In this document: piece by piece, positions 1-24,000 of the stretch
Position numbering within the stretch: position 1 is the first letter of the stretch
Layout of the letters: each line of letters opens with the position of its first letter
Assembly (NCBI GenBank): GCA_041223665.1
Contig: JBCLQO010000009.1
Span: forward strand, 61,595 to 85,594
From: Lachnospiraceae bacterium 46-15
Lineage (GTDB): Bacteria > Bacillota > Clostridia > Lachnospirales > Lachnospiraceae
DNA length: 24,000 nucleotides
Reading direction: 5' to 3'
Program-made: the position numbers and the translations under genes
Notes under the pieces: generated by a model
Told to the model about the DNA's origin: nothing
Seen by the model: the letters and a program-made list of their open reading frames with translations, nothing else
Databases searched by the model: none

Positions 1-469
1 CTTCTGTGCTTCGAAAACCGTATTCTGCAAGAAGAACAGGAAGCTGTGCCTGTGTACCGATGGTAGGGCCGAGAGGCTCAGAATAGAGCGCGTAATCCTT
101 GCCCTGTTGCTGTACATCCAGATAAGAAGACAGGATGTCGTAGGTTAGTTTGTTTTTGTCAGAAAGGCTCTTGCGGGATATCTGGGACAGAGAATTCCGG
201 TAATTTTCCAGTGTGGAAATTCCCTGAGCCAGCGAATCCGGCGCAGCGTCTCCCAAAGTAATGGGATAATCTTCGATACCGAAAGACTTCGGATTCGAGA
301 GGGTGTAATGAAGGTTCAGGGTATTGCCTGTGATTTCACTGCGGAACATTTCGCGGGTAAAGTCTGTGAACTCCTTGTTATCTTTGTAAAAGCGTATGGA
401 GAGCACAAGCAGCAGAGCCGCAGGAATCAGCAGGAGCCTGAGGATAAGAGAACGTTTGTCTTTAAGCAT
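1..469 (-). CDS. DUF885-family protein, N-terminal part (gene runs off the window start)
   Basis: Absent from the supplied ORF track because there is no stop in the window. A reverse-strand ATG at 469, with an in-frame stop two codons upstream, opens a frame that stays open to nt 1: MLKDKRSLILRLLLIPAALLLVLSIRFYKDNKEFTDFTREMFRSEITGNTLNLHYTLSNPKSFGIEDYPITLGDAAPDSLAQGISTLENYRNSLSQISRKSLSDKNKLTYDILSSYLDVQQQGKDYALYSEPLGP... It has an N-terminal hydrophobic anchor followed by the LHYTLxNP..FGI and YDIL..YL pattern I associate with DUF885. The family call is from memory. Confidence 0.55.
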   Translation of the reverse strand, partial: MLKDKRSLILRLLLIPAALLLVLSIRFYKDNKEFTDFTREMFRSEITGNTLNLHYTLSNPKSFGIEDYPITLGDAAPDSLAQGISTLENYRNSLSQISRKSLSDKNKLTYDILSSYLDVQQQGKDYALYSEPLGPTIGTQAQLPVLLAEYGFRSTE

Positions 470-662
470 AGGCTACCAACTATAATGTTTGTTTTTCTAT
501 AGGTATGCCGAGCAGTTGAAAGAAATGTGCTTTTATGGTAAAATAAGCAACTATGTGCAGAGATTATCACAGGCGGCAAAGGGACAGGGGTAGGAGAAAC
601 GCCTAAAAAGCCCTGATTTGATTGGAAAAAATTATAGAGCATTACCAAATTCTTAATTTTTA

Positions 663-690
663 TTTACAAAAGTAAAGAATGTGATATAAT
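663..690 (+). promoter_or_regulatory. Sigma-A type promoter candidate upstream of murA (TTTACA-16 nt-TGaTATAAT, extended -10)
   Basis: TTTACA at 663-668 and TATAAT at 685-690, with TG at 682-683. This would give a leader of about 200 nt before the murA ATG at 894. Confidence 0.45.
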
Positions 691-893
691 ATAGGCGAAC
701 GCAACGAATCAGGCGCCTGCAGAGCAGGTTTTTGGAATGGCTGAAAAAGTGTAAGGGGAGACACTATAAATACGGGAAACAATCTCCGGGAAGTTTGGGT
801 AGTATAAAATAAGGACAGCGGTTTTCTGCATTGACATGGAAGGAGAGGCATCATCTGGGCAGGGCTGTTGCGAGCATGAATTTGAGGTGTACT

Positions 894-2186
894 ATGGAAC
901 AGTATATAATAAGGGGTGGAAACCCATTAGTCGGCGAGGTGGAGATTGGCGGTGCTAAGAATGCAGCGCTGGGGATTTTGGCAGCAGCCATTATGACAGA
1001 CGAGACGGTAATACTGGAGAATCTTCCGGAGGTGCAGGATATTAAGGTTCTGCTGGAAGCGATCAGCGGAATTGGTGCGCGGGTGGATAAGATTGAAAAA
1101 GGAAAAGTGGCTATCAACGGTTCGATGATTGGAGATGTCAGCGTTGAGTATGAATATATAAAGAAAATCAGGGCTTCTTATTATCTGCTGGGAGCGCTGC
1201 TGGGAAAATATAAAAAGGCAGAGGTGCCGCTTCCGGGCGGATGCAATATCGGCAGCCGGCCGATTGATTTGCATCTGAAAGGATTTAAGGCTCTTGGTGC
1301 GGAGGTCCGCATTCAGAATGGTTCAATTGTGGCGCAGGCTGAGAGACTGCACGGCAGCCATATTTTCCTGGACACTGTTTCAGTAGGGGCGACCATCAAT
1401 ATCATGATGGCTGCGTCCATGGCAGAAGGGCGTACGATTATTGAAAATGCGGCAAGGGAACCACATGTGGTAGACGTGGCGAACTTCTTGAACAGCATGG
1501 GAGCAAATATCAAAGGCGCAGGAACAGATGTTATTCGTATCCGAGGCGTTGAGAAGCTTCACAAGACGGAATATTCTATTATTCCGGATCAGATAGAAGC
1601 CGGAACTTTTATGTTTGCGGCAGCGGCTACAAAGGGCGATGTGATGGTGAAGAACGTGATACCGAAGCATTTGGAAGCCACTACAGCGAAGCTGGAAGAG
1701 ATAGGGTGCGAAGTAGAGGAATTTGACGATGCAGTCCGTGTAGTGGCATCAAAGCGTTTGCTGAATACCCATGTAAAGACGCAGCCTTATCCCGGCTATC
1801 CTACGGATATGCAGCCGCAGATTGGCGTGGCGCTTTCTCTGGCATCGGGAACAAGTATTGTGACAGAGAGTATTTTTGAAAACCGTTTTAAATATGTTGC
1901 TGAGCTTGTCCGGATGGGAGCTATGGTAAAGGTTGAGGGAAATACAGCGATTATTACAGGAGTAGATAAGCTCACAGGGGCGCAGGTCAGTGCACCGGAT
2001 CTCAGAGCCGGAGCCGCGCTTGTGATTGCGGGGCTGGCAGCAGAAGGAATCACGATTGTAGACGATATCGTGTATATCCAGCGGGGATATGAGAATTTTG
2101 ATGCAAAGCTGCGTGGGCTGGGGGCAGAGATTGAAAAAGTAACCAGCGAGAAAGAAATTCAGAAATTTAAATTCAAGGTAGTATAA
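894..2186 (+). CDS. murA: UDP-N-acetylglucosamine 1-carboxyvinyltransferase
   Basis: ORF 831..2186. The family-typical N-terminus MEQYIIRGGNPLVGEVEIGGAKNAALGILAAA begins at ATG 894, preceded by GAGGTG at about 882-887. The active-site loop LPGGCNIGSRPIDLH retains the catalytic Cys. Length of about 430 aa is typical for MurA. Confidence 0.95.
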   Translation: MEQYIIRGGNPLVGEVEIGGAKNAALGILAAAIMTDETVILENLPEVQDIKVLLEAISGIGARVDKIEKGKVAINGSMIGDVSVEYEYIKKIRASYYLLGALLGKYKKAEVPLPGGCNIGSRPIDLHLKGFKALGAEVRIQNGSIVAQAERLHGSHIFLDTVSVGATINIMMAASMAEGRTIIENAAREPHVVDVANFLNSMGANIKGAGTDVIRIRGVEKLHKTEYSIIPDQIEAGTFMFAAAATKGDVMVKNVIPKHLEATTAKLEEIGCEVEEFDDAVRVVASKRLLNTHVKTQPYPGYPTDMQPQIGVALSLASGTSIVTESIFENRFKYVAELVRMGAMVKVEGNTAIITGVDKLTGAQVSAPDLRAGAALVIAGLAAEGITIVDDIVYIQRGYENFDAKLRGLGAEIEKVTSEKEIQKFKFKVV

Positions 2187-2195
2187 TTTGTGGAG

Positions 2196-2235
2196 GCGGG
2201 TAAAATCGTACAGATTTACCCGCTTCCATTCTATT
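2196..2235 (+). terminator. Candidate intrinsic terminator after murA
   Basis: Hairpin GCGGGTAAA(A)TC ... GATTTACCCGC at 2196-2223, followed by a moderately T-rich tail (ttccattctatttta). The T-tract is weak. Confidence 0.4.
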
Positions 2236-2435
2236 TTATATCGTTGCAGGCAGGCTTAAGAATTTTTATGAACATAAGAAATTTCGACAGACAGTGTATG
2301 AACCTGTTCAGGAAGCGGCTTTTGAAGAAAGATTTCTGCCCGCAGAATATGCGGTTTCATAGGAAGCAGACGTTTCTTACCCTCTTAAAGTAGAACATGA
2401 ATCTCCCTGTTTCGATGGGGCTCATGGAAGAAAAT

Positions 2436-2468
2436 GCCCGAAAAACCGAGGTTTTCAGGCTATTTTTG
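2436..2468 (+). terminator. Second terminator-like hairpin in the murA-downstream gap
   Basis: GCCCGAAAAACC-GA-GGTTTTCAGGC (imperfect, one mismatch and one bulge) followed by TATTTTTG. Confidence 0.35.
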
Positions 2469-2483
2469 TCGGACGATTTTACT

Positions 2484-2511
2484 TTGCAAATGGAAAATCT
2501 GAGGCTATAAT
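2484..2511 (+). promoter_or_regulatory. Promoter candidate for the hypothetical membrane protein (TTGCAA-16 nt-TATAAT)
   Basis: TTGCAA at 2484-2489 and TATAAT at 2506-2511. Confidence 0.4.
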
Positions 2512-2572
2512 GGCGGTGAAAAAAGCAAAGCGGCCCGGTTTTGCGGGCAGCGGCAAAAAAGGGGGAAGATAT

Positions 2573-3379
2573 ATGTTATTAGAAATCATGCAGCAAAACG
2601 TTTTACTCTACGGAATAGCGGTTCTGGGTATCTGGGGGGTAGCCAGCCAGATTATCCTGCGGATCGTATATGATAAGCTTATCCACGATATGGAAAAACC
2701 GGCGTTTGCCAAGGGGAAATATGTAAAGCATCTGAAACAGAAATACAATGTCTATAAACGGATGCAGGCGGGAGCCGATAATGTGAATACTTTTATTCAG
2801 AAAAGTTTAATGGAATATAAATTTTTAGGTATGAACCTGCATACCTGGAGGCGGATGGGAGGCGCGGTATTTGTGCTGTGTGCAGTTGTGGGGGCCGTGG
2901 GATGGTATTTTGCCGGAACCCTGCAGCTGGCAGAGGAGATAAGGCAGAATTATTTGTGGGCGGTATTGGCTTCAGCGCTTTTAATTGCGGGGGCGTACGG
3001 AGTTACGGATACGGGATATCGGAGAAAGTATCTGGAAACCGGACTCCGAAGCCTGTTTTCCGGCAGCAGCACGCAGACAGTACAGACGGTAGATTTGCCG
3101 GAGCAGCGTACAGAGTCTGCAAAAGAGACAGTGAAAGCGGAGAAAAAGCCTTTCCCAATAAGAGCTTCTGCGGAGAAAAAGAAACGGGGAAAATCTATGG
3201 AGACAAAAGCCCAGAGGGACAAGCGTGAATTAAAAGAAAATCTGGCGAAACTTAAGGAGGGAACTGCGGAGACTGCGGCGGCCGAGGGAAGCCGGAAGAG
3301 GAATACGGAAATTTTACAGCAGATGGACCCGGCAGAACAGGAAAGAGTTATTCGGGAGGTACTGAAAGAATTTCTGTGA
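2573..3379 (+). CDS. Hypothetical membrane protein with a Lys/Glu-rich C-terminal tail
   Basis: ORF 2510..3379. The preferred start is ATG 2573, with GGGGGAAG at 2561-2568 as SD. Hydrophobic segments: LLYGIAVLGIWGVASQIIL, GGAVFVLCAVVGAVGWYFAG and LWAVLASALLIAGAYGV. The C-terminal part of about 100 aa is highly charged (KETVKAEKK...KRELKENLAKLKEG). I recognise no family. Confidence 0.6.
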   Translation: MLLEIMQQNVLLYGIAVLGIWGVASQIILRIVYDKLIHDMEKPAFAKGKYVKHLKQKYNVYKRMQAGADNVNTFIQKSLMEYKFLGMNLHTWRRMGGAVFVLCAVVGAVGWYFAGTLQLAEEIRQNYLWAVLASALLIAGAYGVTDTGYRRKYLETGLRSLFSGSSTQTVQTVDLPEQRTESAKETVKAEKKPFPIRASAEKKKRGKSMETKAQRDKRELKENLAKLKEGTAETAAAEGSRKRNTEILQQMDPAEQERVIREVLKEFL

Positions 3380-3386
3380 TTACGTC

Positions 3387-3415
3387 TTGATAATGTGATA
3401 TAAGTTTGCTAGAAT
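3387..3415 (+). promoter_or_regulatory. Promoter candidate for pgi (TTGATA-17 nt-TGcTAGAAT)
   Basis: TTGATA at 3387-3392 and TAGAAT at 3410-3415, with an upstream TG at 3407-3408. Confidence 0.45.
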
Positions 3416-3479
3416 GAGGGATGAATACAGGCAGATTTTAGGCTGCCGGTAAAAAGAACAAAAAAGAGGAGTGTTTGAA

Positions 3480-4829
3480 ATGGCAGAGAAAATTACATTT
3501 GACTATTCAAAGGCAATAGGTTTTATCGGTGAGAATGAGATAGCGCCGATGGAAAAACTGGTACAGGATGCCAAAGAAGTCCTGGTAAGCAGGACAGGAG
3601 CAGGAAATGATTTCCTGGGATGGATTGATTTGCCTGTAGATTATGATAAAGAAGAGTTTGGCAGGATTCAGAAAGCTGCTGAAAAAATTAAATCGGACAG
3701 TGAGGTGCTGGTGGTAATCGGCATTGGCGGCTCCTATCTGGGAGCAAGGGCAGCAATTGAATTCCTTCGTCACGGCTTTTACAATATGGTTTCGAAAGAA
3801 ATCCGCAAGACGCCGGAAATCTACTTTGTAGGAAACAGCATCAGCAGCACGTATTTAGCACAGCTAATTGATGTCATCGGGGACAGAGATTATTCTGTTA
3901 ATATCATATCAAAGTCGGGAACTACCACGGAACCGGCGATTGCTTTCCGTATCTTCAAGGACATGCTGGAGAAGAAATATGGAAAAGAAGAGGCAGCAAA
4001 GAGAATCTATGCGACTACCGATAAGGCAAGAGGAGCCTTAAAGAATCTGGCGACAGAGGAAGGCTATGAAAGTTTTGTAGTGCCGGACGATGTAGGCGGA
4101 AGATTTTCCGTACTGACCGCAGTAGGGCTTCTTCCAATCGCAGTCAGCGGGGCTGACATCACGAAGCTTATGGAAGGCGCGGCAGCCGGGAGAAAACGTG
4201 CCATGGAAGCTGACTTTGCAGAAAATGACGCATTAAAGTATGCGGCAGTCCGTAACATCCTGCTCAGAAAAGGGAAATTAGTTGAGATATTGGCGAACTA
4301 TGAGCCGAGCCTGCACTATGTATCCGAGTGGTGGAAACAGTTATACGGTGAGTCCGAAGGAAAAGATCAGAAGGGTATTTTCCCTGCATCTGTAGACCTT
4401 ACTACAGACCTTCATTCTATGGGACAGTTCATTCAGGACGGAAGCCGTATTATGTTTGAGACCGTAATGAACGTGGAAAAACCACGGTGTGAACTGGTTA
4501 TCGGTGAGGAGCCGTCAGATTTGGATGGCCTGAATTATCTGGCAGGAAAAACGGTTGATTTTGTAAACAAGAGTGCTATGAACGGAACCATTCTTGCACA
4601 TACGGATGGAAACGTGCCGAACCTGGTCGTAAACATCCCGGAACAGAATGAGTACTATTTAGGTGAGCTGTTCTATTTCTTCGAGTTTGCCTGCGGTGTC
4701 AGCGGATATCTCCTGGGTGTGAATCCGTTTAACCAGCCGGGAGTTGAGAGTTATAAGAGAAATATGTTTGCCTTGCTTGGGAAGCCGGGTTATGAGGCAG
4801 AGAGAGAAGAGCTGTTAAAGAGATTATAG
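3480..4829 (+). CDS. pgi: Glucose-6-phosphate isomerase
   Basis: ORF 3471..4829. ATG 3480 lies 8 nt after AGAGGAG (3465-3471). It is a Firmicute-type PGI of about 450 aa with [37 protein letters not shown] and the EGKD motif region. Confidence 0.95.
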
Positions 4830-4842
4830 GGAAATTGAAAGA

Positions 4843-4872
4843 GGGAGACAGTCCGCAAGGAAACTGTCTCCC
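4843..4872. terminator. Hairpin terminator between convergent pgi and the HD-domain gene
   Basis: Perfect 10-bp stem GGGAGACAGT (4843-4852) / ACTGTCTCCC (4863-4872) with a 10-nt loop. It is followed by TTGTTATGG on the + strand and lies between two convergent stop codons. Confidence 0.6.
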
Positions 4873-4912
4873 TTGTTATGGGGAAGAAAAAAGCCAAGGT
4901 AAAAAATGTAGT

Positions 4913-5524
4913 TCAAAGCAGTTCCTGGCGAAAACTGCTTTCTTCAACACCCGGAAGCAAAGTATAAATAGAACAGCCAATTTTCTTTTCGAATAATTGC
5001 TTTATCTCCAGTATTTTCTTCCACCTATCCACTGTGGCCGGGTGAATGCCATACCGGATAGTTACGTCTACAAATCTTTTTTCTAAAAGGCAAAAGCCTG
5101 TTGGCATAGCCAAAGCGTCACACAGCTGTACTAAGCGGTCATAATCGTCATAAACGGCATTTGCAACAAATTCCTTCATAAACAGGTAATCATCGTCACC
5201 TACATCAAACTTACCAATAGAAGTGTTAATATCCTGTATCATGAACGCATGGGAAATGCATATTTGCGCCGCTTTTTCCCATCCTCGCTCCATGCAATAA
5301 CGATAACCGTCTATCAGGTGTTTTTCTGAACTTACTCCGGCGTAGCGTCCAATGTCGTGCAGCAATCCTAAAACATATGCTTTGTCTGCGGACAGATGTT
5401 TACAGTGGGCGGCTATATTTTGGCACGCTTCTGCTACATAGCGGGAATGAGCTTCCCATGGCCCCGGATTGGATTCAGATGCTTTTTTAAGTGCCTGTTC
5501 TGCAAGTTGTCTGTTTGGTTCCAT
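4913..5524 (-). CDS. HD-domain phosphohydrolase-family protein
   Basis: 203-aa ORF with H...LGLLHDIGRY (HD motif) and a downstream ICISHAF. A strong SD (GGGGGGAGA) precedes the ATG on the minus strand. Confidence 0.8.
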   Translation of the reverse strand: MEPNRQLAEQALKKASESNPGPWEAHSRYVAEACQNIAAHCKHLSADKAYVLGLLHDIGRYAGVSSEKHLIDGYRYCMERGWEKAAQICISHAFMIQDINTSIGKFDVGDDDYLFMKEFVANAVYDDYDRLVQLCDALAMPTGFCLLEKRFVDVTIRYGIHPATVDRWKKILEIKQLFEKKIGCSIYTLLPGVEESSFRQELL

Positions 5525-5631
5525 TTTTTCTCCCCCCTAATATGAAATAATCGGTAAATTTCTTTTCGATTATCATTATAGTGCGGTTTTTACCTTATAT
5601 GCTTATCATACGATGTTGAGTTTATAAATTT

Positions 5632-5660
5632 AATATACGGAATAGGGGCGGAAGTGTCAA
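5632..5660 (-). promoter_or_regulatory. Promoter candidate for the HD-domain gene (TTGACA-17 nt-TATATT on the minus strand)
   Basis: On the plus strand, TGTCAA at 5655-5660 and AATATA at 5632-5637, with a 17-nt spacer. Confidence 0.35.
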
Positions 5661-5729
5661 TCTAATATCAGCTGTTTATAGAAAAAAGGCGTTCACATAG
5701 GTATGTGCAAAGATTTTTTCAAAAAGTGA

Positions 5730-5758
5730 TTGACAAAACTGTATCGACTGTATATACT
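5730..5758 (+). promoter_or_regulatory. Promoter of the GntR-ABC operon (TTGACA-17 nt-TATACT)
   Basis: TTGACA at 5730-5735 and TATACT at 5753-5758, 32 nt upstream of the GntR ATG. Confidence 0.55.
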
Positions 5759-5770
5759 GTTCATATACAG
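5748..5770. promoter_or_regulatory. Candidate autoregulatory operator: inverted repeat CTGTATAT-N7-ATATACAG overlapping the -10 box
   Basis: Perfect 8-bp inverted repeat (5748-5755 / 5763-5770). Additional ACTGTAT direct repeats lie at 5738-5744 and 5747-5753. The position overlapping the -10 box and transcription start is typical of GntR/YtrA autorepression. Confidence 0.4.
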
Positions 5771-5789
5771 ATAGGGGAAGGAAGAGCAG

Positions 5790-6161
5790 ATGAATATTTT
5801 TATTGACAATAAACGGGGTGCGCCGATTTACGATCAGATTTATTCTCAGATTAAAGCACAGATAATAAATGGAGTACTCAGGGAAGATGAGGCGCTTCCA
5901 TCTATTCGGAATCTGGCGAAGGATTTGCGTATCAGCGTGATTACCACGAAGCGGGCATATGATGAGCTGGAAAGGGAAGGATTTATCTATACACTTCCCG
6001 CAAAGGGGTGTTTTGTAGCTCCGAAGAATGTGGAACTGCTTCGTGAGGAGAGCTTGAAAAGAATAGAAGAATATATGCAGAAAATTGTGCAGCTTGCGGC
6101 ATCCTGTAGTCTGAGCAAAGAAGAGGTTGTTGAAATGTTTATGATTAACTGGGAGGAATAG
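5790..6161 (+). CDS. GntR-family transcriptional regulator, YtrA-like short subfamily
   Basis: 123 aa. The N-terminal winged HTH is PIYDQIYSQIKAQIINGVLREDEALPSIRNLAKDLRISVITTKRAYDELEREGFIYTLPAKGCFV. The short C-terminal helical region and the genetic link to an ABC transporter are typical of YtrA-type regulators. Confidence 0.9.
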   Translation: MNIFIDNKRGAPIYDQIYSQIKAQIINGVLREDEALPSIRNLAKDLRISVITTKRAYDELEREGFIYTLPAKGCFVAPKNVELLREESLKRIEEYMQKIVQLAASCSLSKEEVVEMFMINWEE

Positions 6162-6164
6162 AGA

Positions 6165-7007
6165 ATGAATGCATTAGAAATCAAGGGACTGACAAAAGCA
6201 TACAGGGATTTCCGCCTGGATTCTCTGAATCTGGTACTGCCGAGCGGATGCATCATGGGGCTTATCGGGGAAAATGGGGCAGGAAAAAGTACGACGATTA
6301 AGTTGATTTTGAATACAATCCGGCGGGATGCAGGCACGATTACCATTTTGGGACAGGACAACAGGAAAAATGTGCAGTTGATGAAAGAGGATGTAGGTAT
6401 CGTACTGGATGAAGTGGGATTTCCTGAGTGCCTGACCGGGAAACAGGTGGGAAAAATTATGAGGAATACTTACAGGAATTGGGACAATAAGACATATGAA
6501 GATTATCTTAGGAAATTTTCTGTTCCGATGAACAAAGAGTTTAAGGATTTCTCAAGGGGAATGAAGATGAAGCTTGGGATAGCAGTGGCTATGTCCCATG
6601 ATCCGAAGCTTCTGATTCTGGATGAGGCGACCAGCGGCCTTGACCCGGTAGTGCGTGACGAGGTGGTGGAGATGTTGAATGAATTCACCAGAGATGAGGG
6701 ACATTCTATTCTGATTTCTTCCCATATCGTGAGTGATTTAGAGAAGCTCTGCGACTATATTGCATTTTTGCATAAAGGGAAGCTGCTGCTCTGTGAAGAA
6801 AAGGATGTTCTTTTGGAAGAGTTTGGGATTATCCACTGTGCTTCAGAGACTTTAAGAGAACTGGATGCATCGGCGGTAAAGGGAAAGAAGGAGACGGCAT
6901 ATGGGGCAGAGGCGATTGTAAAACGTGATGCGGTGCCTGCAGGAATGGATATCAGTCCAATAGGCATAGAAGAGCTGTTTGTGTTTATGGTGAAGGAGGG
7001 GAAATGA
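6165..7007 (+). CDS. ABC transporter ATP-binding protein
   Basis: Walker A GENGAGKSTT, signature-like FSRGMKMKL, Walker B LLILDEATSGLD and H-loop SSH. It starts 4 nt after the GntR stop. Confidence 0.9.
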   Translation: MNALEIKGLTKAYRDFRLDSLNLVLPSGCIMGLIGENGAGKSTTIKLILNTIRRDAGTITILGQDNRKNVQLMKEDVGIVLDEVGFPECLTGKQVGKIMRNTYRNWDNKTYEDYLRKFSVPMNKEFKDFSRGMKMKLGIAVAMSHDPKLLILDEATSGLDPVVRDEVVEMLNEFTRDEGHSILISSHIVSDLEKLCDYIAFLHKGKLLLCEEKDVLLEEFGIIHCASETLRELDASAVKGKKETAYGAEAIVKRDAVPAGMDISPIGIEELFVFMVKEGK

Positions 7008-7642
7008 TTATGAAAGGACTGCTTCTAAAAGAGTCTTATATGATAAATAAATATTGCCGTATGTACCTGGTGCTGGTATGTGTGTTTGCGGTTATTTTCG
7101 TGATGTCAGGAAATGAATTTATGATGTTTTATCCGGTGGTGCTTACAGGAATCCTGCCAATGAGCCTGGTTTCCTATGATGAGAGAAGCAAATGGTGCGT
7201 ATATGCAGATGCGTTCCCTTATACTCGAAAGCAGATTGTTTCGGCAAAATATCTGATTACGCTGTTCTATCTGTTGGCAGCAGTTGTTATACTCGCGGCG
7301 GCGGGGGCGGTAAAGAGCAGTCTGTTTCCAGACGGCGGAATGGATATGAAGGGATATCTTTTCAGTATTAGCATGATTCCGGTGGCTGGTCTTTTTATAC
7401 CAAGCATTATGCTGCCCCCAGTGTTTAAGCTGGGCGTTGAGAAAGGGCGTATTGTTTACTATGCCGAGATTTTTGCGGTAGCCTTGATTTTCGGTATTTT
7501 TACGGAGTTCCAGACAGAACTTGCACAGTGGCTTGCGCATTTTGGAAGACTGATAGTACCCATAGCCCTTGCAGGGATGATGTTGCTGTTTGGGATGTCT
7601 TGGATACTGTCTGTGAAGTTTTATGAAAGCCGGGAGTTGTAG
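7004..7642 (+). CDS. ABC-2 type transporter permease (small, about 6 TM)
   Basis: Its start overlaps the ATPase stop (ATGA at 7004-7007), with an alternative ATG at 7010. The protein is highly hydrophobic with multiple TM segments, and the position after GntR + ATPase is typical of ABC-2 permease triads. Confidence 0.7.
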   Translation: MIMKGLLLKESYMINKYCRMYLVLVCVFAVIFVMSGNEFMMFYPVVLTGILPMSLVSYDERSKWCVYADAFPYTRKQIVSAKYLITLFYLLAAVVILAAAGAVKSSLFPDGGMDMKGYLFSISMIPVAGLFIPSIMLPPVFKLGVEKGRIVYYAEIFAVALIFGIFTEFQTELAQWLAHFGRLIVPIALAGMMLLFGMSWILSVKFYESREL

Positions 7643-7728
7643 AAGGTGCAGGCTGTTCATTCCCGCGAGAGATGAGTCAGGCAGCGTATCTGTGCGGATA
7701 TTTTGCGACTGTTGCGAGAGCCTTTATA

Positions 7729-7760
7729 CCCCGCCGCTTGCGGCGGGGTTGTTGACTTTT
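7729..7760 (+). terminator. Intrinsic terminator of the GntR-ABC operon
   Basis: CCCCGCCGC-TT-GCGGCGGGG (7729-7748) followed by TTGTTGACTTTTT. Confidence 0.65.
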
Positions 7761-7780
7761 TCATCGAATTTTGGTATAAG
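7752..7780 (+). promoter_or_regulatory. Promoter candidate for the DUF554 gene (TTGACT-17 nt-TGgTATAAG)
   Basis: TTGACT at 7752-7757 and TATAAG at 7775-7780, with TG at 7772-7773. Confidence 0.45.
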
Positions 7781-7815
7781 TTTCAAGGTAATTACTGAAG
7801 GAATGAGGGAAGAAA

Positions 7816-8532
7816 ATGACAGGGCTTGGGACGTTAATAAATGTAGCGGGTATTCTTTTTGGTGGGTTTGGCGGTATGATTTTCGGGAAACTGATCAGTG
7901 AGAGGTATCAGGATACCCTGATGAAAGCGGTGGGAGTGTGCGTGCTGTTTGTAGGCATTGGGGGCGCCATGGAAAAGATGCTTAAAGTCAGTCAGGATGG
8001 ACTTTCCGGCAGCGGAACGATGATGATGATTGGAAGCTTTGCCATAGGTTCTCTGGCAGGAGAATGGCTGGATATTGAGCGGCGGCTGGAGCAGTTTGGA
8101 GAATGGCTGAAAATAAGGACAGGAAATGGCGGTGACAATTCTTTTGTTAATGGCTTTGTTACTACTTCACTGGTTATCTGCGTGGGTGCAATGGCAATTG
8201 TAGGTGCGATTCAGGACGGCATTTTTGGAGATTATTCCATCCTCGCGTTAAAGGCAGTGCTGGATTTCCTGATTGTATTAGTGATGACGGCGTCCATAGG
8301 AAAGGGCTGTATCTTTGCGGCAATTCCGGTATTTTTGCTTCAGGGGGCAGTCACTCTGTTTGCCAGGATGATAGAGCCGTTTATGACAGAGCAGGCTCTG
8401 GACAACCTGACGCTGACAGGTTCGGTGTTGATTTTCTGTGTAGGGGTGAACCAGATTTGGGGAAAAATGATTAAAGTAGGGAATATGCTGCCAGCCATTC
8501 TGGTAGCGCTGGCATGGGCATTTGCGGCGTGA
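7816..8532 (+). CDS. DUF554-family membrane protein (YdfK/YqgA-like)
   Basis: 238 aa. LINVAGILFGGFGGMIFG..., GEWLDIERRLEQFGEWLK, and FVTTSLVICVGAMAIVGAIQDGIFGDYSILALKAVLDFL...IPVFLLQGAVTLFA match my memory of the DUF554 pattern. Confidence 0.8.
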   Translation: MTGLGTLINVAGILFGGFGGMIFGKLISERYQDTLMKAVGVCVLFVGIGGAMEKMLKVSQDGLSGSGTMMMIGSFAIGSLAGEWLDIERRLEQFGEWLKIRTGNGGDNSFVNGFVTTSLVICVGAMAIVGAIQDGIFGDYSILALKAVLDFLIVLVMTASIGKGCIFAAIPVFLLQGAVTLFARMIEPFMTEQALDNLTLTGSVLIFCVGVNQIWGKMIKVGNMLPAILVALAWAFAA

Positions 8533-8605
8533 TGAATAGCCGTGAAATTTGAGACACTGTAAGGCTTTGAAAAAGATAAAGATAAATTCTACAAAGGTGA
8601 AAAAA

Positions 8606-8636
8606 GTTGCGGTTTGAAAGAGCCGCAGCTTTTTTG
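8606..8636 (+). terminator. Intrinsic terminator after the DUF554 gene
   Basis: GTTGCGG-TTTGAAAGAG-CCGCAGC (7-bp stem including one G-U pair) followed by TTTTTTG. Confidence 0.55.
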
Positions 8637-8737
8637 TTTCCTTGCTCAAGAAAGATGAGGCGCCCGCATACATAAGAAAACTTCTTCCTTGATGAACCTT
8701 TGCAGAAATATTAAGAGTTAAAAAATGTGAAATAAGA

Positions 8738-8767
8738 TTGCAATAGATTATCGGCAAAAGATATGAT
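8738..8767 (+). promoter_or_regulatory. Weak promoter candidate for the two-gene defence cassette (TTGCAA-18 nt-TATGAT)
   Basis: TTGCAA at 8738-8743 and TATGAT at 8762-8767, inside a 300-bp A+T-rich intergenic region. Confidence 0.3.
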
Positions 8768-8832
8768 AAAATGACTTTAAGCTTTATTTAAAAACAAAGA
8801 AAATATTTTTTTGCTACAAACAAACGGAAAGG

Positions 8833-11532
8833 ATGATGAAGATGTCGGAGATTACAATTGTAAAAGGCGAAGAGTTTAAGATATCGGTAAAGAAAGAGAT
8901 TCAGGAAAATGATATTTTTATAAATGAATACAGGCGGGCTGCAGTTATGCTGAATGAGATTGCGGGGGTTTTGAAGGAGGCGAAAAAAGAAGAGGCAGTT
9001 TGTTTATGGAAAGAGAGCGATTTTGAAAATAATATTATTGCATTTTGCGGGGAGCGGGGCGAGGGGAAAAGCAGTGTGATGCTGACCTTCGCCAATGCGG
9101 TGTATGAGGATAAAAACAGGGAAAATGCTATTTTTTTGGAGTGTAAAAATTTAAAGAAGCTGCATTTTGCAGAGCCGATTTTGATAGATCCGTCTTTGTT
9201 TGATGATGTACATAATGTGCTGGATATTGTATTGGCGAAGCTTTTCCGGCGCTTTTGTGTATATTATGAAAATAACAACCAGAGTGTGGGCGAACAGGCA
9301 AGGGAGCGGCTGCTCAATCGATTTCAGACAGTTTACCGTTATGTTTCGCTGATTAATAACCAGAAACAAATGCTGGACGATGAGTTTGATTATGAAGGAA
9401 ATATCAGTAAATTGAAGAAGCTGGGAGAAAGCTCTGCGCTGAAAGAGGAATTGGAAAAACTGGTGAAAGAGTATCTGAAAGTTATGGGCGGATGTGAAAA
9501 AGAGAGCCAGCTTCTGCTTGCAATTGATGATTTGGATTTGTGCAGTGCAAACGCTTACAAAATGACGGAGCAGATTCGGAAATATTTAATCATTCCCCAT
9601 GTATTTATTGTTATAAGTGTGAAGATTGAGCAGCTGGAGCTGTGTATCCGGGAAAAGAATCTGAAAGATTTTCAGGAAATTTATAAAAATAAAGAAGAAA
9701 ATATATATGGGCAGTTAAACAGGGAAGTAGAGGTGATGGCTGAGCGGTATGTGGCAAAGCTGATTCCGAAGAAGAGGCGGATTTATCTTCCGAAGGTACA
9801 GAATTTTGAAGAAGTGCGTATTGTTTATAAAGAAACGCAGGAAGGGGAAAAGCTATGGGATTCTAATGAAAAGAAGGGCTTTATTTGTGCAGTGCTGGAT
9901 TTGATTTATGACAGGACAGGAATGCGCTTTTTGCCGGAAGAGGGCGGGAGCAGCTATCTGCTGCCAAACAACTTGAGAGATATGATTAGCTGGATGGCGG
10001 TAATTGCAGAAATGGAAAATCCGGAAGGCAAGGATGCTGTTTATCTCCAGAATATAAAGAAGTTTGAAAAATATTTTCAGGAATGGACAGAAGATAACCT
10101 AAAGCTATATGACGGACTGGATTTGCAGGATATAGGAAATATGAAGGCGTTTTATTTACATAGGGCGGCACGGTGCATACTGGAAGAAATACGCCAGGAT
10201 ATTGACAGGAAATTTGCGGAACAATCCGAATCATTTATAAAGAATCAGCCGGCTGGTTTTTCACAAATCATGAGTTGTCTTGAGAATTTAAAAAACAGGC
10301 TGGTGGACATGCATAAAGGGGCAGGTATCTGTCAGCTGCGCACGTTGTATACGATAAAGCTGAATAAATTTTTAAGGAGCAGCCGGGGGAATGAAATGGT
10401 AAGGTTTCTGGACGGATATATCTGGGGGAAAGGGTTTTCAGGTTTGATTCCTGCGTATGGGAACACAAAGATCGACCGCTCACGGTTTTCTATAGGAATG
10501 ATCAAGGCTTTTAATAAAATCTTGGAAAAAGTGGATAAAAATGCAGAAGGATTGGAGATTCCTGAGGACGTGAAACGGTATACGTTGTCCAATATTCCGG
10601 GACAGAATCGGGAGTCTTATATAAAAGCGTGGATGCTTCTGGGACTGCTCTCAAACCTGCAAAATGATAAAGGGGAACTCCAATGTTTGGCGGATGGCGC
10701 GCTTATATCGGGAAACAGGCAGCCGTCCAGCTATATTCAAATCAGCCTGGAAAATTATCTGGCAGGTTTATGCAGCCTGGAGTTCATGTATGAAAAGATG
10801 GGGATGAGGCTGCTTGGTATAGAGGATAAAGAATTTCAAGAGGTAACTGCGGTTTTAGCGGATAAAAATCAGGCGGGCATTCAATGCGCAAGAACAATTG
10901 CTTCAAATGTGGATGTGGCGCTGGGAGTCAGGGGCTACTGCATGAAAAACCGGAATTACAAGGAAAGGACAAAAGATGAAACAGAGCGCAGCTGGAGGCT
11001 GGCAGAACTTTTCTTTAAGAATGTGGCGGGCTATATGAAGCAGCAGGGAATGGAGTATAACCCACATGATTTGGATATTTTTTCGGTAGGTACAGAAGAG
11101 GAGGGAATTTGCATCAGTGAATTGTATGCGGAGCTTTTGGATTTGAGTATACAAGATATGGAGTTAAAGAACCAGCAGGAAAAAAGCGAGCAAATAGAGA
11201 AAGCCGTAGCAGAGTTTAGAAGGGATCTGGAGGAAATCCCAGAGAAGTGGAATCCGAAACCAGTCAATGTAGCTGGATGGATAAATAGCACAGTAGCAGA
11301 ATCGGTTAAGAGAAACTTGGAGAATCTGGCCCTTGATGTGAAGAATTACATGTGGGAACATAAAAGACAGCCAGAAGGCTTGGATGTGGAAGGGCTGTGC
11401 AAATTATACGAAAGTGTTATGCAGGGCTATCTGAAAGGGAAAAGGACAGAACTTCCAGAAGAAGTGAAAGAAGAGTATAAAAGGTTTGCAGCAGTTTTGA
11501 ACAGCATGAAAATAAAGACAGATGAGAATTAA
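8833..11532 (+). CDS. rdrA: Large P-loop NTPase with KAP-like Walker A/B spacing; RdrA-like component of a RADAR-type defence pair
   Basis: 899-aa ORF with three in-frame ATGs (8833, 8836, 8842). GGAAAGG at 8826-8832 favours 8842. Walker A is FCGERGEGKSSV (nt 9049-9075). Walker B is QLLLAIDDLDLC (nt 9511-9537), about 150 aa downstream, which is a KAP-type insertion. The remaining roughly 660 aa has no motif I recognise. The ORF is followed 26 nt later by a deaminase ORF. The CDS itself is near certain; the family call rests on architecture, not on a search. Confidence 0.65.
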   Translation: MMKMSEITIVKGEEFKISVKKEIQENDIFINEYRRAAVMLNEIAGVLKEAKKEEAVCLWKESDFENNIIAFCGERGEGKSSVMLTFANAVYEDKNRENAIFLECKNLKKLHFAEPILIDPSLFDDVHNVLDIVLAKLFRRFCVYYENNNQSVGEQARERLLNRFQTVYRYVSLINNQKQMLDDEFDYEGNISKLKKLGESSALKEELEKLVKEYLKVMGGCEKESQLLLAIDDLDLCSANAYKMTEQIRKYLIIPHVFIVISVKIEQLELCIREKNLKDFQEIYKNKEENIYGQLNREVEVMAERYVAKLIPKKRRIYLPKVQNFEEVRIVYKETQEGEKLWDSNEKKGFICAVLDLIYDRTGMRFLPEEGGSSYLLPNNLRDMISWMAVIAEMENPEGKDAVYLQNIKKFEKYFQEWTEDNLKLYDGLDLQDIGNMKAFYLHRAARCILEEIRQDIDRKFAEQSESFIKNQPAGFSQIMSCLENLKNRLVDMHKGAGICQLRTLYTIKLNKFLRSSRGNEMVRFLDGYIWGKGFSGLIPAYGNTKIDRSRFSIGMIKAFNKILEKVDKNAEGLEIPEDVKRYTLSNIPGQNRESYIKAWMLLGLLSNLQNDKGELQCLADGALISGNRQPSSYIQISLENYLAGLCSLEFMYEKMGMRLLGIEDKEFQEVTAVLADKNQAGIQCARTIASNVDVALGVRGYCMKNRNYKERTKDETERSWRLAELFFKNVAGYMKQQGMEYNPHDLDIFSVGTEEEGICISELYAELLDLSIQDMELKNQQEKSEQIEKAVAEFRRDLEEIPEKWNPKPVNVAGWINSTVAESVKRNLENLALDVKNYMWEHKRQPEGLDVEGLCKLYESVMQGYLKGKRTELPEEVKEEYKRFAAVLNSMKIKTDEN

Positions 11533-11558
11533 GACAGCGCACGAAAAGAGGAGCATAT

Positions 11559-14126
11559 ATGGATATCGAAAAAGGGAGCCTGGAGATATTATTTTTGAAA
11601 ATTCCATATAATAAAATTTCAGTCAGGCAATCCATAGGCGGGGGACGGCACGATTATGGGAAAGTTTCGGAAGAATTGTACATGCAGTATGCCCAAAGCG
11701 TTTTTCCGCGCTATTCTGAGGATGAGAGGCAGAATCACTACCTGAAATTAGTCCAGGATATGAAGCAAAATCCGGAAGGGCAGCCGAATGTTTTCCGGTT
11801 TATTATGGGAATTGCAAAGAGGCTGCTCATATATGACGGAAATGAGATTACATGCAAATTTGACGAAATGCTGCGGTGGCGGGAGATATCCTTTCAGTTG
11901 GGGCAGGACTTTTTCGCTTGCGCGTTTCTGGCAGCACATGATTTAGAGTGGGGGTATCAATGCAAAAGCTTTTCGTGGCAGCCAATTATACGCAGCGATG
12001 ACAGCCGGTTACATAATATTTTGGAACAGGGGCTGGCAGAGAACCATTTTCATCTGACAGGTTCTACGAAGGTGTTTGAACTGAACTGGATATGTGTGAT
12101 GAATTTGATTGACGGGAGATGGCATGATTTCAGGAAGATTCCCGGCGCTTTGCAGGTTCATCAGGCGGACAGGGTCAGGAGTGAAGGGAAGCAGGAGGGA
12201 TTTTATGCGGAATGCCAGAGAGCGGCGCTTTACCGGGTTTATTTGTTTGCAGTTCTGAAAGGAAATGAGGGCTTAAAGAAGGTAATTTCAAAAATCATGG
12301 AAAAGGCAGATAGCCATATTCCGATGGAGCTGCTGGTGGGGGAAATCCAGGATGCCATAGTTCTGGCAAAACATGTCTATGGCGCGCGGGTGGAGGACAG
12401 ATATATTTTGGATTATGCGTTTGAGAAAGATATGACAGATTGTAATCAGAGAGAGTATTATCTGCTGGCGGGTGAACGGAGGTTTTTGTATGAATGTTAT
12501 AAGGCGTGTGTTTCTGGGGATTTTGGCGCTTATGAAAAAAATCTGTTTTATGTTTATCTCTCTATCCGTACCCATTTCCGCGGGGAATTGATTCAGGTAA
12601 ACAGACAGGTAGGATTTGAGAATTTCAGCAAGTATCAGGACAGGAAGGAGATTTTTATTGAAGGGCAGAAGGAGTATGAGGATGAGCTGGTTCGGCTGGC
12701 TTTAAATGGAACGTTGAAATGCCAGAATATAGTTTCCCTGGAGGCGCGCATCTGTCCGAAGAAGAGCGCTTTAAAGTTGTATGGCGCCATTAAAAAGAAT
12801 CAGGCAATCGTGAAAGGGAATTCTGACAGAAGTAAGGAGGAGAAAAAACAGTCAGATGAAAAGCAAGCGAAAAAGATCATATATGTATTGCATTTTCCTA
12901 AGCAGAAAGACGAAAAGTTTTCCGTGGGTTTGCCGAGAAACCACAATGTGAGGATGGATACAAAAAGAAAAGCGAGGAGTATTGCGTCGCTGCTGGAAAA
13001 GGGAACAGAGGTAAATGGACAAATCCGGGGAATCGATACGTGTTCCAGTGAAATCCATTGCAGGCCGGAGGTATTTGCCCAGGCATTCCGGTATCTGTTG
13101 GATTTGGAGTTTTCGTGCAGGGAAGGAGTGCATAGGCGGCATGACAGGCATGGATGGAGAACGAAGCTGCACGCTACGTATCATGCAGGGGAAGATTTTT
13201 TGGATATTGCGGACGGGCTGCGGGCGATAGATGAAACCCTGTTGTTTTGCGGTTTAAAAAGGGGAAGCAGGATTGGGCACGGTCTTGCCATGGGAATAAA
13301 TCCGGATGAGTACTATAAATATAAAGGGTATAAGCTGGTCATGCCAAAACAGCTTTTACTGGATGACATTGCCTGGCTGTTAAGTAAAGCGGAAGAGACG
13401 GGCTGTGTCATAGAGAACCGACTGAAGGCAGAGCTTAAAGAAAGATATTGCAGTTTGTATGATGAGATTTACCGGGAACATGTGAGAGGAAAGTTTAAGG
13501 CGTCGGTGGCGGAATATTATCAGAGCTGGAAACTCAGAGGGGATAATCCGCAGGTATATCGGCTGGAGGAACGGGAATTTCTGAAAAGGCTAGAACAAAC
13601 GCCGCTGCTCAGATTTGACAGATATGAGTTCAATGACAGGGTTAGTAACCATATCAGAAAAATAGAATCCTGCAGGGAACTGTATTTTGCCTATCATTAC
13701 CATCAGAAGGTGCGGGAGATTGGAGATGAGAGGATAGAATTAAAGGTAGACCAGCGGTATGAGGCGCTTATATGTCAGATCCAGGATAAAATGATTCAGC
13801 AATTGGTACACAGAGGGATTGGAATCGAAACAAACCCTTCATCAAACTATTTGATAGGAACTATCACAAAATATGAGGAACATCCAATCCTGCGGTTTAA
13901 TTCAAGAAAGCTGAAGCCAGTTCAGCCGAATATGTCCCTGAACGTATCAATTAATACAGACGACCAGGGAGTATTTGACACTTCGCTGGAAAATGAATAT
14001 GCGCTTATGGCGCTGGCATTGAGAAAGGCAAAGGATAAGGACTGTCGGCCGCTGTATGATATTGAGGATATTTATGAATGGATAGATTATGTCCGCAAGA
14101 TGGGATTGGAGCAGATTTTTTCATAA
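11559..14126 (+). CDS. rdrB: Divergent, enlarged adenosine/AMP-deaminase-fold protein; RdrB-like component of a RADAR-type defence pair
   Basis: 855-aa ORF with SD AGAGGAG (11547-11553) 5 nt before ATG 11559. The full amidohydrolase/ADA motif set is present in canonical order: ENHFHLTGS (H163/H165, nt 12045-12053), TYHAGEDF (H542-E545, nt 13182-13193), SRIGHGLAMG (H574), IETNPSSN (aa 756-763) and SINTDDQGVFD (D801/D802, nt 13959-13964). Confidence 0.72.
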   Translation: MDIEKGSLEILFLKIPYNKISVRQSIGGGRHDYGKVSEELYMQYAQSVFPRYSEDERQNHYLKLVQDMKQNPEGQPNVFRFIMGIAKRLLIYDGNEITCKFDEMLRWREISFQLGQDFFACAFLAAHDLEWGYQCKSFSWQPIIRSDDSRLHNILEQGLAENHFHLTGSTKVFELNWICVMNLIDGRWHDFRKIPGALQVHQADRVRSEGKQEGFYAECQRAALYRVYLFAVLKGNEGLKKVISKIMEKADSHIPMELLVGEIQDAIVLAKHVYGARVEDRYILDYAFEKDMTDCNQREYYLLAGERRFLYECYKACVSGDFGAYEKNLFYVYLSIRTHFRGELIQVNRQVGFENFSKYQDRKEIFIEGQKEYEDELVRLALNGTLKCQNIVSLEARICPKKSALKLYGAIKKNQAIVKGNSDRSKEEKKQSDEKQAKKIIYVLHFPKQKDEKFSVGLPRNHNVRMDTKRKARSIASLLEKGTEVNGQIRGIDTCSSEIHCRPEVFAQAFRYLLDLEFSCREGVHRRHDRHGWRTKLHATYHAGEDFLDIADGLRAIDETLLFCGLKRGSRIGHGLAMGINPDEYYKYKGYKLVMPKQLLLDDIAWLLSKAEETGCVIENRLKAELKERYCSLYDEIYREHVRGKFKASVAEYYQSWKLRGDNPQVYRLEEREFLKRLEQTPLLRFDRYEFNDRVSNHIRKIESCRELYFAYHYHQKVREIGDERIELKVDQRYEALICQIQDKMIQQLVHRGIGIETNPSSNYLIGTITKYEEHPILRFNSRKLKPVQPNMSLNVSINTDDQGVFDTSLENEYALMALALRKAKDKDCRPLYDIEDIYEWIDYVRKMGLEQIFS

Positions 14127-14131
14127 AAGTT

Positions 14132-14169
14132 CCCCTGTATTTTCACCATATAAGGAGAAAATACAGGGG
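14132..14169. terminator. Shared hairpin terminator between convergent rdrB-like and vanZ-like genes
   Basis: Perfect 12-bp stem CCCCTGTATTTT (14132-14143) / AAAATACAGGGG (14158-14169) with a 14-nt loop. It fills most of the 49-nt gap between the two stop codons. Confidence 0.55.
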
Positions 14170-14175
14170 ATTATT

Positions 14176-15207
14176 CTACATATCAAAAAACCAGTCTTTT
14201 TCTCTTTTGGCCCGCCTGCGCCTTTTAGGGGGGACCGCCTGCGGCGGCTGTGAAGGGCGCGGCGGCTGCTCATCGATTCCCCAGTCATTTGCCCTCGCGG
14301 GGTCTTGCCAGTCAGGGGAATAGGTTTCATCACGGGGGCTGTCGATGTCGATAGCTTCCTCGTCAAGCCATTCCTCTTCCGGTTCCTGATAAGACCGTTC
14401 CGGCCGCTGCCAGTAATCATCCTGTGTACCACGTGAAGGGGGCGGATAGCTGCTTTGCTGTTGGCGGGGTGGTTCGTAATAGCTGCCTTGCGGGGGATAG
14501 GGCGGTTCACGATAGCTGCCCTGCGGCGCATAAGGTGGTTCATGATAGCTGCCTTGCGGCGGATAAGGCGGCTGCCGATATCCTTCCGGTTCCCGGTAAG
14601 GGGGCGCCGGATATCCTTCCCGGCTGTAAGGCTGACGCGGATACGGTACATCGGAATATTCGCCGTCATAGCCGGTTGTATCTTTGAACCGCTGTTTCTT
14701 TCCGCGCATTTTCCGGTTCCTTTTCGGACGGAAAATGGTTTTTCGTCCCGTCCACCCGATAATGCGTACCAGAAGAATTCCAAAGAAGATTCCTACGCTG
14801 TCGATGCATACATCCTTTGCAGAAGGGCTGCGCCCCGCAACCAGGGACTGGTGATATTCATCCCCGCAGGCAAAAGCCACGCAGATGAAACCCGCCGTCA
14901 GCATCAGCAGAAAACCATGGAGGCCGTATACATATAGTGGAAAAGCCACAGCCACGGCAAGGGCGAAATATTCAGCCATATGTGCCAGTTTCCGTGTGAT
15001 AAAATGGATTTTATCTGCCCACTCTGCTATCTGCCATTCTTCGAGGTTTGCGTCGAAAATGTAGTCGGCCGCCTCTATGATTTTACAGCTGGCTTTGTAG
15101 CTCATCTGTGAGGAAACCTCCCCCGGCTGGGCAGAAAAGGAGAAAATCATATACATAAGCAGCAGTGCCGGGAGAAACGACAATGGCTTTAATAAACTTC
15201 GAATCAT
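14176..15207 (-). CDS. VanZ-like membrane protein with a Pro/Tyr/Gln-rich repetitive cytoplasmic tail
   Basis: ORF 14176..15246. The preferred start is ATG 15207, which lies 8 nt after AAGGAGG. The N-terminal half has VanZ-like motifs (ITRKLAHMAEYFALAVAVAF; CGDEYHQSLVAGRSPSAKDVCIDSVGIFFGILLV). The C-terminal half is low complexity with PPYxPQGSYxE repeats and an acidic, Trp-containing end. Confidence 0.75.
   Translation of the reverse strand: MIRSLLKPLSFLPALLLMYMIFSFSAQPGEVSSQMSYKASCKIIEAADYIFDANLEEWQIAEWADKIHFITRKLAHMAEYFALAVAVAFPLYVYGLHGFLLMLTAGFICVAFACGDEYHQSLVAGRSPSAKDVCIDSVGIFFGILLVRIIGWTGRKTIFRPKRNRKMRGKKQRFKDTTGYDGEYSDVPYPRQPYSREGYPAPPYREPEGYRQPPYPPQGSYHEPPYAPQGSYREPPYPPQGSYYEPPRQQQSSYPPPSRGTQDDYWQRPERSYQEPEEEWLDEEAIDIDSPRDETYSPDWQDPARANDWGIDEQPPRPSQPPQAVPPKRRRRAKREKDWFFDM
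14471..14569. repeat. 3 x 33-bp in-frame tandem repeat inside the vanZ-like gene, with degenerate copies flanking at about 14441-14600
   Basis: Units 14471-14503, 14504-14536 and 14537-14569 (ggttcRYRatagctgccYtgcggSNNataRggY). They encode EPPYPPQGSYY / REPPYAPQGSY / HEPPYPPQGSY-type 11-aa repeats on the minus strand. The repeats also explain the pile-up of spurious ORFs here. Confidence 0.8.
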
Positions 15208-15249
15208 AAAATTTGTACCTCCTTTTAAGAAAGTGTCCAGGGTCAACCT

Positions 15250-15278
15250 ATCATAACACCTTGGAGGTCTGCTGTCCA
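15250..15278 (-). promoter_or_regulatory. Possible internal promoter for the vanZ-like gene (TGGACA-17 nt-TATGAT on the minus strand)
   Basis: On the plus strand, TGTCCA at 15273-15278 and ATCATA at 15250-15255. I saw no terminator in the 78-nt mgtE-vanZ gap, so read-through from mgtE is equally possible. Confidence 0.3.
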
Positions 15279-15285
15279 GAGGCGT

Positions 15286-16644
15286 TTAACCCAATCCCAG
15301 CAGCCGTGTGGCAAACTGGAAGTAAACCAGCAGTGAGATAGCATCTACAATCGTGGTGATAAACGGGCTTGCCATAACAGCCGGGTCGAATCCGAGCCGG
15401 GATGCAATCAGCGGCAGGGTACAGCCTACAACCTTCGCGCAGAAGATGGTGACAAACAGCGTCAGGCAGATGGTGAATGCCACCAGTATCGTTAGATGGT
15501 CGACGAGCAGCAGTTTTCCGAAATTGCACACGGCCAGGGTAAGCCCGCAGAGTAAGGCTACACGGACTTCTTTCCAGATGACACGGAAAATATCACGGAA
15601 CTCTACTTCTTTCAAAGAAATTCCGCGGATGACGGTTACGGACGCCTGGCTTCCTGAGTTTCCTCCGGTATCCATCAGCATAGGGATGTAGGCGGTCAGG
15701 ACGACATATTTTGACAGGGCGTCTTCGAAGCTGGTAATGATAAATCCGGTAAAAGTCGCGGAAATCATCAGGAGCAGCAGCCAGGGCATACGGCTTTTCC
15801 AGAGATCGAAGGTGGTCTGTTTCAGGTAGGGTTTGTCTGCCGGAACGATAGCAGCCATCTTTTCAATATCTTCCGTGGTTTCCTCTTCCATGACCTCCAG
15901 CACGTCATCAATGGTGACAATGCCCACCAGACGTTCTTCACGGTCAACCACGGGCATAGCCAGGAATCCGTATTTGGAGAACTGCCGGGCAACGGTTTCC
16001 TGATCCTCCAGGGTAGATACGGAAATGATGTTTTCTTCCATCAAATCTTCCATGGTTTCGTCAGAACCTGCCATAATCAAATCGCGGATAGTCACGACGC
16101 CCATCAGCTGCCTGCCTTTTGCGCAGACATAGCAGTTGTTAATCGTTTCTTTATTAATACCGCTGCGGCGGAGATGCAGGATAGCTTCTTCAGCTGTCAT
16201 TTTTGGGCGCAGCTCTACAAACTCTGTGGTCATGATGCTGCCGGCGGAGTCGTCAGGGTACTGCAGGATGGTATTAATCATTTTACGCTTTTCAGCGTCT
16301 GCCTGGATAAGAATACGCTTTACCACATTAGCAGGCATTTCTTCCACAAGGTCAACGGCATCATCCACGTAGAGTTCATCTACGACTTCTTTCAGCTCGT
16401 TATCGGAGAACCCTTTAATCAGCATATGCTGTGTGTCGGGCTCCATTTCAACAAAAGTATCGGCGGCCAGCTCTTTAGGGAGCAGGCGGTACAGAAGAGG
16501 AACAGTTTCCTCGGGAATATCTTCAAACAGAGAAGCCACATCGGCGGCGTTCATTGTGGTGAGGATATCACGGAGCGTTGCGTACTTTTTCTCCTCTGCC
16601 AGCGATTTGATACTTTTTTTCAGGGTTTCAAAAGCATCGGTCAT
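15286..16644 (-). CDS. mgtE: Magnesium transporter MgtE
   Basis: 452 aa with the MgtE N-domain, tandem CBS region (VVTIRDLI..., VGIVTIDDVLEVMEEE) and C-terminal TM domain (MDTGGNSGSQ, PFITTIVD). SD AGGAGGAA lies 6 nt before the ATG. An M-box riboswitch lies upstream. Confidence 0.95.
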   Translation of the reverse strand: MTDAFETLKKSIKSLAEEKKYATLRDILTTMNAADVASLFEDIPEETVPLLYRLLPKELAADTFVEMEPDTQHMLIKGFSDNELKEVVDELYVDDAVDLVEEMPANVVKRILIQADAEKRKMINTILQYPDDSAGSIMTTEFVELRPKMTAEEAILHLRRSGINKETINNCYVCAKGRQLMGVVTIRDLIMAGSDETMEDLMEENIISVSTLEDQETVARQFSKYGFLAMPVVDREERLVGIVTIDDVLEVMEEETTEDIEKMAAIVPADKPYLKQTTFDLWKSRMPWLLLLMISATFTGFIITSFEDALSKYVVLTAYIPMLMDTGGNSGSQASVTVIRGISLKEVEFRDIFRVIWKEVRVALLCGLTLAVCNFGKLLLVDHLTILVAFTICLTLFVTIFCAKVVGCTLPLIASRLGFDPAVMASPFITTIVDAISLLVYFQFATRLLGLG

Positions 16645-16745
16645 TGGTCTTTCCTCCTATTTACATTTTCTGCATATACTTCACCGGAAAAACGGAAAAG
16701 TACAGATAGTGAGTAAAGACACAACAAAAGAACCGTATAGAGAAA

Positions 16746-16829
16746 TCAGCAGCCAAATGGACACATAGGTGTACATCTGCCGCATAAAGGAACCTTTGCC
16801 GTGCCGCTACTGCAACTGTCTGCGTCCAT
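16746..16829 (-). CDS. Candidate 27-codon Cys-rich small ORF in the mgtE leader (MDADSCSSGTAKVPLCGRCTPMCPFGC)
   Basis: Absent from the ORF track because it is too short. The minus-strand ATG at 16829 is preceded by AAAGGAGG with a 7-nt spacer. The TGA stop is at 16748-16746. The peptide has 5 Cys and 3 Pro in 27 residues. It lies downstream of the M-box terminators and about 100 nt upstream of mgtE. Confidence 0.3.
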   Translation of the reverse strand: MDADSCSSGTAKVPLCGRCTPMCPFGC

Positions 16830-16874
16830 AAAACTGCCTCCTTTCAAAGAATTTTTAAAAAGTCAAATCAAAGT

Positions 16875-16894
16875 CCCCGCCGCAAGCAGCGGGG
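16875..16894 (-). terminator. Second GC-rich hairpin downstream of the M-box terminator
   Basis: The minus-strand RNA CCCCGCUGC-UUG-CGGCGGGG pairs fully with one G-U pair, whereas the plus-strand version would carry a C-A mismatch. This supports minus-strand function. It is followed by ACTTTGATTTGACTTTTT. Confidence 0.35.
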
Positions 16895-16904
16895 CATCAA
16901 ACTT

Positions 16905-16936
16905 GAAATAAAAAACCACTGCCTGAACAGTGGTGC
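16905..16936 (-). terminator. Intrinsic terminator forming the M-box expression platform
   Basis: Minus strand: ACCACTG-TTCAGG-CAGTGGT followed by TTTTTTATTT, about 14 nt after the aptamer. Confidence 0.65.
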
Positions 16937-16948
16937 GCATAAAAAAAT

Positions 16949-17093
16949 CCGCAGACCGTTCAAGCTTTAGCATCACAGGGCGTGAAACTGCATTAGGTAA
17001 CGCCTTCTACGACGTCACCTGCTGACCTTCTCGTTGTGTCTCCACAGCTTCGCGGCAGCAGTCCATATCCCTGCGGTAGCCTCACCTACCGAA
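16949..17093 (-). promoter_or_regulatory. M-box (ykoK-type) Mg2+ riboswitch aptamer
   Basis: The minus-strand sequence is TTCGGTAGGTGAGGCTACCGCAGGGATATGGACTGCTGCCGCGAAGCTGTGGAGACACAACGAGAAGGTCAGCAGGTGACGTCGTAGAAGGCGTTACCTAATGCAGTTTCACGCCCTGTGATGCTAAAGCTTGAACGGTCTGCGG. It carries the conserved M-box blocks as I recall them from the B. subtilis mgtE leader (GGUGAGGCU, GCUGCUGCC, GGUCA(A/G)CAG, UAAUGCAG, UGCUAAAGCU..ACG). The position upstream of mgtE is the canonical context. Confidence 0.85.
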
Positions 17094-17123
17094 TCAACGA
17101 TATTGTTTATGATATCTATATCT

Positions 17124-17152
17124 AATCTACACGTTTCGGTTTGCTTTGTCAA
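17124..17152 (-). promoter_or_regulatory. Promoter of the M-box/mgtE transcript (TTGACA-17 nt-TAGATT on the minus strand)
   Basis: On the plus strand, TGTCAA at 17147-17152 and AATCTA at 17124-17129. The aptamer begins about 30 nt downstream. Confidence 0.5.
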
Positions 17153-17302
17153 TATTTAAATTCAGGATTGCTGCTGTAATCGGCAATCTCCGCAACAAAC
17201 TATGTCTGTATCCGAGAAAAGTATATAAAACAACATGCAGGTATGCTATACTAAAAAGAAATTTTTGAGATTTTCAAGATAAAGGAAGGATGTGTGCAGC
17301 AT

Positions 17303-18691
17303 ATGGCAGATGAGACGAAAATACAGCTTTTTGAGCAGAAGCCTGTCCCGGCGGCGGTTATGAAGCTGGCGGTTCCGACGGTTATCAGCTCCCTGGTGAT
17401 GGTGATTTACAATCTTTCGGATACTTTCTTTGTGGGGATGGTAAACGACCCAATACAGAATGCGGCGGTTACGCTTGCGGCGCCCGTACTGCTGGCATTT
17501 AATGCGGTAAACAATCTGTTTGGGGTGGGAAGCTCCAGTATGATGAGCCGCGCTCTGGGAAAGAAAGATTATGATACGGTTGCCCGCAGCTCGGCTTTTG
17601 GGTTTTACTGTGCCTTGCTGTGCGGGGTTTTGTTCGCGGTGGTTTATACGGCAGGCAGCGGCCTGTTTTTGGAGCTGCTGGGAACAGAGGCGGAGACGGC
17701 AGGGGCAACCGCGGAATACTTAAAGTGGACGGTCAGTTTCGGGGCGGTTCCGGCAATCTTAAATGTGGTGATGGCGTATCTGGTGCGCTCTGAGGGGGCT
17801 ACCCTCCATGCCAGCATCGGCACGATGAGCGGCTGTCTGCTGAATATTGTGCTGGACCCTATTTTTATCCTTCCTTGGGGGCTGAATATGGGAGCGGCAG
17901 GCGCGGGATTTGCGACGTTCCTTTCGAACTGTTTTGCCTGCCTTTATTTCTTTGTGCTTCTGTTTGTAAAGAAGAAAAGTACCAGCGTCTGCATCCGCCC
18001 GTCTATGTTTGGATTCCGGAAGAAGATTCTGCTGGGCGTGTGCGGTGTGGGTATCCCCGCAGCGATACAGAACATCTTGAATGTAACGGGAATGACGATT
18101 CTGAACAATTTTACTTCCGGTTATGGCTCGGACGTGGTGGCGGCGATGGGAATCGCCCAGAAAATCAATATGGTGCCTCTTTATATTGCACTGGGGCTGT
18201 CACAGGGAATTATGCCTCTGGTGAGTTACAATTATGCCAGCGGAAATGGCAGGCGCATGAAGGAGGCGGTGCTGTTTTCTGTGAAAATATCGGCTGTTTT
18301 TATGGCGGCTACCACGCTGGTTTATTATTTGGGGGCGGATTTTTGGACGTCGCTGTTCATGAAAAATGAGGTGATTGTTGCGTATGGAGGCCGTTTCCTG
18401 CAGGGGCTTTCCCTGTCGCTTCCGTTCCTGGCCATTGATTTTCTGGCAGTAGGAGTTTTTCAGGCGTGCGGTATGGGAAGCTGGGCGTTTGTTTTTGCGA
18501 TTTTGCGGAAAATTGTTTTTGAAATTCCGGCGCTGTATATTCTGGACAGGCTGTTTCCGCTCTATGGGCTTACTTATGCCCAATTTACGGCGGAGCTCAT
18601 TTTGTCTGCAGCAGCAGTTCTGGTGCTTGTGCGGATTTTTAAAAGGATGCCCGGCGGCGTTTCGGCAGAGGGAAAAAGGGATTCTGTTTGA
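17303..18691 (+). CDS. MATE-family efflux transporter
   Basis: ORF 17294(GTG)..18691, with the first ATG at 17303. It is a 12-TM-like protein of about 460 aa with a MATE-typical N-terminus (PVPAAVMKLAVPTVISSLVMVIYNLSDTFFVG) and repeated halves. Confidence 0.88.
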   Translation: MADETKIQLFEQKPVPAAVMKLAVPTVISSLVMVIYNLSDTFFVGMVNDPIQNAAVTLAAPVLLAFNAVNNLFGVGSSSMMSRALGKKDYDTVARSSAFGFYCALLCGVLFAVVYTAGSGLFLELLGTEAETAGATAEYLKWTVSFGAVPAILNVVMAYLVRSEGATLHASIGTMSGCLLNIVLDPIFILPWGLNMGAAGAGFATFLSNCFACLYFFVLLFVKKKSTSVCIRPSMFGFRKKILLGVCGVGIPAAIQNILNVTGMTILNNFTSGYGSDVVAAMGIAQKINMVPLYIALGLSQGIMPLVSYNYASGNGRRMKEAVLFSVKISAVFMAATTLVYYLGADFWTSLFMKNEVIVAYGGRFLQGLSLSLPFLAIDFLAVGVFQACGMGSWAFVFAILRKIVFEIPALYILDRLFPLYGLTYAQFTAELILSAAAVLVLVRIFKRMPGGVSAEGKRDSV

Positions 18692-19797
18692 TGGGGGATG
18701 GTATGGGGAATTTATTTTGGAGGAGAAATCCTTATGATATCCAGGGGACGGACGCAGTATTTTTGCAGAAGGTGGTTGAGAATGCGCTGTTCCAGTATGA
18801 TAACTGCGGGGAATACCGCCGATTGCTGGAGCAAAGGGGCTTTACGCGGGAAAGGATTTTGAAGCTGGGAGCGCCGGAGGAGCTGCCGTTTCTGCCAACG
18901 CTGTATTTTAAACATCACAGGCTTTTGTCGGTGCCGGAAAAGAAGCTGAAAATGAAAACCACTTCATCGGGAACCAGCGGGAATAAAAGCATGGTGGGAT
19001 TTGATATGAAAAGCCTCTGGGCGGGGCTTGGGATGGTTCTGGCGATGGGCGGGAGACATAAGCTGTTTTCGGCTGTCCCCAGCCATTATGTAATCCTGGG
19101 ATATGAATATAACCGCCATGAGAGCATGGTGATTATGAAAACCGCATACGGGCAGACCTGGTTTACGCCTGCATTGTCAAAAACTTATGCGCTGGCATAT
19201 AAGAATGGGAAATACATGCTCCAGCTAGAGCGTGTCAAGGAACAGCTGATACGGCTGAGCCGGCAGAGGTTCCCGGTACGGATTTTGGGATTTCCTTTCC
19301 ATGCGGCGTGGCTCCTGAATCAGATGAAAGAAGAAGGAATCCGTTTAAATCTTCCCAAAGGTTCCCGGATGATGTTCGGCGGCGGATGGAAAAAGCATTT
19401 TTCTGAACGGGTGGATAAGGAGACAATGTACCGCCTGGTCTATGAGGTTCTTGGCATTCCGGAAGAAAACTGTCTGGAATTTTTTGGGGCGGCGGAGCAC
19501 CCTATTTTGTACTGCACATGTCCCAGGCATCATTTCCATGTCCCGGTTTATGCCAGGGTGGTAATCCGTGATACAGATACTTATGAACCAGTGCCAAATG
19601 GCACGCCGGGACTGGTGAATCTGATTACACCAATGATGAACAGTGCGCCAGTAATTAGTATTATGACAGATGATTTGGGCATTCTGCACGATGGTTCTGC
19701 ATGTGGCTGCGGGATTCAGACCCCTTATCTGGAAATCCTGGGGAGGGTGGGGATAGAAGATATTACGACCTGCGCAGCGGGTGCAGAGAAACTATAG
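18691..19797 (+). CDS. LuxE-like acyl-protein synthetase / acyl-adenylate-forming enzyme
   Basis: ORF 18688(TTG)..19797. ATG 18691 overlaps the MATE stop (TGATG). It has the adenylation motif KTTSSGTSGNKS and an N-terminal NPY...NC.EYRRLL pattern that I associate with the LuxE family (PF04443) in Clostridia. The family call is from memory. Confidence 0.7.
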   Translation: MGDGMGNLFWRRNPYDIQGTDAVFLQKVVENALFQYDNCGEYRRLLEQRGFTRERILKLGAPEELPFLPTLYFKHHRLLSVPEKKLKMKTTSSGTSGNKSMVGFDMKSLWAGLGMVLAMGGRHKLFSAVPSHYVILGYEYNRHESMVIMKTAYGQTWFTPALSKTYALAYKNGKYMLQLERVKEQLIRLSRQRFPVRILGFPFHAAWLLNQMKEEGIRLNLPKGSRMMFGGGWKKHFSERVDKETMYRLVYEVLGIPEENCLEFFGAAEHPILYCTCPRHHFHVPVYARVVIRDTDTYEPVPNGTPGLVNLITPMMNSAPVISIMTDDLGILHDGSACGCGIQTPYLEILGRVGIEDITTCAAGAEKL

Positions 19798-19832
19798 AAT
19801 ATGGTAAGAAATGCAGCGGGGAGAGGTAGATT

Positions 19833-21179
19833 ATGATTTTATTTCATGGGAAGATTCTGCCTGATAAAGAGTTGGACAGGATTATGGAAGGGCTGCAGGA
19901 TTTCTGCATCCGGGCAGTTGAGGAGCAAAAACTCAGTGCGGCGAAAGTAATAGAAGCCTGTGATGTTCTTTCGGACAGGATTCGAGATGGGGTTTATGAT
20001 GAAATCCTGCAGCCGCTTTTGGAGAAAGGGGTATTTACGGAACATCAGCTGGAAGAGGCAGTTACGTTTTTCTGCCGTGAAAATCTGGAGTACAAATACC
20101 GGACGGAACTGGGGAGCCTATACAGGTATCCTGATGTGCAGAACTCTAGCGGCCGGACGCTGGGCAAAATGGAATGCCAAACAGAAAATCCTGGGGATTT
20201 ACAGCCGCCGGGATATAGCGGCACAGTCAGGCGGCGTCTTATGCCGCTTGGAGTTTTGTTCCATATCGCGGCCGGAAATGCGGAAGGGCTTCCCTTTTAC
20301 AGCGTTATAGAAGGGCTGCTGATGGGAAATGTAAATATTTTAAAGCTGCCCTCTGCGGATGACGGGCTGTCGGCGCTTCTTTTGCAGGAATTGATGAAAA
20401 TTAACCCGGATTTGGTGCCCTATCTAACAGTTTTTGATATTCCGTCTACAAATCTGGAGATGCTTCAAAAGGTTGGGGAAATGGCGGATGCCATCGTAGT
20501 CTGGGGCGGGGATGAGGCCATCCGTGCGGCGAGGAGTCTGGCCGGTGCGGGGACTCAGATAATCAGCTGGGGGCATAAACTGAGCTTTGCGTATGCCGTC
20601 TCGGATGCACCAGAGGAGGAGCTTCGCAGGCTGGCATCTCATATTTGTGTGACGAACCAGCTTCTGTGCAGTTCTTGCCAGGGGATTTTTGCAGATACGG
20701 AGGATATGGAAGCTGTGGAGCTCCTGGGGCGGCGGTTTCTTGCCGTTCTGGAGGAAGAAGGCAGAAGATATCCGCAGCTTCATCTGGGAATCCGCGGGAA
20801 AGTTGGGATTTCCCTTTATAATGAGGAATTGGAAGCTCCGGTTTCCCGACGGAAAATACTCAGGGGGAAAGGCGTCAGCGTGATTTTGGCGCAAGACCAT
20901 ACGCTGGAATTATCCTATATGTTCCGGAACTGCTGGGTAAAGCCCCTGCCTAGAAAAGAAATCGTAAAGGCATTAAAGCCGTATCGGGGTTATCTGCAGA
21001 CCGTAGGGCTTATCTGTCCCAGGACAGACAGGGCGTATCTGGAGGAGCAGCTTTTTAAAGCCGGGGTTGTCCGTATCACAGATGCGGGAGGAATGTCCGA
21101 TATGGTGGCGGGCGGCGGTCATGACGGGGAGTATCCGCTGAGGAGGTACAGCAGGATTGTGGAAGTATATAAACAGTAA
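19833..21179 (+). CDS. LuxC-like acyl-CoA (acyl-protein) reductase, aldehyde-dehydrogenase fold
   Basis: 448 aa. FHIAAGNAEGLPFYSVIEGLLMGNVNILKLPS resembles the LuxC family (PF05893) core. NQLLCSSCQG supplies a candidate nucleophilic Cys. The gene sits immediately after a LuxE-like gene, which is the classic pairing. Confidence 0.68.
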   Translation: MILFHGKILPDKELDRIMEGLQDFCIRAVEEQKLSAAKVIEACDVLSDRIRDGVYDEILQPLLEKGVFTEHQLEEAVTFFCRENLEYKYRTELGSLYRYPDVQNSSGRTLGKMECQTENPGDLQPPGYSGTVRRRLMPLGVLFHIAAGNAEGLPFYSVIEGLLMGNVNILKLPSADDGLSALLLQELMKINPDLVPYLTVFDIPSTNLEMLQKVGEMADAIVVWGGDEAIRAARSLAGAGTQIISWGHKLSFAYAVSDAPEEELRRLASHICVTNQLLCSSCQGIFADTEDMEAVELLGRRFLAVLEEEGRRYPQLHLGIRGKVGISLYNEELEAPVSRRKILRGKGVSVILAQDHTLELSYMFRNCWVKPLPRKEIVKALKPYRGYLQTVGLICPRTDRAYLEEQLFKAGVVRITDAGGMSDMVAGGGHDGEYPLRRYSRIVEVYKQ

Positions 21180-21280
21180 TGCCGGATGAACATAATGTAA
21201 AGATTGTATTTTCTACCGGGATTCGCTATACTAAGCCTAAATGGGCTTTGAAAGCCCGTGTTGTGAAAAGAGGGGATGAC

Positions 21281-22360
21281 ATGGAAAGCAGCATCAGGAA
21301 CGGATATGGGAACAGAAGAAGATATAGAAAGACGGCGGCAGTATTCCTTATGGCGCTTCTGCTGGCAGGGTGCCAGAAGGGAGAGAGGGAGCTTACCGAG
21401 GTAGAAATCGGGATGGAAGCTGTCGGTAAGGGTGATTACAAGGGCGCTTTGGCGTCTTTTGAGGCAGAGATTGCAGGAGAAGGAGATTTGCTCCGGGCGT
21501 ATCGGGGAGCAGGGATGGCATATATGGGGATGGGCGAGTATGAACAGGCAGTCCAGCTCTTTGACGCGGCGCTCCATGAGACGGACGAGAAGCAGGAGGA
21601 AAACAGAAAGGATATCCTGTATTATAAAGCGGCGGCGCTGTACCGCCAGCAGGACTATGACGGGACGATTGGGGTATGCAGGGAAATCCTGGATATTGCT
21701 CAGGAGGGGGATGCGCTTTATCTGACCGGGACATGCTATCTGGAGAAGGGCGATGAAGAGGCGGCGCAGATGAACTTTGATTTGGCGGTGCAGGCCGCGC
21801 CCAAGGATTATGATATATACCTGAATATTTATGAGAGTTACAAGGAAAAGAAACAGTCGGCGAAGGGAGCGGAGTATCTTCAGCAGGCGCTTCAGGTTGA
21901 GAGCGGAAAGCAGGAGGATGCTTATTATAAAGCCAGGATTTATTACAACCTGGAGAACTATGAGGAGGCGGGCGCGCAGCTTACCGGGCTTTTAGAAGAA
22001 AAGAATGGGGATGCGCTGCTTCTGATGGGAAAGATTTATCTGGCAGTGGAAGACCCTGCACGTTCGGCCAAGATGTATGAGCAGTATCTTGCGGAAATCG
22101 GGGAGAGCCCTGAGGCGTACAACGGGATTGTCTTGGCAAAAATGGCGCAGCAGGACTATGACGCAGCGCTTGCTGCTGTGGCAAAGGGGCTGGCGCTGGA
22201 TACGGAACAGGGAAAACAATCTCTGCTTTATAACGAGATTGTGGCTTATGAACATAAGGGAGAATTTACGGCGGCAAAGGTGAAAGCCGAGATTTATATG
22301 GAAAAATATCCTGCCGATGAGGCGGGACGGAAAGAATATGAGTTTCTTTTGAACCGTTAA
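21281..22360 (+). CDS. TPR-repeat lipoprotein
   Basis: ORF 21179..22360. The preferred start is ATG 21281, with AAAGAGGGGA just upstream. Signal peptide with lipobox: RRRYRKTAAVFLMALLLAGC. The rest is made of repeated TPR-like units (GDYKGALASFEAEI, GEYEQAVQLFDAAL, QDYDGTIGVCREIL, ENYEEAGAQL, QDYDAALAAVAKGL). Confidence 0.75.
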   Translation: MESSIRNGYGNRRRYRKTAAVFLMALLLAGCQKGERELTEVEIGMEAVGKGDYKGALASFEAEIAGEGDLLRAYRGAGMAYMGMGEYEQAVQLFDAALHETDEKQEENRKDILYYKAAALYRQQDYDGTIGVCREILDIAQEGDALYLTGTCYLEKGDEEAAQMNFDLAVQAAPKDYDIYLNIYESYKEKKQSAKGAEYLQQALQVESGKQEDAYYKARIYYNLENYEEAGAQLTGLLEEKNGDALLLMGKIYLAVEDPARSAKMYEQYLAEIGESPEAYNGIVLAKMAQQDYDAALAAVAKGLALDTEQGKQSLLYNEIVAYEHKGEFTAAKVKAEIYMEKYPADEAGRKEYEFLLNR

Positions 22361-22377
22361 CGGGAAGGAGGCACAGT

Positions 22378-23625
22378 ATGGAAGCATTTGAGCTGAAAGA
22401 GATAGAAGAGAGAGTTATCCTGGTGGGGGTTCAGGAAAATAATGGGGAAGATACGGAAGAGTCCCTCCAGGAACTGGCAGAGCTGGTGCGCACGGCGGGC
22501 GCAGAGGCGGTGGGCAGCCTGATTCAGAACAGGGAGGCCATTCACCCGGGAACCTACATTGGAAAAGGAAAAATCGAGGAGCTGCGGGCGATGGCAGATA
22601 TGCTGGATGCCACCGGGATCGTGTGCGATGATGAATTGTCCCCGGCACAGCTTCGGAATCTGGAGCAGGAGCTGGACATGAAGGTTATGGACAGGACGCT
22701 GATTATTCTGGATATTTTTGCGGCGCGGGCGAGCACGAATGAAGGAAAAATACAGGTGGAGCTTGCCCAGCTCAAATACCGCCAGGCGCGTCTGGTGGGG
22801 CTGCGTGATTCCCTTTCCAGGCTGGGAGGAGGTATCGGGACAAGAGGGCCGGGAGAGAAGAAGCTGGAGATGGACAGGCGTCTGATTAAGGATCGTATCG
22901 CTCAGCTGAACCGGGAGCTGGCTGACGTGAAGCGGCACCGGGAGGTGACAAGGGCAAAGCGCAGTAAGAATAAGGCTCCGGTGGCGGCCATCGTGGGTTA
23001 TACCAATGCGGGAAAGTCCACGCTTTTAAATACGCTGACAGGGGCGGGAGTTCTGCAGGAGGATAAGCTATTTGCGACTCTGGACCCTACAACACGGACG
23101 CTGGAGATGGAGGGGGGCGCACAGATTCTGCTCACGGATACGGTAGGGTTTATCCGCAAACTGCCCCATCATCTGATAGAGGCGTTCCGCAGTACCCTGG
23201 AGGAAGCGAAGTATGCTGATATTATTCTTCATGTGGTAGACGCATCGAATCCGCAGATGGAAAAGCAGATGCATGTAGTCTACGAAACGCTGGCAAACCT
23301 GGGCGTGAAGGATAAGACGATGGTGACGCTGTTTAACAAACAGGACAGGGTAGTGGAAAAGGAAAACCTGCGTGACTTTAAGGCGGATTACTGCCTGAAG
23401 ATTTCCGCAAAGACAGGGGAGGGGCTGGAAGATATGAAATCCCTTCTGGAGAAGCTTCTCCGGGAGCGCAGCGTACTGATTGAACGGACGTATCCTTACG
23501 GACAGGCGGGGCTTATCCAGCTCATAAGGAAGCATGGGCAGCTTCTTGAGGAGGAATACCGCCCCGAGGGAATCTATGTGAAAGCGTATGTGCCAATGGA
23601 AATTTATGGAAACGTGGCACTGTAA
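22378..23625 (+). CDS. hflX: GTPase HflX
   Basis: 415 aa with the HflX N-domain (ELAELVRTAGAEAV...IFAARASTNEGKIQVELAQLKY), G1 GYTNAGKSTLLN, G3 DTVGFI and G4 NKQD. SD GGAAGGAGG is upstream. Confidence 0.95.
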   Translation: MEAFELKEIEERVILVGVQENNGEDTEESLQELAELVRTAGAEAVGSLIQNREAIHPGTYIGKGKIEELRAMADMLDATGIVCDDELSPAQLRNLEQELDMKVMDRTLIILDIFAARASTNEGKIQVELAQLKYRQARLVGLRDSLSRLGGGIGTRGPGEKKLEMDRRLIKDRIAQLNRELADVKRHREVTRAKRSKNKAPVAAIVGYTNAGKSTLLNTLTGAGVLQEDKLFATLDPTTRTLEMEGGAQILLTDTVGFIRKLPHHLIEAFRSTLEEAKYADIILHVVDASNPQMEKQMHVVYETLANLGVKDKTMVTLFNKQDRVVEKENLRDFKADYCLKISAKTGEGLEDMKSLLEKLLRERSVLIERTYPYGQAGLIQLIRKHGQLLEEEYRPEGIYVKAYVPMEIYGNVAL

Positions 23626-23665
23626 GGGTGCGGCGCGGTATTCACAATATGTCTCATCTATTTAT

Positions 23666-23726
23666 AAAAACACTACATTTTGTAATGACGAAACAAATTT
23701 GTCATATATGTAGTGTTTTTTCGTGT
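23666..23726 (+). terminator. Intrinsic terminator after hflX (long A-tract/stem/T-tract hairpin)
   Basis: Perfect 13-nt arms AAAAACACTACAT (23666-23678) / ATGTAGTGTTTTT (23708-23720), plus an inner ATGAC/GTCAT pair, followed by TTCGTGTT. Confidence 0.65.
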
Positions 23727-23754
23727 TGACGCTGTAATATATCTCTGATAGAAT
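23726..23754 (+). promoter_or_regulatory. Promoter candidate for the ribonucleotide reductase gene (TTGACG-17 nt-TGaTAGAAT)
   Basis: TTGACG at 23726-23731 and TAGAAT at 23749-23754, with TG at 23746-23747. The leader to ATG 23860 is about 100 nt. Confidence 0.45.
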
Positions 23755-23859
23755 AGAACGTGCCTGTTCAGCCAGGCTGAACGGCTGTGAGAAACGGAGA
23801 AAACATTAAGCGCACATTTGGGGCGCATGCGATAGGTTTTGCATGGAAGGAGAAACGGT

Positions 23860-24000
23860 ATGTTCAAGGTAGTAAAAAGAGACGGAGAAGTTGCGGAGTT
23901 TAATCTGGAGAAGATTTCCGATGCCATTGCGAAAGCATTTGACGCCACGGAGATGCAGTATAACGGAGATATCACGGGGCTGCTGGCTCTGCGGGTGACG
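23860..24000 (+). CDS. nrdD: Ribonucleotide reductase N-terminus (ATP-cone), probably anaerobic class III NrdD; continues past the window end
   Basis: Absent from the ORF track because it is truncated. ATG 23860 follows GGAAGGAG. MFKVVKRDGEVAEFNLEKISDAIAKAFDATEMQYNGDITGLLALRVT is a typical ATP-cone start (VxKRDGxxxxFxxxKIxxAIxKA). The class assignment is uncertain from 47 aa. Confidence 0.55.
   Translation, partial: MFKVVKRDGEVAEFNLEKISDAIAKAFDATEMQYNGDITGLLALRVT

Follow-up and report, generated by a model that had tools for sequence, protein, structure and literature searches.

A two-gene cassette in the chromosome of Lachnospiraceae bacterium 46-15, a mouse-gut bacterium near Hominisplanchenecus murintestinalis, is very probably a complete and functional two-gene RADAR defence system. 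The host belongs to the obligately anaerobic gut Clostridia. Our identification is based on matches to RdrA and RdrB hidden Markov models (HMMs), sequence similarity of the second protein to RdrB, structure matches that were confined to RdrA and RdrB, invariant catalytic residues and the retained pairing of the two genes. The E-values of the HMM and structure comparisons ranged from 1e-12 to 1e-55, far beyond chance. The original prediction had read the two genes as an RdrA/RdrB cassette of the RADAR type, and HMMs, similarity to solved RdrB, structures, invariant residues and pairing all upheld it.

Gene layout and expression signals

In the window, that is, the whole 24-kb stretch of DNA that was analysed, rdrA and rdrB are both intact and lie on the forward strand with a 26-nt gap between them (Table 1). 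Both, under the locus tags AALA00_06865 and AALA00_06870, carry the label "hypothetical protein" in the NCBI annotation of the source genome. The layout that had been predicted, namely two co-directional ORFs (899 and 855 aa) with a Shine-Dalgarno sequence before the second and no terminator between them, was confirmed in its coordinates, and all the motifs listed with it were found in place when checked against the translations. The true start of rdrA is probably the ATG at 8842: it is the start in the NCBI record MEY8427437.1 and in the gene caller's prediction, it gives the length of 896 aa that close homologs have, and an AGGA at 8830-8833 lies 8 nt 5' of it. The RdrA residue numbers given here follow the 899-aa frame, which begins at the alternative ATG at 8833.

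Table 1. Features of the RADAR cassette and its borders, in positions of the window
Feature	Position	Strand	Remarks
Intrinsic-terminator-like hairpin	8600-8635	+	16-pair stem, T-rich tail; ends upstream DUF554 gene
Sigma-70-like promoter candidate TTGCAA-18-TATGAT	8738-8767	+	~75 nt before rdrA; consensus match only
rdrA ORF	8833-11532 (899 aa) or 8842-11532 (896 aa)	+	RADAR AAA+ ATPase
Walker A / P-loop GERGEGKSS	9049-9075	+	aa 73-81, K79
Walker B LLLAIDDLD	9511-9537	+	aa 227-235, D232 D233
R382 codon	9976-9978	+	Invariant Arg (37 + 31 homologs)
Shine-Dalgarno AAAGAGGAG of rdrB	11545-11553	+	In 26-nt gap, 5 nt before ATG
rdrB ORF	11559-14126 (855 aa)	+	RADAR adenosine-nucleotide deaminase
HxH zinc ligands H163/H165 (HFH)	12045-12053	+	E. 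coli RdrB H152/H154 (PMC9994260)
HAGE, zinc ligand H542 + catalytic E545	13182-13193	+	aa 542-545; E. coli H498/E501
H574 codon, fourth His	13278-13280	+	GHG aa 573-575; E. coli H530
ETNPSSN	aa 757-763 of RdrB	+	From translation
NTDD, C-terminal deaminase-fold Asps	13953-13964	+	aa 799-802 (D801 D802); from translation
Stable hairpin	14131-14170	.	Between convergent rdrB and VanZ-family genes

The cassette appears, from these signals, to form a single transcription unit that runs from the promoter-like site near 8740 through rdrA and rdrB to the hairpin at 14131-14170. Its upstream limit, as read from the sequence, is the hairpin behind the DUF554 gene. Homology to the syntenic relative L001 restarts at 8731, just before the promoter candidate; promoter-like sites in the region were no more numerous than in shuffled sequences. 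There was no terminator-like site in the gap between the two genes, and the sole forward-strand terminator candidate within the cassette is a weak one inside rdrA (10595-10613). The hairpin behind rdrB (-25 kcal/mol, z = -7.4) was not equalled in stability by any of 200 shuffles, and it is probably a bidirectional terminator.

The cassette has a lower GC content than its flanks. The flanking genes in the window are housekeeping genes rather than a defence island; we found no further defence genes, no RdrD/SLATT-type or Csx27-like accessory gene and no CRISPR-like repeat array within it. The 238-aa DUF554 membrane protein encoded upstream (5.5e-71) was considered as an RdrC/RdrD-like accessory and rejected: it shows no relationship to the Csx27-like ORF of other systems, a terminator lies between its gene and rdrA, and the syntenic relative lacks it.

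Similarity of the two proteins to RdrA and RdrB

The NCBIfam RdrB model matched the second protein with an E-value of 8.2e-55 (186.7 bits) and aligned aa 35-852 with model positions 24-845 of 850. We also ran the PADLOC models, a check that had been proposed along with the original prediction, and these gave 4.7e-32 for RdrB and 9.4e-12 for RdrA. A phmmer search matched the second protein to the solved E. coli RdrB (8fnv/8fnw/8hr7/8hrc) at 3.6e-26, with the HxH, HxxE and GH motifs aligned and TYHAGEDF of our protein placed against TYHVGEDF. A Foldseek search with its AF2 monomer model (pLDDT 80) returned only RdrB among the significant matches (eight chains, 1e-22 to 9.2e-26, TM 0.65-0.75); the first non-RdrB match had an E-value of 1.5e-2, and no ADA or AMPD chain was among the significant matches. 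Since the TM of 0.65-0.75 was reached over the full length, the insertions used in assembly should be present. The His tetrad and catalytic Glu are common to this protein and E. coli RdrB (H163/H165/H542/H574/E545 here, H152/H154/H498/H530/E501 in E. coli RdrB), and the catalytic residues are invariant in 34 homologs and in an 8-sequence cross-phylum set that includes the PGAP-named Aliivibrio RdrB. Sequence and model thus describe a predicted ADA-fold deaminase in the ~800-900-aa class with His tetrad, catalytic Glu and three insertions. A metabolic ADA/AMPD, which has a core of ~330 aa and lacks the RdrB insertions, was tried as an identity for this protein and rejected, given that the best ADA model reached 36 of the 216 bits that its cut-off demands and aligned with aa 742-818 only.

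For the first protein, the NCBIfam RdrA model gave 2.9e-20 (72.3 bits), and the RdrA HMM alignments cover only its N-terminal ~350 aa. In sequence, its C-terminal half (~aa 390-896) resembled none of the characterised RdrA proteins. Searches of PDB sequences returned no match, either with phmmer or with a 37-sequence profile at E <= 1, so the link to solved RdrA came through structure prediction only. With the AF2 monomer model (pLDDT 82), the best 20 Foldseek chains in the PDB were all RdrA (1e-8 to 9.9e-15, aligned over 850-970 columns), led by S. suis 8fnu at 9.9e-15, and the first non-RdrA match was BrxC at 1.9e-2. Thus, the structure searches suggested for the predicted models found RdrA and RdrB as their only significant matches. 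The global TM to solved RdrA was modest (0.31-0.49), which indicates that domain orientation or detail differs from the solved structures.

The Walker A residues G73, R75, G76, G78, K79, S80 and S81 are invariant in 37 RdrA homologs, and the G, R, G, G and K also in 31 distant RdrA representatives; the motif aligns with GSRGAGKT of the PGAP-named Aliivibrio RdrA. GKS (aa 78-80) and DD (aa 232-233) are invariant in both sets, and D232/D233 correspond to D221/D222 of E. coli RdrA (PMC9994260). The spacing of the two Walker motifs had been likened to that of KAP-type NTPases. This likeness was not sustained: Pfam KAP_NTPase (PF07693) matched with E = 0.063 and 13 bits, short of its 20-bit cut-off, and the ~150-aa interval, which contains helices 129-147, 154-183 and 193-219 in our model, corresponds to the helical 'crown' insertion that sits between Walker A and Walker B in RdrA (PMC9994260). 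R382 is a candidate sensor-2 residue equivalent to R377 of E. coli RdrA, judging from its position and conservation. BLASTP with Aliivibrio RdrA placed K264 opposite a conserved Asp, assumed to be sensor-1 (E. coli D253), and the nearby Q267 is invariant in the 37 homologs. Sequence and model describe an AAA+ ATPase in the ~850-950-aa class, with a predicted RdrA fold made up of the ATPase, the helical crown insertion and the helical lobe at the C-terminus that is peculiar to RdrA.

Neither protein reached the NCBIfam equivalog cut-off (72.3 against 600 bits for NF041743, 186.7 against 800 bits for NF041744). These models are narrow: the NCBIfam RdrA model was matched by 29 of 31 distant RdrA-family representatives, the best of them at only 6.1e-35, and published systems are themselves only 22-28% identical. 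On these sequence comparisons, we read the missed cut-offs as a sign of narrow models and not of a different family.

Related loci and known systems

Each of the 13 related loci that we examined has kept the pair, although RdrA identity there ranges over 21-88%, in agreement with the expectation that the two genes co-occur in other genomes. rdrA lies directly upstream of rdrB at five of five genome loci (L001-L005) and at five of five loci of distant RdrA representatives with 21-24% identity (L007-L011), and the same order recurs in L012-L014, L017 and L018. The five close loci came from a scan of a genome collection with a single protein, and the wider context came from exact-protein look-ups. 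Related loci often adjoin recombinases or other defence genes: a relative in Dorea sp. 5-2 has three serine recombinases nearby, McrBC adjoins the pair at one of the distant-representative loci, and SIR2, Macro, NUDIX and AAA_21 genes lie near relatives of the cassette in L012-L014. A scan of viral contigs gave two weak loci and nothing matched in the phage GenBank collection; there is therefore no evidence of phage carriage for this clade. A profile of the clade's RdrA found 2,499 clusters at 50% identity in metagenomes. Nearly all source-named homologs are called 'hypothetical'; the relative P0137 has the name 'adenosine deaminase' (JGI).

We compared substitution rates with the syntenic relative. 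dN/dS was 0.18 for rdrA and 0.11 for rdrB, and dS was similar to that of neighbouring genes. These dN/dS values indicate purifying selection on the cassette, and they exceed those of the housekeeping neighbours. Values above the housekeeping level are typical for immune genes. Given the flank-like dS and the stable place of the cassette in two related genomes, vertical inheritance is indicated.

The S. suis SS993 system (8FNU) likewise comes from a Firmicutes bacterium and consists of rdrA and rdrB in one operon, but the window's host is a member of the Clostridia, an obligate anaerobe of the gut. In structure, no RdrA matches ours better than that of S. suis (TM 0.44/0.49); the alignment spans the entire protein with its helical lobe at the C-terminus, at 13% identity in the structural alignment and with no detectable match at the sequence level. 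The systems of E. coli P0304799.3 and Citrobacter rodentium DBS100 (8FNT/8FNV/8FNW, 8HR7-8HRC) share the gene order and Walker A/B with the window, whereas identity in structural alignments falls to ~17% for RdrB and 11-13% for RdrA. The window's RdrB is ~55 aa longer than E. coli RdrB and has KFK, with K645 and K647, where the latter has EEE (595-597) at the three-fold interface, a position that is variable within the window's RdrB clade. The window's proteins share 25% identity with RdrA (257 aligned aa, E 9e-13) and 27% with RdrB (400 aligned aa, E 9e-31) of the Aliivibrio salmonicida plasmid pVSAL840 (L017), and these identities fall inside the between-system ranges published for RADAR, 22-25% for RdrA and 24-28% for RdrB (PMC9994260). 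However, the pVSAL840 pair passes the NCBIfam equivalog cut-offs and is named rdrA/rdrB by PGAP, whereas the window's pair fails them and is called 'hypothetical protein'. Three-gene variants, with an RdrD/SLATT or Csx27-like membrane accessory, share the RdrA/RdrB core with the window. Of the plasmid-borne relatives, Aureibacter tunicatorum pAT1 is the closest (RdrB 34%, RdrA 31% identity) and has a SLATT gene directly 3' of rdrB, and in relatives at 40% identity a Csx27-like ORF precedes rdrA; the window has neither.

RADAR has been described as a two-protein system of tandem genes in 7 phyla (Duncan-Lowey et al. 2023, PMC9994260). In that work, the Streptococcus suis (Firmicutes) system was tested and its RdrA structure solved, and Table S1 lists RADAR in Lachnospiraceae bacterium A4, Lachnospiraceae bacterium 3-1, Clostridium sp. 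ASF356, C. botulinum and Desulfosporosinus (PMC9994260). The claim that the cassette stands far from the characterised, enterobacterial systems consequently fails. The bare two-gene core is real, as no accessory lies in the window, but it is unremarkable in a system that is two-protein and tandem by definition. Similarly, the divergence to ~25% identity is real, but it is the normal distance between RADAR systems and no mark of novelty.

Proposed mechanism, alternatives and meaning

The mechanism that we expect follows from homology to the systems of E. coli, C. rodentium and S. suis (PMC9994260). RdrA would be an AAA+ ATPase that presumably senses infection with its divergent, alpha-helical lobe at the C-terminus. 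Its rings, putatively 7-mers or stacked 14-mers, would dock onto an RdrB shell, with RdrB as a putative dodecamer. Upon infection, RdrA would stimulate the zinc deaminase RdrB, whose active site has the His tetrad and the catalytic Glu, and RdrB would likely turn (d)ATP into (d)ITP under gating by RdrA. The adenine-nucleotide pool would be poisoned and depleted, and phage replication would halt (abortive infection). For the cassette itself, we infer the oligomeric assembly, the (d)ATP substrate, the trigger and the phage phenotype by analogy only.

A different mode of action, A-to-I RNA editing, was reportedly the one first proposed for RADAR by Gao et al. in 2020. RdrA would then load RNA and free nucleotides would not be deaminated. 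Two of the RdrA structural matches, 8hra and 8hrb, are titled 'RNA-loading state', and C. rodentium RADAR gave weak A-to-G signatures of ~4%; however, purified E. coli RdrB converts ATP and dATP while leaving hairpin RNA unedited, and ITP and dITP build up massively in vivo (PMC9994260). The site of the window's RdrB is of the ADA/AMPD type, a TIM-barrel with His tetrad and Glu, and not a cytidine-deaminase-like ADAR site. We consider RNA editing unlikely. It is very unlikely that the cassette is a decayed or domesticated remnant without a defence role, kept for example for nucleotide-pool regulation: neither ORF is disrupted and all catalytic residues are retained, dN/dS of 0.11-0.18 reflects purifying selection at a level above the housekeeping neighbours, and homologs are found in mobile and defence contexts. 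Such a remnant would accord with the stable housekeeping neighbourhood in two related genomes, the flank-like dS and the lack of other defence genes in the window.

We also considered two readings that deny the RADAR identity. The genes could be unrelated neighbours, a metabolic adenosine/AMP deaminase beside a generic KAP/STAND P-loop NTPase. Pfam indeed finds nothing in the second protein beyond A_deaminase, over its C-terminal 100 aa (1.5e-12, aa 718-818), and only sub-threshold AAA_16/KAP matches on the first, and the adjoining genes are housekeeping ones. Against this stand 187 bits for full-length RdrB versus 36 bits for the best metabolic ADA model over the C-terminal 80 aa, structure matches exclusive to RdrA and RdrB, a pairing that persists to 21% identity across unrelated genomic contexts, and the 26-nt gap without terminator; we give this reading almost no credence. 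Just as improbable is that the second protein is an effector like Cad1, the CARF-adenosine deaminase of type III CRISPR signalling. Cad1 is activated by cyclic oligoadenylate through its CARF domain and has no RdrA partner. PADLOC CARF_ADA does match at 2e-07, but only over the shared C-terminal deaminase core (aa 736-818); no CARF domain was found by PADLOC, Pfam or NCBIfam, no CRISPR-like repeat array in the window, and RdrB matches are stronger by 25 orders of magnitude. Cad1 is likewise reported to make ITP from ATP (PMC12669630); the likeness lies in an ADA-fold chemistry with ITP as immune output, as expected for RdrB.

We therefore retain RADAR. The Lachnospiraceae clade might be a functionally distinct subtype, since the C-terminal half of RdrA is dissimilar in sequence, sensor-1 is apparently changed and KFK replaces EEE; we find this conceivable but doubtful. 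If it is true, the clade could sense a trigger from gut phages that differs from the one sensed by the E. coli and S. suis systems, or it could differ from them in the stoichiometry of its assembly.

The cassette is a divergent member of known RADAR, and such systems are already catalogued in Lachnospiraceae. An argument for novelty fails because two-protein RADAR and systems from Firmicutes and Lachnospiraceae are published, and ~25% identity is usual. It leaves the understanding of how RADAR works unchanged, and the gain is modest: one more intact RADAR, found in a mouse-gut anaerobe of the Lachnospiraceae and traceable to a named isolate. The annotation gap seen in the 'hypothetical' labels arises because the curated RdrA/RdrB models cover a narrow clade. 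Given these narrow models and the 2,499 metagenome clusters, RADAR-like systems in gut Firmicutes may be more diverse than the published frequency of under 1% of genomes implies.

Layout of the cassette and identity of its products

The original prediction described two long co-directional ORFs, separated by 26 nt, with a separate ribosome-binding site for rdrB and no intervening terminator. This arrangement was borne out, in that no terminator-like site was found between rdrA and rdrB, and the sequence motifs it had named were all found in the translations exactly where it had placed them. The start of rdrA is likely the ATG at 8842, giving 896 aa, because gene calling and the NCBI record agree on this codon, close homologs are 896 aa long and an AGGA lies 8 nt 5' of it; the residue numbers below follow the 899-aa frame.

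Features of the cassette and of its surroundings, in window positions
Feature	Position	Strand	Remarks
Terminator of the preceding DUF554 gene	8600-8635		Strong; upstream bracket of the cassette
Promoter-like site	8738-8767		Upstream bracket of the cassette
ORF1 (rdrA)	8833-11532	+	899 aa
rdrB ribosome-binding site, AAAGAGGAG	11545-11553	+	Inside the intergenic gap
ORF2 (rdrB)	11559-14126	+	855 aa
Very stable hairpin	14131-14170		-25 kcal/mol, z = -7.4; downstream bracket, common to rdrB and the convergent VanZ-family gene
M-box (ykoK leader) magnesium riboswitch	16941-17100	-	5' of the MgtE gene; 100 bits, E 1.6e-21

ORF2 aligned along its full length with RdrB of NCBIfam (8.2e-55; aa 35-852, model positions 24-845 of 850) and also matched two RdrB models of PADLOC (4.7e-32 and 1.4e-28), and metabolic adenosine-deaminase models covered only the last ~80 aa, at no more than 36 bits. 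A phmmer search of the PDB retrieved the solved E. coli RdrB (8fnv, 8fnw, 8hr7, 8hrc; 3.6e-26), in which H152/H154, H498/E501 and H530, all published residues (Duncan-Lowey et al. 2023, PMC9994260), align with H163/H165, H542/E545 and H574 of ORF2. The histidine tetrad, E545 and D801/D802 showed no variation across 34 homologs, nor in a cross-phylum set including the RdrB of Aliivibrio salmonicida plasmid pVSAL840, whose pair is named as RADAR by PGAP.

ORF1 matched RdrA models in its N-terminal ATPase region only (NCBIfam 2.9e-20, aa 39-385; PADLOC 9.4e-12), and sequence searches of the PDB, including one with a 37-sequence profile, gave no match. Structure prediction followed by Foldseek, as the original prediction had proposed, returned significant matches to RdrA only for ORF1 and to RdrB only for ORF2. 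The AlphaFold models, built on homolog alignments, were confident (ORF1, pLDDT 82, pTM 0.76; ORF2, pLDDT 80, pTM 0.79). The top 20 PDB matches of ORF1 were all RdrA, namely S. suis 8fnu (9.9e-15) together with E. coli chains from 8hr8, 8hra, 8hrb, 8hr7, 8fnw and 8fnt, with alignments covering the whole protein, and the next fold was BrxC at 1.9e-2. For ORF2, eight RdrB chains (9.2e-26 to 2.2e-22, TM 0.65-0.75) were followed by a first other match at 1.5e-2. Neither close nor distant RdrA homologs vary at Walker A residues G73, R75, G76, G78, K79, S80 and S81, at Walker B residues D232 and D233, or at R382. The ~150-aa spacing between the Walker motifs had been read as a trait of KAP NTPases; however, the KAP profile match was not significant (E = 0.063). 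The helical crown insertion of RdrA is located between Walker A and Walker B (PMC9994260), and three long helices occupy this interval in the ORF1 model.

Conservation of the pair and its chromosomal site

The expectation that both genes would co-occur elsewhere also held. In all five genome loci recovered, rdrA lies directly 5' of rdrB (50-88% and 67-91% identity to the cassette, respectively), and an 856-918-aa A_deaminase gene follows immediately in 5/5 of the diverse RdrA representatives looked up. The RdrA-clade profile retrieved 2,499 clusters at 50% identity, 1,459 of them with E <= 1e-30, and of 31 diverse representatives with identities of 21-33%, 29 matched the RdrA model.

The nearest species genome is that of Hominisplanchenecus murintestinalis DSM 111139 (Clostridia, Lachnospiraceae). 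Relative to its syntenic locus, dS was 0.32 for rdrA and 0.42 for rdrB, inside the range of neighboring genes (0.12-0.54), and therefore the cassette was already at this site in the common ancestor. The dN/dS values (rdrA 0.18, rdrB 0.11; housekeeping neighbors 0.016-0.077) indicate purifying selection, less strict than on those neighbors. Over rdrA the GC content is only 0.38-0.43, compared with 0.45-0.54 in the flanks.

Housekeeping genes lie on either side of the cassette: an EPSP-synthase-family gene, PGI, an HD-domain gene, a GntR regulator with an ABC transporter, and DUF554 upstream; VanZ, MgtE, a MATE transporter, LuxE, LuxC, a TPR protein and HflX downstream. In H. murintestinalis, 223 unrelated bases replace the DUF554 gene and its terminator (7626-8731), an indel that stops just 5' of the rdrA promoter-like site, and the LuxE-like acyl-protein synthetase and LuxC-like acyl-CoA reductase genes (18691-21194) are missing as a clean 2.5-kb indel (positions 15158 to 15161 there). 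The VanZ-family gene is unusually diverged from its H. murintestinalis counterpart (86% aa identity, dN/dS 0.15) and carries a 33-bp tandem repeat (14471-14571, 3.1 copies, 82% matches) in its mucin-like C-terminal tail. A 289-aa ORF without a Pfam match (2510-3379) is conserved in H. murintestinalis (94% aa identity, dN/dS 0.077) and is therefore a real gene. The HD-domain gene does not align with the H. murintestinalis locus at its ends or in its flanks (4874-5017, 5362-5598), and only aa 55-171 of the protein have a match there; one of the two genomes seems to carry a truncated or rearranged copy.

Gene contexts in relatives

No accessory gene is conserved with the RADAR clade of the window, and the window itself has none; we rejected the upstream DUF554 protein because its gene has its own terminator before rdrA and is missing from the syntenic H. 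murintestinalis locus. In Dorea sp. 5-2, a row of three large serine recombinase genes (L004:771-5127) stops 4 nt 5' of rdrA and an AAA-ATPase/PD-(D/E)XK protein gene follows rdrB; there, the cassette is apparently carried by a mobile element. McrBC adjoins the pair in one relative's genome, and gut-metagenome islands hold a second RADAR plus SIR2, Macro, NUDIX and AAA_21 genes.

Three contigs with P0058 (L012:1-13404, L013, L014) carry two RdrA+RdrB pairs in tandem (875+935 aa, then 938+850 aa) around a 223-226-aa ORF; in L019, an ORF of this size in the corresponding place gave a PADLOC Csx27 match (1.6e-06). Their island starts with a 501-aa protein combining Pfam Ham1p_like and SIR2_2. Ham1p_like is an ITP/dITP pyrophosphatase family, and it is intriguing to see such an ITPase-like domain next to a system that makes ITP. 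The Bacteroidota megaplasmid pAT1 of Aureibacter tunicatorum (L018:1996-8322) has a three-gene RADAR arrangement in which a SLATT-domain gene comes after a 962+912-aa pair, with both large genes annotated 'hypothetical protein'; its RdrB is 34% identical to that of the window, closer than enterobacterial RdrBs. Gut metagenome contigs with P0104 (L019:1300-9064, L021:4676-9064) encode RdrB-like deaminases of 978-1014 aa that match NCBIfam RdrB at model positions 270-820 only (3e-52 to 6e-52) and have no RdrA upstream. In L019 and L020 the gene 5' of the deaminase specifies a protein of 1336-1348 aa that matched nothing in PADLOC or NCBIfam, and in L021 it is a 263-aa HamA/DUF1837-like ORF that runs right up to the deaminase start; a SLATT-like 211-aa ORF follows in both arrangements. 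These may represent a RADAR-like system in which the deaminase has another partner protein.

Comparison with known RADAR systems and proposed function

GenBank has identical entries for both proteins under Lachnospiraceae bacterium 46-15, labeled 'hypothetical protein' (AALA00_06865, AALA00_06870). The one respect in which the cassette falls short of RADAR is its scores below the NCBIfam equivalog cut-offs (RdrA 72 vs 600 bits, RdrB 187 vs 800 bits); this is a sign of narrow models, hence the annotation. Its RdrA is 25% identical to the Aliivibrio RdrA in the ATPase region and its RdrB 27% identical in the C-terminal deaminase region, within the published ranges between RADAR systems (22-25% and 24-28%; PMC9994260). 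The cassette is a real, intact RADAR system, as originally predicted. Its divergence, its Gram-positive Clostridia host and its bare two-gene core, once considered notable, are the expected state of RADAR given these identity ranges and the published prevalence and definition. According to the published survey, RADAR is a two-protein system whose genes always lie in tandem, and 270 genomes out of about 38,000 carry it (75 genera, 7 phyla); defence has been demonstrated and the RdrA structure solved for S. suis (Firmicutes), and Lachnospiraceae bacterium A4 (937 + 903 aa) and 3-1, Clostridium sp. ASF356, C. botulinum and Desulfosporosinus are already catalogued (PMC9994260).

We regard membership in the RADAR family as very highly probable. 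By homology (PMC9994260), RdrA would form heptameric AAA+ rings with a variable C-terminal lobe as presumed sensor, docked over each deaminase site of a dodecameric RdrB shell; the active sites of both would be needed, and the toxic output would halt phage replication. A (d)ATP-to-(d)ITP output is probable in this clade specifically, and the older RNA-editing model of RADAR is a minor alternative to it. What is left as new is the clade itself, which is large and unannotated.

What the first reader, a model, noticed from the sequence alone, without database searches (positions are those of the whole stretch)
11559..14126. Deaminase scaffold is heavily expanded: about 160-aa N-terminal extension and about 375-aa insertion between the HxH and HAGE motifs
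In ordinary adenosine deaminases (about 330-360 aa) the HxH motif lies near the N-terminus, and HAGE follows within roughly 200 residues. Here HxH is at aa 163-165 and HAGE at aa 542-545. The intervening segment includes a Lys/Glu-rich stretch, SDRSKEEKKQSDEKQAKK (aa 422-439), and another roughly 180 aa separate GHG from the ETNPSSN/NTDD motifs. These insertions are candidates for oligomerisation or partner-binding surfaces, since RdrB is known to form large cage-like assemblies. They may also specify a substrate different from free adenosine. The catalytic residues are all intact, so an active enzyme is expected.
Basis: partly seen in the sequence, partly recalled or inferred. Interest (0 to 1): 0.6.

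Follow-up and report, generated by a model that had tools for sequence, protein, structure and literature searches.

The report
Divergent RADAR deaminase RdrB, standard architecture
The oversized deaminase is a divergent, unannotated copy of RdrB, the ATP-deaminating enzyme of the known RADAR anti-phage system, and its extra segments are the three insertions already shown in E. coli RdrB to build a 12-subunit shell, so the finding is real but ordinary for this family.

Summary
The size is a family trait, not a local expansion. A full-length AlphaFold model (pLDDT 87) matches solved E. coli RdrB (8fnv, 8hr7) at TM 0.68-0.78. Canonical adenosine deaminases match only the barrel core. The five published catalytic residues of E. 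coli RdrB align with H163, H165, H542, E545 and H574.

Against a 330-aa adenosine deaminase from the same bacterial order, the net extras are:
- +151 aa at the N-terminus
- +148 aa between strands 1 and 2
- +46 aa in two variable loops
- +161 aa after H574

So the "375-aa insertion" is a spacing; the true excess is about 194 aa. These segments correspond to RdrB insertions 1-3 of Duncan-Lowey et al. 2023, which form the dodecamer interfaces.

Motif spacings here (163/379/259) are close to the medians of 145 family representatives (169/390/261). The Lys/Glu-rich stretch is the most variable loop in the family (5-49 aa), not a conserved surface.

The upstream gene folds like RdrA, with S. suis 8fnu as best hit, and precedes rdrB in 76 of 76 informative loci.

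This scan has noted RdrB-like giant deaminases before on other DNA, in at least 37 genomes.

Verdict: a new member of a known kind, of low interest.

The parts
8842..11532 (+). rdrA, the RADAR AAA+ ATPase. The ORF opens at 8833 but the likely start is 8842, giving 896 aa. Walker A is GERGEGKS and Walker B is LLAIDD.
   Evidence: NCBIfam RdrA 2.9e-20. Walker motifs found. Homologues are 896 aa. AF2 model pLDDT 81.5. The top 20 Foldseek hits are all RdrA, with S. suis 8fnu at E 6.7e-14.
11559..14126 (+). rdrB, the RADAR adenosine-deaminase-fold effector, 855 aa.
11559..12008 (+). N-terminal helical extension (aa 1 to about 150), equivalent to RdrB 'insertion 1'. Net +151 aa relative to canonical ADA.
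   Evidence: Helices 2-131 in the model. Profile positions 41-238 align with E. coli RdrB 31-226 at i-E 5e-5. The insertion is defined in PMC9994260.
12033..12053 (+). Barrel strand 1 carrying the zinc ligands H163 and H165.
   Evidence: Strand 159-165. Aligns with E. coli RdrB H152/H154. Invariant in 87 relatives.
12105..12713 (+). All-helical region between strands 1 and 2 (aa about 183-385). It contains RdrB 'insertion 2', net about +148 aa relative to ADA. Its middle part (aa about 239-326) does not align between clades.
   Evidence: Secondary structure. Spacing H165 to E395 is 230 aa, against 82 in ADA. The gap between the two aligned stretches is seen.
12816..12875 (+). Hypervariable Lys/Glu-rich loop (aa 420-439), between barrel helix 2 and strand 3.
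   Evidence: Lowest conservation and occupancy in the protein. Length 5-49 aa among relatives. pLDDT below 50 at 422-426. ADA has a gap here.
13101..13169 (+). Second variable loop or hairpin (aa 515-537), before strand 5.
   Evidence: pLDDT below 50 at 523-530. Variable in sequence and length. Absent from E. coli RdrB and from ADA in the alignments.
13182..13193 (+). HAGE motif: zinc ligand H542 and catalytic E545.
13275..13283 (+). GHG motif: zinc ligand H574.
13293..13793 (+). Helical 'insertion 3' (aa about 579-745), net about +161 aa. It carries the conserved SW-LRGD-P-Y motif at aa 656-667.
   Evidence: hhalign shows a gap against ADA here. Helices 597-752 in the model. Aligns with E. 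coli and Aliivibrio RdrB. Y653, L659, R660, G661, D662, P664 and Y667 are nearly invariant.
13827..13847 (+). ETNPSSN on strand 7 and the loop after it.
13953..13964 (+). NTDD at the end of strand 8, with the catalytic aspartates D801 and D802.
14132..14169 (.). 13-bp inverted repeat between the convergent rdrB and vanZ genes. Probably a bidirectional terminator.
   Evidence: Read directly from the sequence. The consensus scan did not call it.

Best explanation
The gene is rdrB of a two-gene RADAR anti-phage system (rdrA 8842-11532, rdrB 11559-14126) in a mouse-gut Lachnospiraceae, genus Hominisplanchenecus or a close relative. The protein is an adenosine-deaminase TIM barrel with a complete zinc site and catalytic residues (H163, H165, H542, E545, H574, D801/D802).

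Three helical additions are grafted onto the barrel: an N-terminal extension, a block between strands 1 and 2, and a block after the last zinc histidine. These are the family-wide RdrB insertions 1-3.

By homology with E. coli RdrB (inferred, not shown here), insertions 1 and 2 would pair protomers across 2-fold axes and insertion 3 would join them at 3-fold axes into a hollow 12-subunit shell. RdrA rings would dock over the outward-facing active sites. On phage infection the enzyme would convert ATP and dATP to ITP and dITP and so block phage replication.

The Lys/Glu-rich stretch and a second loop (aa 515-537) are hypervariable helix-to-strand loops on the non-catalytic face of the barrel. 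From barrel topology they most likely point into the hollow interior, where length and sequence are unconstrained. This last point is inference.
For: Fold:
- The AF2 model has pLDDT 87 and pTM 0.85.
- Foldseek gives E. coli RdrB 8fnv/8hr7 at E about 1e-27 and TM 0.68-0.78 over the full length. Canonical ADAs reach a query-normalised TM of only 0.15-0.27.

Sequence:
- The NCBIfam RdrB model aligns over 35-852 of the protein and 24-845 of 850 model positions, E 8e-55.
- The family profile matches 8fnv at E 1e-68, including the N-terminal extension.
- hhalign against the PGAP-named RdrB of Aliivibrio pVSAL840 gives probability 100 and E 2e-45. That protein has near-identical motif spacing, 164/519/550/794.
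- The published catalytic residues align and are invariant.
- The core aligns with ADA at probability 97.6, with gaps exactly at the insertions.

Partner:
- The RdrA fold matches S. suis RdrA 8fnu at E 7e-14 and E. coli RdrA at 1e-8 to 1e-11.
- An rdrA-like gene lies directly upstream in 76 of 80 loci from three phyla. The other four loci lack upstream DNA.

Distribution:
- The gene is patchy, in 2 of 7 genomes of the genus, as is usual for defence genes.

Published roles of the insertions and the ATP-to-ITP activity come from PMC9994260.
Against: Scores are far below the NCBIfam equivalog cut-offs: RdrB 187 against 800 bits, RdrA 72 against 600 bits. PADLOC matches cover only part of each protein. 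Identity to solved RdrB is only 16-18%.

The Glu triad E595-E597, which the paper showed to be essential for the E. coli 3-fold interface, aligns with H641/F646/K647 here, in a poorly aligned region. The 3-fold contacts must therefore differ in detail.

The RdrA profile finds no PDB chain by sequence. The RdrA TM-scores are modest, 0.33-0.49.

Oligomeric state, substrate and defence activity were not tested and cannot be tested with these tools. No model coordinates were available, so the insertion boundaries rest on secondary structure and sequence alignment.
Confidence: 0.88

Rival explanations
1. This is a RADAR-type pair whose deaminase assembles differently from the E. coli dodecamer, or recognises a different nucleotide. 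The cause would be clade-specific changes in insertion 3: loss of the Glu triad and gain of the conserved SW-LRGD-P-Y motif. The extra hairpin at aa 515-537 could also contribute.
For: E595-E597 of E. coli RdrB have no acidic counterpart at the aligned positions. Y653, L659, R660, G661, D662, P664 and Y667 are nearly invariant in this wide clade, and partly in Aliivibrio RdrB, but not in E. coli RdrB. The middle of insertion 2 (aa about 239-326) does not align between clades.
Against: The whole-chain fold superposes on E. coli RdrB at TM about 0.7-0.78. The published RADAR systems themselves share only 24-28% identity in RdrB, yet all were treated as one system and all protected E. coli (PMC9994260). 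The alignment around the Glu triad is unreliable.
Confidence: 0.08
2. The protein is a housekeeping purine-salvage enzyme, an AMP-deaminase-like or enlarged adenosine deaminase, and its extra domains are regulatory rather than defence-related.
For: It is the only Pfam A_deaminase (PF00962) family member in this genome. JGI labels one homologue 'adenosine deaminase'.
Against: No AMP-deaminase family or structure was matched. The gene is present in only 2 of 7 genomes of the genus and 4 of 41 relatives. It is always preceded by an RdrA-type ATPase. Most genomes of the order (53 of 61 searched) also lack a canonical ADA, so its absence here is not special.
Confidence: 0.02
3. The insertions are RNA-binding surfaces of an RNA-editing enzyme, as in the original RADAR model of A-to-I editing of transcripts.
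For: RADAR was first described as RNA editing, as recounted in PMC9994260. PDB entries 8hra and 8hrb are titled RdrA rings 'in RNA-loading state'.
Against: PMC9994260 reports no strong evidence for RNA editing, an active site like those of mononucleotide deaminases, and direct ATP-to-ITP conversion. The structural neighbours here are mononucleotide or nucleoside deaminases: ADA, ADAL and Cad1. The only basic, low-complexity stretch is hypervariable.
Confidence: 0.02

Closest known systems
RdrB of the E. coli RADAR system (PDB 8fnv, 8fnw, 8hr7; Duncan-Lowey et al. 2023, PMC9994260)
   Same: It shares the full-length fold (TM 0.68-0.78). It has the same five catalytic residues. The order of elements is the same: N-terminal extension, HxH, helical insertion, barrel strands 2-6, insertion after the last zinc histidine, then strands 7-8. 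The upstream RdrA partner is also the same.
   Different: Identity is 16-18%. This protein is 57 aa longer. The Glu triad of the 3-fold interface is not conserved at the aligned positions. This protein has an extra variable hairpin at aa 515-537. The middle of insertion 2 does not align.
RdrB of Aliivibrio salmonicida plasmid pVSAL840 (PGAP-named, WP_012548895.1)
   Same: It has 848 aa with HxH 164, HAGE 519, GHG 550 and NTDD 794, almost the same spacing as here. The motif YQSW-LR in insertion 3 is shared. rdrA lies directly upstream.
   Different: About 25% identity over the aligned part. Only residues 309-840 align with the profile of this clade.
RdrA of Streptococcus suis RADAR (PDB 8fnu)
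   Same: It is the best structural match for the upstream gene (E 6.7e-14). It has an AAA+ domain followed by a long helical C-terminal lobe.
   Different: 14% identity and TM only 0.44-0.49. No match is detectable by sequence.
Canonical adenosine deaminase (Add/ADA, Pfam PF00962; e.g. 3ou8, 2pgf)
   Same: It shares the TIM-barrel core, the zinc ligands, the catalytic Glu and Asp, and the signatures HxHLxGS, HAGE, GHG and NTD(D/N).
   Different: It has 330 aa against 855. It lacks all three insertions and both variable loops. It is a monomeric or dimeric nucleoside enzyme (PMC9994260).
Cad1, the CARF-fused adenosine deaminase of type III CRISPR (PDB 9c67)
   Same: It is another defence-associated ADA-fold enzyme, reported to convert ATP to ITP according to the titles and abstracts. 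It gave weak structural and PADLOC matches to the core.
   Different: It is regulated by a fused CARF sensor. It has no RdrB insertions and no RdrA partner.

Membership tests
RdrB (RADAR deaminase) | Adenosine-deaminase TIM barrel with a His tetrad for zinc and a catalytic Glu | tested here: met
   H163, H165, H542, E545 and H574 align with E. coli RdrB H152, H154, H498, E501 and H530. H542, E545, H574 and D801 align with ADA H197, E200, H221 and D278. H163 and H165 carry the ADA HxHLxGS signature. All are invariant in 87 relatives.
RdrB (RADAR deaminase) | Three large insertions: an N-terminal extension, an insertion dividing the core, and an insertion after the last catalytic His | tested here: met
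   Net +151, +148 and +161 aa at those three places relative to ADA. The full-length fold matches 8fnv/8hr7. The protein is collinear with the NCBIfam RdrB model over 35-852.
RdrB (RADAR deaminase) | Score above the curated NCBIfam equivalog cut-off (NF041744, 800 bits) | tested here: not met
   186.7 bits. This is an annotation threshold tuned to proteobacterial sequences. It explains why public records call the relatives 'hypothetical protein'.
RdrB (RADAR deaminase) | Assembly into a hollow dodecameric shell | not testable with these tools
   No multimer prediction or experiment was available. The Glu triad of the E. coli 3-fold interface is not conserved at the aligned positions.
RdrB (RADAR deaminase) | Deamination of ATP/dATP to ITP/dITP | not testable with these tools
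   Inferred only, from intact catalytic residues and homology (PMC9994260).
RADAR system (RdrA + RdrB) | Adjacent co-oriented rdrA encoding an AAA+ ATPase with a helical C-terminal lobe | tested here: met
   There is a 26-bp gap between the genes. Walker A and B are present. NCBIfam RdrA E 2.9e-20. Foldseek top 20 hits are all RdrA. Adjacency holds in 76 of 76 informative loci.
RADAR system (RdrA + RdrB) | Protection against phage | not testable with these tools
   No experiment was possible. Patchy distribution within the genus fits a defence gene.
AMP deaminase (housekeeping AMPD) | Match to the AMP-deaminase family, or shared insertions | tested here: not met
   Pfam gave only PF00962 at E up to 0.01. 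No AMPD chain appeared in the PDB sequence searches. None appeared among the 50 Foldseek rows shown.

The most novel reading that the evidence does not exclude
This very large clade covers gut Lachnospiraceae, other Clostridia, Bacteroidota and Fusobacteriota. It has hundreds of 50%-identity clusters, and its listed public homologues are labelled 'hypothetical protein' or generic adenosine deaminase. It may build its shell with a different 3-fold interface: the invariant SW-LRGD-P-Y motif in place of the E. coli Glu/Arg zipper. Its hypervariable charged loops may line the lumen and have a role of their own, for example retaining nucleotide or tuning assembly. If so, the clade would be a structurally distinct RADAR subtype.
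Probability: 0.1. Interest if true: 0.45.

Novelty: new member of a known kind. Interest (0 to 1): 0.15.

Why it matters
It matters little beyond annotation. The result shows that a protein recorded publicly as 'hypothetical' or as generic adenosine deaminase is the effector of a RADAR defence system. The RADAR family is also much larger in gut anaerobes than the under 1% of genomes reported in 2023. The search found 2651 clusters at 50% identity with E up to 1e-10, and relatives in 444 species genomes.

The size of the protein needs no new explanation, because the insertions are the published shell-building elements. The alignment does give a concrete list for anyone studying RADAR diversity. 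It separates conserved parts (SW-LRGD-P-Y in insertion 3, W107 in insertion 1) from freely variable parts (loops 420-439 and 515-537, and the middle of insertion 2).

Tried and rejected
1. Sequence searches of RdrA against the PDB found nothing, either as a single sequence or as a 75-sequence profile. Only the fold search identified it.
2. tblastn of RdrB against the phage collection found no match.
3. I looked for an empty site in sister genomes using the DUF554 flank. Only one genome matched, and it has a different downstream gene, so this said nothing about island boundaries. I dropped it.
4. Model coordinates are not exposed to the Python box. I could not superpose the model on 8fnv or on ADA, nor measure where the loops point. 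Insertion boundaries therefore come from DSSP strings and HMM/hhalign alignments.
5. The AMP-deaminase rival was rejected because no family or structure match was found.
6. The idea that the Lys/Glu stretch is a functional binding surface was rejected. It is the least conserved and most length-variable segment.
7. The paper by Gao et al. 2023 that goes with entries 8hr7-8hrb did not turn up in the two paper searches I ran. Only its PDB titles were used.
Full report
**Observation**

The ORF at 11559-14126 on the + strand is open for 855 codons and is preceded by AAGAGGAG seven bases upstream.

Pfam recognises only residues 718-818 as adenosine deaminase. This is why the protein looks mostly unassigned.

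**Identity**

- PADLOC matches two RdrB models (E 5e-32 and 1e-28), and the upstream 899-codon ORF matches RdrA (9e-12).
- The NCBIfam RdrB model aligns end to end, 35-852 of the protein against 24-845 of 850 model positions, at E 8e-55. The score is 187 bits against a curated cut-off of 800.
- RdrA scores 72 bits against a cut-off of 600.
- By sequence, the only solved relatives beyond the last barrel strands are E. coli RdrB entries 8fnv, 8fnw, 8hr7 and 8hrc. These give E 4e-26 with the single sequence and E 1e-68 with a profile of 87 diverse relatives.
- The profile match includes a separate significant stretch over the N-terminal extension and the HxH strand (profile 41-238 against chain 31-226).

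**Structure**

An AlphaFold2 model built on 86 homologues is confident (mean pLDDT 87, pTM 0.85). Only four short segments fall below pLDDT 50: 26-28, 208-211, 422-426 and 523-530.

Foldseek against the PDB returns E. coli RdrB chains as the top eight hits. They have E 1e-27 to 3e-25, TM 0.68-0.71 normalised by the query and 0.75-0.78 normalised by the target, and 16-18% identity. Canonical adenosine deaminases, human ADAL and Cad1 follow at E about 0.01. They cover only the core (query-normalised TM 0.15-0.27). No AMP deaminase is among the 50 rows shown.

**Where the extra residues are**

Four canonical adenosine deaminases from genomes of the same order have HxH at 12-15, HAGE at 188-202 and GHG at 210-224, in 320-339 aa. 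Profile-profile alignment of the RdrB-like family with these enzymes has probability 97.6 and pairs residues 385-821 with ADA 86-298. H542, E545, H574 and D801 fall on H197, E200, H221 and D278.

The gaps on the ADA side fall at three places:
- 420-445, the Lys/Glu loop
- 516-536
- about 579-745

Counting from conserved anchors gives these net extras:

| Segment | This protein | ADA | Net |
|---|---|---|---|
| Before HxH | 163 | 12 | +151 |
| H165 to E395 | 230 | 82 | +148 |
| E395 to H542 | 147 | 101 | +46 |
| H574 to E757 | 183 | 22 | +161 |
| Three remaining intervals together | 130 | 111 | +19 |

The total is 525, which equals 855 minus 330.

The true excess between HxH and HAGE is about 194 aa. 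Barrel strands 2, 3 and 4 (391-398, 440-446, 489-495 in the model) lie inside that interval.

**These additions are already described**

Duncan-Lowey et al. 2023 (PMC9994260) report that E. coli RdrB has three additions:
- an N-terminal extension, "insertion 1"
[quoted passage not shown] Mutating E595-E597 in insertion 3 abolishes defence. The zinc and catalytic residues are H152, H154, H498, E501 and H530. The enzyme converts ATP and dATP to ITP and dITP.

In the HMM alignment those five residues align with H163, H165, H542, E545 and H574 of the protein here.

The same paper notes that RADAR systems share only 24-28% identity in RdrB, limited to the C-terminal part, and 22-25% in the RdrA ATPase domain. 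The low scores found here are therefore typical of RADAR.

**The architecture is a family trait**

An exhaustive HMMER scan of 1.84 billion representatives found 3251 clusters at E up to 1e-3, 2651 at 1e-10 and 945 at 1e-30. Nearly all of the best 150 are full-length and collinear, at 798-1041 aa (one is a 705-aa N-terminally shortened sequence).

In 145 of them the median positions and spacings are 169 (N-terminus to HxH), 390 (HxH to HxGE) and 261 (HxGE to DD). The values here are 163, 379 and 259.

A PGAP-named RdrB on Aliivibrio salmonicida plasmid pVSAL840 has 848 aa, with HxH 164, HAGE 519, GHG 550 and NTDD 794. It aligns with the family profile at probability 100 and E 2e-45, and it shares a YQSW-LR motif inside insertion 3.

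**Conservation inside the insertions**

Across 87 relatives at 31-57% identity, the invariant or nearly invariant residues include:
- W107 in the N-terminal extension
- R226, D285, Y286, Y333, G352, F356 and R362 between strands 1 and 2
- D602, W606, Y653, L659, R660, G661, D662, P664, Y667 and Y712 in insertion 3

The Lys/Glu stretch is the opposite case. Residues 421-435 have the lowest occupancy (0.63) and the lowest consensus fraction (0.15) among close homologues. The loop ranges from 5 to 49 aa in the close clade and from 7 to 41 aa in the wide family, with no shared sequence. It is also predicted with low confidence.

This loop and the 515-537 loop are helix-to-strand connections, so they lie on the face of the barrel opposite the active site. 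The published shell has outward-facing active sites and a hollow centre. I therefore infer that these loops point into the lumen.

**One real difference from E. coli RdrB**

E595, E596 and E597 align with H641, F646 and K647 here, in a poorly conserved stretch. The 3-fold contacts may therefore be made differently, perhaps by the conserved R660/D662 motif. This is the basis of the minor rival and of the novel case. It remains untested.

**Partner and context**

The upstream gene has Walker A GERGEGKS and Walker B LLAIDD, and it ends 26 bp before rdrB. Its homologues are 896 aa, so the start is probably the ATG at 8842 rather than 8833.

Neither the single RdrA sequence nor its profile finds a PDB chain. 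Its AlphaFold model (pLDDT 81.5) does. The top 20 Foldseek hits are all RdrA, led by S. suis 8fnu (E 6.7e-14, TM 0.44-0.49), then E. coli RdrA in 8hr8, 8hr7 and 8fnt. The next fold is Cdc6/Orc1 at E 0.03. hhalign against the Aliivibrio RdrA gives probability 94 over the ATPase domain.

In 80 loci from species genomes, an RdrA-like gene lies directly upstream on the same strand in 76. These loci come from Lachnospiraceae, other Clostridia, Bacteroidota and Fusobacteriota. The other four loci have too little upstream DNA to tell.

The nearest relative is in Hominisplanchenecus murintestinalis DSM 111139, at 91% identity. Within the genus the gene was found in 2 of 7 genomes, and in 4 of 41 relatives overall. 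The flanking genes are ordinary: DUF554, ABC transporter and GntR regulator upstream, VanZ and MgtE downstream.

**Verdict**

The gene is a divergent, publicly unannotated member of the RADAR family with the standard RdrB architecture.

Earlier notes of this scan describe the same kind of giant RdrB-like deaminase in at least 37 other genomes.

Noticed in passing
window 8833-8842: The rdrA ORF opens at 8833 (MMKM...), but close homologues are 896 aa and the GGAAAGGA ribosome-binding site abuts the first ATG. The real start is probably the ATG at 8842.
   Followed up: partly
window 14132-14169: A perfect 13-bp inverted repeat with a 12-nt loop lies between the convergent rdrB and vanZ genes. 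It is likely a shared bidirectional terminator. The consensus terminator scan missed it.
   Followed up: no
L029:3835-4995 and L053:4447-6992: In Lachnospiraceae bacterium 3-1 and A4 the rdrA gene is reduced to a C-terminal remnant of 386 and 175 codons respectively. In A4 the rdrB ORF is cut to 663 codons. These look like decaying RADAR loci.
   Followed up: partly
whole genome G000: RdrB is the only Pfam A_deaminase (PF00962) family member in this 3.2-Mb genome, so there is no canonical adenosine deaminase. The same was true of 53 of 61 genomes sampled from the order.
   Followed up: partly
L003 (G003:C2:119749-125313) against window 10062-15560: The sister-species genome carries the same rdrA-rdrB-vanZ-mgtE arrangement at 88% DNA identity. 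The DUF554 flank of the window was not found in that genome by DNA search.
   Followed up: no
L096:6250-10451 (Aliivibrio salmonicida pVSAL840): The annotated RADAR pair on this conjugative plasmid sits next to a GTPase with a 'GTPase-associated system all-helical protein GASH' and two hypothetical genes. This looks like a small defence island.
   Followed up: no
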